NCBI GenBank assembly: GCA_038064635.1
Contig: JBBTSS010000001.1
Coordinates: 1 to 62,497, forward strand
DNA length: 62,497 nucleotides
Direction of reading: 5' to 3'
From: Patescibacteria group bacterium
GTDB lineage: Bacteria > Patescibacteriota > Minisyncoccia > Phycocordibacterales > UBA9973
Shown: positions 1-62,497 of the stretch, one piece after another
Layout: the number at the start of each line of letters is the position of its first letter
How positions within the stretch are numbered: position 1 is the stretch's first letter
Position numbers and translations under genes: made by a program
The notes under the pieces: generated by a model
Told to the model about the DNA's origin: nothing
The model's input: the letters and a program-made list of their open reading frames with translations, nothing else
Databases searched by the model: none

Positions 1-158
1 ATCTAGCTTTTTTCCAAACATTTTTCAAAACACATAATGCACCTGGAGCTACTCGTTCTATTGAACAAGTAAAAGAAAGACTTGGGTCTAACATCGCTTG
101 GCTTAAAAGAGACAATAAAAACATTGACAAAACTCTCATAAAAATGTTAAATTCTTAA
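1..158 (+). CDS. 3' end of a CDS cut by the window edge; tail resembles the C-terminal domain of M1-family aminopeptidase N
   Basis: Frame 3 is open from the window edge to TAA at 156-158. The tail ...GATRSIEQVKERLGSNIAWLKRDNKNIDKTLIKMLNS resembles the ...ALEQALE..ANIKWVKENKE... end of aminopeptidase N. Confidence 0.35.
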   Translation, partial: LAFFQTFFKTHNAPGATRSIEQVKERLGSNIAWLKRDNKNIDKTLIKMLNS

Positions 159-188
159 TTGAATTTTCACACTTTAAATTTGTTCACC

Positions 189-374
189 ATGACAGCTCTG
201 ACAACGGAAAATTTTCCAAAGATCATTCATTGGAAAACCCCTGGTTATTACCATCACCATGAAACCGGTTGGAAATATTGCGACGACCAAAATCGCACCG
301 ACCAAAACAGCTTGAGAAAATATTTCAAGTCAAAACAACAAGCAACCCGTTTCGGATTAAAGATCAACACATGA
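189..374 (+). CDS. small hypothetical protein (61 aa from the first ATG)
   Basis: ATG at 189 lies inside the 159..374 ORF, whose own first codon is TTG. An intrinsic terminator follows at 405-431. No recognisable domain. Confidence 0.3.
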   Translation: MTALTTENFPKIIHWKTPGYYHHHETGWKYCDDQNRTDQNSLRKYFKSKQQATRFGLKINT

Positions 375-404
375 AAAATCAAACTGTTATTAAGCTTTTT
401 AAGT

Positions 405-431
405 CCCCGCTATCAAATGCGGGGCATTTTT
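405..431 (+). terminator. intrinsic terminator
   Basis: CCCCGC (405-410) pairs with GCGGGG (419-424), followed by a T-run at 427-431. Confidence 0.6.
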
Positions 432-497
432 ATTTACATATCTTCAATAATAAAACTATTTATATCTTTAACTTAATAAAGTTTTCCACCTCCGACT

Positions 498-541
498 AGC
501 TACTTTACTTGACTAAAGTACTTTACTTTGCTAAAGTAGCT
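498..541. promoter_or_regulatory. nested palindromes overlapping the predicted -10 of the YerC/TrpR-like gene; candidate operator
   Basis: AGCTACTTTA (498-507) is the inverse of TAAAGTAGCT (532-541). A perfect 12-bp palindrome TAAAGTACTTTA lies at 514-525. TGcTAAAGT (529-537) looks like an extended -10, 6 nt before the ATG at 544. Confidence 0.4.
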
Positions 542-543
542 GT

Positions 544-972
544 ATGAGCAAAGGAATGAATAAAAATACAAGAGTTGATGTAGCTGTATCGATTGGCACA
601 AATATCAACTGGCAAAATAGAGAAAATCAGCAACTCATAGATGCTCTACTTGCACTCAAAAATTCTAAAGAAGCAGAAGCTTTCTTGCGTGATCTTATGA
701 CGACTGGTGAGATAGAAGAGTTCGGAAAAAGGCTAGAAGCTGCCCGACTACTTTCTAAGGATATACAATACAATACCATCATTGAAAGCACTGGCCTCTC
801 CTCTACCACTATCGCACGTATATCCAAATGGCTCAAAGGCTCACTGGGTGGCTATCGTCTTATCCTTGCAAGGTTATCAGCCCCTCGCAACAATTCGGGA
901 CAAATTTTAAATAAAAATTTACATCATCGCAATTCCACCAAACTTGGGAAAGGATTGTCTTTGAGCTCGTAA
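544..972 (+). CDS. TrpR-like protein of the YerC/YecD family, with a C-terminal extension
   Basis: LIDALLALKNSKEAEAFLRDLMTTGEIEEFGKRLEAARLL...TIIESTGLSSTTIARISKWLKGSLGGYRLILARL matches the YerC/TrpR helix-turn-helix core. Confidence 0.8.
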   Translation: MSKGMNKNTRVDVAVSIGTNINWQNRENQQLIDALLALKNSKEAEAFLRDLMTTGEIEEFGKRLEAARLLSKDIQYNTIIESTGLSSTTIARISKWLKGSLGGYRLILARLSAPRNNSGQILNKNLHHRNSTKLGKGLSLSS

Positions 973-991
973 TTTACTACACCTCGAAACC

Positions 992-1021
992 AACCCCTTC
1001 TCAAATTTGAGAAGGGGTTTT
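992..1021 (+). terminator. intrinsic terminator
   Basis: AACCCCTTCTC pairs with GAGAAGGGGTT, followed by a T-run. Confidence 0.7.
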
Positions 1022-1023
1022 AG

Positions 1024-1206
1024 ATGTCTAAAACTTTAAATTTGTTCTTTAAAAACATGAAGATATTCTCTGCAATCTTTCTATTTACCTTTTTTTCTTG
1101 CGTTAATCCAACAATAGATAAAAAAGAAACAGAACAGGCAATCCAAAAAGATAGTGTTAGTAACATCGGTCTTTACGACAACCCCTTTGAACGTTCTCCT
1201 CATTAA
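1024..1206 (+). CDS. small putative lipoprotein
   Basis: Hydrophobic N-terminus ending in the lipobox-like FFSC. A terminator follows at 1278-1308. Confidence 0.35.
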   Translation: MSKTLNLFFKNMKIFSAIFLFTFFSCVNPTIDKKETEQAIQKDSVSNIGLYDNPFERSPH

Positions 1207-1277
1207 TTAAAAACACTCACATGAAAAACAATTCAGGTTGTTCATTGGGTGGGGCGGGTCCTCACATTTAAATTCAA

Positions 1278-1308
1278 GGAGCCGGTCACACTGGTCGGCT
1301 CCTTTTTT
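1278..1308 (+). terminator. intrinsic terminator
   Basis: GGAGCCG pairs with CGGCTCC, followed by TTTTTT. Confidence 0.7.
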
Positions 1309-1336
1309 ATTTTCACTTCTTAAAATTTCTTTAAAA

Positions 1337-2092
1337 ATGCTTAGACAAACAATCAATGTCCTTAAAACTCTTAGAGAGTTAAATGGCTATTTGCTTCACG
1401 AAAAAAAGGTCCATGATTGGGTAGGTCTTTATTTAGATAATTGCATGTTACATGCAAATCCTGTAACGATTCTTACTCCATGGTCTTTGTCACCCAGATT
1501 AGAAGAAAGATACAAAACTCAAAATTACAAATTTAGTCCATCACAAAATGAATTAAAACTTTTCACAAAAGAAATACCCTATATCTGTAACAGATTTACA
1601 GAAAACGGCTTTATTTTTGAATGGTGGATATATATAGCACCGTCTTCTTTGGATAGTACGAGGTTAGATATTCAAATAGAAAAAGAATATCAACAAATGC
1701 TACTTGACTTAGCGTGGTCTACAAATCTTCCTGTTGGTATAGTACATCTAGAAACGGATGTTCTAGAAAAACGTCAATATCCAAATATAATTTTGCAGAG
1801 AAATTTTAATGAATTAGTTGATAATAAATCATTAGAGTCTGAAATTCAAAGAAGGACAGCAAAATGGAAAAATCTAAGTCTTGAAACTTTAAAAGAAGAG
1901 ACTATTTACAAAATATGTTGCGAGGCTGAAGAAGGGAGGATTTTAATGGAAGAAAATCCATTTGGAAAACCAGGTGAATTTCTTTTCTTATCATTAAACA
2001 CCTCAGACAAGTTAAACTTTTTTTCTACTCTCGTTCCTGAGTTTGAAAAAAGAATAGTGTCGGTATTAAAAAAATACCCTTGGAGGCTTTAA
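1337..2092 (+). CDS. hypothetical protein (about 251 aa)
   Basis: Long ORF. The start is moved to the ATG at 1337 because the upstream part of ORF 1238..2092 runs through the 1278-1308 terminator. No domain recognised. Confidence 0.6.
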   Translation: MLRQTINVLKTLRELNGYLLHEKKVHDWVGLYLDNCMLHANPVTILTPWSLSPRLEERYKTQNYKFSPSQNELKLFTKEIPYICNRFTENGFIFEWWIYIAPSSLDSTRLDIQIEKEYQQMLLDLAWSTNLPVGIVHLETDVLEKRQYPNIILQRNFNELVDNKSLESEIQRRTAKWKNLSLETLKEETIYKICCEAEEGRILMEENPFGKPGEFLFLSLNTSDKLNFFSTLVPEFEKRIVSVLKKYPWRL

Positions 2093-2140
2093 TCCAGAAA
2101 AATAAATCGGCACCACTTAATAAAAGAAGGTGCCGATTTT

Positions 2141-2482
2141 TTATTTTACCTCATTTATTTTAGCAGCTACAATATAGTCATTTTCCGAAAGACCACCAAT
2201 TGAATGCGTCCAAAGAGTCACAGTAACCTTATTCCAATCATGAAGAAAAATATCAGGATGATGTCCTTCGAGCTCTGCTATATCCCCTACTCTATTTACA
2301 AATTCTAGTGCCTCTACAAAATCTTTAAATTCAAATTCCCTTGAGATTTTTTGCGGAAGTCCTTCTTCCGCAAGAGTCCAACCTTTCACATCTACCATGT
2401 ATTCTTCTGCTCTTTCACGGTCAAAAGCTTTCATTCCTTTTTTCTCACACGGTATACATTTCTTTTTAGTTAAATCACTCAT
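2141..2482 (-). CDS. phhB: pterin-4-alpha-carbinolamine dehydratase
   Basis: EGHHPDIFLHDWNKVTVTLWTHSIGGLSENDY is the PCD/DCoH signature. A TATAAT box lies 6 nt upstream of the ATG. Confidence 0.9.
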   Translation of the reverse strand: MSDLTKKKCIPCEKKGMKAFDRERAEEYMVDVKGWTLAEEGLPQKISREFEFKDFVEALEFVNRVGDIAELEGHHPDIFLHDWNKVTVTLWTHSIGGLSENDYIVAAKINEVK

Positions 2483-2500
2483 GTTCGTATTATAAGTTTC

Positions 2501-3259
2501 TTATTTCCAATTGTCTATTGCATTTTTTATCTGATCCAAAGAATCAATAATAAAAAGTTTTTGATGAAATTCATGGGCACTATTTGAAGTATTCTTCATC
2601 TCATCTACATTAAATGGTACGAGTTCTACTTTACCACTAAAAGCATTATTCCTCTCACCTATCGAGGACATAAGTCCTGCACCAAATGCTTTCAATTCTC
2701 CTGTTGTTTTGTCTTTCATAAGACCAAATTCAAAAGTATACCACCAGAAATTTGATAATTGCTGTTTTTCTTCTTCAGTTTTTAATTCTTGGTAAATAAC
2801 ACCAAATTGATGAGCTATATCCATGTACTCCTTAGAGCAAAGAAACGGAAGATGCCCAAATATATCATGAAATGCTTCAGGAAAAGGTGTGTAGTCAAGG
2901 TTTTCTCTACTTCGTATCACCTTAGTTACCAAAAAAGATTTATTTTCAAAATGTTTAAACCAATCATCAGCATTGCTGTATTCTGTGTCTGTTGGAGTCA
3001 GTACCCAGCCGACTTTCTCTTGAATTACCTTCTCTAAATCATTTAACTTTGGTACAGCCCGGTCATCCATGTTTAATTCTTTTATCCCTTCTAGAAAAAG
3101 TGGGTGAGCATTTTTCTCTAATTCTCGAATGTTTCTAGAAAAAAGTAAGTTCCATACTTCATGAGCTTCATCATTGCCTTCTATCGGTACATTAAAGTAT
3201 CCTTTTGTTACTTCATCTAAATTTTTTATATTTGTATCATTTTTTATGTTGTTAGACAT
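2501..3259 (-). CDS. phhA: phenylalanine-4-hydroxylase (biopterin-dependent aromatic amino acid hydroxylase)
   Basis: Iron-ligand region HDIFGHLPFL, plus EFGL and FGAGLMSSIGE motifs. Adjacent to the pterin dehydratase gene. Confidence 0.85.
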   Translation of the reverse strand: MSNNIKNDTNIKNLDEVTKGYFNVPIEGNDEAHEVWNLLFSRNIRELEKNAHPLFLEGIKELNMDDRAVPKLNDLEKVIQEKVGWVLTPTDTEYSNADDWFKHFENKSFLVTKVIRSRENLDYTPFPEAFHDIFGHLPFLCSKEYMDIAHQFGVIYQELKTEEEKQQLSNFWWYTFEFGLMKDKTTGELKAFGAGLMSSIGERNNAFSGKVELVPFNVDEMKNTSNSAHEFHQKLFIIDSLDQIKNAIDNWK

Positions 3260-3302
3260 ATAATTATTTTTTAAAATTCTTTTAATAATTTAAATAAAAA
3301 TT

Positions 3303-3327
3303 AAAAACCGCCCAGCGGGCGGTTTTT
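3303..3327 (-). terminator. intrinsic terminator downstream of the EamA-family gene
   Basis: CCGCCC-AGC-GGGCGG hairpin flanked by A and T runs. Confidence 0.7.
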
Positions 3328-3448
3328 GTAATAGATTAAATCAAAATACAAAATTACCGTCCCACTGGGCGGATATAATAGTTTGATGTATTTTTGATAA
3401 TATTTTTCACTTAAATAGTGTATCAAATAAATGGTAAAAAGCAACAGG

Positions 3449-4390
3449 CTATACTGGTAAGTTCTCTACTTCTTGCTCTTGTCGGAGGCGTATAATTTTA
3501 TAAATACTAAATACTAATAAAAATGCAGCAAACCATTGAGACATGGAAAGACTTGTATTATACAATTGCATATCGATAAATATAGCCACAAAAGGAAAAG
3601 TAAGTTCAAGTATAGTAGACACGTGCACTGGAGTAGTAGAAAGACCTTTGTAATATATGAGGAGTGCTACCATGCCCGTAGAAACGGCAATTAAAGAGAA
3701 GTATCCAAATTGTGGTAAGGTAACATCCCCAATAGACCCACCATAACCAAACAAAAGTAAAACTGGGAAAGCTAAGAGAATGGTAAATAAAAATCTATAA
3801 AAAGTACTCACATCCGAACGTACTTTTCCTAAAAGCATTTTTGAAAATGTAGTCGAAGTGCCCCAAGCAAAAGCAGCTCCTAAAGCATAGATAGCAGCGA
3901 TAATAGTACCTTGGCCTGTTTTTAAATCAACAATACCATTTTTAAATGTCACAAAAAATGCTGCAATAATTGCAAGTACTGCCCATACTATATATCTTTT
4001 GTCTATTTTTTCTTTCAGAAAAATTCTAGCTGAACTGATAGCAAATATAGGTTGAAGTTTCTGTAATAAAAATACCACTGAAAAAGAAATAAAATTAACT
4101 TTTAGAAGTGCTGTCGTAAACCACAAAGTACCTAAAACACCACTTAAAATAGAAATGAGAAGTAAAAGCATCCATTCACGTTTTGTTAAATTTGTTTTGA
4201 AAATATACTTAAAAACAAAAGGAAATAAAATAACAAGTCCAAATAAATGCTCAAAAAATATGATAGTGATAGGTGGTAGAGAATATAAATACCTACGTAT
4301 CACACCATCGACTGCCCATAAAAGTGCTGCGATGACTATAAGCAGTGGGCCTGTATAAGATTTTAGAGCTAAAGATTTATCTTCTTGCAT
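3449..4390 (-). CDS. EamA/DMT-family transporter
   Basis: About 10 predicted TM segments with the duplicated EamA-like architecture. Confidence 0.75.
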   Translation of the reverse strand: MQEDKSLALKSYTGPLLIVIAALLWAVDGVIRRYLYSLPPITIIFFEHLFGLVILFPFVFKYIFKTNLTKREWMLLLLISILSGVLGTLWFTTALLKVNFISFSVVFLLQKLQPIFAISSARIFLKEKIDKRYIVWAVLAIIAAFFVTFKNGIVDLKTGQGTIIAAIYALGAAFAWGTSTTFSKMLLGKVRSDVSTFYRFLFTILLAFPVLLLFGYGGSIGDVTLPQFGYFSLIAVSTGMVALLIYYKGLSTTPVHVSTILELTFPFVAIFIDMQLYNTSLSMSQWFAAFLLVFSIYKIIRLRQEQEVENLPV

Positions 4391-4740
4391 ATTTCTATAT
4401 CTTTTGTTATTTGAGTAATCAATTCTTTTTCTGTTTTAAAATTCTTATATTTTCTTAAAAATTTTAAAATTTCTATTTGCACATATTTACCATATGCATT
4501 TCCATTATACCCTATCAAGTGAGCTTCAATTTTTGGTAAACCTTTTTTATCTAATGGTCCGATGACTACTCCAGATTTATATTTTTTGTTTTCTAAAGTA
4601 ACTATTCCAGAATAAATACCAAAATCAGGTTTCTTTTCTAATTTCAAGAAATTTCTTCTATCTAAATTTATCGTAGGGAAACCAATTTTTTTACCATAAT
4701 TATCTCCGTGAATTACTTTTCCAGAAAGAATATAAGACAT
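4369..4740 (-). CDS. riboflavin kinase (stand-alone RibF C-terminal domain type)
   Basis: GKVIHGDNYGKKIGFPTINL and IEAHLIGYNGNAYG motifs. The ATG overlaps the aspS stop (TAATG). Confidence 0.75.
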   Translation of the reverse strand: MSYILSGKVIHGDNYGKKIGFPTINLDRRNFLKLEKKPDFGIYSGIVTLENKKYKSGVVIGPLDKKGLPKIEAHLIGYNGNAYGKYVQIEILKFLRKYKNFKTEKELITQITKDIEICKKINL

Positions 4741-6089
4741 TAGAAACCATCTTCATTTAATCTGTCATCAATTCTGTTCATGTCTCTAGGGAACATACAA
4801 GCTTCCCGAATGTTTTTAAGGTTAAGCAACTGCATGGTTATTCTCTCAGCTCCAAAAGCAAATCCTCCTTCAGGTGGTACTCCATATTTAAAAGCTTCTA
4901 AGAACATTTTTACTTTATCTGGGTTCATGTTCCAGATCTTGACGTGTTCCATCAGTTGCTTATGATCATTTATTCTTCTACCACCAGAGAGCCACTCTAC
5001 GCCCCGACAGATAAGATCCATACCTTCGTTATATTCTGGTTCTGCTGGGTTAGGATATACGTAAAAAGGTTTCTGTCGAGTTGGATATCCGTAAATAAAT
5101 ACAAAATCAGAACCTGTTTCTTCTTTTATTATTTCACAAATTTCTCTTTCGTCTTGAGGATTGGTATCTTTGTCTCCACGTACATCACGACCAAATTTTT
5201 CAAATATTTTCTGTTGAACTTCACGAAGTGAAAGAGTTGGAGTCTTATCAATCATTGTAGGTAATATTACTCCTAAAGTTTTTAAATGTTCAGAATTTTT
5301 TGTTTCAACCTGTTTTAAGATATGTCTTACTGTTTCTTCTGCCATGTCTCGCACATCTGTCCATGAATCAATGAAACCCATTTCAGCGTCTAGTGACACA
5401 ACCTCAGTGAGATGTCTTGTAGTAGAAGAAGGCTCAGCTCGAAAAACTTTGTTTACAGAAAAACATCTCTCAAATGCTGACATCACTATTTGCTTGTAAA
5501 GCTGAGGTGATTGTGAAAGAAATGCTTTTTTATCAAAATAATTTAATTGAAAAACCTCAGCACCACCTTCTGCTGTGGCTGGAACGATACTTGGTGCTTG
5601 AAATTCAAAAAACATATTCTGCTTCATGAATTCTCGAAATGAATCTATTACTGTTTCTTGAACTTTGAAAACTGCTTGTACTTTTTGTTGTCTAAAAACT
5701 AAAGCTCTATTATCAAGTTCTGTTGTAAGTTCTAAATTATATCCATCCAAAGACATATCAAAAGGTAAAGCTGCAGCTTCAGAAAGCACTTCGATATTTA
5801 AAATCTCCAACTCAATATCTCCATTTAGAACTCCTGTCTTTATGTTTTTTTCTGGACGCTTATTTACCAAACCTGTAATTTTTAAAACCCACTCAAGTCG
5901 TACGTCTTTTGCTTGAGCAATAGCTTCTTCATGATTAGGTAATGTTATACATTGAACTATCCCAGTCATGTCACGCATATCAAAAAAAACCATTTTACCT
6001 TGGTCGCGTCGAACATTTACCCATCCAGCAATAATAACCTCCTCCCCAACACGAGAACTTAAATCTTTTATAAAAATTCTATTTTTCAT
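4740..6089 (-). CDS. aspS: aspartate--tRNA ligase, archaeal/short type
   Basis: Class II motifs FRAEPSSTTRHLTE and GGFAFGAERITM. The length is about 449 aa. Confidence 0.9.
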   Translation of the reverse strand: MKNRIFIKDLSSRVGEEVIIAGWVNVRRDQGKMVFFDMRDMTGIVQCITLPNHEEAIAQAKDVRLEWVLKITGLVNKRPEKNIKTGVLNGDIELEILNIEVLSEAAALPFDMSLDGYNLELTTELDNRALVFRQQKVQAVFKVQETVIDSFREFMKQNMFFEFQAPSIVPATAEGGAEVFQLNYFDKKAFLSQSPQLYKQIVMSAFERCFSVNKVFRAEPSSTTRHLTEVVSLDAEMGFIDSWTDVRDMAEETVRHILKQVETKNSEHLKTLGVILPTMIDKTPTLSLREVQQKIFEKFGRDVRGDKDTNPQDEREICEIIKEETGSDFVFIYGYPTRQKPFYVYPNPAEPEYNEGMDLICRGVEWLSGGRRINDHKQLMEHVKIWNMNPDKVKMFLEAFKYGVPPEGGFAFGAERITMQLLNLKNIREACMFPRDMNRIDDRLNEDGF

Positions 6090-6099
6090 ACAAATATTT

Positions 6100-6300
6100 T
6101 TATGGAGAAAACAAAAATCGCCTCTCCAAACTTATCTAATTGATAAATTTGCAGGGGCGATTTTTCTTATAAAAACCACGGTGCCACCCTACTTTCTCGC
6201 CCGTCCGTAGCCTTTCGGCGAAGGAGGGTTACTCTTTGAAAACCTAGCCTCCCCAGTTGTCAGTTGGATCAAAAGCTATAAATGCATAATATCATAGCTA
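6100..6300 (-). promoter_or_regulatory. T-box leader with terminator hairpin upstream of aspS
   Basis: The minus strand reads AGUAGGGUGGCACCGUGG (6176-6192), close to the T-box consensus GGGUGGUACCGCG. A hairpin at 6117-6161 plus a U-run follows, ending about 20 nt before the aspS ATG. Confidence 0.6.
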
Positions 6301-6307
6301 CATAAAA

Positions 6308-6345
6308 AAACAAACCGATAGAGGGCATAGCCATATCGGTTTTTG
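6308..6345 (-). terminator. intrinsic terminator
   Basis: AACCGATA pairs with TATCGGTT, with a U-run on the minus strand. Confidence 0.6.
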
Positions 6346-6350
6346 ATTAA

Positions 6351-6590
6351 TTAAATTTGTTTAATTGCTCCACAAGACACAAGCCTTCCCAGAACATCAA
6401 ACGACTCTTTTCTGTCCCCGGATTTAAAGTTAAAAGTAACTCCATTGTCTGAGGCTTTGTTATCTGGAGTTTGTTTAGTAAAACAAGTAAAGACTTCTCC
6501 TTTTGGAGCAAGAGTTATCCGTACTCGTTCATAACCTCGAAAATCATACATGAAAATCTCAGTTCGTGCTTTAAATTTTGTAAGTGGCAT
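6351..6590 (-). CDS. hypothetical small protein (79 aa)
   Basis: ORF bracketed by terminators at 6308-6345 and 6632-6662. No domain recognised. Confidence 0.5.
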   Translation of the reverse strand: MPLTKFKARTEIFMYDFRGYERVRITLAPKGEVFTCFTKQTPDNKASDNGVTFNFKSGDRKESFDVLGRLVSCGAIKQI

Positions 6591-6631
6591 TTTATTTATT
6601 TTTTAAAATGAACAAAACCTTTTCCAAATAG

Positions 6632-6662
6632 AAAAGACCGATACTTTTGCATCGGTCTTTTA
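6632..6662 (-). terminator. intrinsic terminator (symmetric, may act in both directions)
   Basis: AGACCGAT pairs with ATCGGTCT, flanked by A and T runs. Confidence 0.7.
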
Positions 6663-6811
6663 ATTCCTTTATTTTTTAAAATAGTGAAAAGAAATCAACA
6701 AATCGGTGCAAAAACTTTATTTGCACCCCACCAAAAAAATCCAACACCCCTCTTCTGAAGAGCCTCGTTCAAATTTCGTATCTTGTCTAACTTTATTGTT
6801 TTGTTTTTTCT

Positions 6812-6841
6812 TGTTATCATGTACTAGTACATGATAACAAT
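6812..6841. repeat. perfect 30-bp palindrome
   Basis: TTGTTATCATGTACT is followed directly by its exact reverse complement AGTACATGATAACAA. The centre is GTACTAGTAC. Confidence 0.95.
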
Positions 6842-6906
6842 ATAAAAATAATATGCAAGTTCAAATGCTTAAATAAATGTGGATAAATCTGATAAGACTG
6901 ATAAAA

Positions 6907-7200
6907 CTAAAAACCCATTTTCTTTAAAATTAAAGCAAAACCACCATTTTTATTCCTCAATTCTCTAGCTCCTCTATTTACTGTGCTTATTCCCACGCCA
7001 AGTTCCCCTGCTATGGCTCTGTGTGTTTCTTTTTTATTTAATCTTTTTATTATCTGCCATCTAATAGCAGCCTCTTCAAGCTCTGCTGGAGTCATAATAT
7101 CAACCAAAAACTCACCCATAAGTTCTTTATTTGTACTTGCTTTCAAGAAAGCATCTAGAATTTCTTTTTTGTATTCTTTAAGTTTTTCTTTTTTCTTCAT
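6907..7200 (-). CDS. TrpR-like protein of the YerC/YecD family
   Basis: FLVDIMTPAELEEAAIRWQIIKRL...IAGELGVGISTVNRGARELRNKNGGFALILKKM. It starts 2 nt after the trpS stop. Confidence 0.8.
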   Translation of the reverse strand: MKKKEKLKEYKKEILDAFLKASTNKELMGEFLVDIMTPAELEEAAIRWQIIKRLNKKETHRAIAGELGVGISTVNRGARELRNKNGGFALILKKMGF

Positions 7201-7202
7201 GT

Positions 7203-8258
7203 TTAAAAATAATCAATCTTCATTGCCTTACGGACCTCTCTCATCGTATTTTCTCCGTATTCTAATGCTTTCTTATTTCCTTGTTTAATTATTTCAAAAA
7301 TAGCTTCTTTGTCTTTTGCTAATTCTTCTCTTCTTGTACGAATTGGGGAAATAATTTCAATAAGTACTTTTGTTAGACGCTCTTTTAAAACAACATCTCC
7401 CAACCCTCCTTTTTGATATTGATTTTTAAGTTCAGATACTTTTTCTTTATCTGAATCAAAAACATCTAGATACGTAAACACAACATTGCCTTCTACTTTT
7501 CCTGGATCAGTTACTTTGATATGACTAGGGTCAGTGTATGCTTGCATGACTTTCTTTTTTATTTCTTCATCTGAATCAGAAAGATAAATACAATTATTTA
7601 AAGATTTAGACATTTTTGCATTACCATCAATTCCAACAAGACGAGGAATCTCTCCTACTACTCCTGTAACTTTAGGAAATAAATCCACGCCGTAAGTAGC
7701 ATTGAATTTTTTTGCAATATCATTGGTTTGTTCTATTACAGGCATTTGGTCGATACCAACTGGTACAGTATTTGCTCTACAAAATAATATATCCGCAGCT
7801 TGAGAAATGGGGTAATTTAAAAAACCCATTGGTATTCCTTTAAGAGATAGATCTTCTATTTTTTCATCTTCAAGCTTTGAGTTTAAATTGAAACCCTTCT
7901 CTTTTGCCTCAGTCTTAATAGTAGGGTTATGAGAAAGCTGTTGTAAAGTAACTAAATTCATGAAAAATACAGTCAGCTCAGCTATTTGGGGAACTTGGGA
8001 TTGAATAAAAATTGAAGTTTTATTAGCATCAACACCACAAGCTAAATTATCTAACACTACTTCCAACATATTGTTCCTTACTTTTTCTGGATTATCTGCA
8101 TTGTCTGTTAAGGCTTGTACATCAGCAACCATATAAAAAGAAACCTCGGATTCATTTTGTAACTTTAATCTATTTTGAATTGAACCAACATAGTGCCCTA
8201 AATGAAGTTTTCCAGTTGGTCTATCACCAGTAAGTACTATTTTCTGTTTATTTTCCAT
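7203..8258 (-). CDS. trpS: tryptophan--tRNA ligase
   Basis: Class I motifs GKLHLGHY and KMSKS. TGtTAAGAT lies 6 nt upstream of the ATG. Confidence 0.95.
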   Translation of the reverse strand: MENKQKIVLTGDRPTGKLHLGHYVGSIQNRLKLQNESEVSFYMVADVQALTDNADNPEKVRNNMLEVVLDNLACGVDANKTSIFIQSQVPQIAELTVFFMNLVTLQQLSHNPTIKTEAKEKGFNLNSKLEDEKIEDLSLKGIPMGFLNYPISQAADILFCRANTVPVGIDQMPVIEQTNDIAKKFNATYGVDLFPKVTGVVGEIPRLVGIDGNAKMSKSLNNCIYLSDSDEEIKKKVMQAYTDPSHIKVTDPGKVEGNVVFTYLDVFDSDKEKVSELKNQYQKGGLGDVVLKERLTKVLIEIISPIRTRREELAKDKEAIFEIIKQGNKKALEYGENTMREVRKAMKIDYF

Positions 8259-8364
8259 AAGAATATCTTAACATATATAGCTTATTTTTCTATCCACAAC
8301 TTTACCACAGAGTTATTAAATTAATACCTTTGACTCTATCTACACAGTTGCTAAAATGACACTA

Positions 8365-9756
8365 ATGAATCGAAACAAAAAAGACAATGTTCGCATACCA
8401 CCTCAAAGTATTTCTTCTGAACAAGCAGTACTTGGCTCTATTATGCTTCGTAAAGATGCTATCCAAGAAGTAGAAGAAGTGGTCACCCCGGACTCTTTCT
8501 ATGTAGAAAAACATAAAAAAATATTTCAAGCAATGCTTGATTTATATTTAAAAAATGAACCTATCGACATGCTCTCTCTTTCCACGAAACTTGCTGAGAA
8601 AAAACAGCTTGAAATGATCGGTGGCAATAATTACCTCGCAGAAATAGTAAATGTGGTTCCTTCATCATTAAATGTGAAGCATTATTCTGAAATAGTCCAA
8701 AAGAAATACGTTCTACGAAATCTTATCGAAGCAGCCGACTATGTAGCCGAACTCGCTTTTGAAGAAAACGATGACCACATGGACGAAATACTCGATATGG
8801 CAGAAAAGAAAATGTTTTCTGTCGTTTCTAGTCCTAAAAATCAAAAATACGTTAGCATGAAAAATGCTTTACCTGAAGCATGGGAAAGATTAGAAAAACT
8901 TCACGAACACAAAGGAGCTCTCCGCGGTGTCGCTACTGGTTTCAAAGATTTGGATAATATCTTGTCTGGTTTCCAAAATTCCGACCTCATCATTCTAGCT
9001 GCTCGTCCTTCTGTCGGTAAGACCACTCTTGCTTTAGACATAGCTCGTACTTCTGCCGTCATGGAAGATAAATCTATCCTCATCTTCTCTCTTGAAATGT
9101 CTTCTCAACAACTCGTAGACAGAATGCTCTCTGCTCAGTCTAGAGTTAATGCATGGAACTTGCGTACAGGAAGACTAAACTCTGATAACGATTTTTCTCA
9201 GCTTCGTGATTCATTAGACAAACTTGCAAAAGCGAAAATATATATAGACGATCAACCAGGAAACTCTATTGTTAAAATGAAAGCTTTATCTCGTAGAATA
9301 AAAGCAGAAAAAGGACTCGACATGATCATCGTGGACTACTTACAGCTCATGACTACATCAAAGAATTATGATTCTATGGTAAACCAAGTTACAGAAATTT
9401 CACGCTCTCTTAAGAGTCTTGCAAAAGAACTTGATGTACCAGTACTTGCACTTTCACAGCTTTCTCGTGCAGTGGAGTCTCGTGGTGGTAAGCCTCGTCT
9501 TTCTGACTTACGTGACTCAGGATCTATCGAACAGGATGCGGATGTGGTTATGTTTATCCATCGTGAAGACAAAGGTAAAAGCGAAATGGAAAAAACAAAC
9601 ATTGCGGAAATATTAATAGAAAAACACAGAAATGGTCCAACTGGTGCAATAGAACTTTACTTTGATGAAAAGACTACTTCGTTCTTGAATCTAGAAAAAA
9701 GCAGCTTAAGCGAGTTTGCTCCTTCAAAGATAAGTGGCGGACTAGATGATTTTTAA
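8365..9756 (+). CDS. dnaB: replicative DNA helicase DnaB
   Basis: Walker A ARPSVGKTT, plus IVDYLQLM and SQLSRAVE motifs. The ORF opens at 8356, but that ATG overlaps TGcTAAAAT (8349-8357). The ATG at 8365 lies 7 nt after this box. Confidence 0.9.
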   Translation: MNRNKKDNVRIPPQSISSEQAVLGSIMLRKDAIQEVEEVVTPDSFYVEKHKKIFQAMLDLYLKNEPIDMLSLSTKLAEKKQLEMIGGNNYLAEIVNVVPSSLNVKHYSEIVQKKYVLRNLIEAADYVAELAFEENDDHMDEILDMAEKKMFSVVSSPKNQKYVSMKNALPEAWERLEKLHEHKGALRGVATGFKDLDNILSGFQNSDLIILAARPSVGKTTLALDIARTSAVMEDKSILIFSLEMSSQQLVDRMLSAQSRVNAWNLRTGRLNSDNDFSQLRDSLDKLAKAKIYIDDQPGNSIVKMKALSRRIKAEKGLDMIIVDYLQLMTTSKNYDSMVNQVTEISRSLKSLAKELDVPVLALSQLSRAVESRGGKPRLSDLRDSGSIEQDADVVMFIHREDKGKSEMEKTNIAEILIEKHRNGPTGAIELYFDEKTTSFLNLEKSSLSEFAPSKISGGLDDF

Positions 9757-9766
9757 ATAAATTGAT

Positions 9767-10378
9767 ATGGATGTAATAGATAAACTCACAGAAGTATTCA
9801 AAGAATTTCCAGGTATCGGGGAACGCCAAGCACGACGTTTTGTGTATTTTCTAATGTCCAGAAATGGTGAATACTCAGGAAATTTATCTCGACTTATATT
9901 AGAATTAAAAAAAGAAATTACTCAATGTAAAGAATGTTTTAGATTTTTTATTTTAAACAATAATACAGACCACGTTTGTGATATATGCAAAAATCCAAAT
10001 TCAGATAATTCTCTTTTGATGGTAGTTGAAAAAGATTCTGATTTAGAAAGTATGAAAAAAAGTAGGATGTATAGTGGAAAATATTTTGTCTTAGGAGGAC
10101 TTGTTCCTATCATAGAAAAAAGTACACCTACTCGTGTACGTATACATGAATTACTCGAAAAAATATCTAAAAATAAAGATTTAAATGAAATAATACTTGC
10201 ATTTTCTATGTCTCCTCAAGGTGACCATACGGATTTTTATATACGTAATGAAATAAAAGAAAGAGTTTCTAGGTTAAATATAAAAATATCCTCACTTGGA
10301 CGAGGGCTTTCGACTGGCACTGAACTTGAATATTCAGACAACGAAACCTTAAAGAATGCATTAAAAAATAGACAATAA
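9767..10378 (+). CDS. recR: recombination protein RecR
   Basis: FPGIGERQARRF helix-hairpin-helix, a C4 zinc finger (CKECFRF...CDICKN) and a Toprim region. Confidence 0.9.
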   Translation: MDVIDKLTEVFKEFPGIGERQARRFVYFLMSRNGEYSGNLSRLILELKKEITQCKECFRFFILNNNTDHVCDICKNPNSDNSLLMVVEKDSDLESMKKSRMYSGKYFVLGGLVPIIEKSTPTRVRIHELLEKISKNKDLNEIILAFSMSPQGDHTDFYIRNEIKERVSRLNIKISSLGRGLSTGTELEYSDNETLKNALKNRQ

Positions 10379-10380
10379 AA

Positions 10381-10407
10381 AATCCCGATAATTATCGGGA
10401 TTTTTTA
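10381..10407. terminator. bidirectional intrinsic terminator between recR and rplU
   Basis: AATCCCGATAA pairs with TTATCGGGATT, flanked by A and T runs. Confidence 0.75.
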
Positions 10408-10408
10408 T

Positions 10409-10726
10409 TTATTTTATAGAAGTGATTTTTACTTTAAAGAAAGGTTGTCTGTGTCCATTTCGGCGTAGATATCGAGATTTTTGTTTATATTTTACAACAA
10501 GGACTTTCTTTGCTCGGCCTATTTCTGTAATTAAAGCGTCTACTTTTGCACCAGTAATATATGGAGTACCAATAGTAGTATTTTTACCATCGTCTACCAA
10601 TAAAACCTTATCAAAAGACAGCTTATCTCCTACTGCAAATTCCCCTTTCATTTTTTCGATAGAAACAACAGAGTCTTTAGAGACCTTATATTGCTTACCA
10701 CCTGTTTTTATTACTGCAAATTCCAT
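10409..10726 (-). CDS. rplU: 50S ribosomal protein L21
   Basis: MEFAVIKTGGKQYKV... is the canonical L21 N-terminus. The longer ORF begins with TTG upstream. Confidence 0.85.
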   Translation of the reverse strand: MEFAVIKTGGKQYKVSKDSVVSIEKMKGEFAVGDKLSFDKVLLVDDGKNTTIGTPYITGAKVDALITEIGRAKKVLVVKYKQKSRYLRRNGHRQPFFKVKITSIK

Positions 10727-10818
10727 AAGGTCCATAATATACGAAATGCTTTTAAAATGCAAGTCTTGTAGGATATTTACCTTGGCGGGTCACAAAACTG
10801 ATGATATAATGCCCTTAT

Positions 10819-11841
10819 ATGCAAACCAAAATAATTGAAAGGTATTTTTTCTTTGGATTTCTATTAACAACTCTAGTTTTTGCTTTTTTTATTTTTAAAC
10901 CTTTCTGGGTAGTTCTAGTGTTAGGTATAGCTTTTTCTGTTGTTTTTTATCCTATGTATGAATGGTTTAATAAAAAAAATCTACCTCATTGGCTTTCTAG
11001 TTTTCTAACTGTAACAGTATTCACCATCATACTTTTAGGCCCCATCCTAGGTATAGGAGCTATTGTTTTTAATCAAAGTCAAGAAGCCTACTTCTATCTA
11101 GTCACTGGAGGTAATTCTGGACCTTTTATTGATTCAATAGAAAATGCAGCAAACAAATTGCTCCCTGATAGTGTAAATTTTGATGCAAGTCAGAAGATCT
11201 CAGAATTTGTCTTTTTTGTAACAAACAATATTGCAAAAATATTTAGCACTACTTTGTCTGCATTCTTCTCATTTACTTTAATGCTTCTTGCGATGTTTTA
11301 TTTCTTTAAAGATGGACACCAATGGAAAAAAACTTTGATAAAACTAAGCCCTCTTAGAGATGAAGACGACTCAAAAATAATCCAAAAATTAACGAATGCT
11401 ATAAATGGTGTAGTGAAAGGATATATATTGATAGGATTTTTACAAGGTACATTTTTAGGTCTTGGACTTTGGATAGTGGGTATACCAAATCCTGCTCTTT
11501 GGGGTGTCGTCGCAGCTGTGGCATCTCTAATACCTATGGTTGGTACTGGATTCGTCTCTGTACCTGCTATTATATATCTTTTGGCCACTGGACATACCGG
11601 AGCCGCGATAGGACTTTTGGCTTGGTCTCTGACACTAGTAGGCACTATTGATAATATTTTAAATCCTTACCTCATAGGTGGAAAAATAAATTTACCACCT
11701 TTATTGGTACTTATTTCTGTTTTGGGGGGAATTTCTCTTTTAGGACCTATTGGTATACTAGTAGGACCACTTACTATTTCATTACTTTATACTTTAATTT
11801 CAATTTACAAAAACGAATTCAAGGATTCACAAGAAGCTTAA
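10819..11841 (+). CDS. AI-2E family (PerM/UPF0118) transporter
   Basis: Multi-TM protein with the typical C-terminal P..G...G.L.GP region. TGaTATAAT lies 8 nt upstream of the ATG. Confidence 0.8.
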   Translation: MQTKIIERYFFFGFLLTTLVFAFFIFKPFWVVLVLGIAFSVVFYPMYEWFNKKNLPHWLSSFLTVTVFTIILLGPILGIGAIVFNQSQEAYFYLVTGGNSGPFIDSIENAANKLLPDSVNFDASQKISEFVFFVTNNIAKIFSTTLSAFFSFTLMLLAMFYFFKDGHQWKKTLIKLSPLRDEDDSKIIQKLTNAINGVVKGYILIGFLQGTFLGLGLWIVGIPNPALWGVVAAVASLIPMVGTGFVSVPAIIYLLATGHTGAAIGLLAWSLTLVGTIDNILNPYLIGGKINLPPLLVLISVLGGISLLGPIGILVGPLTISLLYTLISIYKNEFKDSQEA

Positions 11842-11845
11842 ATTT

Positions 11846-13225
11846 ATGCCGATACAGTTTTACAATTCTCTAACAAAAGAAAAAGAAATATTTAAGCCAT
11901 TAAATGAGAATGAAGTACGTATGTACTCTTGTGGGCCTACTGTCTATAACTATCCACATATAGGTAATTATCGAGCTTATATATTTGCTGATATTTTGAA
12001 AAGAACCCTGGCTTACTCTGGATACAACGTAAAACACATAATGAATTTGACCGATGTTGATGACAAGACTATCCGAGATTCTCAGAAAGAAGGAAAAAGC
12101 TTAAAAGAATTTACGGAATTTTACAGTGAAGAATTTTTTAAAGATATTCAAACACTAAACATCTTACCTCCCACCAAATTCACAAAAGCTACTGACTATA
12201 TACCAGAAATGGTGAACATCATAGAAAATCTCTTAGAAAAGGGTTATGCATATACCAGCTCAGACGGTAGTGTGTATTTTGATATAAATAAATTCAACAC
12301 TTACGGAAAATTATCTGGTGCAACAATCCAAAATCAAAAAGAAAATGCTCAAGGCAGAATAAAATCTGACGAATACGACAAAGATAACGTAGAAGATTTT
12401 GCTTTATGGAAAAGCTGGGACGAAAATGATGGTGATGTTTCTTGGGATCCTTCTTCATGGGTTGGATCAAATTCAGTATTAAAAAAAGGAAGACCTGGGT
12501 GGCATATAGAGTGTTCTGCTATGTCTATCGCAAACCTAGGTAACGAACTCGACATACATACAGGCGGAGTAGACAATATGTTTCCTCATCATGAAAATGA
12601 AATAGCACAATCAGAAAGCTATACCGGAAAACAATTTGTAAAATACTGGATGCACAACGAATGGGTACTTGTAGACCATAAAAAGATGGCAAAGTCTTTT
12701 GGAAATTTCTACAAACTTCAAGATTTAAAAGATCAAAATGTGAACCCTCTAGCCTATCGATTTTGGCTACTTATGGCGAGTTATAGAAGCAAGGTAAACT
12801 TTGTCTGGGAGGCCCTCCTAGGGGCTGAAATGGGCTTAAAAAGACTGTTTAGACTGTATTTAGACCTTGGACCTGACATAGGTGAAATCAATCAATCCTA
12901 CAAAGAAAGATTCACAGCTTTTATAGAAGATGACTTAGACACTCCTCGAGCATTAGCCCTAGTATGGGAACTTGTGAAAGATGAGACGATACAAAACAAA
13001 GACAAGAAGGCTACTCTAATCGACTTTGATAAAGTACTAGGACTTGGTTTTGAAAACTTAACAGAAGACGAAATTCCAGAAGAAATAAAAATACTAGTTG
13101 AACAAAGAGAACAAGCTCGTAAAGAAAAAGATTTTAAAAAATCAGATGAATTAAGAACACAGATAAATGATCTTGGTTACGAAATAAAAGATTCAAACAC
13201 AGAACAAAAAATCTCTAGAATATAA
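11846..13225 (+). CDS. cysS: cysteine--tRNA ligase
   Basis: HIGN and KMAKS motifs, and the GWHIECSAM zinc site. Confidence 0.95.
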   Translation: MPIQFYNSLTKEKEIFKPLNENEVRMYSCGPTVYNYPHIGNYRAYIFADILKRTLAYSGYNVKHIMNLTDVDDKTIRDSQKEGKSLKEFTEFYSEEFFKDIQTLNILPPTKFTKATDYIPEMVNIIENLLEKGYAYTSSDGSVYFDINKFNTYGKLSGATIQNQKENAQGRIKSDEYDKDNVEDFALWKSWDENDGDVSWDPSSWVGSNSVLKKGRPGWHIECSAMSIANLGNELDIHTGGVDNMFPHHENEIAQSESYTGKQFVKYWMHNEWVLVDHKKMAKSFGNFYKLQDLKDQNVNPLAYRFWLLMASYRSKVNFVWEALLGAEMGLKRLFRLYLDLGPDIGEINQSYKERFTAFIEDDLDTPRALALVWELVKDETIQNKDKKATLIDFDKVLGLGFENLTEDEIPEEIKILVEQREQARKEKDFKKSDELRTQINDLGYEIKDSNTEQKISRI

Positions 13226-13254
13226 TTCTAGAGATTTTTTGTTTATATTAAATT

Positions 13255-14379
13255 TTATAGTAATTTTGCTATATCTTTATAAGTGATATAAACCATAAGC
13301 AGAATAAGCAACCAAAAACCTATCATGTTTGCTGTATTTGCAAAATTCTGGTTCAATCTTTTGCCACGTATCTTTTCAATAAGTAAAAAAAGTAATCTAC
13401 CTCCATCAAGCGCTGGAAAAGGTAAAAGATTTATAACTGCAAGATTTACTGAGATAAGGGCTGCAAAAGAAATAAGATAAGCGAAGCCAAATTTTGAAGC
13501 ATCACCTACAACGCTCACCATACCCACAGGACCAGTAAGAGAGCTTGAAACATTTTCACCTTGTACTGCTTGTTTTATTATAGAAAAGAGCCCTACAACA
13601 GTAGCTTTAGTCACGTTCCAGTCTAACTTCATACCTTCAACAAAGGCACTAAAGAAAGGGAGTTTTAAAATTCCAATTTCATCCATAGAAATACCTATTA
13701 TTGGATTATTTTCTGCATTTAATTTCGGAATCATTTTTGCAGTTAAAGTAGTAGCATCGTTACCTCTCAAATATGAAATTTCAACTTCTTCTATCTCTGT
13801 ATCTTTTTGTGAACGTATAAAATTTGTAAAAGCTTCAGGATTAATTTGGTCTAAAGTTTTGACAGTATTTGCATCACCAAAACTTTTTACAGCGACAATT
13901 TTGTCCCCTGTTTTAAGTCCAGCTATTTCTGCAGGTGAATCTTTTAAAACAGAAAGAACTGTAAGATGAGTATTCTGAAGTACTACATCCTTAGGCGCAC
14001 TTTGAACAGAAGTAGGAAGTCCTGTCATAAAACCAATAGAAAATAGTAACCATGCAAGTAAGAAGTTTGCTGCAATACCTGCGAAAAGTACTATGGCTTG
14101 TTGCCAACGAGGTTTATTTACAAAACTTCTTGATGCTTCTGGTCCATTTGTATTTTCTTCATTTGGGTCTTCACCGAAAATCTTCACAAATCCTCCAATA
14201 GGCAACCAATTCAAAGTGTATTCTGTCTCCCCTTTTTTAAACAAAGTCATCATTTTTGGAGGAAAACCAAAACCAAATTCATCTACTCGTACACCAAAAC
14301 CTTTCGCAGTAAAAAAATGCCCAGCTTCGTGAACCAAAACAAGCACTAATAGTATAATGATAAAGATAATTATATTCAT
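13255..14379 (-). CDS. rseP: RIP metalloprotease RseP (M50 site-2 protease with PDZ domain)
   Basis: HEAGHF and NLLPFPALDGG motifs with an internal PDZ-like segment. Confidence 0.85.
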   Translation of the reverse strand: MNIIIFIIILLVLVLVHEAGHFFTAKGFGVRVDEFGFGFPPKMMTLFKKGETEYTLNWLPIGGFVKIFGEDPNEENTNGPEASRSFVNKPRWQQAIVLFAGIAANFLLAWLLFSIGFMTGLPTSVQSAPKDVVLQNTHLTVLSVLKDSPAEIAGLKTGDKIVAVKSFGDANTVKTLDQINPEAFTNFIRSQKDTEIEEVEISYLRGNDATTLTAKMIPKLNAENNPIIGISMDEIGILKLPFFSAFVEGMKLDWNVTKATVVGLFSIIKQAVQGENVSSSLTGPVGMVSVVGDASKFGFAYLISFAALISVNLAVINLLPFPALDGGRLLFLLIEKIRGKRLNQNFANTANMIGFWLLILLMVYITYKDIAKLL

Positions 14380-14382
14380 AGA

Positions 14383-14934
14383 TTAATTCATTACTTCTTT
14401 TTCCTTTTTTTCGAAAATTGCTTCTAAATTTGCATTTGCTTCGTCTATTATTTTCTGCAACTCCCCTTTCGCAAAGAATTTTTCATCCTCTGTAAGTTTT
14501 CCATTTTTTTCTTCTGCTTGAACCTCATCCCAGATTCTTTCTCTTTCTTGACGTACGGTTATTCTAGATTCTTCTAATTTTTGTTTTAACACTTTTACAA
14601 GGGTGAGTCTGGTTTCGGTAGTAAGTTGAGGAAAAATAACGCGGATTCCAGCATCATCAGTAGCCACAGAAAGACCGAGGTTTGCAGCCTGAATAGCTTT
14701 TTCGATAGCTTTTATTTGAGTTTTATCCCAAGGTACGATACGAAGAGTCTTTGGATCTTCAATGTTTACAGAAGCCATATTTTTTATTGGTCCATAACTT
14801 CCATAAGATTCAACAGCAACTCCATCAAGCACCATTGGTGACGCCCGGCCGATATTCAACTGACTAAATTCTTTACTTAAAAACTCTTCTACTTTCTTTA
14901 ATTCGGTTTTAAATTGTGAAAAATTGTAATTCAT
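14383..14934 (-). CDS. frr: ribosome recycling factor
   Basis: Full-length RRF-like sequence (…RIVPWDKTQIKAIEKAI…LTEDE…). Confidence 0.95.
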   Translation of the reverse strand: MNYNFSQFKTELKKVEEFLSKEFSQLNIGRASPMVLDGVAVESYGSYGPIKNMASVNIEDPKTLRIVPWDKTQIKAIEKAIQAANLGLSVATDDAGIRVIFPQLTTETRLTLVKVLKQKLEESRITVRQERERIWDEVQAEEKNGKLTEDEKFFAKGELQKIIDEANANLEAIFEKKEKEVMN

Positions 14935-14944
14935 ATTGTGTGTA

Positions 14945-15694
14945 TTATATCATTTTCTCAGGTATTCCCAAAGCTACTGATTCCATAAGACTTTTGGCTG
15001 ATGAACCTGGCTGACGGAGGTATTTACGTACAATAAACATCTGCTTAAAAAGTTCTACATAGGGTAACCCTATGTGATTTGATTTAGATATTTTTTTATG
15101 TAAAACGAATTCTAAGTTATCTAAAAATCTCAATGCCCGAGCTCGCGGTGAATCCTTCTCATTTCCCTCTTCTTCGTCTTCATCGACAGCTAATAATTCT
15201 TTTAAAAAATCTATCCTCTTAACTAAAGGCAACTTTATAAATTTTTCTGCCTCTAAAGTATTTTCCTCCATTAGGTCTTGCCTAGCGGACGCAGACTCAG
15301 ATTTAATTACAAAAAATCTAGATAAAAGTGTTGGAATAAATATCTGTGTGCTTGGTGTCACTATAAAAAAATGCGTATTTTCTATTGGTTCTTCAAATAC
15401 TTTTAATAATGAATTTTGAGCTTCTAATAAAAAACTATTTGCAGATATTAAAAATATTTTTTTACTAGTAGCTTCTCCAGAAAAAGACCTGTCGCTCGTC
15501 ATGGATTTTAAATTTCTTGCATCATCTATTTTAAAACTATCTATATCTAAATTATAAAAATCAGGGTTAGCAGAAGTTTTTATATTTAAATCTTCTAAAA
15601 TAGAAAAAACTTGAGGGATGATTTCATTTTTATCACCTTCTAATAAATACGCATGATGTAAGTTTTTTTTATCTATATGTAAAGAAATTTGCAT
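14945..15694 (-). CDS. holB: DNA polymerase III delta'-like subunit (short form)
   Basis: HHAYLLEG and LLKVFEEP motifs typical of delta-prime/clamp-loader AAA+ proteins. Only 249 aa long. Confidence 0.6.
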   Translation of the reverse strand: MQISLHIDKKNLHHAYLLEGDKNEIIPQVFSILEDLNIKTSANPDFYNLDIDSFKIDDARNLKSMTSDRSFSGEATSKKIFLISANSFLLEAQNSLLKVFEEPIENTHFFIVTPSTQIFIPTLLSRFFVIKSESASARQDLMEENTLEAEKFIKLPLVKRIDFLKELLAVDEDEEEGNEKDSPRARALRFLDNLEFVLHKKISKSNHIGLPYVELFKQMFIVRKYLRQPGSSAKSLMESVALGIPEKMI

Positions 15695-15703
15695 CTTTAT
15701 AGA

Positions 15704-16717
15704 TTATTTTTTACTTAAAATAGCTTTCTTGTATACATCTAAGTGATCCAAGGCTATCCCCGTTCCCTTTACTACACAATACAAAGCATCGTCAGCCACA
15801 GCTGCTTTTACGCCAGTCTTTCTATATACCAAATCAGCCAAATTACGAAGGAGTGATGACCCACCAGTCATGATAATACCGTGGTCTATTATATCCGACG
15901 CGAGTTCTGGAGGAGTTTCTCCTAATACATCTTTGATAGCTTTTATGATCTGCTTTAATTCTCCGTCGATTGCCTTAACTATCTCATTTGTACCGACTTG
16001 AGCACTACGAGGAAGACCTTGGATAAAGTCACGTCCCTTGATAGTGACTTTTAATTCTTCTTCTAGTGGTACAGCTGCACCTATCTTTATCTTTACTTCT
16101 TCTGCGGTCTTGTCTCCAATGGCAAGGTTAAAAGTTTTTTTGATATAGTCAGCAATAGCCGCGTCTATTTTGTTCCCTGCACACTTTACAGAAGTAGAAG
16201 CCACTATGCCTCCGAGTGATATCACAGCCACGTCCGTCGTACCTCCACCGATGTCTACTATCATATAACCTTTTGATTCATGAATAGGAATACCAGCACC
16301 AATAGCAGCAAGAATAGGCTCCTTCACCACATAAGCATTTTTTGCTCCAGCCTTAATAGTGGCTTCGATGACAGCTCTTCTTTGAGTTGAAGTGACTCCC
16401 GCAGGAACAGAGACCATCACATCAGGTTTGAAAAAATTAAACTTTCCCATCGCTTTATTTATAAAATACCGGAGCATTGCTTCTGTCACTCGATAGTCTG
16501 CTATAACACCGTCCTTCATCGGTCTATATGCGATGATAGAATCTGGTGTTTTACCTATCATATTCTTTGCTTCAAAACCAATAGCTAGTATTTTATTGTC
16601 TTGTTCTGAAACAGCTACAACAGAAGGTTCATTTAAAACGATGCCTTTACCAGGCAAAAACACGAGAGTATTTGCTGTACCTAAGTCTATTCCTAATTTT
16701 CTTGAAAAAATACCCAT
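15704..16717 (-). CDS. mreB: rod shape-determining protein MreB
   Basis: Actin-fold motifs GIDLGTANT and DIGGGTTDVAV. Confidence 0.95.
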   Translation of the reverse strand: MGIFSRKLGIDLGTANTLVFLPGKGIVLNEPSVVAVSEQDNKILAIGFEAKNMIGKTPDSIIAYRPMKDGVIADYRVTEAMLRYFINKAMGKFNFFKPDVMVSVPAGVTSTQRRAVIEATIKAGAKNAYVVKEPILAAIGAGIPIHESKGYMIVDIGGGTTDVAVISLGGIVASTSVKCAGNKIDAAIADYIKKTFNLAIGDKTAEEVKIKIGAAVPLEEELKVTIKGRDFIQGLPRSAQVGTNEIVKAIDGELKQIIKAIKDVLGETPPELASDIIDHGIIMTGGSSLLRNLADLVYRKTGVKAAVADDALYCVVKGTGIALDHLDVYKKAILSKK

Positions 16718-16754
16718 AAGGACAATATATCACAGTATATGCTAGAATAAAAAC

Positions 16755-18716
16755 ATGAAACTCGTGACTGTCATCCCTCTCCAAAAGAACTCTTTTAAAG
16801 AAGAATTGACCTATTTTTCAGCCCAAAACATAGCTTTGGGTAGTATTGTAGGGATAACTGTACGAAATAAAAAGGGGCTCGGTCTAGTAATATCTTCTAC
16901 TGATGCTAGTGATGCAAAGTCTCAAATAAAAGACATGGATTTCAATTTAAAAAAAATTATAGAGACAAAAGAAGTTTCTATTTTTAAAACAGAATTAATA
17001 GAAACATCTATGCTTCTTAGTATGTATTTTGCTACAAATAAAAGTGCTGTCATCTCTAGTATCATACCTAGCATTCTGAAAGAGAAATATGATCATATTT
17101 CTAAAATATATATAGAAAATAAAAATAAGATAGAAATATACGAAAATAGCTCAAAAAATATCAAAGCAGAAAAAGTTCTTTTCCAAGCTCCTTATGAAGA
17201 AAGGATGTCTTACTACAAGACACTCATACGAAGTTCTTTTGCAAATAAAAAATCTATATTTATAGTATTACCCACAGAACATGACATAAGAGATTTTGAG
17301 GAAATGCTAAAGAAAGGCATAGAAAACTTTGTCATCTCTATACATAGCGGCATACCAGCCAAGAAAATGCTGTCTAAAATAGACACTATCATTTCTTCCC
17401 CTCATCCAGTATTAATCATAGGTACAGCGCCGTATCTATCTATACCAAGGCACGACTTGGAAACAATAATTCTAGAACATGAAAATAGCAGTGCTTACAA
17501 AACAATGTCTAGACCATACATAGACCTTCGAACTTTTGTAGAGATATTTGCTTCAAAAATATACGCGAAGCTCATCATTGGGGACAATTTACTTCGATTT
17601 GAAACAGTAGGCAGAAAAGAATTAGACAACATAAATGAATTAAGGCCATTGTCTTTTAGAGTAAATTTTGAAGGTGAAATAAAAGTGATAGAGAAAAATA
17701 AAAAAATAGAAGGACAGCAAGAAGAGGTGCCTAGGTTTAAAGTATTGAGCAATGAAAGCTTAGAAAATATTTCAAAAACTCTTTCTAAGAATAAAAACGT
17801 TTTTGTCTTTTCCTTACGTAAAGGATTAGCTACTTTTACTGTATGTAAAAGTTGTGGAAGTGAAGTGTCTTGTGATACATGCATGGCCCCAGTAGTCCTC
17901 TACACTTCAAAAGATGGAAATAAAAGAATGTTTGTATGTAATAAATGCAAAATGGAAAAAAGTCCTGATATTACATGCGGATACTGCGATAGCTGGAACT
18001 TGATACCTATGGGTATAGGCACAGATACGGTCTTTGAAGATTTAAAAAATAATTTTCCAAAAAATAAAATATTTAAATTAGACAAAGAAATAGCAAAAAA
18101 TGCTACTGACGCTATAAAAATAATAAAAGAATTTGAAGAAACAAATGGGGCGATACTTGTCGGCACAGAGATGGCGCTTTTTTATTTAAAAGAAAAAGTT
18201 TCTCTTTCACTCATAGCATCTTTTGATTCATTGTGGAGCATACCGAATTTTAAAATGAGTGAAAAAATACTTCAAATCATGTTTGGAATTATGCATAAAA
18301 CAGAAGACAAATTTATTATTGAAACAAAAAATATAAATGATAGCGCCATAAACGCTCTCCAGACAGGAAACCTCATGTCTTATGTAAGAGAAGAACTTGA
18401 AGATAGAAAAAACTTAGGCTATCCACCTTATAAAAGATTTATAAAGATAAGTCACTTGGCTGACAAAGAAGAGACTATTCATACCAGAAAAGCTTTAGCT
18501 GATGTTTTTAAAGACTATAACCCTACTATCTTTGGAGGTTTTATTGAAAAACTGAAAGGCAAATATACCACAAATGTACTTATAAAATTAGAACCTCACG
18601 AATGGTCTCTGCCTGATATATCTATTGGGGGTAGTATAGATAAACAAATCTCTTTAAAACTCAGCTCACTTCCCTCTTCTTTTGCTATTCATATAGATCC
18701 TGAAGATTTGCTCTAA
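16755..18716 (+). CDS. priA: PriA-like primosomal protein N' with degenerate helicase motifs
   Basis: PriA N-terminal domain and a four-times CxxC zinc region (CKSCGSEVSCDTC...CNKCK...CGYCDS). Walker A and DExH positions are not conserved (see findings). Confidence 0.7.
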   Translation: MKLVTVIPLQKNSFKEELTYFSAQNIALGSIVGITVRNKKGLGLVISSTDASDAKSQIKDMDFNLKKIIETKEVSIFKTELIETSMLLSMYFATNKSAVISSIIPSILKEKYDHISKIYIENKNKIEIYENSSKNIKAEKVLFQAPYEERMSYYKTLIRSSFANKKSIFIVLPTEHDIRDFEEMLKKGIENFVISIHSGIPAKKMLSKIDTIISSPHPVLIIGTAPYLSIPRHDLETIILEHENSSAYKTMSRPYIDLRTFVEIFASKIYAKLIIGDNLLRFETVGRKELDNINELRPLSFRVNFEGEIKVIEKNKKIEGQQEEVPRFKVLSNESLENISKTLSKNKNVFVFSLRKGLATFTVCKSCGSEVSCDTCMAPVVLYTSKDGNKRMFVCNKCKMEKSPDITCGYCDSWNLIPMGIGTDTVFEDLKNNFPKNKIFKLDKEIAKNATDAIKIIKEFEETNGAILVGTEMALFYLKEKVSLSLIASFDSLWSIPNFKMSEKILQIMFGIMHKTEDKFIIETKNINDSAINALQTGNLMSYVREELEDRKNLGYPPYKRFIKISHLADKEETIHTRKALADVFKDYNPTIFGGFIEKLKGKYTTNVLIKLEPHEWSLPDISIGGSIDKQISLKLSSLPSSFAIHIDPEDLL

Positions 18717-18719
18717 GAA

Positions 18720-19112
18720 CTATTTATTATTTTCTTCTACTTCTTTTTTCTTTTCTAAGAATCTGTCTATTTTTATCTTCATGCGAGATGAACGTATTGA
18801 GCCACGGATAAAAATATAAAAACCAAAAAGAACAAAACCAATACCTATGTATTGCAAGATATCTTTACCTGGTGACAATTGAAATAAAGTAACCCCTACA
18901 ACAACGACGGTAAGACTGGTTCGAATGTAAGCAAGAAAAGTAGCCTCATTTGTAAGTATCGTTCGTTCTATCGCTAGATAATCACGCAAGATTAAATCCT
19001 TTGTACTAAATTCTTTGTACAACTCTTCATCATTTGCTTTTGAATAAGCACTAAACATTTCTTTATAAAAATTCATATATTCAAGTTTCTTATAAACCAG
19101 AGTTAAAGTCAA
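18720..19112 (-). CDS. DUF202 (YidH-like) membrane protein
   Basis: LRDYLAIERTILTNEATFLAYIRTSL motif followed by TM helices. Confidence 0.6.
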   Translation of the reverse strand: MTLTLVYKKLEYMNFYKEMFSAYSKANDEELYKEFSTKDLILRDYLAIERTILTNEATFLAYIRTSLTVVVVGVTLFQLSPGKDILQYIGIGFVLFGFYIFIRGSIRSSRMKIKIDRFLEKKKEVEENNK

Positions 19113-19115
19113 TCT

Positions 19116-19796
19116 TTATGCATTCCCTACTAGCACTGTATACTCACCTCTGACTTTATCTTTATTTTCTTCGTAATATTTCAAAACGTTTTCTGGAGTA
19201 TCTGTAATAAATTCTTCATATATCTTTGTAAGTTCTCGAGCAACACAGACCTTTTTATCTGGGCAGAATTTTACTAATGCTTCTAACGTTTTCATTATTC
19301 TGTGTGGTGATTCATAAAAAGCCATGGTTCTGTCCGACTCTGCTATCTCTTTAAAGAGAGTTTCTCTTCCCTTTTTGTGTGGCAAAAATCCTAAGAATGT
19401 GAATTCATGAGTAGGGAGACCTGAGGCAGAAAGTGCTGTGATGAGGGCCGTAGCACCAGGTATAGGCACGACTCGAACACTGTCCCCAAAATGTTTTTTA
19501 ACTTGAGAGACAAGCATTGCTCCAGGGTCAGATATACCAGGAGTACCTGCATCAGACACAAGAGCTAGGTTTTTACCTTCTTCTAAAAGCTCAAAGATTT
19601 TATCTGTTTTAGAAAGTTTACTTTGAGCATGATAGCTCATCGTTGGCTTATCAATATTAAATTTATTCAATATCTTTTTTGTCTCTCGAGTATCTTCACA
19701 CAAAATCATATCAACTTCTTTTAAAGTCTCTATTGCGCGAAAAGTTATGTCCCCCATGTTACCGATAGGAGTTGCTACTATATATAAATTAGACAT
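19116..19796 (-). CDS. rsmI: 16S rRNA (cytidine1402-2'-O)-methyltransferase
   Basis: LYIVATPIGNMGDITFRAIETLKEVDMILCEDTR is the RsmI N-terminal signature. Confidence 0.9.
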   Translation of the reverse strand: MSNLYIVATPIGNMGDITFRAIETLKEVDMILCEDTRETKKILNKFNIDKPTMSYHAQSKLSKTDKIFELLEEGKNLALVSDAGTPGISDPGAMLVSQVKKHFGDSVRVVPIPGATALITALSASGLPTHEFTFLGFLPHKKGRETLFKEIAESDRTMAFYESPHRIMKTLEALVKFCPDKKVCVARELTKIYEEFITDTPENVLKYYEENKDKVRGEYTVLVGNA

Positions 19797-20322
19797 TGCT
19801 AGTGTTCGATTTTTTTAAGGTAGACAAAGATGCCAAAACTGTAATCCCTGCAGATAATAGTAAAACATTTTTAATTATATATTGTCCTTCTAGAGTAGGA
19901 GTAAGAAAACCTTGCCAAACGAATGAAGGTAATAATACAAGAGGCATAGTGGTAGTGATAAGATGCAAAAATAAAGCAAATACTGCTAGACGTTCGAGTC
20001 GTGGAATTATAAAGAGTAAACCTATTACCATTTCAAGTATTCCAAAAGCTATCAAAAAAGCGTCCGGTGAGACAAAAGGCATAGTCCTGTCCAAAAGAGC
20101 CAACACAAGAGGACTAGCTGGGCTGGTCTCTAATACCTTTAATAACCCAAACCAAAAATACACAAGAAATACAGCAAAACGAGCAAATGGAAGCATTGCT
20201 CCTCTTGCCCAATTTATTATTTTTTGATCAAAATTCTCTAGTTTTTCATTAAAATTCTGCATATATGTGATTATATCACTTTCATCAAAAAACTTAGAAT
20301 TTTTATAACTTGACAAATACAT
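19789..20322 (-). CDS. integral membrane protein, function unknown
   Basis: Four or five hydrophobic helices. Preferred over the antisense ORF 19796..20227. Confidence 0.5.
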   Translation of the reverse strand: MYLSSYKNSKFFDESDIITYMQNFNEKLENFDQKIINWARGAMLPFARFAVFLVYFWFGLLKVLETSPASPLVLALLDRTMPFVSPDAFLIAFGILEMVIGLLFIIPRLERLAVFALFLHLITTTMPLVLLPSFVWQGFLTPTLEGQYIIKNVLLLSAGITVLASLSTLKKSNTSNV

Positions 20323-20428
20323 AAAAAAGTAGTATCCTATTTATTGAATACGTCCACTTTGTGACATTCCTGAGTATGCCGAAAATCAGGTCAAAGAGTA
20401 GGCAAAAATTTTTAAAGTACCTTATATT

Positions 20429-20653
20429 ATGAAAATCGCGTCAGAAGAAAGGATTCAAATCCTTGAAGCACTCCTAGGGGTATTCCTTAGCGAACAGTCA
20501 ATTGTTCTTGCCGAGACTAATCGGAAAATTGGCAATGTAGCGCAACGTATCAAAGTGACACCCGAAAAAATCATGGCCGTAATCGGACCTATCTATTTAA
20601 AAGCCGCACAGGTAGCTTTTAAGATTGAAGAGAAGGACCCAAAGGAGTTGTAG
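20429..20653 (+). CDS. hypothetical protein (74 aa)
   Basis: ORF visibly more GC-rich than its surroundings. No domain recognised. Confidence 0.4.
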   Translation: MKIASEERIQILEALLGVFLSEQSIVLAETNRKIGNVAQRIKVTPEKIMAVIGPIYLKAAQVAFKIEEKDPKEL

Positions 20654-20670
20654 TTCGAAATTGACAATTT

Positions 20671-20760
20671 TGCAGTTATGGTGAAGCATTAGCTTCCTAA
20701 ACGGGTAATTTTTCCTCGGCGAAAGCTTTAGGACAGAACAAGAACCGTCTCCACACTGCA
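20671..20760 (+). ncRNA. candidate structured RNA or 3' UTR element
   Basis: TGCAGT (20671-20676) pairs with ACTGCA (20755-20760). They enclose GAAGC-ATTA-GCTTC, CCTAAA...TTTAGG and a GCGAAAGC GNRA hairpin. The region is GC-rich compared with its flanks. Confidence 0.2.
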
Positions 20761-20767
20761 AAAAACC

Positions 20768-20805
20768 CAGGATCCTCTCATTTTAAATGATTGGATCCTG
20801 TTTTT
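20768..20805. terminator. bidirectional terminator (end of the atp operon and of the 20429 ORF)
   Basis: CAGGATCC (20768-20775) pairs with GGATCCTG (20793-20800), flanked by A and T runs. Confidence 0.65.
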
Positions 20806-21250
20806 ATTTCCTATATTTTTTAGTGCGCCATTTATCGGCTATTTTTATACGAGTGATTGAACGTTCAAGTTCTGATTCGAAATGTTCAAAGTCTACAACT
20901 TCATTATTTTCCATTTGTTTTTTCAATTCTTCTGAACGAGCTTTTGCTTTTTCTATCATCTCGTCTGAAAGTTCTGAAATATGTTCTGCAAAGTCTGCAA
21001 GAATAGCGACTTCAGTATTACCTTCCAAATTATTTTTTACTTCAACAAACCCCCCGACTACGGCCATAGGAATATGTTCGCCTTTTACCATCCCTACAAC
21101 ATCACCCGAAGCAAGTCCTGCGATGAGAGGAATGTGTCCGGGTAAAACACCTATCTCTCCTTCTGTGGTAGGGATTAATACTTGATCAACAAGTTCTTCA
21201 AGAACAAGTCTTTCTGGTGTTACGACTTTTAGTTTTATTTGTTTTGACAT
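20804..21250 (-). CDS. atpC: ATP synthase F1 epsilon subunit
   Basis: Last position in the operon. LKVVTPERLVLEE...LPGHIPLI motif. Confidence 0.9.
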   Translation of the reverse strand: MSKQIKLKVVTPERLVLEELVDQVLIPTTEGEIGVLPGHIPLIAGLASGDVVGMVKGEHIPMAVVGGFVEVKNNLEGNTEVAILADFAEHISELSDEMIEKAKARSEELKKQMENNEVVDFEHFESELERSITRIKIADKWRTKKYRK

Positions 21251-21258
21251 ATTTAAAA

Positions 21259-22641
<1,383 letters not shown>

Positions 22642-22667
22642 TTAATCCTTCGACAAGCTCAGGACTT

Positions 22668-23573
22668 TTAGCTCACACTTGCCATACCGGCACTTATCTC
22701 ACTTATCTCTCTTGTAATGTTTGCTTGTCTTGCTTTGTTGAATACTAAGGTAAGGTCGTCTATCATCTCACTTGCTGCGTCTCCTGCGTTTTTCATAGAC
22801 ATCATTCTAGCAGATTGTTCTGAAGCATTTGACTCCAATAACATCTGATATATCTGCATCTTCACTAATTTCTCTGCAAGTGATTCAATCAAAGTGTTCA
22901 TGTCCCCTTCGAAAATATACTGGTTTGTGTCTTCTTTTTTTTCTAGTAATTCTCTTGATTTTTGGTCTCCGACGTCTTGAATCGCTTTCTGTAATTCTTT
23001 TTTTGAAACTGGTAAAAGTTTTCTAATTCTTGGAGTTTGAGACAGAGCAGACACAAAGTCTGTGTATGCAACATAAATACTTTTATATGTACCCTTTTTA
23101 TATTCAGTAGTTATATACTTTGAAATTGGATTTATATCAGACAAAGAAATAATGTCCGGTAAATCCAAAAAGGAAGCAACTACATCTTGACCTACTCTAC
23201 GCATCGCTGCATCACCTTTTTTACCAATAGTCAAAAATTCTATTTGTTCATTTTCTAATGATTTGATTTTTAAAATAGTTTTCTTAATTACCTGAGCATT
23301 ATAACCCCCACAAAGGCCTCTATTTGAAGTTATAAGTATCACAAGTATTTTACCTTCAGTATTTTCTATAAAAAATGGATGAGTTATTTCTTCGAGTTTA
23401 CCTGACAAAGAAGTTAAAAGCTCCCAAGAATAATTTGCATACAAACGAGACGCGAGAGTTTTTGCAACTGCACGTTTCATTTTAGAAGCAGATACAAGTT
23501 CCATCGCTTTCGTGATTTTCTTTGTACTCTTCACACTTTTTATTCTTCTTTTAATTTCTTTTGTTCCAGCCAT
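22668..23573 (-). CDS. atpG: ATP synthase F1 gamma subunit
   Basis: MAGTKEIKRRIKSVKSTKKITKAMELVSASKM N-terminus and ITREISEI C-terminus. Confidence 0.95.
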   Translation of the reverse strand: MAGTKEIKRRIKSVKSTKKITKAMELVSASKMKRAVAKTLASRLYANYSWELLTSLSGKLEEITHPFFIENTEGKILVILITSNRGLCGGYNAQVIKKTILKIKSLENEQIEFLTIGKKGDAAMRRVGQDVVASFLDLPDIISLSDINPISKYITTEYKKGTYKSIYVAYTDFVSALSQTPRIRKLLPVSKKELQKAIQDVGDQKSRELLEKKEDTNQYIFEGDMNTLIESLAEKLVKMQIYQMLLESNASEQSARMMSMKNAGDAASEMIDDLTLVFNKARQANITREISEISAGMASVS

Positions 23574-23582
23574 TTTTTTTAT

Positions 23583-25085
23583 TTATTTAATAAAAGAAAC
23601 CTTGAAGTCTTCAATAGCTTTCTTTAATTGTGCCTCTCCGTCATCTGACCACATTTTCTTTTCTACAACTTCTTTTATGAAAGTCTTTGCATGAGCTTCT
23701 GCGTATTCGATAAGTCCTGTTTCAAATGCTTTAATCTGATCTACGGGGACAGTATCCATGTAGCCCTTAACTAAAGCATATAAAGATACGACTTGGTGCT
23801 GTGTGAGAACAGGCGCGTATTGAGGTTGTTTTAAAAGTTCTACTGCTCTTTTACCACGCTCGAGTTGGTTCTTTGTAGCATCATCTAAGTCTGATCCGAA
23901 TTGAGCGAAAGCTTCGAGTTCTCGGAATTGAGCAAGGTCAAGCTTCAATGTTCCTGCAACTTTTTTCATAGCTTTAATCTGAGCACTTCCTCCTACACGA
24001 GACACAGAAAATCCGACGTTTACAGCAGGACGTACACCTTTATAAAAAAGATCAGTCTCAAGGAAAATTTGTCCATCTGTAATAGAAATAACATTTGTAG
24101 GAATATATGCAGACAGGTCACCAGCTTGAGTTTCAATGATAGGTAACGCTGTTATAGATCCTCCTCCATAATCTTTATTTCTTCGGCACGCTCGTTCCAA
24201 AAGTCTTGAATGCAAATAAAAAACGTCTCCAGGGTACGCTTCACGACCTGGTGGACGACGAAGAAGAAGTGAAATTTCACGATACGCTACCGCGTGTTTT
24301 GACAAATCATCATATACTATCAAAACATCTTTCCCTTGATCCATAAATGATTCAGCAATAGCAACTCCAGCATAAGGAGCAATATAAGAAAGTGCTGCTG
24401 GTTCAGAACTACCAGCTGATACAATGATGGTGTAATCCATAGCACCACCTTCTTCTAAACGAGTTTGTATTTTGCGAAGCTTAGAATCTTTCTGACCAAT
24501 AGACACATAAACACAAATCATATCTTGACCTTTTTGATTTAAAATAGCATCGATAGCAATAGCGGTCTTTCCTGTCTGTCTATCTCCGATAATAAGCTCA
24601 CGTTGACCTCGTCCTACTGGTATAAGCGCATCGATAGCTTTGATACCCGTAGAAACTGGCTGATCCACTCCTTGACGTGTTACCACTCCAGGAGCAACTT
24701 TTTCAATAGGGTAATTTTTGTCAGATTTTACTTCTCCTTTTCCATCAATAGGGTTTCCTAGAGCATTCAACACACGTCCAATTTGATTATTTGAAACAGG
24801 TATTTCTAAAATACGTCCAGTAGAACGTACTTCATCTCCTTCTTTGATTTTAGAAAATTCTCCCAAGATAATGATACCTACGGTATCTTCTTCTAAGTTT
24901 AGAACAACACCAACTTCCCCTCCAACAAAAGTCACCATCTCTGAAGATTTTACATCAGAAAGCCCTGAGACTTTTGCGATACCGTCAAAAACCTCTACTA
25001 CATGACCGATTTTCTCAGCTTTTGTTTTTAAAGAAAAATTCTCAATCTCTTTTTTTAAATTTTCTACAATTGTGTTGTTGCTCAT
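23583..25085 (-). CDS. atpA: ATP synthase F1 alpha subunit
   Basis: [11 protein letters not shown] Walker A with full-length alpha similarity. Confidence 0.97.
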
Positions 25086-25089
25086 AAAC

Positions 25090-25494
25090 TTATCTTGTTA
25101 AATGTTCTTGTAACTTTTTTAATTTATTAAAAATGGTTAGGTCTATAATCTCATTTTCTACTTCAATCTTTACTCCTCCTAAAACAGTCTTGTCTTCGAC
25201 TTCTTCGAACAAAACTTTTTTAGCGTTATATTTTTGTTTCAAAATAGAAGCTATATCTTTTTTACTATCCTCTCCTAAATATTTAACACTGACAATTTTT
25301 GCTATTAGTATTCCATCCTCTTTATTTGAAAATTTTTCAAGTTTATTTAAAATACTTTCCGACTTAGAGATCAATCTTTTTTTAGCTAAAAATTTCACAG
25401 TGGAATGCACAATATCAGACAGCTCGTGCCCTTTTTTATCTTTCGACGCCATATAGATGGCTTGTGCTATATCGTTGTGTGACAATGTTGCCAT
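25090..25494 (-). CDS. atpH: ATP synthase delta (OSCP) subunit, short form
   Basis: Position between atpF and atpA, with a C-terminal [16 protein letters not shown] motif. Only 134 aa long. Confidence 0.7.
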
Positions 25495-25495
25495 T

Positions 25496-25987
25496 TTATA
25501 TATTATTCAACTCTTTTACTACCTTTGCTTCATAAGCACCGTCCACCTTAGAACCAATTACTTTTTCAGTAGTTTGAACTATAAGTGAGACAATCTCTTT
25601 CTTTGCTTCTGTAAGCATTTTTGTCTTTTCAGCTTCGAGACTTTTCTTTCCATTTTCAATCATAACAGCAACCTCTTTCTTTGCTTCTTCCATCATTTCT
25701 GTCTTCTTTACTCCTGCTTCTTTTTTAGTATCTTGAAGTAATTTATGTGCGTCATTTCGAGCCTGTACTAAAACAGCCTCATATTCTTTCTTTGTATTTT
25801 CTAAAAGAACTGCATTTTCTTTACCGTTTAAAAGACCAGTAGTTATCTCTTCTGTTCTCTCTTGTATTATCTTTTTTAGAGGCTTAGCAGCTAAAAAATA
25901 TAATGCTAAGAATACCAAAATAAAGTTAATGATTTGCGCAATCATTAACTTCCAATCTATGTGAAATGTTGAAATCAGTGCTTCCAT
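25496..25987 (-). CDS. atpF: ATP synthase Fo b subunit
   Basis: Single N-terminal TM helix followed by a long charged helix. Operon position fits. Confidence 0.8.
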   Translation of the reverse strand: MEALISTFHIDWKLMIAQIINFILVFLALYFLAAKPLKKIIQERTEEITTGLLNGKENAVLLENTKKEYEAVLVQARNDAHKLLQDTKKEAGVKKTEMMEEAKKEVAVMIENGKKSLEAEKTKMLTEAKKEIVSLIVQTTEKVIGSKVDGAYEAKVVKELNNI

Positions 25988-26005
25988 TATGATTTTTGTT
26001 TAAAT

Positions 26006-26272
<267 letters not shown>

Positions 26273-26315
26273 CTAATTTTTATAATTTTGACCTTTTTAT
26301 TAATAATTTAATAAA

Positions 26316-27269
26316 CTAAATATGTGATAACTCTCCCTCTTTACTTTTTTCCTTATCATGACCATGTTCGTGTTCTTCGTGTTCAGAATGATCTTGAGCT
26401 GCTATTGTAAAGTATACCGTCGTCAACAAACTAAATATAAGTGCTTGAATAAGACCAATAAACACTTCTAAAAATAGAAATGGTGTTGGTAATACAAAAG
26501 CAAGTATTGCAGCCATTGAAGAAAGCAACACTTCACCAGCAAAAATATTTCCAAAAAGACGGAAAGAAAGAGACGCTATTTTTGCTATCTCACCTATAAA
26601 CTCTATAATTCCTACAAAGAACGATACCGGTGCTACTACTAGCACACTTGGATCTTTACGTACTTTCGTAAAAATAGAACCAAGTTCTTGTAGCTTAACA
26701 TATTTATTTAAAGTTTTCCATGCACCCAAGGTAATTATTCCAAATAGATTTGAACCTATTACAGCTACTATACCTAGAGTTAAGGTCATGTTTATATCAG
26801 CAGTACCTCCTCTAAATAAAGGGACAAACACTTGGTGTCCTTCTTCCATCATATAAAAACCCATAGAACCAATAAAAGGTAATATTCCCAACCAATTGTT
26901 TATCAATATAAAAACGAACACACTAAACACAACCGGAAAGATTTTATTAGAAATTTTTCTGTCATTCGTAACCTGATCAACAAGTGAAAGTGCTCCATCT
27001 AAGACTATCTCAAACACATGTTGGAGTTTTCCTGGAACTTTTTTTAATTTCAATCTAATAATTAAAGAGAAAATAATTATGACAAAAACAGCTAGCCATG
27101 AAGTAAGGAGTGAATTTGTAACCTGAAAATCTCCAATCTTAAAAAGTGGTTCAGCGTAAATAGTCACTTCATGCACAGGTTTTGCTTCTTCAATATGTGA
27201 CACCTCTGATGAGGTTATCTCCTGATTGTCTATTTCTTGTATATTTTCTTGTATATTATTTGTTGTCAT
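26316..27269 (-). CDS. atpB: ATP synthase Fo a subunit, with hydrophilic N-extension and His/Glu-rich C-tail
   Basis: LSFRLFGNIFAGE motif. The C-terminus reads AAQDHSEHEEHEHGHDKEKSKEGELSHI. Confidence 0.9.
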   Translation of the reverse strand: MTTNNIQENIQEIDNQEITSSEVSHIEEAKPVHEVTIYAEPLFKIGDFQVTNSLLTSWLAVFVIIIFSLIIRLKLKKVPGKLQHVFEIVLDGALSLVDQVTNDRKISNKIFPVVFSVFVFILINNWLGILPFIGSMGFYMMEEGHQVFVPLFRGGTADINMTLTLGIVAVIGSNLFGIITLGAWKTLNKYVKLQELGSIFTKVRKDPSVLVVAPVSFFVGIIEFIGEIAKIASLSFRLFGNIFAGEVLLSSMAAILAFVLPTPFLFLEVFIGLIQALIFSLLTTVYFTIAAQDHSEHEEHEHGHDKEKSKEGELSHI

Positions 27270-27507
27270 TTTTATCTATATCTCTTTTGTATATTTTTAT
27301 TTCTTTGTAGATACCAAAACATGTTAGGCCGAAACTCAAGACTATTAAAACAAAAAATAAAATTTGATTATTATCTAAAAAATATTTAGAAAGTAATACT
27401 GAAATTAAAATTGGAAAGATTATCCAAGATGTAACTTTTGCATAAAAAAACATGGCCGGCTTCCACCATGGGTTGTTTTGGTTAAATTGATTTTCTTCTT
27501 TTTTCAT
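27256..27507 (-). CDS. AtpZ/AtpI-like small membrane protein
   Basis: First gene of the atp operon, with two TM helices. The start is placed at MKKEEN; the 19 upstream codons run through a GC-rich structured patch. Confidence 0.5.
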   Translation of the reverse strand: MKKEENQFNQNNPWWKPAMFFYAKVTSWIIFPILISVLLSKYFLDNNQILFFVLIVLSFGLTCFGIYKEIKIYKRDIDKNDNK

Positions 27508-27677
27508 AAAACAAAATCGCATTGTGACTACAAATAATTCCTCGCCGTCGCTCAATGAGCACATTGACCTACTGGGTCAGAATTTTCGCAGCTTATTTTT
27601 TCTTTAGTCTTGTGGTCAGGAATAGTTTTCTGGTGAAAACTTTCCCGACCCGGACTCGGCTCGTCAGCCTCCGTCTC

Positions 27678-27700
27678 TCAAAAATGTGCCCCGCACATTT
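27678..27700 (-). terminator. intrinsic terminator after tRNA-Ile
   Basis: AAATGTGC-GGG-GCACATTT hairpin followed by U residues on the minus strand. Confidence 0.6.
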
Positions 27701-27701
27701 G

Positions 27702-27773
27702 TGAGCGTGGATGGAATCGGACCATCGACCTCTGTCTTATCAGGACAGCGTTCTACCACTGAACTACACGCTC
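27702..27773 (-). tRNA. tRNA-Ile (anticodon GAU)
   Basis: Hand-folded cloverleaf: acceptor GAGCGTG/CACGCTC, D stem GTTC/GAAC, anticodon stem CTGTC/GACAG with loop CTGATAA, T stem GATGG/CCATC. No CCA is encoded. The T-loop reads TCCGATT. Confidence 0.8.
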
Positions 27774-27810
27774 AAATATTTACTTAAAAACAACTTTAAC
27801 CCTATTGAAA

Positions 27811-27843
27811 GGATCCTGGTACATTACCAACAACTACACGCTC
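27811..27843 (-). pseudogene. degenerate partial copy of the tRNA-Ile 5' half
   Basis: TTTGAGCGTGTAGTT is identical to the start of the tRNA-Ile locus (with its 3 preceding nt). It then diverges: GTTGGTAATGTACCAGGATCC versus CAGTGGTAGAACGCTGTCC. Confidence 0.5.
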
Positions 27844-27896
27844 AAAAACCTCGAAAACAATATAAAAAATATAACAGAAATACTTATTTTAAGCAA

Positions 27897-27922
27897 ACAA
27901 AAAACCCCTTTCGGGGCTTTTT
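27897..27922 (-). terminator. intrinsic terminator of the RRM protein gene
   Basis: GCCCC-GAAA-GGGGT followed by TTTTTTG on the minus strand. Confidence 0.7.
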
Positions 27923-27955
27923 GTTTCAAAATTTAATTTAAGTGTAAAGAATAGA

Positions 27956-28303
27956 TTAGTATTCTCGGCGTCCACCTGAGCGGCCACCTCCGTATCCTCC
28001 TCCATTTCCTCCTCCGTATCCACCACCGTTTCCACCTGTTCGTGGAGGGCGAGCTTCCATTGGACGAGCTTCGTTAACTGTAAGTTTTCTTCCTTCGAAT
28101 TCCTTGTCATTAAACATTGCAACAGCATTTTGTGCTTCTGCGTCAGATGACATTTCTACGAATCCGAATCCTTTTGAGCGACCAGACATCTTGTCCATGA
28201 TAATAACAGCAGATGTAACATTACCTGCTTGTGCAAAGTACTCCTTAAGAGCATCTTCACCTGTTGAGTAAGGGAGTCCCCCTACATATAGCTTTGTAGC
28301 CAT
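27956..28303 (-). CDS. RRM-type RNA-binding protein with Gly/Arg-rich tail
   Basis: RNP motifs LYVGGL and KGFGFVEM. The tail is GGNGGGYGGGNGGGYGGGRSGGRREY. It has one of the few clear SD sites (AGGAG). Confidence 0.9.
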   Translation of the reverse strand: MATKLYVGGLPYSTGEDALKEYFAQAGNVTSAVIIMDKMSGRSKGFGFVEMSSDAEAQNAVAMFNDKEFEGRKLTVNEARPMEARPPRTGGNGGGYGGGNGGGYGGGRSGGRREY

Positions 28304-28347
28304 ACTATATACTTCTCCTGTTTTTAGAAAAACTCAGGCAAAAACTA

Positions 28348-28377
28348 ATTATAATACCGTAGAAAAGAGTCGCTCAA
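28348..28377 (-). promoter_or_regulatory. candidate sigma-70 promoter of the RRM gene
   Basis: On the minus strand, TTGAGC (28372-28377), an 18-nt spacer, then TATAAT (28348-28353). Confidence 0.4.
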
Positions 28378-28448
28378 TTTAACAAAAGCCCCCAAAACTA
28401 CTTAATAAGTAGTATGACATACAGAGAAGTTTTATGCAATTAGACAAA

Positions 28449-28518
28449 TAAAAAAGCGGAAGCATACCTAAAAAGGTATACGTCCGCTAAATGGGGGTTG
28501 GGATACTTTATCCCAACC
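28449..28518 (-). terminator. twin hairpins ending in an intrinsic terminator (minus strand)
   Basis: GGTTGGGATA/TATCCCAACC (28496-28518) is followed by GCGGA..ATACC/GGTAT..TCCGC (28456-28487) and TTTTTT on the minus strand. Confidence 0.6.
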
Positions 28519-28578
28519 AGGTGCTGGTCTCAGTCGTCTCCGGCATAAGAATTCGTGTTTAAAAGGTGAAAAAAGAAA

Positions 28579-28755
28579 TTACCAAATTCGTTTTGATTTA
28601 TCCTTTGAAGGATTACACCCAGCACAAGTAGGCAAAGTAGAAGGTTTGTTATAATCAAAAAATGATCCGACCTTTTTCTTTACCTGGATAACTGGTTTTT
28701 TTGTTTTCTTGGTTTTTTTGATGTGCAGCAATTGCTCTGGCGGAGTACTTTCCAT
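28579..28755 (-). CDS. possible unannotated 58-aa Lys-rich ORF
   Basis: Hand translation gives MESTPPEQLLHIKKTKKTKKPVIQVKKKVGSFFDYNKPSTLPTCAGCNPSKDKSKRIW. It is below the 60-aa cut-off of the ORF track and could be a chance ORF in A-rich DNA. Confidence 0.2.
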   Translation of the reverse strand: MESTPPEQLLHIKKTKKTKKPVIQVKKKVGSFFDYNKPSTLPTCAGCNPSKDKSKRIW

Positions 28756-28989
28756 AAAAAGAAAAAGTTAGACAATGAAAAATTACATGACCCGTGTCAT
28801 GTTTATCTTTACCCGACTATGTGTATCGGGAACAAAATTAAATGGGCTTGATATACAAACCTACTTAACTTTGTTTCCGACTCTCACTTGCACGTAAACA
28901 ACACAAGACCAAAAAATTTAAAAGAACTAAACTGCATCAAATATGCAGGATTGATATTGTAACCTATATAAATTTTTAGGTCAAATATT

Positions 28990-29964
28990 TTACTCTTCGT
29001 CTTCGTCTCCCGTCTCTCCAGACTCTAGAGAATTAAATATCTCATCTATCTCTCCTTCAAGTATTTTCGGCAAATTATGCCATGACTTTTTTATACGATG
29101 GTCAGTGATACGGTCTTGAGAAAAGTTATAAGTACGAATCTTCTCACTTCTGTCCCCTGTACCTATTTGATTCTTTCTAACACCAGCATATTTCTTTGCT
29201 TCCTCTTCTTCTTTAAGTTGTTGAAGTTTTGCGACAAGTATCATCATGGCCTTCTCACGATTTGCAAGTTGACTACGTTCATTGGTAGAACGCACATCGA
29301 GCCCGGTAGGCTTGTGAATGATACGTACAGCAGTCTCAACTTTGTTTACGTTTTGCCCCCCTTTTCCTCCGGAGCGAGAATACTCCATATCAAAGTCTGC
29401 TGGATTTACTTCAAAATTTACTTTCTTCTTTATAGGAAGTACTGCCACAGATGCAGTAGAAGTATGCACTCTACCATTCTTCTCAGTCGCTGGGATTCTC
29501 TGCACTCTGTGGACACCCGTCTCGTAACGCATAAGCCGATATACGTCTTTTCCTTTTATTTCGAAACTCGCTTCTTTATATCCTCCTATATCATTTTTAG
29601 ATTCATAGTTTACTTTCCATTGCCAACCACGAACTTCAGCAAATCTCTCATACATGTGAGCAAGTTCCCAAGCAAAAAGCGCAGCTTCGTCTCCCCCCGC
29701 TCCAGCACGCACTTCGAGAACTATTTCATTTGGAAATTCTTCTTCCTCTTTTTCTTTATCTAAAATTTCTTGAATTTGTTTCTCTGTATTGTCTCTTTGT
29801 TCTTGAATAGACTTTAGCTCATTTGCTGCTAATTCATGAAGAGTGTCGTCAGAGTCTAACATCTCTCGGACTTCTGCTTCTTCACGAGCAAGACGCTCTA
29901 AAATAAGAGCTAGGTAACTCGTCTGATTATTCTTCTTTAATTCTTCAAGATCAAATGTTGCCAT
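28990..29964 (-). CDS. prfA: peptide chain release factor 1 (short N-terminus)
   Basis: GGQ motif (SGGKGGQNVNKVETAV) and the RF1-type PAT tripeptide (RIPATEKNGR). Confidence 0.9.
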   Translation of the reverse strand: MATFDLEELKKNNQTSYLALILERLAREEAEVREMLDSDDTLHELAANELKSIQEQRDNTEKQIQEILDKEKEEEEFPNEIVLEVRAGAGGDEAALFAWELAHMYERFAEVRGWQWKVNYESKNDIGGYKEASFEIKGKDVYRLMRYETGVHRVQRIPATEKNGRVHTSTASVAVLPIKKKVNFEVNPADFDMEYSRSGGKGGQNVNKVETAVRIIHKPTGLDVRSTNERSQLANREKAMMILVAKLQQLKEEEEAKKYAGVRKNQIGTGDRSEKIRTYNFSQDRITDHRIKKSWHNLPKILEGEIDEIFNSLESGETGDEDEE

Positions 29965-30048
29965 AATAAAACAAAAACATGAGCCTTTTTAGGCAAACAA
30001 CCTATTTATTTTGTTTGCAGAAAAAATGCTCATGTCTATGATATTTAG

Positions 30049-30261
30049 TTATTTTGATACAGCTTTTGCTCGGCGCTTGTTAAATCTATCAACACGTCCT
30101 GCTACGTCCATTATCTTTTCATTTCCAGTATAGAAAGGGTGACATTGACTACATATTTCAACTTTGATATCAGCTAAAGTTGATCCTATCTCAAACTCTG
30201 CACCACAAGCGCAACTTGCGACTGTTTTACTATTGTATTTTGGGTGTATACCTTTTTTCAT
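30049..30261 (-). CDS. rpmE: 50S ribosomal protein L31
   Basis: [10 protein letters not shown]-terminus, with CxC and CxxC cysteines. Confidence 0.9.
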
Positions 30262-30284
30262 CGTTTTTACAGAATATCACGACT

Positions 30285-31625
30285 TTAATTTGAAAGCAAG
30301 TCTATGTCTGCTTGGATTGAAGTAGCTTTCTTCATAACTCCATCACCATAAAAAGCATTTGCTTTTTTATTCCAATTTCCTCCAGCGTAATATTTGAGTG
30401 CCGCAGTTCTTTCAGCTGTAAAACCACCATTATCTGCTCCTAATTCACCTAAATAAATAGAAGAAGCAAAGAAAGCATGTTTTGGCTCCCAAGGATTTGG
30501 CATTCCGGAAATACTCAAAGCAGCAGCTATTTTCTTTGCATAAAGCTCCCACGTCGAAGGAATAAATTGTGAAGGCCCCATAGCTCCTCCCCAACCACCT
30601 TTCCAAGGACAAGACAAAGGAAGACCTTCAGGACTGATACCCAAGGCGGTGGTAATTCTCTCAAAAGGAGGAATATCTCTATCTGGTTTCATAATGACTC
30701 TCCATGATTTTGTTTCTGGATCAGTCGCTCTATTACAAGTACCTACATTTGCTCCGAGATTTGTTTCTTGAGTAAGTATTGCAAGAACAAAAGCTGGTCT
30801 TACGCCAGTTGCTTTCTCTGCTTGTCTTGCATACTCAAGTGCAGTACCGAAAGGAATAGCCTTAGAGTCACGAAGTGAGAATAAAGCGGAACGTATTTTA
30901 TCTGCTTTTGCTTTCTTTTCTGCTGCAAGTTTTTTGTATTCTGCTTCTTTGTTTTTACTTAAAGAAAGTAATTTCTTTTTTTCTGCTTCAGTTTGAGCGA
31001 CTTTCTTTTGACTAGCTTCGAGTTCTACTTTTGCGTCTGTTTCAGCATTTTGTTTTTTTTCAAGATCTTTTTTTTCTGTTTCTGTATCTGTCTTTATTCC
31101 CTTTATTTCATCAACTGATACTTTTATAGCTTGTTTCAAAGAAGAATAAGATTCAAGGTCTCCATAAAAATCAGATAAATTAGCATCAGACAAAAGCAAA
31201 TGTACTAAATTTTCATTATCAAAATCATTTGTATTTCGAATTAGTTGACCTAAAGACTCATATTGATTTTCAATTTTTTCGGATAAACCTTCAATTTTTT
31301 TACTCTTTTCTTTAATTGAAACTTTTAGTTGAGCTATGACTAGTGCTCGGGCTTTTACTTTTGTCTTTAAAGCATTGATTTGCGCATTTAAGTATTTAAC
31401 ATCACCTGTTAAGGTTCCAGTATTTTTCTGTTGTTCTTTTTGTTTATTTAACAAGTCTGCAAGTTCTGCTTCAATATTTCCTAATTCGATACGACAATAA
31501 TCTTTATCAGACTGAGAAGAAGCAGTGGTCAAAGTAAGACAGTCAAAAGCAGCATGAGTATTTTTAAAACTCACACTAAAAGATAATATCAATACCAAAA
31601 TAAAAACTATGGGTTTTTTGTCCAT
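30285..31625 (-). CDS. secreted coiled-coil protein with C-terminal lytic transglycosylase-like domain
   Basis: Signal peptide, then a long Lys/Glu coiled coil. The C-terminal LTQETNLG...GAMGPSQFIPSTW resembles MltB/SLT_2 domains. Confidence 0.65.
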   Translation of the reverse strand: MDKKPIVFILVLILSFSVSFKNTHAAFDCLTLTTASSQSDKDYCRIELGNIEAELADLLNKQKEQQKNTGTLTGDVKYLNAQINALKTKVKARALVIAQLKVSIKEKSKKIEGLSEKIENQYESLGQLIRNTNDFDNENLVHLLLSDANLSDFYGDLESYSSLKQAIKVSVDEIKGIKTDTETEKKDLEKKQNAETDAKVELEASQKKVAQTEAEKKKLLSLSKNKEAEYKKLAAEKKAKADKIRSALFSLRDSKAIPFGTALEYARQAEKATGVRPAFVLAILTQETNLGANVGTCNRATDPETKSWRVIMKPDRDIPPFERITTALGISPEGLPLSCPWKGGWGGAMGPSQFIPSTWELYAKKIAAALSISGMPNPWEPKHAFFASSIYLGELGADNGGFTAERTAALKYYAGGNWNKKANAFYGDGVMKKATSIQADIDLLSN

Positions 31626-31657
31626 AGTTTTTATTATAACATATTTTTGAATTTTTC

Positions 31658-32287
31658 TTATGCTTCTGGAGCTTCCTCTTCTTTCTTTCCTTTCTTTTCT
31701 ACTTCAATAGCAGATAGGTCAACTGGAGTTTCTTCTTTTTCTTCTTTTTGAGCTGCGATAGAAGCGACAATCTCAACTCCTTTTGTGACCATAGTAACAC
31801 CTTTTGGTAATACTACTTCTGACACAGATATTTGACTATCTAGGTCAACAAGAGAGGATATGTCAATTACGATAGATTGAGGTAAGTCTTTAGGTAAAGC
31901 TTCAACTTCAACTTCATGAAGAACTTTCACTAGTACTCCAAGTCCTGCTTTCACAGCGGGAGCAACACCAGTAAATTCTAATGGGATAGATACTTCAACA
32001 GTTTTGTTTGCATCTATAACCATAAAATCTACATGAATAGGTTCACCTGTTATAGGATTCACTCCAACATCATGAATAAGCACGTCTAAGTTTGCACCAG
32101 TCATAGTAAGTTTTACAGCAGAAGATTCTCCTGCATGTTTCCATACTTTCTTAAATTCATTAGTTGGTATTGAGATAGAAGTAGTATCTTTACCCATACC
32201 ATAAAATACAGCTGGGATCTCACCACCCTTTCTTAAGGTTTCTAAATTTTCTTTTAAATCTCTCTTTTTAGCTTTAATTTCAAACAT
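31658..32287 (-). CDS. rplY: 50S ribosomal protein L25/Ctc
   Basis: RKGGEIPAVFYG motif. The start is at MFEIKAK because a TATAAT box lies 7 nt upstream of it. Confidence 0.85.
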   Translation of the reverse strand: MFEIKAKKRDLKENLETLRKGGEIPAVFYGMGKDTTSISIPTNEFKKVWKHAGESSAVKLTMTGANLDVLIHDVGVNPITGEPIHVDFMVIDANKTVEVSIPLEFTGVAPAVKAGLGVLVKVLHEVEVEALPKDLPQSIVIDISSLVDLDSQISVSEVVLPKGVTMVTKGVEIVASIAAQKEEKEETPVDLSAIEVEKKGKKEEEAPEA

Positions 32288-32361
32288 GGGTTTTATTATA
32301 TACAAAAAACTTAAAAAAGCAAATGGATAATGAAATACCTTTAAAATAAGGACAAAAACCT

Positions 32362-34029
32362 TTATTTTTCGAGGGTTATGTGAGAAGCCATATACTCTTT
32401 AGTTCCTTCTCTTCCTTCTCGAACTACCTTCTTGCCTGGATTTAAAATGTATTTAGGGTCAAAAATTTCTTTTATCTGTTTAAAGATATTTATGATTTGA
32501 TTATTATACATCTTAGTTAAGTACGCAGTACGTATCAAACCATCATTATGTTCTGCGGTGATAGACCCACCAAGTCGGACCACTAGATCGTATACTCTGT
32601 CAGAAACTTCCATGATCATTTCTCTTAATTTTTTATCCTTAGGATTAACTAATGTATAGATATGTAAGTTTCCATCTCCTGCGTGTCCTCCGACAGCAAA
32701 AGTCATACGCTTCTTATAATCTCCTAGTATCTTATAAAGAGCTGGAAAAAATTCTGGTAATTTTTCAGGACGCACTATCACATCATCAATAAATGGTTTT
32801 GATTTTACTTTTTTCAAATGATAACGGATCATATTGAAAGCTTCATGACGTATGGTCCAATACTTCTTTGCTTCGAAAGCATCTCGAGTAAGTCTGATAC
32901 CTATTCCTTTCATGCTCTTTAAATCAGCCAATGCTCTCTCTGCTTCTATATCTGCTTCTTCTTGAGAATGCCCTGTGAATTCTACAAGTAATATAAGCTT
33001 TGGAAAACCATGTCTTAGGGTCATCATGGTTTCTGGGCCAAAAGAAAAAATAAGTTTAAATAAATTTTTAACTCCTAATAATTTAGTAAAATCTTTTATG
33101 TATTTCAATACCAAAAAGAAAGTCTTGTCGTCATAAGACTCAAGAGTTTGGGGGTTGTACTTTAAAATTCTATTTACAAGTTCTGGAACCAAACTCATAT
33201 CACGTAAAAACACAACGAGAAGTTTTGTGTATTTTGGATCGACTACAAGCTTGAAAGTGATCTCCGTAGCGATACCGAGAGTACCTTGTGAACCAACGAG
33301 AAGTTTATTTAAATCAAAAATCTTTTTTTCTTCACTCCAAACATTCCAAATAGTATATCCGGCAGAATTTTTATGAACGTTTGGCTTGGCTTTTTGTATT
33401 TCTTCTTTATTGGACTGAATAAGTTCAAAAATACTTTTATATAAATTACCTTCATAGTCTCCCTGAGACATCTTCTGTTTTAATTCCTCTTCATTCAACG
33501 GCTTTACTGTGTAAGCATTACCATCGTTAAAAACAACTTTTGCTTCTACTACATATTCTTCAGTTTTACCATATTTGAGTGTTCGCTCTCCTGCTGAGTT
33601 ATTTCCAAACATTCCTCCCACAGCATTTAGGTTTTTTGAAGCGGTATAACAAGGTAAGATTGTCCCCTTTTCTAGGGTAACTTTTTCAAAATCTCGATAA
33701 AACATTCCAGGCTGAACCACTATCTTTAAAGGGTCTTCAAATGACAAAACCTGATTCATGTATCGAGTAAAGTCTAGTATTATAGATTCTCCCACTGCTC
33801 CTCCTGACATATCCGTACCTGCACAACGTGCCGTAATAGACAATTCGCCGTAGGTGTCTTTATTTTCATTTACCCATTTAACTAAGTTTTGTATATCTTC
33901 TGTGTCTTTTGGGAAAAGAACTACCTTTGGTCTGATTTCAAAAACACTCGCATCATGCGAATACTTGGTAAGTGTTTCATCGCTATCCTCCACGTCTCCT
34001 TTAAATATTTTTTGTATGTCTTCTTTCAT
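32362..34029 (-). CDS. FAD-binding oxidoreductase (GlcD/D-lactate dehydrogenase family)
   Basis: FAD_binding_4-like N-terminal half (ARCAGTDMSGG) and a C-terminal GGSITAEHNDGLIR motif. Confidence 0.8.
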   Translation of the reverse strand: MKEDIQKIFKGDVEDSDETLTKYSHDASVFEIRPKVVLFPKDTEDIQNLVKWVNENKDTYGELSITARCAGTDMSGGAVGESIILDFTRYMNQVLSFEDPLKIVVQPGMFYRDFEKVTLEKGTILPCYTASKNLNAVGGMFGNNSAGERTLKYGKTEEYVVEAKVVFNDGNAYTVKPLNEEELKQKMSQGDYEGNLYKSIFELIQSNKEEIQKAKPNVHKNSAGYTIWNVWSEEKKIFDLNKLLVGSQGTLGIATEITFKLVVDPKYTKLLVVFLRDMSLVPELVNRILKYNPQTLESYDDKTFFLVLKYIKDFTKLLGVKNLFKLIFSFGPETMMTLRHGFPKLILLVEFTGHSQEEADIEAERALADLKSMKGIGIRLTRDAFEAKKYWTIRHEAFNMIRYHLKKVKSKPFIDDVIVRPEKLPEFFPALYKILGDYKKRMTFAVGGHAGDGNLHIYTLVNPKDKKLREMIMEVSDRVYDLVVRLGGSITAEHNDGLIRTAYLTKMYNNQIINIFKQIKEIFDPKYILNPGKKVVREGREGTKEYMASHITLEK

Positions 34030-34051
34030 AAGTATTTATATTATATCAGAT

Positions 34052-34480
34052 TTAGATTGATTTATAAGTACCCGTAATCATCTTTCCAGCAAGTAGTTGA
34101 TGTAAGGTAGTACCAGCTATTAAATATGTTATATATTGGATTATTAAGTTAAGTATCAATAAATCAAAAGGAAAATATACCCAAAATAGAATTGATGCTA
34201 CACTTACAGTATAAAAAATACTCCATACTAGCCATTGCCAGTTTTTGTATTTTTCTTTGTGATATGTTTTAAAAATAACATGGCTTAAAGTTCGTCCATT
34301 GTTTAAAAATACAAATACAATCTGAGCGATAAAAACTAAAAGTAGAAAAAGTATCTTTAATAAAAAGATATCTTTAATAAAAAAAGTAACTGGATAAAAA
34401 ATAATTCCAAGTATCAGGATATGCACCACACTATTCCTAACTTTTTCTAAAGGTTTATTGGGGACAAATTCTTTTTCCAT
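34052..34480 (-). CDS. hypothetical membrane protein
   Basis: Four hydrophobic helices. No domain recognised. Confidence 0.45.
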   Translation of the reverse strand: MEKEFVPNKPLEKVRNSVVHILILGIIFYPVTFFIKDIFLLKILFLLLVFIAQIVFVFLNNGRTLSHVIFKTYHKEKYKNWQWLVWSIFYTVSVASILFWVYFPFDLLILNLIIQYITYLIAGTTLHQLLAGKMITGTYKSI

Positions 34481-34498
34481 ATTACATAAAAACTTATT

Positions 34499-34702
34499 CT
34501 AAGAAATTAATACTACCCCAGCTTTAAAAGGTGAAGCTACTAGAAAAATCAGCCATTTCAATAAGTAATACGCCCAAAAAGGATCTTTTTTTATCCATTC
34601 TTCGATTTCATCCATTAAGGCTGTTGAACCCATGTATATACACAAACAAGGAAATCCTATCACAGCAGTAAAAAATATTCGGAAAATATAACCTAACATC
34701 AT
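34499..34702 (-). CDS. hypothetical small membrane protein
   Basis: Two hydrophobic helices. Confidence 0.35.
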   Translation of the reverse strand: MMLGYIFRIFFTAVIGFPCLCIYMGSTALMDEIEEWIKKDPFWAYYLLKWLIFLVASPFKAGVVLIS

Positions 34703-34715
34703 AAAGGTAAAAAAA

Positions 34716-35582
34716 TTAATTCATCATATTAAACAATTTCAATCTTCCTTCTACTACTTTTTCGATAGCATCTACTGCTGGTTGTAGTATTTTTGCTGGA
34801 GTTATCTCTCCAGGTAAATCTTGCAAAGACTTTTCTATCGCCTCACGAAAAGCAAGACGAATCTCGCTATTGATATGAACCATATTTACTCCAGCTTTTA
34901 TAGCATTTGTAAAGTCTTCATCTCTAAGACCTGAACCACCATGTAAAACAAGTGGCGTATTTGTGATATCTCTGATAGCTTTTGTAACTTCTATATTTAT
35001 ATGAGGCTTACCACTTTTTATAAGTCCATGAATAGAGCCAATGGAAGGAGCGAGTAAATCAATCCCCGTCTCATCGACAAATTTCTTTGCCTCTTCAGGA
35101 TTTGTAAGTATTCCTGCACCTTCTGGGATAGAGTCTTTAATGTTTGATCCAGAACCTATGTATCCTATTTCAGCTTCGACGAGTATATCTCGGCCAGTCA
35201 TAGCTTTTACTTCATGAGCATAATCTACGCATTTCTTTGTTAAAGCTACATTTTCTTCAAAAGGCAATTTCGCAGCGTCAATAATAACAGCATCAAATCC
35301 TGCATCGATGCATTTCTTTACACTTTCAAAACTCGCATGATGATCTGCGTTTAAAAATATTGGAAAGTTATCTCGCTCTCGGAGCATCTTCACTAGTACA
35401 GCGACTTCGTCTATACCAACAAAAGACTCTTCTCCTTCTGATACTCCGATAACCACAGGCACATTGAGCTTTTTCGCAGCATTATATATACCGTGCAGTG
35501 CCTCTAGATTTGAAATATTAAAATGCCCCACTGCTACACCTTTCTCCCCAGCTTCTTTAATACATTCACGTAATGTTTTCAT
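34716..35582 (-). CDS. fba: class II fructose/ketose-bisphosphate aldolase
   Basis: GHFNISNLE, LNADHH and LVLHGGSG motifs. Confidence 0.9.
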   Translation of the reverse strand: MKTLRECIKEAGEKGVAVGHFNISNLEALHGIYNAAKKLNVPVVIGVSEGEESFVGIDEVAVLVKMLRERDNFPIFLNADHHASFESVKKCIDAGFDAVIIDAAKLPFEENVALTKKCVDYAHEVKAMTGRDILVEAEIGYIGSGSNIKDSIPEGAGILTNPEEAKKFVDETGIDLLAPSIGSIHGLIKSGKPHINIEVTKAIRDITNTPLVLHGGSGLRDEDFTNAIKAGVNMVHINSEIRLAFREAIEKSLQDLPGEITPAKILQPAVDAIEKVVEGRLKLFNMMN

Positions 35583-35597
35583 AAGTTTAACCTAGAT

Positions 35598-37040
35598 TTA
35601 TTTTATTAATTCTTTTAATAATTTAATTACTACCTGAGGATTTGCTGAGCCATTTGTTTCTTTGATTATTTTACCCACGAGAGACATGATAGCGTTTTCC
35701 TTTCCACCTTTGTATGTAGCTACTACTTCAGGATTCTCTCCTATAATTTTTTCTACTATCCCTTTGAGTTCACCTTCATCATTTTTCTGAAGTAGATTTT
35801 TCTCATTAGCAATTTTTAATGGAGACTCATCAGACAACACAATCATCGCTAGTATGTCTTTTGCACCACGAGAAGAAATAGTATTTTCTGAAAGCATGTT
35901 AGCTAATTCTGCAAAGTTCGAAGCACTTGGAAGCTTTACTTCATTATTTGCTTTTTTTAATCCCAAAAAGTCTGTTGTTATGTAATTTGATGCTACTTTT
36001 ATTTTTTCTGCATTACCAAGAATTTTAGCAACTTCTTCAAACCACAATGCCAAAGGCAAGTCATTAATATAGCTCTCAATATCCTCATCTTTAATTCCAA
36101 AATCTTTTCTATATCTAATTCTTTTTTCTTCTGGTAACTCTCCTAGAGTTTCTTTTAATTCTTTAAATTCTGGACCACCAAATGCTTCATACAGCTTCAT
36201 CTTTGCTAGATCTGGATCTGGGAAATATCGGTAGTCTTCACTAGACTCCTTTTTTCTCTGAGACATTGTCTTCTGTTTAGCTTCGTCCCATCCACGAGTC
36301 TCTTTGACTATTTCATCTTGTTTCCCTTCTTCCCAAAGTGCTATCATCCTCTCTACTTCATACTTAATAGCTTTTTCTACTGTCTTAAAAGAGTTTAAAT
36401 TTTTTACTTCTACATAACCTTTCCAAAGCTTATCTTTCTCTGGTGACACAGAAACGTTCGCCTCTACTCGCATCTCTCCTTTTTCCATATTCGCTTCTGA
36501 TGCACCGATGTATTGCAAGAGTAGCTGATATTCTTTTGCGAAATTACTCGCCACCTTTGCAGCCTCCTCTACGCTCTCAAAAGTATGAGGCTCTGTGACG
36601 AGCTCCATGAGTGGCACTCCTGCACGGTTGAAATCAATAAGTGAAAAATCTCCTCTGTCGTGTTTATTATTTGCAGTATCTTCTTCAAGGTGGATACGAG
36701 TCACGTCCATATTTGCAAGTCGTCCGCCAGATACTATCGGATATTTAAGCTGAGAAATCTGATATCCTTTTGGGATATCAGGATAAAAATAATTTTTACG
36801 GTCAAACTCTGAAAAGTCAGCAATCTTTGCACCAATAGCGAGTCCAACACGTATGACTTGTTCGATAGCCTTTTTATTTGGTACTGGAAGTGCTCCAGGA
36901 TGTGCCATACACACAGGGCAGATATTTACATTTGGTTTTGTCTCATCAGGGTCATTCTTACACGCACAAAACATCTTAGTCTTAGTTTTTAATTCTGCAT
37001 GTATTTCGAGTCCGATGGTTGTGTAATATTTTTTCTCCAT
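35598..37040 (-). CDS. gatB: Asp/Glu-tRNA amidotransferase subunit B
   Basis: IGLEIHAEL N-terminus, RVEANVS motif and a C-terminal YqeY-like domain. Confidence 0.95.
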   Translation of the reverse strand: MEKKYYTTIGLEIHAELKTKTKMFCACKNDPDETKPNVNICPVCMAHPGALPVPNKKAIEQVIRVGLAIGAKIADFSEFDRKNYFYPDIPKGYQISQLKYPIVSGGRLANMDVTRIHLEEDTANNKHDRGDFSLIDFNRAGVPLMELVTEPHTFESVEEAAKVASNFAKEYQLLLQYIGASEANMEKGEMRVEANVSVSPEKDKLWKGYVEVKNLNSFKTVEKAIKYEVERMIALWEEGKQDEIVKETRGWDEAKQKTMSQRKKESSEDYRYFPDPDLAKMKLYEAFGGPEFKELKETLGELPEEKRIRYRKDFGIKDEDIESYINDLPLALWFEEVAKILGNAEKIKVASNYITTDFLGLKKANNEVKLPSASNFAELANMLSENTISSRGAKDILAMIVLSDESPLKIANEKNLLQKNDEGELKGIVEKIIGENPEVVATYKGGKENAIMSLVGKIIKETNGSANPQVVIKLLKELIK

Positions 37041-37057
37041 TGTTTTATTATTATAGC

Positions 37058-38068
37058 CTAAATCTTTTTTAAAATCTTTGTCAGCTCATCTCTGAATTCC
37101 TTTGTACTTTTATCATCAAAGAGTGACATAGTAAAAACTTTATTACCTAATTTTTCAAATTTTATTTTTTCTTTTTCAATAGCCTTCTCAAGCTTTGCTC
37201 CTTCTAACGGTATGACGTCTGTCTTTGTAAGGATTATTATTTCTTCTTTTTCTGCAAGACCATCTGAGCCAAGACCTACTGACTTGTCGTACTTCTCGAG
37301 TTCTTTTCGTATCTCTTTATAGCTCTTCATCATATTTGGATTCTCAAAAGATACAAGGTGAGCCAAGATTTTTGTCCTCTTTATATGACGCAAGAATTTT
37401 ATACCGAGCCCCTTTCCTTCTGAAGCACCTTCGATAACTCCTGGAATATCGGCAAGAATGTATTTATAAAATACTCCAAGGTTTGGATCGAGCGTAGTGA
37501 AAGCATAGTCTCCAACTTTTGCATCAGCATTTGTAAGTGCATTTAGAAGTGAAGACTTTCCAGCATTAGGTAGTCCTACAAGTCCGAGGTCAGCAAAGAG
37601 TTCGAGTTCTATTTGAAAGTTACCCTTCTCTCCTTCAGCTCCTTCATTTGCTTTAAGTGGAGTTACGTTCGTAGAACTTTTAAAATGTTCGTTTCCAAAT
37701 CCTCCATAGCCCCCTTTAAGAAGCAAAACTTTTTGTCCTTCTTTTTCTAGTCTGTACACTTCTTCTGTCTCTAAGTTTGTGATAACCGTTCCTACTGGTA
37801 CTTCAAGCATAAAATCCTCTCCGCTTTTACCATGTAGACTTTTCCCTCCTCCATCTTCACCTTTTTCGGCTATAAATTTCTTCTTTGCTTTATATTTTGA
37901 AAGTATATTTACGTCTCGCACAGCAATAGCATAAAAGTCCGCTCCACGGCCTCCGTCTCCTCCTGCAGGTCCACCTTTAGGTATAAACTTTTCTTGACGC
38001 CATCTTACTACGCCATTTCCACCGCGCCCCGCCTCTGCATATATTTTTAACTCGTCAGTAAATGCCAT
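37058..38068 (-). CDS. obg: GTPase Obg
   Basis: Gly-rich Obg fold (GGNGVVRWRQEKF..GGPAGGDGGRG) with G1 GLPNAGKSS. Confidence 0.95.
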   Translation of the reverse strand: MAFTDELKIYAEAGRGGNGVVRWRQEKFIPKGGPAGGDGGRGADFYAIAVRDVNILSKYKAKKKFIAEKGEDGGGKSLHGKSGEDFMLEVPVGTVITNLETEEVYRLEKEGQKVLLLKGGYGGFGNEHFKSSTNVTPLKANEGAEGEKGNFQIELELFADLGLVGLPNAGKSSLLNALTNADAKVGDYAFTTLDPNLGVFYKYILADIPGVIEGASEGKGLGIKFLRHIKRTKILAHLVSFENPNMMKSYKEIRKELEKYDKSVGLGSDGLAEKEEIIILTKTDVIPLEGAKLEKAIEKEKIKFEKLGNKVFTMSLFDDKSTKEFRDELTKILKKI

Positions 38069-38994
38069 AAATTTTTCTTTTCTTTTACTAATAAAGACTT
38101 TTTCGCTATTGCAATAGCACCTTCCTTTGAATGTGATGTTATCAGAAAACCACCCCTATGAGCAAATAAAGCGTCAGGCACTCCGGTCAATTCTTTAAGT
38201 CTTGGATCATTATTTATTCCAAATCTCCAACTCTCTGGAAACATTTTTCGACTCTCTAAGGTATTTGGATTTTTTGCTATTGCTTCTGCCTTCCAATTTT
38301 TACCGAAAATTCCTGGATAAATCACGTAAATAGGTTCGGGAAATTTTGATAATGTTTTTTGAATTAGATACCTAGGAAAAGAAGTCTCTAATATCACTAT
38401 TCTTTTATCTTCAGCTTTATTATATGAATCTACTATGATACGTCTACCTTCGGCGTCATCTTTACCTACTTGTATTTCTCTTTTCAAAACTTCCACTGCT
38501 TTCTCTACTTGCTCCATAAAAATCTCATCCATATTTACATCAACTTCTTTCCAGGTAGGATGATATGCGAGAAATATCTGATCTGCATTGTAAGGAAATA
38601 TATTTCCAAATTTTGAAGTTACTATGTCTATACCATTATCTATCGCATCTATCGGCGCAGCTATCTTTCTATCTATCTCTTCAGCCACTTCTTTATCACC
38701 ACAAATCTGTTCTCCATATTTTTTCCAGACTAATCCAAAAGATGCATAATCTATGCCATTTGGACGTTTACCTCCACCGCCACTTTGATGATGATCAAAT
38801 CTATCCGTTTCTGGGTCATAGATTCCTCCAACATCAAATACAATGTCAGCATTTTGAATGAGTTCAGGCTCTCGAGTACGAGTCACTCGTATACGTCCGT
38901 CGAGTAGTATATGAAGTGTCGCACATGCAAAAATATCATCCGCGTGAAATGATCCATTGTGAGTTACTAAGTTGTTAATCCCTTTTGTTATCAT
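38047..38994 (-). CDS. MYG1/UPF0160 family metal-dependent hydrolase
   Basis: THNGSFHADDIFACATL and DHHQ motifs. The start is placed at MITKGIN. Confidence 0.8.
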   Translation of the reverse strand: MITKGINNLVTHNGSFHADDIFACATLHILLDGRIRVTRTREPELIQNADIVFDVGGIYDPETDRFDHHQSGGGGKRPNGIDYASFGLVWKKYGEQICGDKEVAEEIDRKIAAPIDAIDNGIDIVTSKFGNIFPYNADQIFLAYHPTWKEVDVNMDEIFMEQVEKAVEVLKREIQVGKDDAEGRRIIVDSYNKAEDKRIVILETSFPRYLIQKTLSKFPEPIYVIYPGIFGKNWKAEAIAKNPNTLESRKMFPESWRFGINNDPRLKELTGVPDALFAHRGGFLITSHSKEGAIAIAKKSLLVKEKKNLWHLLTS

Positions 38995-39583
38995 AAACTT
39001 CTTCAAACATTTCAAATATAAAACCTAATATTTTATCAAAAATAATGTAACCAATCACGAACATAACCACTATCAATAAAAATCTCCATATATCTCTACT
39101 GACCTGTAATGCTGCATAACTAAAATAATATCCTAAAGACAAAAGCAATGGCGCCCATATAGCTGTCGCCAAAAATTCTGCCTTCAGATACGTCTTATAA
39201 TGTACTTTAACATATCCTGAGAAAATAATAACTACATGGTTTGCTCCCATGATAAATTTTGAAATAAATATAGACCAAAAAGGTCTTTCGTTGAAACGAG
39301 GCATTATCTCGTAAACTCTTTTTTCTACATAAGAAACGAAAGTATTTTTATGCCATTTCTTGTGAATAAATTGCCCGATATAATAACCTAAGAAAGTTTT
39401 TATAATACCCCCGGCCAAAATAAAAGCTAAAGCAAAATTGAAGTTTACTGCTCCAAGATGAGCCAATACTCCCGTAGAAAGTAAAATAATCTCTCCTTCA
39501 AATATAAGACCAATAAATATAACAGCGTACGCTAATACTTGATGGTGCTCAACTAAATTAACGAGAAAGTTTACCGTATGCAT
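38975..39583 (-). CDS. DedA-family membrane protein
   Basis: The E-G-E...L-G motif region (LIFEGEIILLSTGVLAHLG) and the TM pattern. Confidence 0.8.
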   Translation of the reverse strand: MHTVNFLVNLVEHHQVLAYAVIFIGLIFEGEIILLSTGVLAHLGAVNFNFALAFILAGGIIKTFLGYYIGQFIHKKWHKNTFVSYVEKRVYEIMPRFNERPFWSIFISKFIMGANHVVIIFSGYVKVHYKTYLKAEFLATAIWAPLLLSLGYYFSYAALQVSRDIWRFLLIVVMFVIGYIIFDKILGFIFEMFEEVYDNKRD

Positions 39584-39592
39584 AAAATAGTA

Positions 39593-40042
39593 TTAAAAAA
39601 GTGAGTCTACTACTTCTTTTACCACTACTCCATCAGCTTTACCTTTCAAATCTTTCATAAGTCCTGCCATAAGTATTCCTTTTTTTGTAGCATCAGTTAT
39701 ACCTAGTTCTTCTTTTTTCATTTGAGCTATTTTCAGAACTTCATCTCTTTCCATCAATTGTGGTAAATATTTTTCAAGTATTGCAAGTTCTGCTTCTTCT
39801 TCCTTTACAAGGTCTTCTCTATTTCCTTTTTTAAATTGTTCTATCGAGTCTTTTCTCTGTTTTGAAAGTTTAGTAATCACAGCTAAAGTCTCTTCATCAG
39901 TCAAGAACTCATCTGGCTTTCGGCCTTTACTCATAACTTCGCTCATAAAAGCTGCTACCATATTACGAAGTGCTTTTAATAACACCGTGTTCTTTGTCAT
40001 CATCGCTTCTTTTATTCCTCCTTTTATTTGTTCGTGCAACAT
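39593..40042 (-). CDS. GatB/YqeY domain protein
   Basis: IKEAMMTKNTVLLKALRNM... and KGKADGVVVKEVV are typical of YqeY. Confidence 0.85.
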   Translation of the reverse strand: MLHEQIKGGIKEAMMTKNTVLLKALRNMVAAFMSEVMSKGRKPDEFLTDEETLAVITKLSKQRKDSIEQFKKGNREDLVKEEEAELAILEKYLPQLMERDEVLKIAQMKKEELGITDATKKGILMAGLMKDLKGKADGVVVKEVVDSLF

Positions 40043-40084
40043 TTCTTTATTATAACAAGAAACTCTTTACCGGTACAGTATAAA

Positions 40085-40186
40085 AATAAATAGTATGATT
40101 TATAGAGGCTTGTGAGAGCGACGGCTCGAGCACGAGGAATTTTTCAGCAGAAAAATATCCGTACTCTATAAATTATGCTATTTATT
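40085..40186 (+). ncRNA. candidate structured RNA: 23-bp closing stem around two GC-rich hairpins
   Basis: 40085-40107 pairs with 40164-40186 over 23 positions. The two non-Watson-Crick pairs are G-U only on the plus strand. Inner hairpins are at 40109-40136 and 40137-40160. Confidence 0.3.
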
Positions 40187-40214
40187 GATTACATAACTAT
40201 GCTAAAATAGCTAT

Positions 40215-40931
40215 ATGAAAAAAATCATATTTTTTGATACTGAGACCACTGGAAACGAAACAAAAGACTTCCTCTGTCAGATAGCTTACAAAACCGACAA
40301 TGAGACTTTCAACGGTCTTTACAAACCTCCTTTCAAAATCCCACCTGAAGCTTCAGCTGTACACCACATATCAAACAAAATGGTTGAAGACAAACCTACA
40401 TTTAGTGAAAGTCCTGATAGTAAAAAAATAAAAAATCTTTTTGAAGATGCAAATTCTGTCGTCGTTGCTCATAATGCACCTTTTGACCTAATGATTATTA
40501 AAAAAGAAGACATCGTACCAGCGAACTTTATCTGCACCTTACGAGTGGCTCGACAATTAGACACAGAAGAAAAAATAGATAGATACAATCTTCAATACTT
40601 ACGATACCTGCTCGACATCGAAGTAGAAGCTCAAGCCCATGATGCACTAGGCGACGTACTCGTGCTCGAAAAGCTTTTTGAAAGATTAAAGAAAAAGATA
40701 ATAGACACAGACGGAGTGAGCGATGAAGAAGCTATCATTAAAATGATAGAGATATCTTCACACCCTTCTATTTTTACAAAATTAAACTTTGGAAAACATA
40801 AAGGCAAAAGAATTGAAGAAGTACTCCAGGCAGACCGTGGTTGGCTACAATGGCTACTCGACGAAAAAATAAAAAGCGAAGTACCAGACGAAGACTGGAT
40901 ATATACTCTCAAACACTATTTAGGTAAATAA
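40215..40931 (+). CDS. DEDD-type 3'-5' exonuclease (DnaQ/ExoX-like) with C-terminal DUF3820-like domain
   Basis: Exo motifs FFDTETTG, VAHNAPFDL and HDALGDV. The C-terminal part is FGKHKGKRIEEVLQADRGWLQWLL. Confidence 0.8.
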   Translation: MKKIIFFDTETTGNETKDFLCQIAYKTDNETFNGLYKPPFKIPPEASAVHHISNKMVEDKPTFSESPDSKKIKNLFEDANSVVVAHNAPFDLMIIKKEDIVPANFICTLRVARQLDTEEKIDRYNLQYLRYLLDIEVEAQAHDALGDVLVLEKLFERLKKKIIDTDGVSDEEAIIKMIEISSHPSIFTKLNFGKHKGKRIEEVLQADRGWLQWLLDEKIKSEVPDEDWIYTLKHYLGK

Positions 40932-40981
40932 AAAACCGGTCACTTATGTAACCGGGGTGATTAAATAAAACATTTGGTTTT

Positions 40982-41107
40982 TTAATTTTTTTTCTTATCT
41001 TTTAATATGCAAAAAAATGTTAGTCCTGCTGTGCATAACAGCATGAATGGTATTATCAGTCCTTTGTAAGAACTGACGTTTGTTAGATAATCAAAATTCC
41101 AATTCAT
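40982..41107 (-). CDS. possible 41-aa hydrophobic peptide
   Basis: Hand translation gives MNWNFDYLTNVSSYKGLIIPFMLLCTAGLTFFCILKDKKKN. Below the ORF-track cut-off. Confidence 0.2.
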   Translation of the reverse strand: MNWNFDYLTNVSSYKGLIIPFMLLCTAGLTFFCILKDKKKN

Positions 41108-41212
41108 GAGAAAAATTTAAAGGTGAAGGAAAAAAATAATTTAATATAAAAAATTACACTCTTTCGTCATCTTTAAAAATAAAAGAACAAAATAATACAT
41201 ACATATATTAAC

Positions 41213-41270
41213 ACATAATTAAAAAAAGTAAATAAAAAAGCGCGATTGTGTTTGCACACAAAAGCGCTCT
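41213..41270. repeat. copy A of an approximately 55-nt terminator-promoter module
   Basis: CATAATT..AAAAAAAGTAAATAAAAAAGCGCGATTGTGTTTGCACACAAAAGCGCTC. It matches 41564-41621 with 2 substitutions and a 2-nt indel. Confidence 0.85.
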
Positions 41271-41304
41271 AAGTAATGTCTATCAAATATAGTAAATTAA
41301 AGTT

Positions 41305-41514
41305 TTAGCGAACGAGTCGCACCCATTCACCTTCGTTTAGAAGGTTTTGAAGATTCAACGCCTGACGGCTTTGCTCTTTAATAATAGTTCCGTCACTTAG
41401 TTGGATAGAGAAAACTTGAAGACGAGGATTCGTATTCGGGAAAGGCGTAAATACATCTACGACCTTTACCATTCCTGTTTCATCAGTTTCGGCAGATTTA
41501 ATTTCTTTTGCCAT
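41305..41514 (-). CDS. hypothetical protein (69 aa)
   Basis: ORF framed by the shared leader and terminator modules. No domain recognised. Confidence 0.5.
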   Translation of the reverse strand: MAKEIKSAETDETGMVKVVDVFTPFPNTNPRLQVFSIQLSDGTIIKEQSRQALNLQNLLNEGEWVRLVR

Positions 41515-41563
41515 GATGTTGTTAAATTTAAAAATTAAAGAACTTGAGAGGTTTTTACTGTAC

Positions 41564-41621
41564 CATAATTATAAAAAAAGTAAATAAAAAAGCGCGATCG
41601 TGTTTACACACAAAAGCGCTC
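41564..41621. repeat. copy B of the approximately 55-nt terminator-promoter module
   Basis: See copy A. On the minus strand it is a hairpin plus U-run, followed by TTTACT..TGGTACAGT. Confidence 0.85.
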
Positions 41622-41652
41622 CATTTTAACTTACTATTCAAGCAACATTCCC

Positions 41653-41931
41653 CTACTTCTTTTTGGCCTTCTTGCACCAAGTCACCATAAAGTCATTAGG
41701 CTTTGAAGGCAAAGTGCTCTTCTGTCTGACAACCTTTCGGAACCCCAATCTTCGCAACATACTGGCATAATTGTCTGCCAATATTTCGGTCTTGAAAAAT
41801 TCCCTTTTTTTATTCCAAACGACGATGAATTCACTAGTCGTTTTGTCAAAACTACTCTCGACCCAATAAAGATCAGACATTTCGTGATAGAACTTGTCAG
41901 CCTCTTGGGCACTTTTAAAATTTCGTTTCAT
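41653..41931 (-). CDS. hypothetical protein (92 aa)
   Basis: ORF 27 nt downstream of the preceding ORF. Preferred over alternate-frame ORF 41682..41912. No domain recognised. Confidence 0.5.
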   Translation of the reverse strand: MKRNFKSAQEADKFYHEMSDLYWVESSFDKTTSEFIVVWNKKREFFKTEILADNYASMLRRLGFRKVVRQKSTLPSKPNDFMVTWCKKAKKK

Positions 41932-41958
41932 AATTTGAAAATTTAAAGGGTTTTAAAA

Positions 41959-42201
41959 TCAAGATTTTATCTTCAGATGACCTTTATAGTTTTCAAGAGG
42001 AAAACCGTTGTCAGCATTCCAATAATAGCGCCCAGAGTTTCGGTGACCCCGGAAAGTAGTAAGTAGCGTTTTTTCGGAAAATTCACTCTGAACTACAAAG
42101 TTCACCCAATCTTCGGGCGTATTTATTGTAGTCACTTGATTCTCATTTCGTTTGTTTTTCCAGTAAAGGCGAATGGGTAAAAATGGTTTCTTCTTTTCCA
42201 T
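41959..42201 (-). CDS. hypothetical protein (80 aa)
   Basis: ORF with a promoter-leader homologous to that of 41305..41514. Confidence 0.5.
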   Translation of the reverse strand: MEKKKPFLPIRLYWKNKRNENQVTTINTPEDWVNFVVQSEFSEKTLLTTFRGHRNSGRYYWNADNGFPLENYKGHLKIKS

Positions 42202-42314
42202 CTTGTTTAATTTTTAAAAAGTTAAAAGAACTTGTGAATAAAAACACTATACCATATATTATAGATTTGTAAATATTTATATCCTAAGGCTTTTATCATG
42301 ATATAATTTAATTT

Positions 42315-43376
42315 ATGGAAATAATCATAATGATTCTGATTTTTATATTGATACTAAGTGGCATCGCTGCTCTATTTACTTATCACTATTTTAAAAATAA
42401 AAAAGACCAAGCACCCAAAGACGATATAGGGCTCAATCTTATCCTCACTCAATTAAATGAACTCTCTCGTACAGTAGATGCAAAGCTCGGTGAAAGTCAC
42501 AAACAAGTAAACGAAAGCCTCAAATTTCATTCAAGCGAATCAAACAGAATTATTCAAGACGTCACGGAAAAGCTAACTCGTCTCGACGAGACAAACAAAC
42601 AAGTCATATCTTTTGCAGACCAGCTCCAGAGCTTAGAAAATATTTTAAAAAATCCGAAGCAACGTGGGATTCTTGGTGAATATTATTTAGAAACAGTTTT
42701 AAAGAATGTCCTCCCTCCTGGAAGCTACCAGATGCAATACCCTTTTCCTGATGGCACTATTGTAGATGCTGTGGTATTCGTCAAAGACAAGATCATTCCC
42801 ATAGACTCCAAATTCTCTCTCGAGAATTACAACAAAATGATAGAAATATCAGACCCGACTGAAAAGAAAAGGCTCGAGACAATATTTGTAAATGATTTAA
42901 AAAATAGAATCGTAGAGACTTCAAAATACGTACAACCTGCTCAAGGTACGACAGATTTTGCTTTCATGTTCATACCCCATGAAGCTATCTATTATGATTT
43001 GATAACAAATAAAATAGGTGGACTCAAAGATGAAGAAAATGAAAACCTTATCCAAAGAGCAAGTGGTAAATACAAAGTCATAATCACTTCCCCTACTTCA
43101 TTCCTCGCATATCTTCAGACAGTCCTCCAGGGACTAAAAGCGCTTCAAATAGAAGAGTCAGCAAAAGAGATCATCAAAAGAGTCGAGGAACTCGGTAAGC
43201 ATTTAAAGAGTTACGATGAATACCACAACAAACTCGGAACTTCCCTTTCTACTGTGGTCAACCATTACAATTCTTCAAACAAAGAACTTAAAAAAATAGA
43301 CAAGGACGTCTTACGCATAGCCGGATCTTCACCTGAACTCAATCTCCTTGAAATCACAAAGCCTGAATTGGAATAA
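42315..43376 (+). CDS. rmuC: DNA recombination protein RmuC
   Basis: N-terminal TM helix, a coiled coil, and an RmuC nuclease-like core (FAFMFIPHEAIYYDL). TGaTATAAT lies 7 nt upstream of the ATG. Confidence 0.85.
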   Translation: MEIIIMILIFILILSGIAALFTYHYFKNKKDQAPKDDIGLNLILTQLNELSRTVDAKLGESHKQVNESLKFHSSESNRIIQDVTEKLTRLDETNKQVISFADQLQSLENILKNPKQRGILGEYYLETVLKNVLPPGSYQMQYPFPDGTIVDAVVFVKDKIIPIDSKFSLENYNKMIEISDPTEKKRLETIFVNDLKNRIVETSKYVQPAQGTTDFAFMFIPHEAIYYDLITNKIGGLKDEENENLIQRASGKYKVIITSPTSFLAYLQTVLQGLKALQIEESAKEIIKRVEELGKHLKSYDEYHNKLGTSLSTVVNHYNSSNKELKKIDKDVLRIAGSSPELNLLEITKPELE

Positions 43377-43378
43377 AA

Positions 43379-43413
43379 AAAGCCTTGTTTACTCAACGAG
43401 TAAACAAGGCTTT
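43379..43413. terminator. bidirectional terminator
   Basis: AAAGCCTTGTTTACTC pairs with GAGTAAACAAGGCTTT. Confidence 0.75.
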
Positions 43414-43429
43414 CATGTTCAATAAAAGA

Positions 43430-44200
43430 CTAACGTAAAACAATCTGACGCACCCACTCTTCTGTACACGCATTTTCTACTACTTTTCCAGCGGTTTCTT
43501 TGTCCCCAATTTTCTTAATGAGTCTATTCAATTGTGGTCCGATCTTTTTGTCACAGTCGCATTCAGAAGTTACCGATTGAAACTCTGGATGAACCAACAT
43601 AAACAAGTCGGAAGTTTTTTTAGAAGCCATTAACTCGCGATTAAATCGTGCATTATCTTTCAAAAACTTTGACATTGAATTTTGTAACGAGATTGGTGCT
43701 GGAAAGTATTTCTCTTTTTCAATAGATACATGGTACTGATACACATGTATTAGTTCATGATAAATCCTAAACACCGTTTCTTCAATTGTGCCTTTTGACA
43801 AATCACTTACATTGGCAAATACATGCTTCCTGCCTCCAGATAAATCTGGATTATACATCATAGATGCGTGAGCCCCAGCAGTATTTTGCATGAGAGATTC
43901 TGGCACCTCTAAAATCAGAACTTCATCCTCTGGATTTGTTCCTTTACCATAAGTAAAAGTGTATGAGTCCCCATTTCGAATATATTTTGTAATACTTCCG
44001 ATTTTTACTTTTTGAAGCCAGGCATAGACCTTATTTTTTATATCTTGATCTGGCTCGAGTTCCATGAGCTCTTTAAGCTTAGATACAGCAGATTCTAATT
44101 TTTCTTTATTTGGTATTTTTTCTGGGGTGGTACTCCTTTTTGGAATCTCAGGAGAACACGCAAAAAGCGACAGGACTAGCAAAGTGAGCAGCGTTTTCAT
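43430..44200 (-). CDS. putative lipoprotein with HExxH motif (HELIHVYQY)
   Basis: Signal peptide with lipobox LFAC. Carries the HExxH motif and is a paralogue of 44364..45092. Confidence 0.6.
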   Translation of the reverse strand: MKTLLTLLVLSLFACSPEIPKRSTTPEKIPNKEKLESAVSKLKELMELEPDQDIKNKVYAWLQKVKIGSITKYIRNGDSYTFTYGKGTNPEDEVLILEVPESLMQNTAGAHASMMYNPDLSGGRKHVFANVSDLSKGTIEETVFRIYHELIHVYQYHVSIEKEKYFPAPISLQNSMSKFLKDNARFNRELMASKKTSDLFMLVHPEFQSVTSECDCDKKIGPQLNRLIKKIGDKETAGKVVENACTEEWVRQIVLR

Positions 44201-44363
44201 AAAAAAAATATTTTATTTTAAAAGAAATAAGAAAGAAGTTCTTGCCACGCATGGCAACATAATCTTATTGCGATTAAGATAACACAAATATCTTAATTTG
44301 TCAAAAATAAAAATACCCCGGTGCATTCATAGCGACCGGGGCATACTTCTTGCATATTAACCT

Positions 44364-45092
44364 TTAATATCCTTGTCTTTCGATAAAAAAATCTGGGCAA
44401 GACAATACAACGATATAATCGATAATATAATCAGGTATCGTATTGGTCAGATTAAAGATTTGCATCAGGGGTTTTTGACAATCAATATTCCCAATATACT
44501 TTTCGTATTCAGGGTGTAGACCCATGAACAATCTGGCTTCAAATTGCCAGGCCTGTACTTCTCTTTTTCTCTTTGCAATTTTTAGTTGCTCTCCTTGTAA
44601 AAAGAAATCCTGTGGGTTCAATCTGAATTGGTATATGTGCACCAATTCATGCCCTGCACTTACTGCTATCCGCTCTACTGATCTTTCTTTAACAGCTGAG
44701 TACTTTGCGTATATATACCGTTTGTCAGGAAAAATGCGCGGCATCGCGAAAAATGCAGCCTCTTGCTTTACACTATTGACGCAAGAATCTGGTAAAACAA
44801 TAATTTTTGTAGAGTTGTCATGAACATGCATGACATTCATGCCTCCCTCTGACTTTACAAGAAGTCCTGTGCCAACAGAAAAAGTTTTAGTCCAAAGTTT
44901 AAGCGAATCTAGCATAGCACTATCTTTTTTTTCTTTATAGAGAGGAAGTAAAATGTCACTCAGAAAAATTATAGCTTTTGCTATTTTAATACTATCTGTT
45001 CTATACATAGGGGGCAAAACAACTTTTTGAGTTTGAGATTGTCCTAGTAATGGAAGAAAAAATAGAAAACCGAAGGCAAATAGGTTTTTCAT
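44364..45092 (-). CDS. secreted protein with HExxH motif (HELVHIYQF)
   Basis: Signal peptide. Shared blocks with 43430..44200: HELxHxYQ and LFMxxHPE(F/Y), plus a single conserved Cys downstream. Confidence 0.6.
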   Translation of the reverse strand: MKNLFAFGFLFFLPLLGQSQTQKVVLPPMYRTDSIKIAKAIIFLSDILLPLYKEKKDSAMLDSLKLWTKTFSVGTGLLVKSEGGMNVMHVHDNSTKIIVLPDSCVNSVKQEAAFFAMPRIFPDKRYIYAKYSAVKERSVERIAVSAGHELVHIYQFRLNPQDFFLQGEQLKIAKRKREVQAWQFEARLFMGLHPEYEKYIGNIDCQKPLMQIFNLTNTIPDYIIDYIVVLSCPDFFIERQGY

Positions 45093-45261
45093 GTTGCAAT
45101 GTTTTTGATATTGTAAAAAACAAAAAAAATAGGTTCTTTACCACCACGTAACCAAAGGTCGCCGTAATACGTAATAAAGTTTACCTAATCTATTTTTACT
45201 TTAACCCGATTTTACCATTTTGTCAAAAATAAAAAGGGTCTGTTTAGACCCTTTAAAGATT

Positions 45262-45468
45262 TTATTTTTGTTTTTGTTTTTGTTTTTGAAATTGAAGTTT
45301 TTTACGCTTCAGTTTTTGAGCTAACTCTTTCACACTTGGGGAAGTTTCTTTTTTAGATTTCCTTTTAGGTGGAAAAGTAACATTCTCTTCGAAGAATGAA
45401 AAGACTTTACGTTCGTGATCTTTCACTGAAATTGAAAAACCATTCTCATCTTTTTCTTTTTGTTCCAT
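45262..45468 (-). CDS. hypothetical Lys-rich protein ending in a (QK)n repeat
   Basis: ORF with its own leader and terminator. The 3' end is encoded by a CAAAAA hexamer repeat (45265-45290 on the plus strand as TTTTTG). Confidence 0.45.
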   Translation of the reverse strand: MEQKEKDENGFSISVKDHERKVFSFFEENVTFPPKRKSKKETSPSVKELAQKLKRKKLQFQKQKQKQK

Positions 45469-45786
45469 TTTTATTCTTTTTTGAAAGAACTCCAGTCTCT
45501 TATAAAACTTCGTGTTTTATACTCTGGCTTTTAGCTGTAAATTTTTACAAATAAAAGTCAGGACACAAAACAAAAGCGCTCTCATCCGAGAGCGCTTTTT
45601 ATTGATAGATGTATTTTACTTTATATCTAGCAACAAAAAAGAACACTCTCTGTGGAGCGCTTCTTTCCCTTATTTGCTACTAATACAAAATTCTTATTCA
45701 TAATATTATTTATATCATATATCCATTCACCTAAATAGTCAAAAAAATTGGCCACCTTTTACGATGACCAACTTACTAAGAGATTA

Positions 45787-46182
45787 TTATTTTTTCTTAA
45801 GGTACAAACGGTAGTCTGGATCAAGCCAGACATCATTAACGTAAAATATTACTTGATAGAAATTGGAGTCCCCAAATAAAGTATTCAATGCATGCAGTAA
45901 TTTATTTTTTTTATGGGAATTATGTGTCCCTTTTTTTATTACTTGTGTTGCATTTACATTTTTTTTAGGTCTACAAACAACTTCGTAATTTGAAAATTCT
46001 TTAGGTTTTAGATAATTAAATCTAGCACTAATTTGATAGGGATTCATGTTCCCAACAAGAACATGCCATGCCTCGTGTTTCCTTGGCGACACGTGAGAGA
46101 TATTTGCAGGATTAGTTTTATGACCACCAAGCGACGTCGGGCATCTATGGTGTTCTTCGGTGATTATCTTAGACTTCATCAT
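45787..46182 (-). CDS. HNH endonuclease-domain protein
   Basis: EEHHRCPTSLGGHKTNPANISHVSPRKHEAWHVLVGN fits the HH..P.S.GG...N......H.AWH..(F/V)GN HNH pattern. Confidence 0.7.
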   Translation of the reverse strand: MMKSKIITEEHHRCPTSLGGHKTNPANISHVSPRKHEAWHVLVGNMNPYQISARFNYLKPKEFSNYEVVCRPKKNVNATQVIKKGTHNSHKKNKLLHALNTLFGDSNFYQVIFYVNDVWLDPDYRLYLKKK

Positions 46183-46239
46183 GCCCTTTTTATTTAAAAA
46201 GTGAAAGAATTGTTATTTCAATTTATACTAACACATACA

Positions 46240-46276
46240 GCAAAATAGCTCAAAATTTGATTTTGAGCTATTTTGA
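46240..46276 (-). terminator. intrinsic terminator after tRNA-Glu
   Basis: AAAATAGCTCAAAAT pairs with ATTTTGAGCTATTTT. Confidence 0.65.
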
Positions 46277-46281
46277 TCGTG

Positions 46282-46353
46282 TGACTCTACAGGGAATCGA
46301 ACCCTGATTTGATCCTTGAGAAGGATCCGTCCTAACCGTTAGACGATAGAGCC
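46282..46353 (-). tRNA. tRNA-Glu (anticodon CUC)
   Basis: Hand-folded: acceptor GGCTCTA/TAGAGTC, D arm GTCT-AACGGTTA-GGAC, anticodon stem GATCC/GGATC with loop TTCTCAA, T arm CAGGG-TTCGATT-CCCTG, discriminator A. Confidence 0.9.
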
Positions 46354-46589
46354 GTTATTTTCTTTTTTAACTCACTTTTACCTTTTGGCGTTTTATAATA
46401 TCTCTCAACCCTAAAAGCTTCATAAATATTATCATAATCTTCTTTATATATCAGTTTTAAAGGTCGACGACTTTTTGTTGACTTTACTTTACCTTTATTG
46501 TGATAACCTAGTCTCTTGTTTATATCTGAAGTGCAACCTATATAAAGGTTATTATCTATTGAACTTTGCAATACATAAACTGTATGCAT
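46332..46589 (-). CDS. GIY-YIG (URI-domain, COG2827-like) nuclease
   Basis: VYVLQSSIDNNLYIGCTSDINKRLGYHN...RRPLKLIY...EAFRVERYYK fits the GIY-YIG core. The last 7 codons and the TAG stop lie inside the tRNA-Glu gene. Confidence 0.8.
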   Translation of the reverse strand: MHTVYVLQSSIDNNLYIGCTSDINKRLGYHNKGKVKSTKSRRPLKLIYKEDYDNIYEAFRVERYYKTPKGKSELKKKITALSSNG

Positions 46590-46598
46590 ATTAATTTA

Positions 46599-46649
46599 GT
46601 CCTAACCGTTAGCCTCGCCCATAGGCTACGGCCGAGGGACGATAGAGCC
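46599..46649 (-). pseudogene. tRNA-Glu 5' fragment (positions 1-25) interrupted by a 26-nt GC-rich hairpin
   Basis: GGCTCTATCGTC [CCTCGGCCGTAGCCTATGGGCGAGGC] TAACGGTTAGGAC. Confidence 0.75.
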
Positions 46650-46657
46650 ATGAGAAA

Positions 46658-46686
46658 ATACTAACAATATATGAACTTTTTTGCAA
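46658..46686 (-). promoter_or_regulatory. candidate sigma-70 promoter in front of the tRNA-Glu fragment
   Basis: On the minus strand, TTGCAA (46681-46686), a 17-nt spacer, then TAGTAT (46658-46663). This lies 8 nt upstream of the fragment's first G. Confidence 0.45.
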
Positions 46687-46774
46687 AATAAAAAAGCTCA
46701 GGCCTATGCAAAAATGCACATTCCTGAGCGATACTGTCTAGTCCCCCCAGATTAAGACAGTGAATGAATGATTT

Positions 46775-47311
46775 TTACCTCAACACGGTTTTGCTGTTGC
46801 CGTCTGAATCAGTCACAACCATATTACTTTCCCCTTTCACGAATTTAATTGATCTCGGGAATGAATATAATTTGTCTGACACATCAGCAATTGGTTTTCC
46901 ATCATAACGTATGACACACCAAGGGCCGTCCAAAGCCATTTTGTAAGCAATACAAGGTAACTTTTTTCCACCCTCTAAAAGAAAAGTTCTCTCTACGTTA
47001 ACTACGTTCTGCACCAATTGTTGAACGGAATCATCTTGTATGAGTACAATCTCATAATCGTTTGTATAGCCAAACGCGGCTACCACTTTTTTTGTTGAAT
47101 CCACCATAGCAGATGATCCAAACGGCAGCCACTCGAAGGAATAAAGAATCGAGTCTCCGCTTTCCATCTCTTGTGGGTAAAAGATAAGCCTTTCTTCCAA
47201 AAGGATCTTATTATCAGAAGAGACAATACGAGGATCCTTGACTCCAACGCAAGATATGGCAGCCATCAAGACAAAAAGAATGAAGAAAATACGAAATTTG
47301 TTTGACAACAT
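46775..47311 (-). CDS. putative lipoprotein, function unknown
   Basis: Signal peptide with lipobox AAISC. No domain recognised. Confidence 0.5.
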   Translation of the reverse strand: MLSNKFRIFFILFVLMAAISCVGVKDPRIVSSDNKILLEERLIFYPQEMESGDSILYSFEWLPFGSSAMVDSTKKVVAAFGYTNDYEIVLIQDDSVQQLVQNVVNVERTFLLEGGKKLPCIAYKMALDGPWCVIRYDGKPIADVSDKLYSFPRSIKFVKGESNMVVTDSDGNSKTVLR

Positions 47312-47535
47312 AAGCTGAAAAATTTAAAGTGTTTGAAAAAAATGTAAAGAACAATTGGTTCTTAATCAATTATTTCGCTGGGGCGAAAAGCTGATTAATC
47401 CAAAAGATATATTAACACAAAAAAATAAAAAAGTCCAATAAAAATGCCCTCGAAGCATTTAGGGGGAGCTTCGAGGGCAATCGATTTTTGTCTGATTAAA
47501 CGTGATGATTAAAAAAAATTCAAAGCGGTTAAAGA

Positions 47536-48228
47536 TTAAATTTTTTGAAGGAGTGAAACTCCAACAGTACCGGATTTAGGAAACATCTGAGTATAACCCC
47601 AAAATCCCTGAGCACCGACGCCAACTCCTAATTGCGTTTCATTCCTTTTACCGAAGAAAAAGTTAAAATTTGTCTCACAGCGATTTTCATCGAAAAACAC
47701 ACCTGTCATCAATTTTGGAGCAAGGTATCTTTGGACATTTATAGTCCACCGCCAACCACCAACATAACCAACTTCTCCACTTACAAAACATGTTTTGAAA
47801 TCATTTGTCCAATCAAGTCCTGTCATTGTGCCAAGTGTCATAAAATTAGGAGGAGTCATTTTACCCACAGTTAACATTGGGGAAAAAGTAATCTTCAGAT
47901 GATCAGGTAATTCTACATAAAATCCGCCTTTTAAATAAGTTTCGATAAATTTGTCTCCATCACTTAGAAGCGAAAATTTGGCAAATGGAAGCAACTTACC
48001 TTTTGCACGGTCTTTTTTCAACTTCCATTCAAACGTTGAACCCCACGCAGACTGTCTTTTTAGGGTCAGTTTGTCTCCTTGTGACACATTTTCAAATTTT
48101 TGCATTGTAGTCCGATCAAAAATGCTGAGTAACAATTCTGAATATGGCCCGAAACTATTTGTTTGGGCATTAAGATGGGAAAGCAAAAACAAGAAAAAAA
48201 ACGAAAAAGTTAAACATGTGTTTCTCAT
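47536..48228 (-). CDS. secreted beta-strand-rich protein, function unknown
   Basis: Signal peptide (...LLSHLNA/QT), then alternating hydrophobic/polar stretches and Gly/aromatic-rich segments. Confidence 0.5.
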   Translation of the reverse strand: MRNTCLTFSFFFLFLLSHLNAQTNSFGPYSELLLSIFDRTTMQKFENVSQGDKLTLKRQSAWGSTFEWKLKKDRAKGKLLPFAKFSLLSDGDKFIETYLKGGFYVELPDHLKITFSPMLTVGKMTPPNFMTLGTMTGLDWTNDFKTCFVSGEVGYVGGWRWTINVQRYLAPKLMTGVFFDENRCETNFNFFFGKRNETQLGVGVGAQGFWGYTQMFPKSGTVGVSLLQKI

Positions 48229-48369
48229 AACGTTTTAACGTTTAGAATTGTGAAAAAACAAAAAGTACGTCACGTACTTATATCGAGAAAACCCTACCAT
48301 TTTATTGACATATTGTCAAAGAGATTGATTGATACTAATCAAGTTTTTTAATACGATATACTTAAATCT

Positions 48370-49014
48370 ATGGAAAGTCTTCCTTTAGCGAATATACCTT
48401 TTGAACATCTATCCCCTATTTGGTTTGTTTTGATAGCTATCGTAGCAAATGCATTCCCCCCTGTACCTGAAGAGATATTCCTCTTATATTTTGGCTACCT
48501 TGCAAACATTCGTCCTGATATCATCTCTTTCTGGCAAATAAACCTTTTTCTAATTATGGGCTTTTTACTTATAGACTCGCTTGTGTACCACTTGGCTTTA
48601 CGAGGACACAAAGTAATTCATTTTATACTAAAAAAAATTCTAGATGTAGACCTAGACGAAAAAGAGGAATTCCTAAAAAAGCATGTATACAAGATAATAT
48701 TTATTTCCCGTTTTTTGGTACAACTTCGAGCCCTTGGCCCTATCACTGCTGCGCGAGTACGTCTACCTTTTAAAGACTTTTTAAAAATGGATTTCCTGGC
48801 GTTAGTCGTGTATGTGCCTATCGCTATGGGTATAGGGTATTATTTTGCACACAGCGTAGAAAAAATATTCTCTGGAACAAAAGTCATAAACAATATCATG
48901 TTTTCAGGTCTCATAATCCTATTATCATTAGTAATCTTAAAAAGATTAAGGAAAATATTACTCAGTGAATTCAACGGAGAAACGAATCACATAAAATCAT
49001 TTTTTAAAATGTAA
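48370..49014 (+). CDS. DedA/VTT-domain membrane protein
   Basis: NAFPPVPEEIFLLYFGYL motif and the TM pattern. TATACT lies 7 nt upstream of the ATG. Confidence 0.65.
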   Translation: MESLPLANIPFEHLSPIWFVLIAIVANAFPPVPEEIFLLYFGYLANIRPDIISFWQINLFLIMGFLLIDSLVYHLALRGHKVIHFILKKILDVDLDEKEEFLKKHVYKIIFISRFLVQLRALGPITAARVRLPFKDFLKMDFLALVVYVPIAMGIGYYFAHSVEKIFSGTKVINNIMFSGLIILLSLVILKRLRKILLSEFNGETNHIKSFFKM

Positions 49015-49060
49015 GTTTATAACTTATGCAAAAAATACATAAGATTGTATAATATATGGT

Positions 49061-50050
49061 ATGGAAAATCTTATAGAAAATTTCAGCGCACACATACAAG
49101 AAGCTATTATAATAGGAGAAAAAGCTACTTTATCTCAAAAAGAGCGCCAATTTAAAAATGTACTTATTACGGGCATGGGAGGCTCTGGTATAGGAGGAGC
49201 GATAGCATCAGAAATAGCCTCTATCGAGTCCCCTATTCCTTTTTCAATCAGTAAAGGATACTCTGTTCCTCAATTTGTAAACACAGAAACTTTAGTCATA
49301 GTATCTTCTTATTCCGGAGGCACAGAAGAGACAATAAGTGCTATGAAAAAAGCTCAAGAAAAAGGCGCGAAGATTGTATGCATTACTTCAGGTGGTGAAA
49401 TAGAAAAAATCGCAAAAGAAAATAATATTGATCACATTATAATTCCAGGTGGTATGCCACCACGCGCAGCCCTTGGGTACTCTCTAGTGCAGATGTTTTT
49501 TATATTTAATTATTTTGGACTTATAAAAGATAGCTTTAAAGATGAATTACTAGCTGGTGTCTCAATGTTAAATACAGAAAAAGAAAACATAAAACAAGAA
49601 GCAAAAAAAATAGCGGAAAAGCTTTATGGTACTCTACCTGTAATATATGCTCCATATGGGTCCGAAGGTGTCGCAGTACGTTTCAAACAACAATTGAATG
49701 AGAATGCAAAGATGCTTTGTTGGTACGGAGTAGTGCCTGAAATGAATCACAATGAACTCGTGGGCTGGGCTGGTGGAAACGAACACATAGCCGTGATTAT
49801 CTTTAGAAATCAGTCAGATTATCTACGTATCAGTAAAAGAATTGATATCTCTAAAGAAGTTATCTCTAAATATACTCCAAATATAACAGAGATATATTCC
49901 AAAGGAAACTCTCTAATAGAAAGAGCACTTTATCATATCCACTTAGGTGATTTTATCTCCCTATACCTTGCAAATATGAAAGAAGTAGACGTAACAGACA
50001 TAAAAGTTATCGAGTATTTAAAGGCTTCTTTGGCAGAAATTAAAGATTAG
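49061..50050 (+). CDS. bifunctional phosphoglucose/phosphomannose isomerase (SIS domain)
   Basis: GMGGSGIGG, SYSGGTEET and a C-terminal PGI/PMI-type region. TATAAT lies 7 nt upstream of the ATG. Confidence 0.85.
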   Translation: MENLIENFSAHIQEAIIIGEKATLSQKERQFKNVLITGMGGSGIGGAIASEIASIESPIPFSISKGYSVPQFVNTETLVIVSSYSGGTEETISAMKKAQEKGAKIVCITSGGEIEKIAKENNIDHIIIPGGMPPRAALGYSLVQMFFIFNYFGLIKDSFKDELLAGVSMLNTEKENIKQEAKKIAEKLYGTLPVIYAPYGSEGVAVRFKQQLNENAKMLCWYGVVPEMNHNELVGWAGGNEHIAVIIFRNQSDYLRISKRIDISKEVISKYTPNITEIYSKGNSLIERALYHIHLGDFISLYLANMKEVDVTDIKVIEYLKASLAEIKD

Positions 50051-50090
50051 ATAATTTGTAATATAAGAAGCTTGATATTCGTCTATCTAT

Positions 50091-50600
50091 ATGGAAGAAC
50101 ATAAAAAACAATTTGAAGAAACGTATGAAATGTATGCAGATGCTATATACAAGTTTTGTGTGTATAAAACTAGCGACCCAAAACAAGCAGAAGACCTCGC
50201 AGCAGAGACATTTATCCGTCTTTGGGAATACGTAGCAAGTGGTAAAGATATAGAAAATACAAAAAGTTTTCTATATCAAATAGCTAGAAACTTGATTATA
50301 GATTTTTACCGCAAAAAGAAATCTTCTTCACTAGAGAAAATGCAAGATGAAGGCTTTGAGCCATCAAATGATGACTATGAGAAAATCCAAAACACATCTG
50401 AAATACGTATGGCCATAGATACAATAAATACTTTAGAAGAAAAATACCGAGATGTAGTCTACATGAAGTTAGTAGAAGAAATGGATTTGAAAGGAATATC
50501 AGAAAGTCTAAATATCACCATCAACAATGCAACAGTCAGACTACATAGAGGTTTAAAACAATTACAAAAACTGATTGAAAACCAAAATAATGGCAATTAA
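50091..50600 (+). CDS. ECF-type RNA polymerase sigma factor
   Basis: Region 2 (AAETFIRLWEY, IARNLIIDFYRKK) and region 4 (ISESLNITINNATVRLHRGLKQL). Confidence 0.85.
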   Translation: MEEHKKQFEETYEMYADAIYKFCVYKTSDPKQAEDLAAETFIRLWEYVASGKDIENTKSFLYQIARNLIIDFYRKKKSSSLEKMQDEGFEPSNDDYEKIQNTSEIRMAIDTINTLEEKYRDVVYMKLVEEMDLKGISESLNITINNATVRLHRGLKQLQKLIENQNNGN

Positions 50601-51483
50601 TGAAGAACAATTTAATAAAGGATTAAAAGCACTAAAAGAAGTGCGTCTTACTGACGATGCCAAAAATGTCATAAAAACACGCATCTTTAGTCACATGGCA
50701 ACTTACGTTCCTCCCACAAAAAGCCCCTACTTTAGTCATATTCATTTTTCATATAAAGTTTTTGCTACTGCTTTTGTCTTATTATTCTCTATATCTGTCG
50801 GCACTACTTATGCTTCTTTCAAAAGTCTACCTGGTGACATACTCTACCCACTCAAAACAAACTTTGCTGAACCAGCTATCAAACTCACTAAATTCAGCAA
50901 AACTGCCAAAGAAGATTTTGATCTTTCTTTAGCAGATACTAGAATCCAAGAAGTAGAAACCTTAATAAAAGAAAAAAGAATAAACGAAAATGAATTAGAG
51001 AAGAATTTTATATTATTTGAAAAACATTTAGATGAAAAGAAAAAAGACAGAGAGAATAACACGCCAAAGACAAAAGATTTAGAAAATACAAATAATATTA
51101 GTGAGATTAACGCACTAAATTTTAAAGTAAGCCAAGAGGTAGAAATAGAAGATGAAGAATCCAACTCACGAGTAGATAGATACAGAGAACTCATAAAATC
51201 TGAACCTAAATTAAATAACTTCTACGAAACAAATGCCAAAATAAAATTGGACAGAAGAAGAAAAATAGATAAAATTGAAAATAAAAAAGAAGAAAAAGAA
51301 AAAAACAGTCTTCTAGAGATTGATCATGAAGACAACCTCACAGATAAAAATACAGACGATTCAGAAAGTTCTACTATCCAAGACCCAGAAGACGATTCAG
51401 AAGATGATGAAGTAGAAATAAATAACAATGTTACACCATCGGCTTTGCCTATAAAGCCTACTCTATCTCCTTTGGGTTTGTAA
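50590..51483 (+). CDS. putative anti-sigma/membrane protein with charged low-complexity tail
   Basis: Overlaps the sigma gene stop (ATGGCAATTAA). It has a single TM helix, an extracytoplasmic helical region, and a Lys/Glu/Asp-rich tail. Confidence 0.5.
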   Translation: MAINEEQFNKGLKALKEVRLTDDAKNVIKTRIFSHMATYVPPTKSPYFSHIHFSYKVFATAFVLLFSISVGTTYASFKSLPGDILYPLKTNFAEPAIKLTKFSKTAKEDFDLSLADTRIQEVETLIKEKRINENELEKNFILFEKHLDEKKKDRENNTPKTKDLENTNNISEINALNFKVSQEVEIEDEESNSRVDRYRELIKSEPKLNNFYETNAKIKLDRRRKIDKIENKKEEKEKNSLLEIDHEDNLTDKNTDDSESSTIQDPEDDSEDDEVEINNNVTPSALPIKPTLSPLGL

Positions 51484-51555
51484 GATTTATATATTTGGTT
51501 TCGTCTTATTTACATGTAAGACGTCGAATTTATTATTAAAATAAAAAGATTATAT

Positions 51556-52224
51556 ATGAAAAACAAACAATTAATACTAGGTTTAGCAGTAGTATTTTCC
51601 CTCTTATCAAGTTCAAGTTTGTACGCACAAGGTCTCAAAGTCAATTTAGATTCTTCACTCAGCACAAAAACTGAAGTAGAATCTAAAAACGAAAGTGACT
51701 TGAATCATTCAGCTGATACAAAAACAGAAACTGACCTTAAAATTGATAGCAGTACTTCAGAAAATGGTTCAGTTACGAATGCATTAGGAGTCAGTCTAAA
51801 TTCTGGAGCAGAAGTAGAAAAAGATGAAGAATTAAAAGTATTCAGTTCATCACTCATGGAAAAAGATAGTAATGTCTCTTCAGTAAAAGTAAGTGATAAT
51901 ACAGAAAGCAAACAACATGTCGAAGTAAAATATAAATATAAAGCAAAATTATTTGGCTTTATTCCTGTATACGTAAATTCAACAAATATAGTTGAAGTGG
52001 ATAAAAATTCAGAAGTTAAAGTTTATTCAAAACTTCCATGGTGGAACTTCTTAGCAAAAAAAGAAAACTATAATAGAGCTGATATAGAAGGAAGACTCCG
52101 GAATAACCTAACTATCAAAAGCATTACGGAGGCTGACTTATCAGCAGAAACAAAAGCTGAGATAGCAGAAGCAATAGTTTATGAAGTCGAAGCATCATCT
52201 AAAGCTATTATAAACACTAACTAA
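51556..52224 (+). CDS. secreted protein, function unknown
   Basis: Signal peptide (…SSSLYA/QG) and a Ser/Thr/Lys/Glu-rich N-terminal half. Confidence 0.5.
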   Translation: MKNKQLILGLAVVFSLLSSSSLYAQGLKVNLDSSLSTKTEVESKNESDLNHSADTKTETDLKIDSSTSENGSVTNALGVSLNSGAEVEKDEELKVFSSSLMEKDSNVSSVKVSDNTESKQHVEVKYKYKAKLFGFIPVYVNSTNIVEVDKNSEVKVYSKLPWWNFLAKKENYNRADIEGRLRNNLTIKSITEADLSAETKAEIAEAIVYEVEASSKAIINTN

Positions 52225-52263
52225 ATTTAATTAAAAAAACCCTCTGACATGTCATGGGTTTTT

Positions 52264-53595
52264 TTAATTTTTGTTGAGCCACTCTTGATCTTGCCGTACT
52301 AGTAAATTCTTCTTATTATTTTTATCTTTAAGAATAGCTTCCACAGTACGTTCCATTCGCATATTTTGAGAACCTTTTATTAAAATCAAATCATCACTCA
52401 TTACAAAATCCATTAAAAATTCTCCAGCCATAAAAGAATTTGAAAATTCTTTTATCTTTTCTTCGTCCATTCCAGCGTCTATTGCACCTTTCTTTATAAA
52501 CTGAGCCCTCTGTCCGACTACAAACAAAATATCACAATTTTCTTTTGCCACCTTTCCAATATTCTTATGAGCTTCTTCGGTATGCTTTCCTAATTCAAGC
52601 ATGTCACCAAGCACAGCTATCTTTCTACCTTTTGTCTCTACGTTTTTCAACGTTTGAAGCGCAGCGACTGAAGCAAAAGGTGAAGAATTATAGGTATCAT
52701 CTATAATTAAAGTATCCTTTATACCAATCAGTAATTTCATTCTTCCTACCGGACTATTGTACTTTTTTAAAGCATCTATCGATTTCAGTACGTTGAATTT
52801 AAGTCCAGAAGCCAAAGCTAAAGAAGCCAAAGAAGCATATATGTGATTCCTACCAAAAACTCCTTTTATAATGACAGGTAAGCTATTTCCATTTTCATTT
52901 ACCTTAAAAGTAATACCCGTAGGAATATTTTTATCATCTAATTTTTCATAAAGAATATTATCACTAGAACCCAGAAAGACGGCACCTTCCTGAAATCCAA
53001 AAGTCATAATGCGACTTTTTGTTTTTGATTTCATTTCAAGGACAGTCTCATCATCGGCATTTAAAACCAAGAGCCCTTCTTTTTTTAAAGTTTTTATTAA
53101 ACCACTTTTCTCTTCTATAAGATGTTTGCGTGAATCAAAAAATTCAATATGAGAAGGTGTGTCTCCTATGGCAGTGATGATCACCACATCAGTCGAAAGC
53201 CAAGAAGTAATTTCCTTCATATCCCCTGGTTTCCCTACTCCTACCTCAAGCACAAGCCATTCTGGATATTTATGAGGCCAAACGACAAGCCAAAAACCTT
53301 TTAAAATATTACTAAACCAAACCAAAGGGTCACTCCAACCGTTTGGAATTCCTAAGATAGTCAAAGGTAAGCCTATCTGGCTATTGTAGCTTTTTTCACT
53401 TCTACGAACATAAGCAAATTCTGAAACGACAGCATAAACAGCGTCTTTAGTAGAAGTTTTACCCACTGAGCCAGTGATAGCTATCACTTTTGGTTTATAT
53501 TTTGCTAAAACTAATTTAGATTCTATTTTTAGAATTTTAACTATTATCTTCTTAAAAGTATCTTTCATAAATGTATTTAAAAGTTTATCAAACAT
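52264..53595 (-). CDS. murF: Mur ligase, MurF-like (UDP-MurNAc-peptide D-Ala-D-Ala ligase)
   Basis: ITGSVGKTSTKD P-loop and Mur ligase middle and C-terminal regions. Located in the dcw context. Confidence 0.75.
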   Translation of the reverse strand: MFDKLLNTFMKDTFKKIIVKILKIESKLVLAKYKPKVIAITGSVGKTSTKDAVYAVVSEFAYVRRSEKSYNSQIGLPLTILGIPNGWSDPLVWFSNILKGFWLVVWPHKYPEWLVLEVGVGKPGDMKEITSWLSTDVVIITAIGDTPSHIEFFDSRKHLIEEKSGLIKTLKKEGLLVLNADDETVLEMKSKTKSRIMTFGFQEGAVFLGSSDNILYEKLDDKNIPTGITFKVNENGNSLPVIIKGVFGRNHIYASLASLALASGLKFNVLKSIDALKKYNSPVGRMKLLIGIKDTLIIDDTYNSSPFASVAALQTLKNVETKGRKIAVLGDMLELGKHTEEAHKNIGKVAKENCDILFVVGQRAQFIKKGAIDAGMDEEKIKEFSNSFMAGEFLMDFVMSDDLILIKGSQNMRMERTVEAILKDKNNKKNLLVRQDQEWLNKN

Positions 53596-53638
53596 GCCTC
53601 CGAAAGAAGCTCTCCGTTTTTTAGAAATTATTTAATAT

Positions 53639-55354
53639 CTATCTATCAGGTGGAAGTTCGTAATAATTTACCAAAAACTTGGCAATATCTAAAAATGGAT
53701 CAGCCCAAGTTTGAGAAGCATAAGGTACACCTTTTGGATTTACAGCATACAAAAATACTATAAATTTTGGATCATAGGCTGGTAAGTAACCAAAGAATGA
53801 ATGAGTATGCCTATCTTCATAATATCCCCCTTGTTCACTATTGGCAACTTGCGCAGTACCTGTTTTCACTGCGATACTATGGTGCTCCATTTTTGCAAGA
53901 CCACCCTTTAGAGACTTATCCATGACTGTCACCAACATACTAGTTATTTCTTCGCTGGTCTTTTTTGATATTCTAGTTTGTTTTGTAGGATAGATTAATT
54001 CTTCTTCAGTACCATCATCGTATTTTATTTTATTGGCAAGATGTGGGGTAACAAGTACACCTCCATTCGCAAGTGAAGCAAGAGCTCGGATAAGTTCTAC
54101 TGGAGTAAGGGCAATACCTTGACCGAAAGCCGCATTAGCGTACTCAAGTTCACGTGGACTATTTAAGTTTGAAACCAACCCACTGGTTTCATTTGGTAAA
54201 TCAATACCAGTTTTTTCTTTAATACCAAAAGATAGCATATAGTCCCGCATACGGTCTTTACCTAATTTTTGATAAGCAAAAACCATACCAGTGTTTAAAG
54301 ATTGATTCAAAACATCTTGCATAGTAGTGCCTGGTCCACGACCTTTTTTATCAAAATTAAATATTTCTTTTTTTTCCACTATTACCGATCCTTTATCATT
54401 ATATGAGGTGTTTGCGGTGACGACCCCAGTATCTAAAGCAGACGCCATAACCAAAGGTTTTACCACAGAGCCAAATTCAAGAACATTTTCAACCAACGGA
54501 TTTGAAAACAAACTCGGGTCATCTACTTTTGAAAAATCATTTAAATCAAAACTAGGAAGTGAAGATATTGCATAAATAGAACCATCCATAGGATTCATAA
54601 TAATCCCTCCGATAGAGTCTGCTTTATACTTACTTAAAACACCACCCAAAGACTTTTCCAAAAAACTCTGAGTGCTTGGCTCTATTGTAGTTACTATGTC
54701 TCCTCTTTTGGCTTGATTATTTTTAAATAAAGTTTTATTTACATTTGAAAAAACTTCTGCAAAGAAATTTACATAAGGATTGTCTTTATCTCTTCCTAGT
54801 TCTTTATTATATTTTCTTTCAAGTCCGTACCTACCAGCTAAAGCATCTCCACTATACGCCACAAATCCTACTGTGTGCGCAGCCATAGAATTACCAGGAT
54901 AGAAACGCCACTTCTCTTTAAAGATCTTAACACCATCGAGTTTTAAGGCGCTGATAGCATCTGCTTCTGATTTAGACAAACGAAAGGCTAATTCTTCGTA
55001 AGGATCAGCTTTTTTTGATACTTTTTTAATAAAATCCTCTTCATTTAAATCTATAATTAAATTTAATTTTTGATATACAAATTTTGGGTCTTTTATATCA
55101 GCTGGAGTAATAGCAAGTTTAAAACCCGTTGATTGTGTGGCACCTGAAACAAGAGATCCATCTTTTTTTGTAAAATAAATAGTCCCACGTTCAAAAATAT
55201 TTGACGTAGGAGTGACATACTGACGAATAGCTTCATCCGCATAAAAATTCTTATGTACTATTTGTGTAAGAAAGAGTTTACCTACTAAAACTGAAGAAAA
55301 AAGTAATACAAAAATAGATATAACTTTTGTTCTAAAAGAAAACTCAGATTTCAT
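53639..55354 (-). CDS. penicillin-binding protein (class B transpeptidase, FtsI/PBP2-like)
   Basis: SVVKP (SxxK), SLN (SxN) and KTGTA motifs, with an N-terminal TM anchor. Confidence 0.9.
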   Translation of the reverse strand: MKSEFSFRTKVISIFVLLFSSVLVGKLFLTQIVHKNFYADEAIRQYVTPTSNIFERGTIYFTKKDGSLVSGATQSTGFKLAITPADIKDPKFVYQKLNLIIDLNEEDFIKKVSKKADPYEELAFRLSKSEADAISALKLDGVKIFKEKWRFYPGNSMAAHTVGFVAYSGDALAGRYGLERKYNKELGRDKDNPYVNFFAEVFSNVNKTLFKNNQAKRGDIVTTIEPSTQSFLEKSLGGVLSKYKADSIGGIIMNPMDGSIYAISSLPSFDLNDFSKVDDPSLFSNPLVENVLEFGSVVKPLVMASALDTGVVTANTSYNDKGSVIVEKKEIFNFDKKGRGPGTTMQDVLNQSLNTGMVFAYQKLGKDRMRDYMLSFGIKEKTGIDLPNETSGLVSNLNSPRELEYANAAFGQGIALTPVELIRALASLANGGVLVTPHLANKIKYDDGTEEELIYPTKQTRISKKTSEEITSMLVTVMDKSLKGGLAKMEHHSIAVKTGTAQVANSEQGGYYEDRHTHSFFGYLPAYDPKFIVFLYAVNPKGVPYASQTWADPFLDIAKFLVNYYELPPDR

Positions 55355-55721
55355 TGTTAGCTAATTTTATATTTTTTTCTTTTATAGTATTAAAGCCTAC
55401 CAAAGCCTCTCTCACAGCAAATACCGGTGTGACCTCTTTAAATCCTAATGTATGTGAGTACTCAAGATCAATACCAGAAGACATGTCGAGATATGTAAGC
55501 TCAAGACCGCCTATATCATTAGCAAGTGTTCTAGCTTCATTTTCTAAGCTTTTTCTTTCTATAACAGAAGAAATCATATTACCTAAAACAAAAACATAAC
55601 AACAAGTAAGTACACCAAAAGAAATGAGAATCGACTTGAAAAGTCTTTCTTTTAAATTACTATTGTCTACTATGTTTACTTGCGTACCGTAATTTTTACC
55701 TTTTTGTTTTATTTCTTTCAT
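55344..55721 (-). CDS. FtsL-like bitopic membrane protein
   Basis: Position between rsmH and the PBP gene, with a single TM helix. Confidence 0.45.
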   Translation of the reverse strand: MKEIKQKGKNYGTQVNIVDNSNLKERLFKSILISFGVLTCCYVFVLGNMISSVIERKSLENEARTLANDIGGLELTYLDMSSGIDLEYSHTLGFKEVTPVFAVREALVGFNTIKEKNIKLANNEI

Positions 55722-55725
55722 ATAA

Positions 55726-56631
55726 TTAATTTAACTTTTCCATCACTCTTAATTTTGCACTTCTCGACCTGTTATTTATTTTTAATTCTTCATCGCTCGC
55801 TATTATTGGTTTTTTATTTATTAAAATTGCTACACCTTCTTCTTTCTTTTTCTTATAAAAATTTTTAACTATTCGGTCTTCCAGACTATGAAATGATATA
55901 ACCGACATCCTTCCTCCTTTTTTTAAAATATCAAACCCTCCTTCTAAGCCCTTTTCTAATGTATTTAACTCATCATTTACCGCTATACGTAAAGCTTGGA
56001 AAGTCCTCGTAGCAAAATGAATCTTCCCTTTCGTATATTTTGCTTTAATAGAATTTCTGATGACTTCCACTAACTCAAATGTAGTATTTATTTCTTTTTC
56101 TTCTCTTGCTTCTACTATGCCTTTTGCTATCCTTCGAGCTAACTTTTCTTCACCGTAACCGTATATGATATCTGCAAGACTTTCTTCACTCCAAGTATTT
56201 ACAATATCCTTTGCAGTGACATCATCTTCATTAGGATTTTCTTTCATAGTCATCATAAGCGGCTCGTCTCTCATAAAACTAAACCCTCGTCCTGCATTTT
56301 CTAATTGATCAGAACTCAAACCTAGATCTAAAATGACACCATCTACTTGTTCTATATCCAGACCGTTTACTAAAATCTTTATATCTCTGAAATTTCCATT
56401 CACGAAAGTAAATCTATCTTCGAGTCCTTTAAACTTTACCTCTCCTTTCTTCCAAGCACTTTTATCTTGATCTATACCTATGATTTTTACTTTTGGGTAT
56501 AGTTTTAAAACCTCCACACTATGTCCTCCACCACCGAAAGTACCGTCTACGACAATACCTTCTTTTTTAGTATCTAAATTTAAACCTTCTATTGTTTCTT
56601 TTAAAAGAACTGTCTTATGAACTGTTTGCAT
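55726..56631 (-). CDS. rsmH: 16S rRNA (cytosine1402-N4)-methyltransferase
   Basis: HKTVLLKETIEGL and GTFGGGGHS motifs. Confidence 0.95.
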   Translation of the reverse strand: MQTVHKTVLLKETIEGLNLDTKKEGIVVDGTFGGGGHSVEVLKLYPKVKIIGIDQDKSAWKKGEVKFKGLEDRFTFVNGNFRDIKILVNGLDIEQVDGVILDLGLSSDQLENAGRGFSFMRDEPLMMTMKENPNEDDVTAKDIVNTWSEESLADIIYGYGEEKLARRIAKGIVEAREEKEINTTFELVEVIRNSIKAKYTKGKIHFATRTFQALRIAVNDELNTLEKGLEGGFDILKKGGRMSVISFHSLEDRIVKNFYKKKKEEGVAILINKKPIIASDEELKINNRSRSAKLRVMEKLN

Positions 56632-56639
56632 ATCTATCT

Positions 56640-57080
56640 TTACTTACTATTACTTAACTTTTCTGCTAATGCGTCTGCTTCTTTTTCGACTTTCTCTTTG
56701 TATACAGTCCAAGCCTTTTCATTCCATATTTCAACTCGGTCTTCAACTCCTACTACTGCTGCAGAATTCTTTAAATTAATTCTTTCTTTGAGAAAAGGAG
56801 GAATCAATATTCTGCCGATAGAATCTATCTCTACCTCAGCTGCACGTCCAAACATAAATCTGTTAAAACTTCTTTTATCAGAAGAAAGAAAAGAAAGATC
56901 GTTTTCAGAGTTTGATAATTTCTTTGTTACTTTCTCCCATTCCTTCGTTGTAAACACAAACAAACATTGATCGAGTCCTGGGGTAATTATAATTTTCTTA
57001 CCAAGTTCCTTTCGAAACTTTACAGGCAACGACATACGATTCTTTTCATCAATTGTGTGTATATATTCGCCTAGTAACAT
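56640..57080 (-). CDS. mraZ: transcriptional regulator MraZ
   Basis: GEYIHTIDEKNRMSLPVKFR and a second DxxxR repeat (EIDSIGRILIP). Confidence 0.95.
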   Translation of the reverse strand: MLLGEYIHTIDEKNRMSLPVKFRKELGKKIIITPGLDQCLFVFTTKEWEKVTKKLSNSENDLSFLSSDKRSFNRFMFGRAAEVEIDSIGRILIPPFLKERINLKNSAAVVGVEDRVEIWNEKAWTVYKEKVEKEADALAEKLSNSK

Positions 57081-57119
57081 TTATTTAAAAAATTATGATT
57101 AATACCCAAAAACTATTTT

Positions 57120-57165
57120 CCCACTTTTTCCCACTTGCTTAATATTATATCCCACCAACCACCAC
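57120..57165 (-). promoter_or_regulatory. mra promoter with GTGGG direct repeats (candidate MraZ boxes)
   Basis: Minus-strand GTGGG occurs at 57151-57155, 57130-57134 and 57120-57124, with spacings of 21 and 10 nt. TATAAT lies at 57144-57149. Confidence 0.5.
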
Positions 57166-57180
57166 TATGCAAATAAAAAA

Positions 57181-57214
57181 ACACCTAATTGTGGATAACA
57201 ATTAGGTGTTTTTA
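57181..57214. terminator. intrinsic terminator (symmetric)
   Basis: ACACCTAATTGT-GGATA-ACAATTAGGTGT, flanked by A and T runs. Confidence 0.75.
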
Positions 57215-57243
57215 TCTTTTAAAATAAAGGTTAAGAAGAAATT

Positions 57244-57459
57244 TTACAATTCATTTTTTGGTCTAGTAGATGCTCTAAAGTCGTCATCTAATTTTTCTCT
57301 TTTTTTTGCTAGATAAGGATCTATTCCTGGAATGTTTAAAATTTTATTTCTAGCTTCTAGACTAGCAGGATCTGTTTTCCCTTCTAAGCTTTTTAATTGC
57401 TGTAAAAGATTTGTAAAATATGCTTCGTTTGATGTTCTTTTTGGAAATTCTTCTACCAT
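57244..57459 (-). CDS. hypothetical protein (71 aa)
   Basis: ORF followed by the 57181-57214 terminator. No domain recognised. Confidence 0.4.
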   Translation of the reverse strand: MVEEFPKRTSNEAYFTNLLQQLKSLEGKTDPASLEARNKILNIPGIDPYLAKKREKLDDDFRASTRPKNEL

Positions 57460-57476
57460 TTTATTTATATTAATTA

Positions 57477-57830
57477 TTAATTATCTTTTTTGTCATTCAA
57501 GAAAAGCTTATCTCCTACCCAGGTAAGGATAGACACTACGAGTGCTCCTAAAACAGCTGGGAAAAATCCAGAAACATAGAAACCTTCGATAAATGAAGCT
57601 ACAAACCAAAAGAGAAGTCCATTGATAACAAGAGAAAATAACCCTAATGTAAGTATCGTTATCGGCAATGCAAGAATATGAAGAATAGGTTTTAAGAAAA
57701 AACTCACGAGCCCCCACACAAGTGCGACGATAAGTGCGATATAAAAACTAGATACGGATATACCTGGTACAAAATACGCTGCACCAAGAACAGACAATGC
57801 CACAATCAACCATTTTAATATAAATTTCAT
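57477..57830 (-). CDS. DUF360/YvlD-type (holin superfamily IV-like) membrane protein
   Basis: Four TM helices. LKWLIVALSVLGAAYFVPGISV and LLFWFVASF are typical of this family. Confidence 0.7.
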   Translation of the reverse strand: MKFILKWLIVALSVLGAAYFVPGISVSSFYIALIVALVWGLVSFFLKPILHILALPITILTLGLFSLVINGLLFWFVASFIEGFYVSGFFPAVLGALVVSILTWVGDKLFLNDKKDN

Positions 57831-57857
57831 AAATATAAATTAGTTAAAAATTAATAA

Positions 57858-59336
57858 TTAATTATCTTCATTTCTCGGTTTCATAAGTGGGAAGAATACC
57901 GTCTCACGGATAGACTCACCTGCAAGGACTGCAAAGAGTCTCTCACCGAAACCAAAGCCACAAGTGGGTGGCATACCGTGTTCAAGCATCTCTACGAATT
58001 CCCATTCAGGCATCATAGCTTCATCGTCTCCACGCTCTATCAGACTTTGTTGTAATTCAAATCTCTCTCTTTGGTCTACTGGGTCATTTAGCTCAGAGAA
58101 ACCATTTCCAAGTTCGCTACCTGCGATAAGTGGTTGAAATCTTTCAGTAAGCTCAGGGTTAGTTGGTAAAGATTTTGAAAGTGGCGATACTATTTTTGGA
58201 TGATGCACAAGAAATGCAGGACCACTGATAGTTTTTCTGCAATATTTCCAAAGTGTATCGATGAGTCTTTCTTTGTTTGCGCCATCGTATTTTATTCCGA
58301 GTTCTTGCGCTTTCTTTTCCATCTCTTCGAGAGTTGCAGACAAAATATCTATGCCTGTTTTTTCCAAAACTGTATCTCGATAATCAATCCGTGGCCACGC
58401 ATCGCTCAAATCAAATTCATGTCCGCGCACAGAGAACTTTGTAGTGCCAAAAACTTCTTGTGCTATATACTTATACATCTTCTCTACAAGATCCATGCCG
58501 TCTTTATAATTCGCATAAGCCCAATAGAATTCCATATTTGTGAATTCTTGTAAATGGTCTGGACTAGAGCCTTCATTTCTATACACTCGTCCTATTTCAA
58601 AAGTCTTAGGAAAACCTGCTGCCATGAGACGCTTCTGCCAAAGTTCACCCACGGAAATACGTAAGTATACAGGCATATCATAATCATTGTGATGAGTTTT
58701 AAAAGGTCTTGCTTCTGCTCCTCCTGTCGTCACCTCTAGTGTCGGAGTCTCTACTTCTAAAAATCCCTCACTGAGCATAAAATCTCGAGTTGCTTTCCAG
58801 AATTTTGATTTCTTTTCTAAAATTTCTCTTAGTTTTTCATTTGTTAAAATATCCAAATATCGCTTTCTGTATCTTTCATCATCATCAGTGATGCCGTGCC
58901 ATTTTTCTGGAAGTGGGAGAAGTGTTTTTGTAAGCATCCGCCAGTCCACAGCTTCGCAAGTCTTCTCACCTCTTTTAGTCGTAAAAAAGCTTCCTTGTAT
59001 TTCCACAAAGTCTCCTATGTCTACTGTCTCAGAAAATAAATTTAATTTCTCTTCACCTATTACGTCTAATTTTAAAAGTCCTTGAAAAGTAGCTGTACCG
59101 TCATTTAAAGTTATAAAAACAATTGCACCCTGGCCTCGGATAGACATGATACGTCCAGAAATCCATTTTACTTGTCCTTCTTTTTCTTCTGTTCTTTCTA
59201 GTTGTTCAAAACTTTCAACAACTTCTTTTAGATATAACTCTCTTTTTGATTCTGCAGGAAATGGATTGATACCCTTTTCTTGTAAAAGATTTAACTTTTT
59301 AAGTCTAGCGTCTTTAATTTCATCTATTGAAGACAT
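57858..59336 (-). CDS. lysS: lysine--tRNA ligase, class II
   Basis: OB-fold N-domain and class II motifs (FRNEG-like YRNEGSSPDHLQEF, GFGFGERL). Confidence 0.95.
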   Translation of the reverse strand: MSSIDEIKDARLKKLNLLQEKGINPFPAESKRELYLKEVVESFEQLERTEEKEGQVKWISGRIMSIRGQGAIVFITLNDGTATFQGLLKLDVIGEEKLNLFSETVDIGDFVEIQGSFFTTKRGEKTCEAVDWRMLTKTLLPLPEKWHGITDDDERYRKRYLDILTNEKLREILEKKSKFWKATRDFMLSEGFLEVETPTLEVTTGGAEARPFKTHHNDYDMPVYLRISVGELWQKRLMAAGFPKTFEIGRVYRNEGSSPDHLQEFTNMEFYWAYANYKDGMDLVEKMYKYIAQEVFGTTKFSVRGHEFDLSDAWPRIDYRDTVLEKTGIDILSATLEEMEKKAQELGIKYDGANKERLIDTLWKYCRKTISGPAFLVHHPKIVSPLSKSLPTNPELTERFQPLIAGSELGNGFSELNDPVDQRERFELQQSLIERGDDEAMMPEWEFVEMLEHGMPPTCGFGFGERLFAVLAGESIRETVFFPLMKPRNEDN

Positions 59337-59364
59337 AATATTTATCGCAATTGCGAAATAAGAT

Positions 59365-59832
59365 TTAGGAAACTTTTATAATTTTATATTTAACTGCGCC
59401 TTTTGGCGTTTCGAAGTTTACGGTATCGCCTTTTTTCTTTCCAAAAAGAGCACCTCCAAAAGGAGATCTGTTTGAAATCTTTCCTTCGGCCATACTCGCT
59501 TCTTCTGAACCTACTATATGATAAGTTATTTCTTTATCAGTACCTTCTTTTACAACTACAACTTTAGAACCAACAGAGATAGTGTCCCCACCTCCACCTG
59601 TGACCACAGTAGCAGTCTGCAAAATCTTTTCTACTACCTTTATTCTTTCTTCGAGTTTACCTTGTTCTTCCCGAGCATTGTGATATTCTGCATTTTCTGA
59701 CAAGTCACCCAGTGACTTTGCGTATTCCAAAATTTCGATTATTTCTCTTCTTTTTGGGCCTCTTAGGTCCTCTAATTCCTTTTGTAAAGCAATCTTTTTT
59801 TCTTCTGTTATGTAATCTCCTGTTTTATCCAT
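59365..59832 (-). CDS. greA: transcription elongation factor GreA
   Basis: GDLSENAEYHNAREEQ motif and a C-terminal FKBP-like domain. Confidence 0.95.
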   Translation of the reverse strand: MDKTGDYITEEKKIALQKELEDLRGPKRREIIEILEYAKSLGDLSENAEYHNAREEQGKLEERIKVVEKILQTATVVTGGGGDTISVGSKVVVVKEGTDKEITYHIVGSEEASMAEGKISNRSPFGGALFGKKKGDTVNFETPKGAVKYKIIKVS

Positions 59833-59897
59833 TTAATGAATATTAACCTTTTTTAAGTGAAAAATCAATCAGTCAAAAAAACACTGATAATAAATAC

Positions 59898-60392
59898 CTA
59901 GTCACAACTATGCTCATCCGTATCACCCAAAGACACACTTGCTACAATACGAGAAGCACCTGTACTATCAGCACACCAAAAATTACCTCCTCCACCGAGA
60001 AGAGGAACTTCCACAGCCCATGCACTTGGAGTTTGATTACAAGTAGCTTGTCCAAAATGTCCTTCAGCATCGATACTATACGCACCACCCAAACCTGCTG
60101 ATTTAGAAGCAGCTATTATGAGCTTCGACAATGTTTCAGCACCACCCACAGGACCCAATGAACAGACAGAAGTATAAGTAGCTGGAGCAGCTGTATTGGT
60201 ATTATAAAAAATCTCTGCTTGAGCACGAGCACTAGATAAATTCTGTTGAACACCGGAATTAGCAGCTTTAATTCTAGTATTATTTAAAGAAATAATGACA
60301 ATTGCTGCCAAAATAGCAATAAGCGCACCAACTACTAATAATTCCATAAGGGTAAAACCTTTACTAAGTGAGCTTTTAAAAAATTTTTTCAT
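59898..60392 (-). CDS. type IV pilin-like protein (prepilin N-terminal cleavage/methylation domain)
   Basis: KGFTLMELLVVGALIAILAAIV prepilin signal, with four Cys in the globular part. Confidence 0.8.
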   Translation of the reverse strand: MKKFFKSSLSKGFTLMELLVVGALIAILAAIVIISLNNTRIKAANSGVQQNLSSARAQAEIFYNTNTAAPATYTSVCSLGPVGGAETLSKLIIAASKSAGLGGAYSIDAEGHFGQATCNQTPSAWAVEVPLLGGGGNFWCADSTGASRIVASVSLGDTDEHSCD

Positions 60393-60512
60393 GGTTTATT
60401 TTACTTTTTAATTTTGCAAGAAATAATAAGCTAATAATATCATACATTCTCCCTAGTGAAGAAATAGACATATTGACTTGCTATAAATCTAACTTATGAT
60501 AATATATACCAC

Positions 60513-60740
60513 ATGGCAAAAACAGTAATAGAAGTGAAGAAAAACCCAAACGAAAACAATATGAGTATATTGCGTCGTTTTTCTCGTAAAGTTCAAGAGT
60601 CAAATATAATCCAAAAAGTTAAAGGTTCTCGCTACAATGAAAGAAAAGAGTCAAAGATTAAAGTAAAAAAAGGAACTTTAAAAAGACTTGGCAAGAGAAA
60701 AGAAATGGAGAAACTACGAAAGTTGGGTAAGATCAAATAA
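60513..60740 (+). CDS. rpsU: 30S ribosomal protein S21
   Basis: Short, very basic protein. LRRFSRKVQESNII...RYNERKESK fits S21. Confidence 0.8.
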   Translation: MAKTVIEVKKNPNENNMSILRRFSRKVQESNIIQKVKGSRYNERKESKIKVKKGTLKRLGKRKEMEKLRKLGKIK

Positions 60741-60753
60741 ATCATTAACTAGT

Positions 60754-61206
60754 ATGGAAAATAGTCTATCTATTTTAAACCAAACAAAAGGCAAGTTACC
60801 CAACTTGCCTTTTGTTCTATTAAAGAACGACATCTTAGGAGAAAAATATTCCCTATCTATTGCATTTATAGGAGAAAAAAAATCTAAAGAAATAAATTTT
60901 AAATACAGAGGAAAAAATAATCCCACTAACATCTTATCTTTTCCATTATCAAAAACTGAAGGAGAAATTTTAATTTGTCCGAATGTGGTCAAAACACAAC
61001 TAAAACTTTGGAACAAAAATTACCGAGATTTTACAGGCTTTTTAGTTATCCACGGAATGCTTCATTTGAAAGGAATGGAACATGGGGCTATAATGGAGAA
61101 AGCAGAGAAAAAATATGATCAGAAATATTTCTATAGGAATAGACGTGGGAACAACCACGACGAGAATAGTAGTGGGCGAATTCCTAAAAGGACAAACAAA
61201 TCCTAA
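60754..61206 (+). CDS. ybeY: rRNA maturation RNase YbeY
   Basis: HGMLHLKGMEH zinc motif. The start is placed at MENSLS, and the tail overlaps ftsA. Confidence 0.8.
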   Translation: MENSLSILNQTKGKLPNLPFVLLKNDILGEKYSLSIAFIGEKKSKEINFKYRGKNNPTNILSFPLSKTEGEILICPNVVKTQLKLWNKNYRDFTGFLVIHGMLHLKGMEHGAIMEKAEKKYDQKYFYRNRRGNNHDENSSGRIPKRTNKS

Positions 61207-62278
61207 TATTATTGGTATTGGCGAATACGCCACCGCTGGTATGAGACACGGATATATCGTGTCTTTTTCGGACGTAGTAAAATCTATAAAAGGAGCTGTC
61301 GCTATGGCAGAAAAAACATCTGGCATAAAAGTAAAAAAAGCTTTTGTTTCTATAAGTAGCATCACAATGCGTGGGGACATAAGCACTGGCTCTGCTATCA
61401 TTTCTAAAGCTGACAATGAAGTGACTTTACTTGATGTAAATAAAGCCTTAGGAGAATGCGAAGATAATTTACATTTAGGTAATAAAAAATTACTTCATAC
61501 TTTTCCCATCTCTTTCAAGCTCGACGGTAAAGAGGTTCATGGCCGAGTGGAAGGAATGCGTGGAACCAAACTTGAAGTGAAAGCACTTTTAGTGACTTGT
61601 TCAAATCAACATTTTGAAGACTTGATCAGCGCCGTAGCTGAAGCAGGTATCGACATATTAGACGTCGTCGCTTCCCCTATCGCCGGAGCCCAAATAGCCT
61701 TATCTAAAAAACAAAAGATGGTAGGTGGTGGACTAGTAAATATAGGCTCTGAAACCATGTCTCTAGTCATCTTTGAAAATGAAGTACCTATCGCATTACA
61801 CAGCTTTTCTATTGGAGGATCTGATATAACAAATGACCTGGCTCTCGGATTTAAGACCACTCTCGAACAAGCTGAAAGCCTAAAAATAGGAAACAACACT
61901 CAAGCCTTTCCAAAGAAAAAAATTGACGAAATAGTCGGTGCACGTTTGACTGACATCTTTGAACTTATTGAAAATCATTTGAAAAAGATAAAAAGGTCTG
62001 AACTTCTTCCAGCTGGAGTAGCTTTCATCGGAGGTGGAGCAAAAACTTTCGGACTTGAAGAACTTTCAAAAACATATTTAAAACTTCCTTCACGTATCGG
62101 AGACACTGATTTTTTTGGTACAACAAAAACAAAACTTCGTGACCCATTTTGGTTCGTAGCGCTCGGACTCATCCTCGTAGGAAAAAATAATAACAATTAT
62201 TACGAAGGTACTTTTTCGAACTTTTTTAAAGATTTTAAAAACACTCTCAAAGGAAGCCTAAAACAACTTTTACCGTAA
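61115..62278 (+). CDS. ftsA: cell division protein FtsA
   Basis: ISIGIDVGTTTTRIVVGE actin-fold start and a GGGAK motif. Located upstream of ftsZ. Confidence 0.9.
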   Translation: MIRNISIGIDVGTTTTRIVVGEFLKGQTNPNIIGIGEYATAGMRHGYIVSFSDVVKSIKGAVAMAEKTSGIKVKKAFVSISSITMRGDISTGSAIISKADNEVTLLDVNKALGECEDNLHLGNKKLLHTFPISFKLDGKEVHGRVEGMRGTKLEVKALLVTCSNQHFEDLISAVAEAGIDILDVVASPIAGAQIALSKKQKMVGGGLVNIGSETMSLVIFENEVPIALHSFSIGGSDITNDLALGFKTTLEQAESLKIGNNTQAFPKKKIDEIVGARLTDIFELIENHLKKIKRSELLPAGVAFIGGGAKTFGLEELSKTYLKLPSRIGDTDFFGTTKTKLRDPFWFVALGLILVGKNNNNYYEGTFSNFFKDFKNTLKGSLKQLLP

Positions 62279-62378
62279 AATAACCACCCAAAAAGCTTAT
62301 TTGTCAAGGTATTCCCCTTTTTTTATTTTCTGATATGATAAGCTCTATATAAGTAAAAATTAATTTTCAAACAACATT

Positions 62379-62497
62379 ATGCCTAAACTAAACCCAGAAA
62401 TAGAAAGCTTTGCACGTATCGTCGTTATCGGAATCGGAGGTTCTGGAAAAAACGCTGTAAACCACATGATCAACTCCAAAGTCAAAGGGGTGTCTTT
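62379..62497 (+). CDS. ftsZ: cell division protein FtsZ, 5' part (runs off the window)
   Basis: Hand translation gives MPKLNPEIESFARIVVIGIGGSGKNAVNHMINSKVKG. This contains the FtsZ GxGGxG nucleotide-binding start. Confidence 0.85.
   Translation, partial: MPKLNPEIESFARIVVIGIGGSGKNAVNHMINSKVKGVS

Follow-up and report, generated by a model that had tools for sequence, protein, structure and literature searches.

A variable patch on a conserved exoX-rmuC-tRNA-Glu backbone in a Nomurabacteria chromosome: a probable hotspot of gene turnover

Between an exonuclease gene and a dedA gene, a groundwater Nomurabacteria (CPR) chromosome carries a 7.4-kb patch that a sequence-only reading took to be horizontally acquired or phage-derived. 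Was this patch imported, or did it form in place? We conclude that it is probably a chromosomal turnover hotspot built on an exoX-rmuC-tRNA-Glu backbone, and not a phage or mobile island. The ORFs and the tRNA listed in that reading are all present. Positions are those of the window, the whole 62,497-nt stretch analysed, in which the patch is framed as follows.

40215-40931, plus strand: exoX-like DEDD 3'-5' exonuclease (Pfam RNase_T, 6e-17, and ExoX-like_C); core, left anchor
42315-43376, plus strand: rmuC (PF02646, 9e-52); core gene
43378-43414: hairpin with a 17-bp stem (inverted repeat I15, 100% complementary) between convergent rmuC and HEx1; likely a bidirectional terminator
46281-46353, minus strand: tRNA-Glu(CUC) (ARAGORN and Rfam, 61 bits); core, inverted relative to rmuC
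48370-49014, plus strand: DedA/VTT-family membrane protein (PF09335); right anchor
49061-50050: PGI, a flank gene beyond DedA/VTT

Composition and expression signals of the patch

An assembly chimera was rejected because three independent assemblies from the same aquifer well and population (L081-L083) reproduce positions 42380-48141 collinearly at 99.86-99.97% identity. Coding density is 0.75 versus 0.92 in the rest of the window, the lowest among all sliding windows, and the median gene length is 112 aa versus 215 aa elsewhere. In the k-mer and codon comparison suggested earlier, tetranucleotide usage deviates more in these 7.4 kb than anywhere else in the window (distance 15.4 versus 10.7 +/- 1.5, z about 3; top of 56 windows); codon usage and GC3 are atypical, and GC content is flat along it. 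Deviant tetranucleotides, codon usage and GC3 are as expected of foreign DNA, but this interpretation is weakened by the low coding density and by the GC3 elevation, which extends to the core gene rmuC. Thus, composition is no marker of foreign DNA here.

The proposal that genes in the patch are expressed differently is borne out by predicted signals, with promoter, leader and terminator spacing unlike that of the rest of the window. There are 19 terminator-like hairpins versus 5.6 +/- 2.9 in shuffled sequence, and upstream spacers of at least 45 nt precede 10 of 11 patch genes versus 41% of genes elsewhere. By consensus scan only, six of ten patch genes have their best -10 match 42-75 nt 5' of the start codon; the match is weak in three further ones and lies 9 nt before the start codon of the lipoprotein gene, and for several core genes it is just 6-12 nt ahead of the start codon.

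Conserved backbone and variable slots

We compared the patch with 80 Nomurabacteria loci, each comprising rmuC and up to 10 kb on either side (1.24 Mb), in which rmuC has a best-segment identity of 77-91%. The exoX gene is adjacent to and upstream of rmuC in 76 of the 80, and tRNA-Glu(CUC) lies downstream of rmuC in 61, at a median distance of 589 nt (same strand as rmuC in 51, inverted in 10). This places both rmuC and the tRNA in the backbone. Calling rmuC the only core gene was right for rmuC itself but overlooked the tRNA, which had been counted as a sign of acquired DNA. Given its place after rmuC in these 61 loci, we rejected the tRNA as an integration scar. The ancestral order would be obg-MYG1-(dedA)-yqeY-exoX-rmuC-tRNA-Glu(CUC), continuing in the window's lineage into dedA-pgi and then murF-pbp.

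Turnover is seen in three slots (exoX|rmuC, rmuC|tRNA-Glu and tRNA-Glu|dedA). Across 76 loci the median exoX|rmuC gap is 52 nt (range -14 to 1938 nt); 41 gaps are shorter than 150 nt, 8 reach 1 kb or more, and other loci carry unrelated genes there. Of the 353 ORFs that the loci set contains in the 5 kb following rmuC, 191 are singletons. In the closest relative (L001, nucleotide identity about 83%) the anchors are the same, with a DedA 93% identical, and the slot genes are unrelated, one of them a HEPN protein just under the Pfam cut-off (24.2 versus 27.1 bits). A sequence search detected none of the window's genes from the three slots in L001, and nearly all are missing from the 80 related loci. 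The accessory character assigned to the patch thus stands; as for synteny, the frame is kept in L001 and its contents are not. The slots between anchors would gain, lose and replace genes, perhaps as conserved flanks recombine and segments are duplicated locally and inverted.

Could a phage or plasmid have supplied the contents? Blastn of the patch against phages and plasmids gave no match, and IMG/VR held no close relative of six patch proteins. PHROG and PADLOC returned no meaningful matches apart from nuclease motifs, and no defence-system match. There is no integrase in the patch, as had been observed, and these searches did not support the idea of a phage-derived or single acquired island. 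That a degraded prophage or integrative element entered at tRNA-Glu and later lost its integrase is very improbable: the tRNA inside the patch, two homing-type nuclease genes and many short ORFans with their own promoters and terminators would suit it, but the tRNA is a backbone gene, the core gene rmuC sits mid-patch, and the sole tRNA repeat is a 25-nt 5' part that flanks only a 0.3-kb cassette.

That cassette and the other nuclease gene adjoin the tRNA:

46332-46589, minus strand: GIY-YIG domain-only nuclease gene, 85 aa (Pfam GIY-YIG, 1.8e-14)
46599-46649, minus strand: second, upstream copy of tRNA positions 1-25 (46638-46649 plus 46599-46611), interrupted by a 26-nt GC-rich hairpin (46612-46637)
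46655-46729, minus strand: lipoprotein terminator hairpin, then tRNA-Glu promoter
45787-46182, minus strand: HNH-like protein, 131 aa, a short way downstream of tRNA-Glu; has a promoter-like site of its own

The predicted GIY-YIG/tRNA-Glu locus is confirmed. The 3' end of the nuclease gene overlaps the tRNA by 22 nt, its last seven codons and stop being read from tRNA positions 1-24. The gene is located between the tRNA and the predicted tRNA promoter (TTGCAA at 46686-46681, a 17-nt spacer, TAGTAT at 46663-46658), within the duplicated 5' part of the tRNA. In L001 the cassette is absent and the site empty, and the conserved promoter DNA stands 19 nt in front of the tRNA (12646 versus a tRNA 5' end at 12626). 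By blastn, positions 46655-46704 (L001 12646-12700) are the sole slot DNA alignable with L001 besides the tRNA itself, which fell outside blastn reporting at the threshold used. A single further genome (L022) shares this arrangement, with 76% amino acid identity and a 5' repeat that matches its own tRNA variant, and all GIY-YIG homologues in the 1.24 Mb (L022, L008) lie within 300 nt of tRNA-Glu. The cassette may have entered the tRNA gene within its 5' part, bringing or creating the second copy of positions 1-25, and the promoter in front of it would now be that of the tRNA.

The HNH-like protein keeps the motif EEHHRCPTSLGG..N..H..WH in three homologues and has weak PHROG matches to homing/HNH endonucleases (E 0.002-0.01), which favour the earlier call of an HNH nuclease; Pfam and fold searches gave no match. 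Its sole homologue in the 1.24 Mb (L070) is 295 nt from tRNA-Glu. These two miniature nuclease genes, which would form a layer of the patch tied to the tRNA-Glu gene, are the only patch genes that look mobile, presumably by homing.

Old residents and lineage-specific ORFs

The remaining features could represent two further layers, fast-evolving old residents (an anciently duplicated, exported HExxH...E pair and a lipoprotein) and lineage-specific ORFs (the tiny ORFs and an ORFan with a signal peptide), whose expression would depend on promoter-leader and terminator modules duplicated locally.

43430-44200, minus strand: HEx1, lipoprotein with HELIH, E189 and lipobox LFAC; putative gluzincin-type metallopeptidase
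44364-45092, minus strand: HEx2, secreted paralogue with HELVH and a signal peptide
46775-47311, minus strand: lipoprotein, 178 aa, lipobox AISC; homologue in L086 adjoining dedA
47536-48228, minus strand: ORFan, 230 aa, N-terminal signal peptide; self match only
45262-45468, minus strand: QK68, 68 aa, C-terminal QKQKQKQK tail; no family match
40932-42314, minus strand: slot A, the 1383-nt exoX-rmuC spacer, holding the next four ORFs
40982-41107: s41, 41 aa; no family match
41305-41514: s69, 69 aa; no family match
41653-41931: s92, 92 aa; no family match
41959-42201: s80, 80 aa; no family match
41228-41269, minus strand: terminator module copy 1, after s69
41580-41621: terminator module copy 2, near-identical to copy 1, after s92

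The two secreted HExxH proteins are paralogous, as proposed (25% identity over 130 aa, E 2e-13). HEx1 has only a self match among 5.8 billion proteins, and a search of 1.84 billion representative proteins yields a family of just five, with H148, E149, H152, Q155, E189, C216 and C245 invariant; Pfam, PDB-sequence and fold searches gave no match. HEx1 pairs with P0004, whose cluster is annotated as Candidatus Paceibacterota, and HEx2 with P0006 (34-35%). Since HEx2 is closer to P0006 (34%) than to HEx1 (22%), their duplication is old. Gluzincin-type zinc metallopeptidases combine HExxH with a downstream Glu ligand. The family looks gluzincin-like, and the pair would probably act as small zinc metallopeptidases at the cell envelope.

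A second Paceibacterota genome (L085/L086) shows the order HExxH (35%) ... tRNA-Glu ... lipoprotein (28%)-dedA (69%)-...-murF-pbp, with exoX-rmuC on the opposite side. Its HExxH protein, 35% identical to HEx1, adjoins tRNA-Glu; the lipoprotein match covers 57 aa (E 2e-9 pairwise, 3e-6 against 6292 ORFs), and the L001 gene in the same slot has no detectable relationship to the window's lipoprotein. Identities to the window of 51% (rmuC), 64% (murF) and 76% (pbp) leave the distance of this genome ambiguous. From these positional homologues and the older HExxH pairings we read the HExxH pair and the lipoprotein as old, fast-evolving residents, not recent imports. Orphan status thus fails for these three and holds for the signal-peptide ORFan; likewise, conservation of gene order in distant relatives extends to the backbone and the three supposed orphans, and not to the remaining genes.

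No homologue of the HExxH proteins or of the lipoprotein turned up in the loci of the 80 closer Nomurabacteria (up to 10 kb on either side of rmuC), so vertical descent needs many losses or relocations, and block transfer between lineages would fit their distribution equally well. It is conceivable but unlikely that the slot contents, these genes included, came from other Paceibacterota through homologous recombination in the conserved flanks, which would make the patch horizontally acquired from close kin without a mobile element. The distribution, the deviant tetranucleotide and codon use, and the sharp slot borders in the comparison with L001, where promoter and terminator DNA right beside them is conserved, agree with such replacement. 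No donor was identified, however, the HExxH paralogues are distant relatives of each other, and the identities of 35% and 28% in L085/L086 fall below those of the flanking genes (64-76%), so any transfer would be ancient.

Within the hotspot that we favour, the lineage-specific layer includes the four or five small orphan ORFs noted earlier; five were found. Neither the four slot A ORFs nor QK68 have homologues in the compared loci, and s92, the sole slot A ORF in the viral scan, had no match there. The terminator modules form a 50-nt direct repeat (96% identity, 352-nt spacing) present in only two copies in the window, with none expected by chance, and the leaders of s69 and s80 align by eye. 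The signal-peptide ORFan matches only itself among 5.8 billion proteins, in a copy called as 189 aa that begins 41 codons later and excludes the signal peptide; Pfam, NCBIfam, PHROG and PADLOC gave no match. Some tiny ORFs or this ORFan may not be real genes.

A more sweeping proposal, that the patch is mostly non-functional spacer, decaying DNA with leftover promoters and terminators in which s41, s92, s80 and perhaps QK68 are not genes, strikes us as improbable. In-frame coding scores near zero for s41 (-0.06), s92 (-0.05) and s80 (0.06), versus 0.41 +/- 0.10 for core genes, speak for it, as do the low coding density and the lack of homologues of the small ORFs wherever tested. Yet every ORF scores best in its own frame over the five others, conserved homologues exist for the HExxH, HNH-like, GIY-YIG and lipoprotein genes, and the region is 99.9% conserved in the three further assemblies, though these are of the same population.

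Comparison with known systems

The HExxH family shares with gluzincins (thermolysin-like, M48, minigluzincin) an invariant HExxH and a Glu 41 residues downstream in a predicted helix. Its members (242-270 aa) are exported and carry two invariant Cys, and, unlike known gluzincins, the five match nothing in Pfam, PDB-sequence or fold searches.

As in tRNA-targeted islands and prophages, a tRNA gene lies within the variable region; unlike them, the window lacks an integrase and a tRNA 3'-end repeat, and its tRNA-Glu occupies the ancestral position. The GIY-YIG gene recalls phage T4 SegB, a free-standing GIY-YIG homing endonuclease in a tRNA gene cluster (PMC2330249), in adjoining a tRNA and in being present at the same site in some relatives and missing in others. 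It differs from SegB in being chromosomal, in a CPR bacterium, and, by its predicted product, a catalytic domain alone (85 aa) without a DNA-binding domain; the 3' end of its ORF lies within the tRNA, with the duplicated tRNA 5' part flanking the ORF.

The closest parallels are the flexible islands of streamlined free-living bacteria (Prochlorococcus, Alteromonas, HIMB59), where additive and replacement islands occupy fixed chromosomal sites, often near tRNA genes (PMC5804319, PMC4781885, PMC10734472), and ORFans are enriched (PMC1285063). Unlike these islands, the patch is very small, is cut into three sub-slots by core genes and holds partly old, positionally conserved content. In common with them, it occupies a fixed site between conserved anchors, adjoins a tRNA, lacks an integrase, and carries many ORFans and envelope or exported proteins, with content unrelated in close relatives. 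As flexible hotspots go, it is an ordinary one that includes some new families.

Gene content and composition of the patch

Judged by its relatives, the source is a member of Candidatus Nomurabacteria (Paceibacteria, CPR) from Hainich groundwater well H41. The patch at 40932-48369 and its two flanking genes carry the following features.

40215-40931: exoX (RNase_T and ExoX-like_C), left flank
Between exoX and rmuC, minus strand: four small ORFs of 41, 69, 92 and 80 aa
42315-43376: rmuC (PF02646, 9e-52)
43430-44200 and 44364-45092: the HExxH protein pair (HEx1 and HEx2)
68-aa ORF with the C-terminal end QKQKQKQK
HNH-like ORF of 131 aa, assigned at motif level
46281-46353: tRNA-Glu(CUC)
46332-46589: GIY-YIG ORF of 85 aa (PF01541, 1.8e-14)
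Between the GIY-YIG ORF and the 230-aa ORF: lipoprotein of 178 aa
230-aa ORF with a signal peptide
48370-49014: DedA/VTT gene, right flank

Apart from exoX, rmuC, the GIY-YIG gene and the DedA gene, none of the ORFs has a convincing match in Pfam, NCBIfam, PHROGs or PADLOC, and the 230-aa ORF is a true ORFan.

The sequence-only reading had described an odd patch of small ORFs, exported proteins and nucleases. This observation is confirmed by the gene calls, by a low coding density (0.75 versus 0.92 elsewhere in the window), by a tetranucleotide distance that is the largest among 56 sliding windows (z ~3), and by three independent assemblies from the same well that recover 42380-48141 at 99.86-99.97% identity. 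Median gene length is 112 aa, compared with 215 aa elsewhere in the window. Because the same-well assemblies are collinear, an assembly chimera was rejected; the arrangement in these same-population contigs, the sole within-population comparison, is identical to that of the window. The claim of a distinct expression architecture also held: there are 19 terminator-like hairpins (5.6 +/- 2.9 in shuffles), upstream spacers are long, and in 6 of 10 leadered patch genes the best -10 match, scored by consensus only, lies 42-75 nt 5' of the start codon. By the same consensus-only scoring, several core genes have their best -10 match only 6-12 nt 5' of the start.

As a check on origin, k-mer and codon usage gave a divided answer. 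Besides the deviant tetranucleotides, codon usage deviates mildly (RSCU distance z ~1.8; GC3 0.32 versus 0.25), but GC is flat across the AT-rich window (0.29-0.41), and GC3 is also high in the core gene rmuC (0.355), so the shift reflects the region or its expression and does not mark foreign DNA. Since the tetranucleotide deviation moreover coincides with low coding density, we consider composition non-diagnostic and rejected it as proof of horizontal transfer.

The gap between exoX and rmuC (slot A) is assembled from modules that were duplicated locally. One of them, a terminator repeat of 50 nt found nowhere else in the window, occurs at 41220-41269 and 41572-41621 (96% identity, 352-nt spacing), and the promoter-leaders 5' of the 80-aa and 69-aa ORFs can be aligned (TATGGTAYAGT ... 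CAAGTTCTTT ...). Though framed by these duplicated regulatory modules (40982-42314), the slot-A ORFs are mutually unrelated, and coding scores are near zero for three of them.

A candidate small RNA lies on the minus strand at 45566-45712, where 318 nt separate the HNH-like gene from the 68-aa ORF. Preceded by a promoter-like site (TTGACT-17-TATGAT, 45742-45714), ~140 nt fold into two strong hairpins, the second of which is a terminator with a U-run (MFE -44.8 kcal/mol versus -25.5 +/- 3.3 in shuffles, z -5.9); matches of this element to Rfam are all sub-threshold. Another short hairpin with a T-run (48263-48279, minus strand) is located 5' of the start of the 230-aa ORF, in the divergent spacer shared with dedA, where its position fits the terminator of no gene.

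Conserved backbone and variable slots

An RmuC scan that covered one genome for each species yielded 80 Nomurabacteria loci. The order obg-MYG1-(dedA)-yqeY-exoX-rmuC is kept in 66-76 of the 80, and tRNA-Glu(CUC) lies 3' of rmuC in 61 (median distance 589 nt); it shares the strand of rmuC in 51 of these, and the other 10 have it inverted. The window copy is inverted as well, 2.9 kb from rmuC. Given the conserved exoX-rmuC order and the tRNA found at 61 of the 80 loci, both rmuC and the tRNA belong to the ancestral backbone; the tRNA is thus no integration scar, and the suggestion that it signals acquired material is not borne out.

The slots differ widely in size among the 80 loci. The median gap between exoX and rmuC is 52 nt. 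Of 76 loci, 41 have a gap below 150 nt and 8 have one of 1-1.9 kb, filled with unrelated genes; in the window it measures 1383 nt. Past the tRNA, synteny varies by lineage, and of the 353 ORFs in the 5 kb 3' of rmuC, 191 are singletons. The closest relative (L001; ~83% nucleotide identity, core proteins 91-97% at the amino acid level) retains exoX, rmuC, a likewise inverted tRNA-Glu(CUC), dedA (93%) and pgi. Its three slots hold a 163-aa membrane protein, a 210-aa ORF, a 228-aa near-HEPN protein and a 161-aa exported protein, all unrelated to the slot genes of the window, and besides the tRNA the sole slot DNA that can be aligned between the two is a terminator and promoter element 5' of the tRNA (46655-46704). 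With shared anchors but different slot genes, and with slot sizes so variable, the patch is accessory, as had been proposed. We conclude that it is of an ordinary kind: a flexible hotspot of small size, set in a conserved backbone next to a core tRNA, in a CPR lineage.

The 228-aa protein of L001 (11823-12509, minus strand), in the slot between rmuC and tRNA-Glu, resembles Cthe_2314-like HEPN at E 3.7e-5, slightly below the Pfam cut-off, which hints that conflict or toxin-type genes may also cycle through the hotspot. In seven relatives (L005, L014, L019, L024, L027, L053 and L054), the slot between exoX and rmuC contains a conserved protein of ~206 aa with a 'WDGRWRVVIFDIKE' motif, which may resemble the PaaX or Cas2-like regulators common in CPR.

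The sequence-only reading favoured a phage-derived or horizontally acquired island, in which no integrase or transposase was visible. The latter point stands, as the ORFs of 40.9-48.4 kb matched no such family in Pfam or, with the 41-aa ORF left aside, in NCBIfam and PHROGs. No island bounded by direct repeats of the tRNA 3' part emerged from a repeat search or from direct reading; the sole tRNA repeat is of the 5' part (positions 1-25) and flanks the 0.3-kb GIY cassette. The expected phage or plasmid matches were not found either: blastn of the 7.4 kb patch against 50,697 phage and 72,556 plasmid records gave none, and IMG/VR held no relatives of six proteins (HNH-like, HExxH, GIY-YIG, 230-aa, 178-aa and 92-aa). 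The PHROG matches of the patch are limited to nuclease motifs. With neither an integrase nor phage families, no match to phage, plasmid or IMG/VR sequences, and a tRNA that is backbone, the proposed island is not borne out, and a prophage or ICE remnant was rejected. An anti-phage defence island was likewise rejected: PADLOC reported no defence system, only a match of rmuC to a generic RmuC domain and a marginal PDC-S14 match (E 0.0056) of the GIY-YIG protein. In L001, the equivalent slot does contain the sub-threshold HEPN match.

HExxH proteins and the lipoprotein

HEx1, a lipoprotein with the motif HELIH, and HEx2, a secreted protein with HELVH, are paralogous (E 2e-13). A word-indexed search found no relative of HEx1 among 5.8 billion proteins, and the HEx1+HEx2 profile, run with full HMMER against 1.84 billion representatives, recovered just three further proteins, one of them in a cluster annotated Candidatus Paceibacterota. 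Among the representatives, a match to a 3993-aa Ig-repeat protein was treated as spurious because its 12 short stretches all fall on one query segment. The '...AQ' style of the signal peptides of HEx2 and the 230-aa ORF prompted us to consider an origin in Bacteroidota, for which we found no evidence, the sole named relative being Paceibacterota. The five-sequence alignment has H148, E149, H152, Q155, E189, A192, C216 and C245 invariant, all five members carry a signal peptide or lipobox, and both HExxH and E189 are within predicted helices. The proteins match nothing in Pfam, NCBIfam or, even with the family profile, PDB sequences, and the HEx1 model (pLDDT 60) has no significant match among PDB folds (best Foldseek E 0.16). 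From the motif, we read the family as putative small exported gluzincin-like zinc peptidases.

A metagenome scan located the family also on two contigs of a single genome, a second member of Paceibacterota (L085/L086). Joined and placed in the orientation of the window, these contigs encode exoX, rmuC (51%), pilus genes, an HExxH protein (35%), a K channel and tRNA-Glu(CUC), followed by NUDIX, a lipoprotein, dedA (69%), cupin, murF (64%) and pbp (76%). This lipoprotein is homologous to the 178-aa lipoprotein of the window (E 2e-9; 3e-6 against all locus ORFs). Homology of the latter to the L001 gene in the equivalent slot was considered, and there is none. The nearest kin of HEx1 is the L085/L086 protein and that of HEx2 is P0006, another family member (34-35% each); since HEx1 and HEx2 share only 22%, each is nearer to an outside relative, and the tandem duplication is ancient. 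Positional homologues together with this old duplication indicate that HEx1, HEx2 and the lipoprotein are long-standing, fast-evolving residents of the neighbourhood. As a caution, no homologue of either kind was found in the loci around rmuC (up to 10 kb per side) in the 80 closer genomes; the genes may have been lost many times, may have moved elsewhere, or may have passed between Paceibacteria long ago.

RmuC of L085/L086 is just 51% identical to that of the window, and murF and pbp are as near as those from loci with an 86%-identical RmuC. Either RmuC evolves unevenly or it was replaced.

Putative nuclease genes beside tRNA-Glu(CUC)

The putative nucleases are the sole component of the patch with a visible mobility signature. 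The 85-aa protein has a GIY-YIG catalytic domain (54 bits against a PF01541 cut-off of 22.6) that spans residues 1-71, so there is no room for a C-terminal DNA-binding domain of the Seg/I-TevI type, and none is present. On the minus strand, the tRNA promoter (TTGCAA-17-TAGTAT) is followed by tRNA positions 1-12, a 26-nt GC hairpin, tRNA positions 13-25, 9 nt, the GIY-YIG ORF and then the intact tRNA, whose positions 1-24 supply the final seven codons and the stop of the ORF. An identical cassette architecture occurs in L022, with a GIY-YIG protein 76% identical, and both repeat copies there carry that locus's own tRNA variant (GGCC versus GGCT). The site is thus occupied in the window and L022 and empty in L001, where the tRNA promoter is immediately 5' of the tRNA. 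At other tRNA-Glu loci no GIY homologue is detectable except in L008, which has a more distant gene (33%) ~115 nt downstream of the tRNA. In L008 (11180-11290), 11 nt of the tRNA 3' end recur in inverted orientation (CACCACTTCGC ... GCGAAGTGGTG), and this repeat flanks the spacer before this gene.

The reading of two stand-alone nucleases holds by family assignment for the GIY-YIG protein; for the other, the HNH label stays at motif level. The motif (HH ... N ... H) is conserved in three homologues, and the protein weakly matches PHROG 655 and 740 (E 0.002-0.01), but it has no Pfam match even at E 10, and its AF2 model (pLDDT 72; motif region <50) has no significant PDB fold match. It has just two relatives in databases, and its sole homologue within the loci (L070) is 295 nt from tRNA-Glu. 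Across 1.24 Mb of loci, all homologues of either nuclease abut tRNA-Glu(CUC).

It is conceivable, though we regard it as doubtful, that selfish nuclease cassettes of a miniature, domain-only type have the single tRNA-Glu(CUC) of Nomurabacteria as their dedicated landing site. In this scenario, insertion of the 85-aa GIY-YIG gene would occur at tRNA position 25 and would restore the 5' part of the tRNA; the gene would end on a stop codon supplied by the tRNA and be transcribed from the promoter of the tRNA, and the HNH-like gene would home to the 3' flank. Nuclease activity at the tRNA would drive recombination and inversion, making the surrounding slots hypervariable; these slots would also hold a new, Paceibacteria-specific family of putative exported HExxH-E zinc peptidases.

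CPR (Patescibacteria) are episymbionts with tiny, mostly syntenic genomes, so sites of gene turnover reveal where they adapt. The variable genes here code chiefly for envelope or exported proteins, candidates for contact with a host, and the very rare HExxH family among them is testable as a protease. For a minimal GIY-YIG cassette at a tRNA gene, the locus also supplies a clean natural comparison between occupied and empty sites. As a corrective, a tRNA, nucleases and ORFans are not sufficient for a phage island; the backbone test against relatives tells apart the core, the old genes that evolve fast and the genes that are truly new.

Hotspots of this kind are known, and this one is documented for a CPR lineage, with a very rare family of exported HExxH proteins and with mini-nuclease cassettes linked to the tRNA. 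Unlike nucleases of the Seg/I-TevI type, the GIY-YIG protein of the window, a putative nuclease, has 85 aa and no DNA-binding domain. In their association with a tRNA, the window nucleases are like the T4 SegB-type free-standing homing endonucleases in tRNA clusters (PMC2330249).

Follow-up and report, generated by a model that had tools for sequence, protein, structure and literature searches.

An apparent selfish cassette of a GIY-YIG nuclease gene and a conserved palindrome within a part-duplicated tRNA-Glu(CUC) gene of Patescibacteria

In the stretch of 62,497 nucleotides analyzed here (hereafter, the window), a tRNA-Glu(CUC) gene of an ultrasmall bacterium, a member of the Patescibacteria, is interrupted by a small cassette that carries a single-domain GIY-YIG nuclease gene together with a palindrome, termed H, and that regenerates the intact tRNA, as had been claimed in an initial sequence-only reading of this DNA. 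In related genomes, about 40 tRNA genes show this design, which looks like an undescribed selfish element. On balance, we lean towards the explanation that a compact selfish cassette, formed by the nuclease gene and its cognate H, has colonized the tRNA-Glu(CUC) gene; how it moves is something that we infer.

The order of the parts on the minus strand is promoter-like site, tRNA-Glu positions 1-12, H, tRNA positions 12-25, a 9-nt spacer, the nuclease ORF and the intact tRNA-Glu(CUC) (Table 1). ARAGORN, Rfam and searches for ORFs and repeats recovered the intact tRNA, the 85-codon ORF and the duplicated tRNA 5' part where the sequence-only reading had placed them. When searched separately by BLAST within the window, the two pieces of the leftover fragment gave E-values of 0.19 and 0.012; that both should occur, in order and 9 nt ahead of the ATG, is far more than chance would give. 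The last 22 nt of the ORF, TAG stop included, are tRNA positions 1-22/24, and its final 7 codons are encoded by the tRNA. The AGGA at 46603-46600, within the second piece of the fragment and 10 nt before the ATG, could by its sequence and spacing be a candidate ribosome-binding site. The promoter-like site ends 8 nt upstream of the fragment, at the position expected for the tRNA promoter. The TTGCAA-17-TAGTAT promoter proposed earlier stands in part, since the site is present with a TGn extended -10 and has a counterpart in another locus (L220; TTGCAA...TGT-TATTAT, similarly placed upstream of its tRNA fragment), although it agrees with the consensus at 8 of 12 positions, a weak match, and was not called by the promoter scan. 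Within the ORF (46460..46431), the scan reported a weak promoter-like site, which is no more than is expected by chance. In one cassette-free locus (L236), TTGACA...AATATA lies a short way upstream of the intact tRNA. The terminator-like hairpin of the upstream gene, which the scan tool did not call because its loop is long, suggests from its position that the cassette is the start of its own transcription unit, and the inverted repeat directly 3' of the tRNA is likely the terminator of that unit.

Table 1. Positions of the cassette features and of the flanking signals in the window
Feature	Position	Strand	Basis or detail
Terminator-like hairpin of the upstream gene (GCTCAGG...CCTGAGC, then T run)	46696..46729	-	Read from the sequence; role inferred
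Promoter-like site: TTGCAA (46686-46681), 17-nt spacer, TGT-TAGTAT (-10 at 46663-46658)	46658..46686	-	Sequence
Leftover tRNA-Glu fragment, part A (tRNA 1-12)	46638..46649	-	12/12 identical to 46342-46353
Palindrome H, CCTCGGCCGTAGCCTATGGGCGAGG	46613..46637	-	25-nt imperfect palindrome; G.G mismatch at stem pair 6
Leftover tRNA-Glu fragment, part B (tRNA 12-25)	46599..46612	-	14/14 identical to 46329-46342
GIY-YIG nuclease ORF, 85 codons	46332..46589	-	ORF search, Pfam
Intact tRNA-Glu(CUC)	46282..46353	-	ARAGORN; Rfam RF00005, 61.4 bits, E 3e-12
Perfect inverted repeat, 16 bp, directly 3' of the tRNA	46241..46275	-	Repeat search

A region of 471 nt is 100% identical across five contigs from separate assemblies (L081-L085), which rules out an assembly artefact. 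The insert of about 300 nt holds the GIY-YIG ORF only, with no tyrosine or serine recombinase gene. The neighbours of the cassette had no match in Pfam or NCBIfam, a flanking gene of 178 aa had no homologues outside its own cluster, and PADLOC gave no convincing match to a defence system.

The product of the ORF matches the Pfam GIY-YIG family (PF01541, E 1.8e-14, 54.2 bits for a cut-off of 22.6) with a single domain that spans residues 1-71 of its 85 aa; no DNA-binding module was found, nor any second Pfam or NCBIfam match above threshold. Among 38 homologues, four catalytic residues (Y16, R26, H30 and E62) do not vary, and the fifth, Y5, hardly does. The AlphaFold2 model (pLDDT 93.9) has the order beta-beta-alpha-beta-alpha-alpha, and with Foldseek it matched UPF0213 (1zg2), Slx1 (TM 0.62-0.68) and, weakly, the catalytic domain of I-TevI, while sequence searches of the PDB returned 1zg2 (E 9e-13), 1ywl (1.6e-10) and Slx1 (2.6e-4 to 3.4e-3). 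Pfam, PDB matches and model all bear out the GIY-YIG fold recognized earlier. The best matches in sequence and structure are thus UPF0213/COG2827 (YazA of B. subtilis, which is 44% identical to the nuclease, and YhbQ of E. coli; PDB 1zg2 and 1ywl) and the nuclease domain of eukaryotic Slx1, a protein with additional domains that acts with Slx4 on branched DNA. Sequence and model together place the nuclease in the UPF0213/Slx1 branch (COG2827) and not among the I-TevI-type homing enzymes; this placement, with the lack of a DNA-binding domain, speaks against the homing-type element that had been proposed. For the bacterial members of UPF0213/COG2827, our literature search found no function, hairpin partner or tRNA linkage.

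The hairpin reported earlier as a 26-nt insert in the D-loop is indeed an insert, but it comprises 25 nt plus one ambiguous C, and the fragment is split within the 5' strand of the D-stem, behind tRNA nucleotide 12, where a single C is duplicated. Its fold energy is -14 kcal/mol (z = -2.9) for RNA and -8.2 kcal/mol (z = -3.2) for DNA, and Rfam returned no family for 46599-46649 (H and leader) at E values up to 1. The window holds this sole copy. In our comparison set, the 45 closest homologous loci from other genomes of Patescibacteria, H lies beside the gene in 42 and is found almost nowhere else in those loci. All 24 arm positions are invariant in the five Glu loci, despite an ORF dS of about 1, i.e. 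saturated silent sites. The mismatch at stem pair 6 is G.G or C.C in 35 of 35 distinct copies, a count obtained with a search pattern that admitted G or C only and by which a Watson-Crick pair was undetectable. Copies of H point either way and use four kinds of site, a single C being duplicated every time, and nested and tandem copies are also found; L007 and L010, which are 99.2% identical, differ by one copy. H is not an incidental hairpin; by its conservation and distribution, it is a palindrome specific to this nuclease clade. The ORF has a dN/dS of 0.11-0.28 with a dS of 0.75-1.5, and the substitution patterns point to purifying selection on both ORF and H. In viral contigs H was absent and only four GIY-YIG relatives, all distant, were detected, and there is thus no sign of a phage origin. 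A metagenome scan with the 14-mer CCTCGGCCGTAGCC found the full H in 0 of 120 stretches among the matches listed, these being chance matches in GC-rich genomes. The possibility that H is a tRNA intron was rejected, since full-length tRNA copies that bear H have other defects (in L022, A7 is missing from the copy and its T-loop is aberrant) and an intact tRNA is also present in nearly all such loci where sequence was available.

Across the comparison set, a same-strand tRNA, mostly Gln or Glu, abuts the ORF in 40 of 45 loci; in these 40, it starts from -150 to +60 nt relative to the ORF stop, most often within -22 to +12 nt. ORF and tRNA position 1 are zero to few nt apart in almost all loci, and at least 9 nt of the cognate tRNA 5' part lie upstream, also in 40 of the 45. 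Copies flanked by cognate duplicated tRNA 5' segments, whose existence had been predicted, are hence present in many genomes, and genes of tRNA-Gln-CUG, Gln-UUG, Glu-UUC and Glu-CUC are occupied. The upstream fragments of L001, L002, L016 and L032 have diverged from the local tRNA, and since several fragments have drifted in this way, we regard them as relics. The 3' limit of the duplication varies from about t13 to t49, some loci retain a full-length second tRNA copy, and others have the mirror order tRNA-ORF-pseudo-tRNA; the variable extent led us to reject a target-site duplication of fixed length made by a staggered cut. In the ORF tree, the Glu clade is nested within Gln loci and the isoacceptors are interleaved, a pattern that speaks for switches of target and repeated invasion. 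One locus (L210) has three tandem GIY-YIG genes amid tRNA debris, the ORF is truncated in three others (L025, L072 and L056), and the cassette is also found at RNase P RNA and tmRNA genes. In more distant homologues, the ORF lies between inverted repeats of 9-23 bp (hairpin-ORF-hairpin), and one of them occupies the P3 loop of RNase P RNA; an identical but empty hairpin is present at another place in that gene. As far as these comparisons tell, the nuclease-H-tRNA design is family-wide in Patescibacteria.

Such recurrence bears on the simplest alternative, namely a coincidence in which a tandem tRNA duplication decayed, a small ORF with no link to it lies alongside, and a miniature palindromic element, likewise unrelated, happened to land in the pseudogene. 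The full-length second copies at some loci are in line with it, and GC-rich palindromes do insert in AT-rich genomes, as the GC clusters of yeast mitochondria illustrate (PMC4478555). However, all three parts occur together at about 40 independent loci, H is essentially confined to the neighbourhood of these genes in about 450 kb of flanking sequence, and the ORF meets tRNA position 1 almost everywhere, which makes a coincidence very improbable.

Empty sites in relatives, also predicted earlier, were found at the junction of dnaX and tRNA-Gln, where seven loci are empty and nine occupied. In seven genomes (L227-L238), selected by DnaX similarity alone, an intact tRNA-Gln(UUG) begins 4-60 nt after dnaX, a GIY-YIG gene is lacking, and H was absent from the junction sequence read; at nine GIY-YIG loci the cassette sits in this junction, and in the occupied loci the fragment stands at the place where the tRNA begins in the empty sites. 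The tRNAs of L232 and L008 are near-identical. Gene order and sequence thus identify the seven uninterrupted junctions as empty sites of an orthologous locus. Since the ORF copies are old (dS about 1), inheritance may be largely vertical, with only occasional gain or loss.

This age, together with the strong purifying selection on ORF and H and the synteny with dnaX or ftsX that is conserved in many genomes, is what one would expect if the nuclease and its hairpin leader had been domesticated as a stable vertical operon partner of tRNA-Gln/Glu, with no current mobility, for example as an RNA-level regulatory leader or in the control of recombination or transformation that has been proposed for the Ssn nucleases of Neisseria, where Ssn modulates transformation rather than moving (PMC11893778). 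Changes at stem pair 9, which on the sense strand gave G.T 10 times and A.C once, hint at a folded sense strand; pair 11, though, is biased the other way, with four A.C and one G.T, and the H copies counted are not independent. Occupancy of the same locus is patchy, several tRNA species as well as RNase P RNA and tmRNA genes are occupied, tandem multi-copy invasions and decayed ORFs occur, and H is found in both orientations relative to transcription, so that we consider a purely host-serving role quite unlikely.

A different form of mobility would be that of a free-standing homing endonuclease that cuts the double-stranded tRNA D-arm of cassette-free alleles, with the cassette copied by break repair and H acting as an immunity insert in the leftover site ("collaborative homing"). 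Empty and occupied alleles do exist, and every dispensable tRNA copy has H at the same D-stem site, some in the T-loop too. PHROGs and NCBIfam also gave weak matches to GIY-YIG homing or group I intron endonucleases. In T4, SegB is described as a GIY-YIG homing-endonuclease homologue that cuts DNA site-specifically within the phage tRNA gene cluster (PMC2330249). With SegB, the cassette shares a GIY-YIG gene among or next to tRNA genes, a presence/absence polymorphism and a presumed break-induced recombination through flanking homology; the protein of the window differs from it in being a bare catalytic domain of the UPF0213/Slx1 branch. SegB has several domains, exceeds the protein of the window in size and acts on double-stranded DNA, and we know of no target duplication or palindrome associated with it. 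Against homing stand also the missing DNA-binding module of the 85-aa protein, the weak structural match to I-TevI, and the fact that gene conversion from a single template cannot give H in both orientations and at several sites. In addition, the regenerated tRNA has the same 25 nt as the leftover fragment, which argues against a simple immunity of the occupied allele: the full putative site persists in the intact tRNA and would stay cleavable. We therefore view homing of this kind as unlikely.

For the selfish cassette that we favour, the following course may be proposed. The original tRNA start (positions 1-25) is still behind the promoter-like site, split by H, and a complete tRNA copy abuts the ORF; a single transcript of fragment, H, ORF and tRNA would then be driven by the tRNA promoter. 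As the transcript would be shared with the tRNA, a host that silenced the nuclease would presumably lose the tRNA too. Release of the tRNA by RNase P would strip the last codons and the stop from the nuclease mRNA. By analogy with the Ssn nucleases, the protein may recognize H folded in single-stranded DNA and cut close by, and the break would promote recombination between the tRNA repeats. These repeats would serve as built-in homology arms, by which the cassette could be copied into cassette-free tRNA genes with the same 5' part, and this would explain the occupancy of Gln-CUG, Gln-UUG, Glu-UUC and Glu-CUC genes. H may also spread on its own, with G(N)TC^ sites in any tRNA-like copy that is dispensable as its points of entry. 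A difficulty for this course is that the regenerated tRNA and the leftover fragment agree in sequence, so that the host copy would itself be open to cutting if the tRNA sequence were what the nuclease targets.

A bolder proposal, which at present we hold to be doubtful, is that H and the bracketing hairpins of distant homologues form a new class of mobile palindromes of 24-40 nt, moved by a purely hydrolytic nuclease of the single-domain GIY-YIG type. Recognition of the folded hairpin by the enzyme, in single-stranded DNA, would lead to a cut at G(N)TC^, and host ligation or repair would insert the hairpin either way round with a one-nucleotide duplication. This would be an undescribed two-part bacterial transposon, specialized in tRNA, RNase P RNA and tmRNA genes and surviving by part-duplication of its target. 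As an analogy only, REP/RAYT, IS200/IS605 and integron attC systems likewise have, beside the gene of the presumed enzyme, imperfect palindromes in which a mismatched or extra-helical base is conserved. The enzymes of those systems are HUH/Y1 transposases or tyrosine recombinases with covalent intermediates, whereas a GIY-YIG hydrolase alone cannot rejoin DNA.

The closest known system is that of Ssn with the NTS/SRM hairpin repeats. Ssn are single-domain GIY-YIG nucleases whose genes are flanked by cognate hairpin repeats; the enzymes bind these repeats and cleave upstream of them in single-stranded DNA (Chenal et al., 2025, Nat Commun, PMC11893778). As in the cassette, these are single-domain GIY-YIG proteins of about 90 aa (Ssn about 90-100, vs. 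85 aa here), neither with a DNA-binding domain, and in both cases cognate inverted-repeat hairpins of 20-50 nt accompany the gene in an insertion-sequence-like layout, with distant Patescibacteria relatives that even have the order hairpin-ORF-hairpin. The differences are that the Ssn repeats occur in hundreds genome-wide, whereas H is present in one or few copies and only in tRNA-derived DNA beside the gene, and that the cassette sits inside a tRNA gene of which a part is duplicated. The Ssn-related motif HGTCWYN(0-2)YYVSBRHN(0-5)WNVSBRGN(0-2)RNCYNB had 0 matches in the window or within 300 nt of 80 GIY-YIG genes, while a Neisseria NTS used as control was matched. In sequence comparison, UPF0213 proteins come out as the nearest named relatives, and this points to a family that neighbours Ssn (cd10448) and is not the same. 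The report on Ssn mentions neither tRNA nor Patescibacteria (PMC11893778), and the view that the arrangement is undescribed needs to be narrowed accordingly: it applies to the tRNA-embedded form, which we did not find in the literature, but not to the related pairing of Ssn with hairpin repeats. Another likeness is that of free-standing homing-endonuclease ORFs of fungal mitochondria, which have an intact gene on one side and a leftover partial duplicate of it on the other (PMC6279837). Those are C-terminal or 3'-end duplications of protein genes, atp6 or cob, in organelles (PMC6279837), whereas here the gene is that of a bacterial tRNA, it is usually the 5' end that is duplicated, the ORF reads into the tRNA, and the leftover copy is marked by a conserved palindrome.

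The design accounts for the fragments of tRNA genes and the GC-rich hairpins met in the annotation of Patescibacteria genomes, and it draws attention to one cause of broken assemblies; the natural nuclease/hairpin pairs may be a source of enzymes, possibly with new single-stranded DNA specificities. To our knowledge, the function of the single-domain GIY-YIG proteins of UPF0213 type is unassigned, and a role of the Ssn type is known only in Neisseria. The invasion of a tRNA gene that we describe would be distinct in that the host gene is not split and there is no intron; instead, the cassette duplicates a portion of the tRNA and links the nuclease to the promoter and the processing of that tRNA. 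Our findings suggest a possible role for these uncharacterized UPF0213-type proteins, as selfish cassettes inside essential stable-RNA genes.

The locus in the window is a cassette composed of a leftover 5' fragment of tRNA-Glu(CUC) split by a GC-rich palindrome (H), a GIY-YIG ORF and the intact tRNA, whose first 22 nt also form the end of the ORF. The intact tRNA behind the ORF, the GIY-YIG domain and the second copy of the tRNA 5' part upstream, all proposed in the sequence-only reading, were borne out by the searches and comparisons listed in the table. The proposed 26-nt D-loop insert exists, but it measures 25 nt plus one ambiguous C and lies in the 5' strand of the D-stem. The proposed promoter sequence is present, but it matches only 8 of 12 consensus positions and was not called by the scan tool. 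The whole 471-nt region recurs at 100% identity in five contigs that were assembled separately from the one groundwater site, and therefore an assembly artefact was rejected. The genome, a member of the Patescibacteria (candidate phyla radiation), has a G+C content of 34%.

Elements of the tRNA-Glu(CUC) cassette and its borders, 5' to 3' on the minus strand
Element	Position	Strand	Description
Hairpin and T run ending the upstream gene		minus	5'-most element of the locus
Promoter-like site	46686-46681 (TTGCAA); 46663-46658 (-10)	minus	TTGCAA, 17-nt spacer, TGT-TAGTAT
Spacer between -10 and tRNA fragment		minus	8 nt
tRNA fragment, part A	46649-46638	minus	GGCTCTATCGTC; exact copy of tRNA positions 1-12
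Palindrome H	46637-46613	minus	CCTCGGCCGTAGCCTATGGGCGAGG; 25 nt
tRNA fragment, part B	46612-46599	minus	CTAACGGTTAGGAC; exact copy of tRNA positions 12-25
Spacer between part B and ATG		minus	TAAATTAAT
GIY-YIG ORF	46589-46332	minus	85 codons, ATG start; Pfam E 1.8e-14
Intact tRNA-Glu(CUC)	46353-46282	minus	Called by ARAGORN and Rfam
Perfect 16-bp inverted repeat		minus	3' of the intact tRNA

Just downstream of the tRNA, a 131-aa ORF (45787-46182, minus strand) carries an HNH-like motif (HHRCPTSLGGH...N...H) and is a candidate for a second small nuclease gene here; its sole match was a weak one to a PHROGs homing endonuclease (E 0.007), with none in Pfam or NCBIfam. Weak, sub-threshold Rfam matches at 45501-45691 (Phe leader, 40 bits; Bacteroides sRNA BTnc231; FopS) all have the same GC-rich, terminator-like hairpin (AAAGCGCTCTC...GAGAGCGCTTT) at their centre and probably reflect chance similarity to a terminator.

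The cassette is not peculiar to this genome. A protein-profile scan with one genome per species yielded 80 loci, and the following counts refer to the 45 closest, from other Patescibacteria. A same-strand tRNA starts between -150 and +60 nt from the ORF stop in 40 of the 45 (most at -22 to +12 nt), mostly tRNA-Gln(CUG/UUG) and tRNA-Glu(UUC/CUC), with single cases of Phe and Asn. At least 9 nt of the first 30 nt of the cognate tRNA recur no more than 160 nt upstream of the ATG in 40/45 loci, confirming the expectation of further copies with duplicated tRNA 5' segments, and 42/45 carry H. Homologues at 60-80% identity have in common an "AL/AP-SSNG" C-terminal tail, which is tRNA-Glu read as protein. 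Since the upstream fragment matches the local tRNA rather than a family consensus, and has drifted from it by 1-4 nt in several loci (L001, L002, L016, L032), it is a relic of the target gene. The observation is thus real, and more general than the sequence of the window alone could reveal.

Many tRNA-Gln cassettes directly follow dnaX or ftsX, and empty sites were sought in seven further genomes chosen by their DnaX homologues, regardless of GIY-YIG content. In all seven, dnaX is followed after 4-60 nt by an intact tRNA-Gln(UUG), with no GIY-YIG gene and no H visible in the junction sequence. In nine occupied loci, by contrast, the H-split fragment stands at the point where the tRNA starts in empty sites, with the complete tRNA some 330 nt beyond it; between an empty (L232) and an occupied (L008) genome, the tRNA is nearly identical. 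Empty sites thus exist in relatives at this tRNA-Gln junction. Signs of mobility include target switching, with the Glu clade nested inside Gln loci and isoacceptors interleaved in the ORF tree; the mirror order tRNA-ORF-pseudo-tRNA in L045 (Gln), L075 (Val) and L080 (Lys); truncated ORFs at some loci; and, in L210:2400-3800, three tandem GIY-YIG genes of different subfamilies after one tRNA-Gln, among tRNA debris that includes 3'-end fragments between the genes. A duplication of fixed staggered-cut type was rejected, because its 3' limit is not constant: it falls anywhere between about t13 and t49, and some duplications take in the whole tRNA.

Many assemblies break at the tandem region of L210, and strain L213 has an IS110 transposase downstream in place of yceG. 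At the empty site of L231 (3210-3330), the tRNA-like debris downstream of the intact tRNA is punctuated, within T-arm-like sequence, by repeated GACCGAGA(G/C) inserts. One resembling them lies behind the third GIY-YIG gene of L210, and these may belong to a further family of hairpins or inserts. Another Patescibacteria contig carries a Cas12a (Cpf1)-like gene (L238:3576-5122) some 370 nt downstream of its empty dnaX-tRNA-Gln site. In L024, tRNA-Gln is followed by a tandem array (3555-3790) with a repeat unit of about 45 nt (CGACGAACGAAGGTGAGGAGGTACTGAGCCCAACAGGGCGTAGCAC) and a masked N run within it; a second GIY-YIG gene lies beyond, at 3872.

H belongs to the nuclease system. Its consensus is CCTCGGCCGTAG...CTAYGGGCGAGG, with a length of 24-65 nt, and it is almost confined to the few hundred nt around these genes in the roughly 450 kb of locus sequence covered, with a single copy in the 62-kb window. 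Its 12-bp arms are invariant among the five tRNA-Glu loci despite a dS of 0.75-1.5 in the adjacent ORFs. Stem pair 6 is a G.G (or C.C) mismatch in 35/35 distinct copies, found with a search pattern that admitted only G or C at this pair and would have missed a Watson-Crick pair. In most loci H sits after tRNA nucleotide 12; inverted copies, dispersed across the ORF tree, occur after nucleotides 4-6 or 21, and full-length pseudo-tRNA copies have H in their T-loop, after C56. At each of these positions a single C is duplicated at a site of the G(N)TC^ type. Nested and tandem copies exist as well, and one H copy is the difference between two loci that share 99.2% identity across about 1.5 kb. Where the tRNA gene is Phe, Tyr, Asp or Asn, other GC-rich hairpins occupy the equivalent place.

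The ORF is under constraint as well (dN/dS 0.11-0.28), and its catalytic residues are conserved among homologues. The 85-aa protein, for which the AlphaFold2 model is confident (pLDDT 93.9), has no second domain. In both sequence and structure it is closest to two UPF0213 proteins, 1zg2 and 1ywl, and to the Slx1 nuclease domain, with the I-TevI catalytic domain a weaker match. B. subtilis YazA is 44% identical, and NCBIfam, PHROGs and PADLOC gave weak matches only. More distant homologues (42-55% identity) do not lie at tRNAs. Their ORF stands between 9-23-bp inverted repeats, in a hairpin-ORF-hairpin layout (among L046-L078, e.g., L059, L063, L069, L071 and L076 at ~2974-3285); the repeats are rich in C at the outer 5' end and in G at the outer 3' end, with a conserved bulged base; they are conserved across genomes with unrelated flanks, and these units resemble tiny insertion sequences. 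In L062 (2960-3630) the ORF lies inside the P3 hairpin loop of the bacterial RNase P RNA gene, between CCCCCCACCACTTTTT and AAAAAGTGGTGGGGGG, and an identical ORF-less hairpin occurs at 3492-3530 of the same gene. In L074 (2992-3838) the ORF is 120 nt upstream of a same-strand tmRNA gene, with GC-rich hairpins between. Therefore, the family tends to reside within stable-RNA genes or next to them, and its members tend to have hairpins as partners.

In the literature searched, neither a GIY-YIG cassette within a duplicated tRNA gene nor any cassette of this kind from Patescibacteria is described. The closest system, and the nearest functional analogue, is Ssn/NTS. Its proteins, of about 94 aa and with a GIY-YIG domain alone, are encoded between cognate hairpin repeats; they recognise the hairpin when it is folded in single-stranded DNA, bind it and cut on its upstream side. 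An insertion-sequence-like hairpin-gene-hairpin layout was noted there too (PMC11893778). However, that paper mentions neither tRNA nor Patescibacteria, whereas the window cassette lies at a tRNA gene in this group, and H does not match the published Ssn-related motif. T4 SegB, a homing enzyme of the GIY-YIG type whose gene lies in a tRNA cluster (PMC2330249), is a further analogue, as are free-standing endonuclease ORFs of fungal mitochondria, where the C-terminal part of atp6 or cob is left duplicated (PMC6279837).

We infer that the tRNA promoter would drive a single fragment-H-ORF-tRNA RNA, in which a tRNA-derived AGGA, 10 nt before the ATG, may serve as ribosome-binding site. By cutting at tRNA position 1, RNase P would release the tRNA and leave an mRNA that lacks the final seven codons and the stop. 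Since the intact tRNA has the same sequence as the fragment, a tRNA-directed nuclease should also cut the host copy, which favours recognition of the hairpin over that of the tRNA sequence; the target would be H folded in single-stranded DNA. The cassette looks like a selfish GIY-YIG nuclease gene: breaks would stimulate recombination between tRNA repeats and thereby spread it to tRNA genes with a common first ~25 nt, while H may spread into dispensable tRNA-like DNA.
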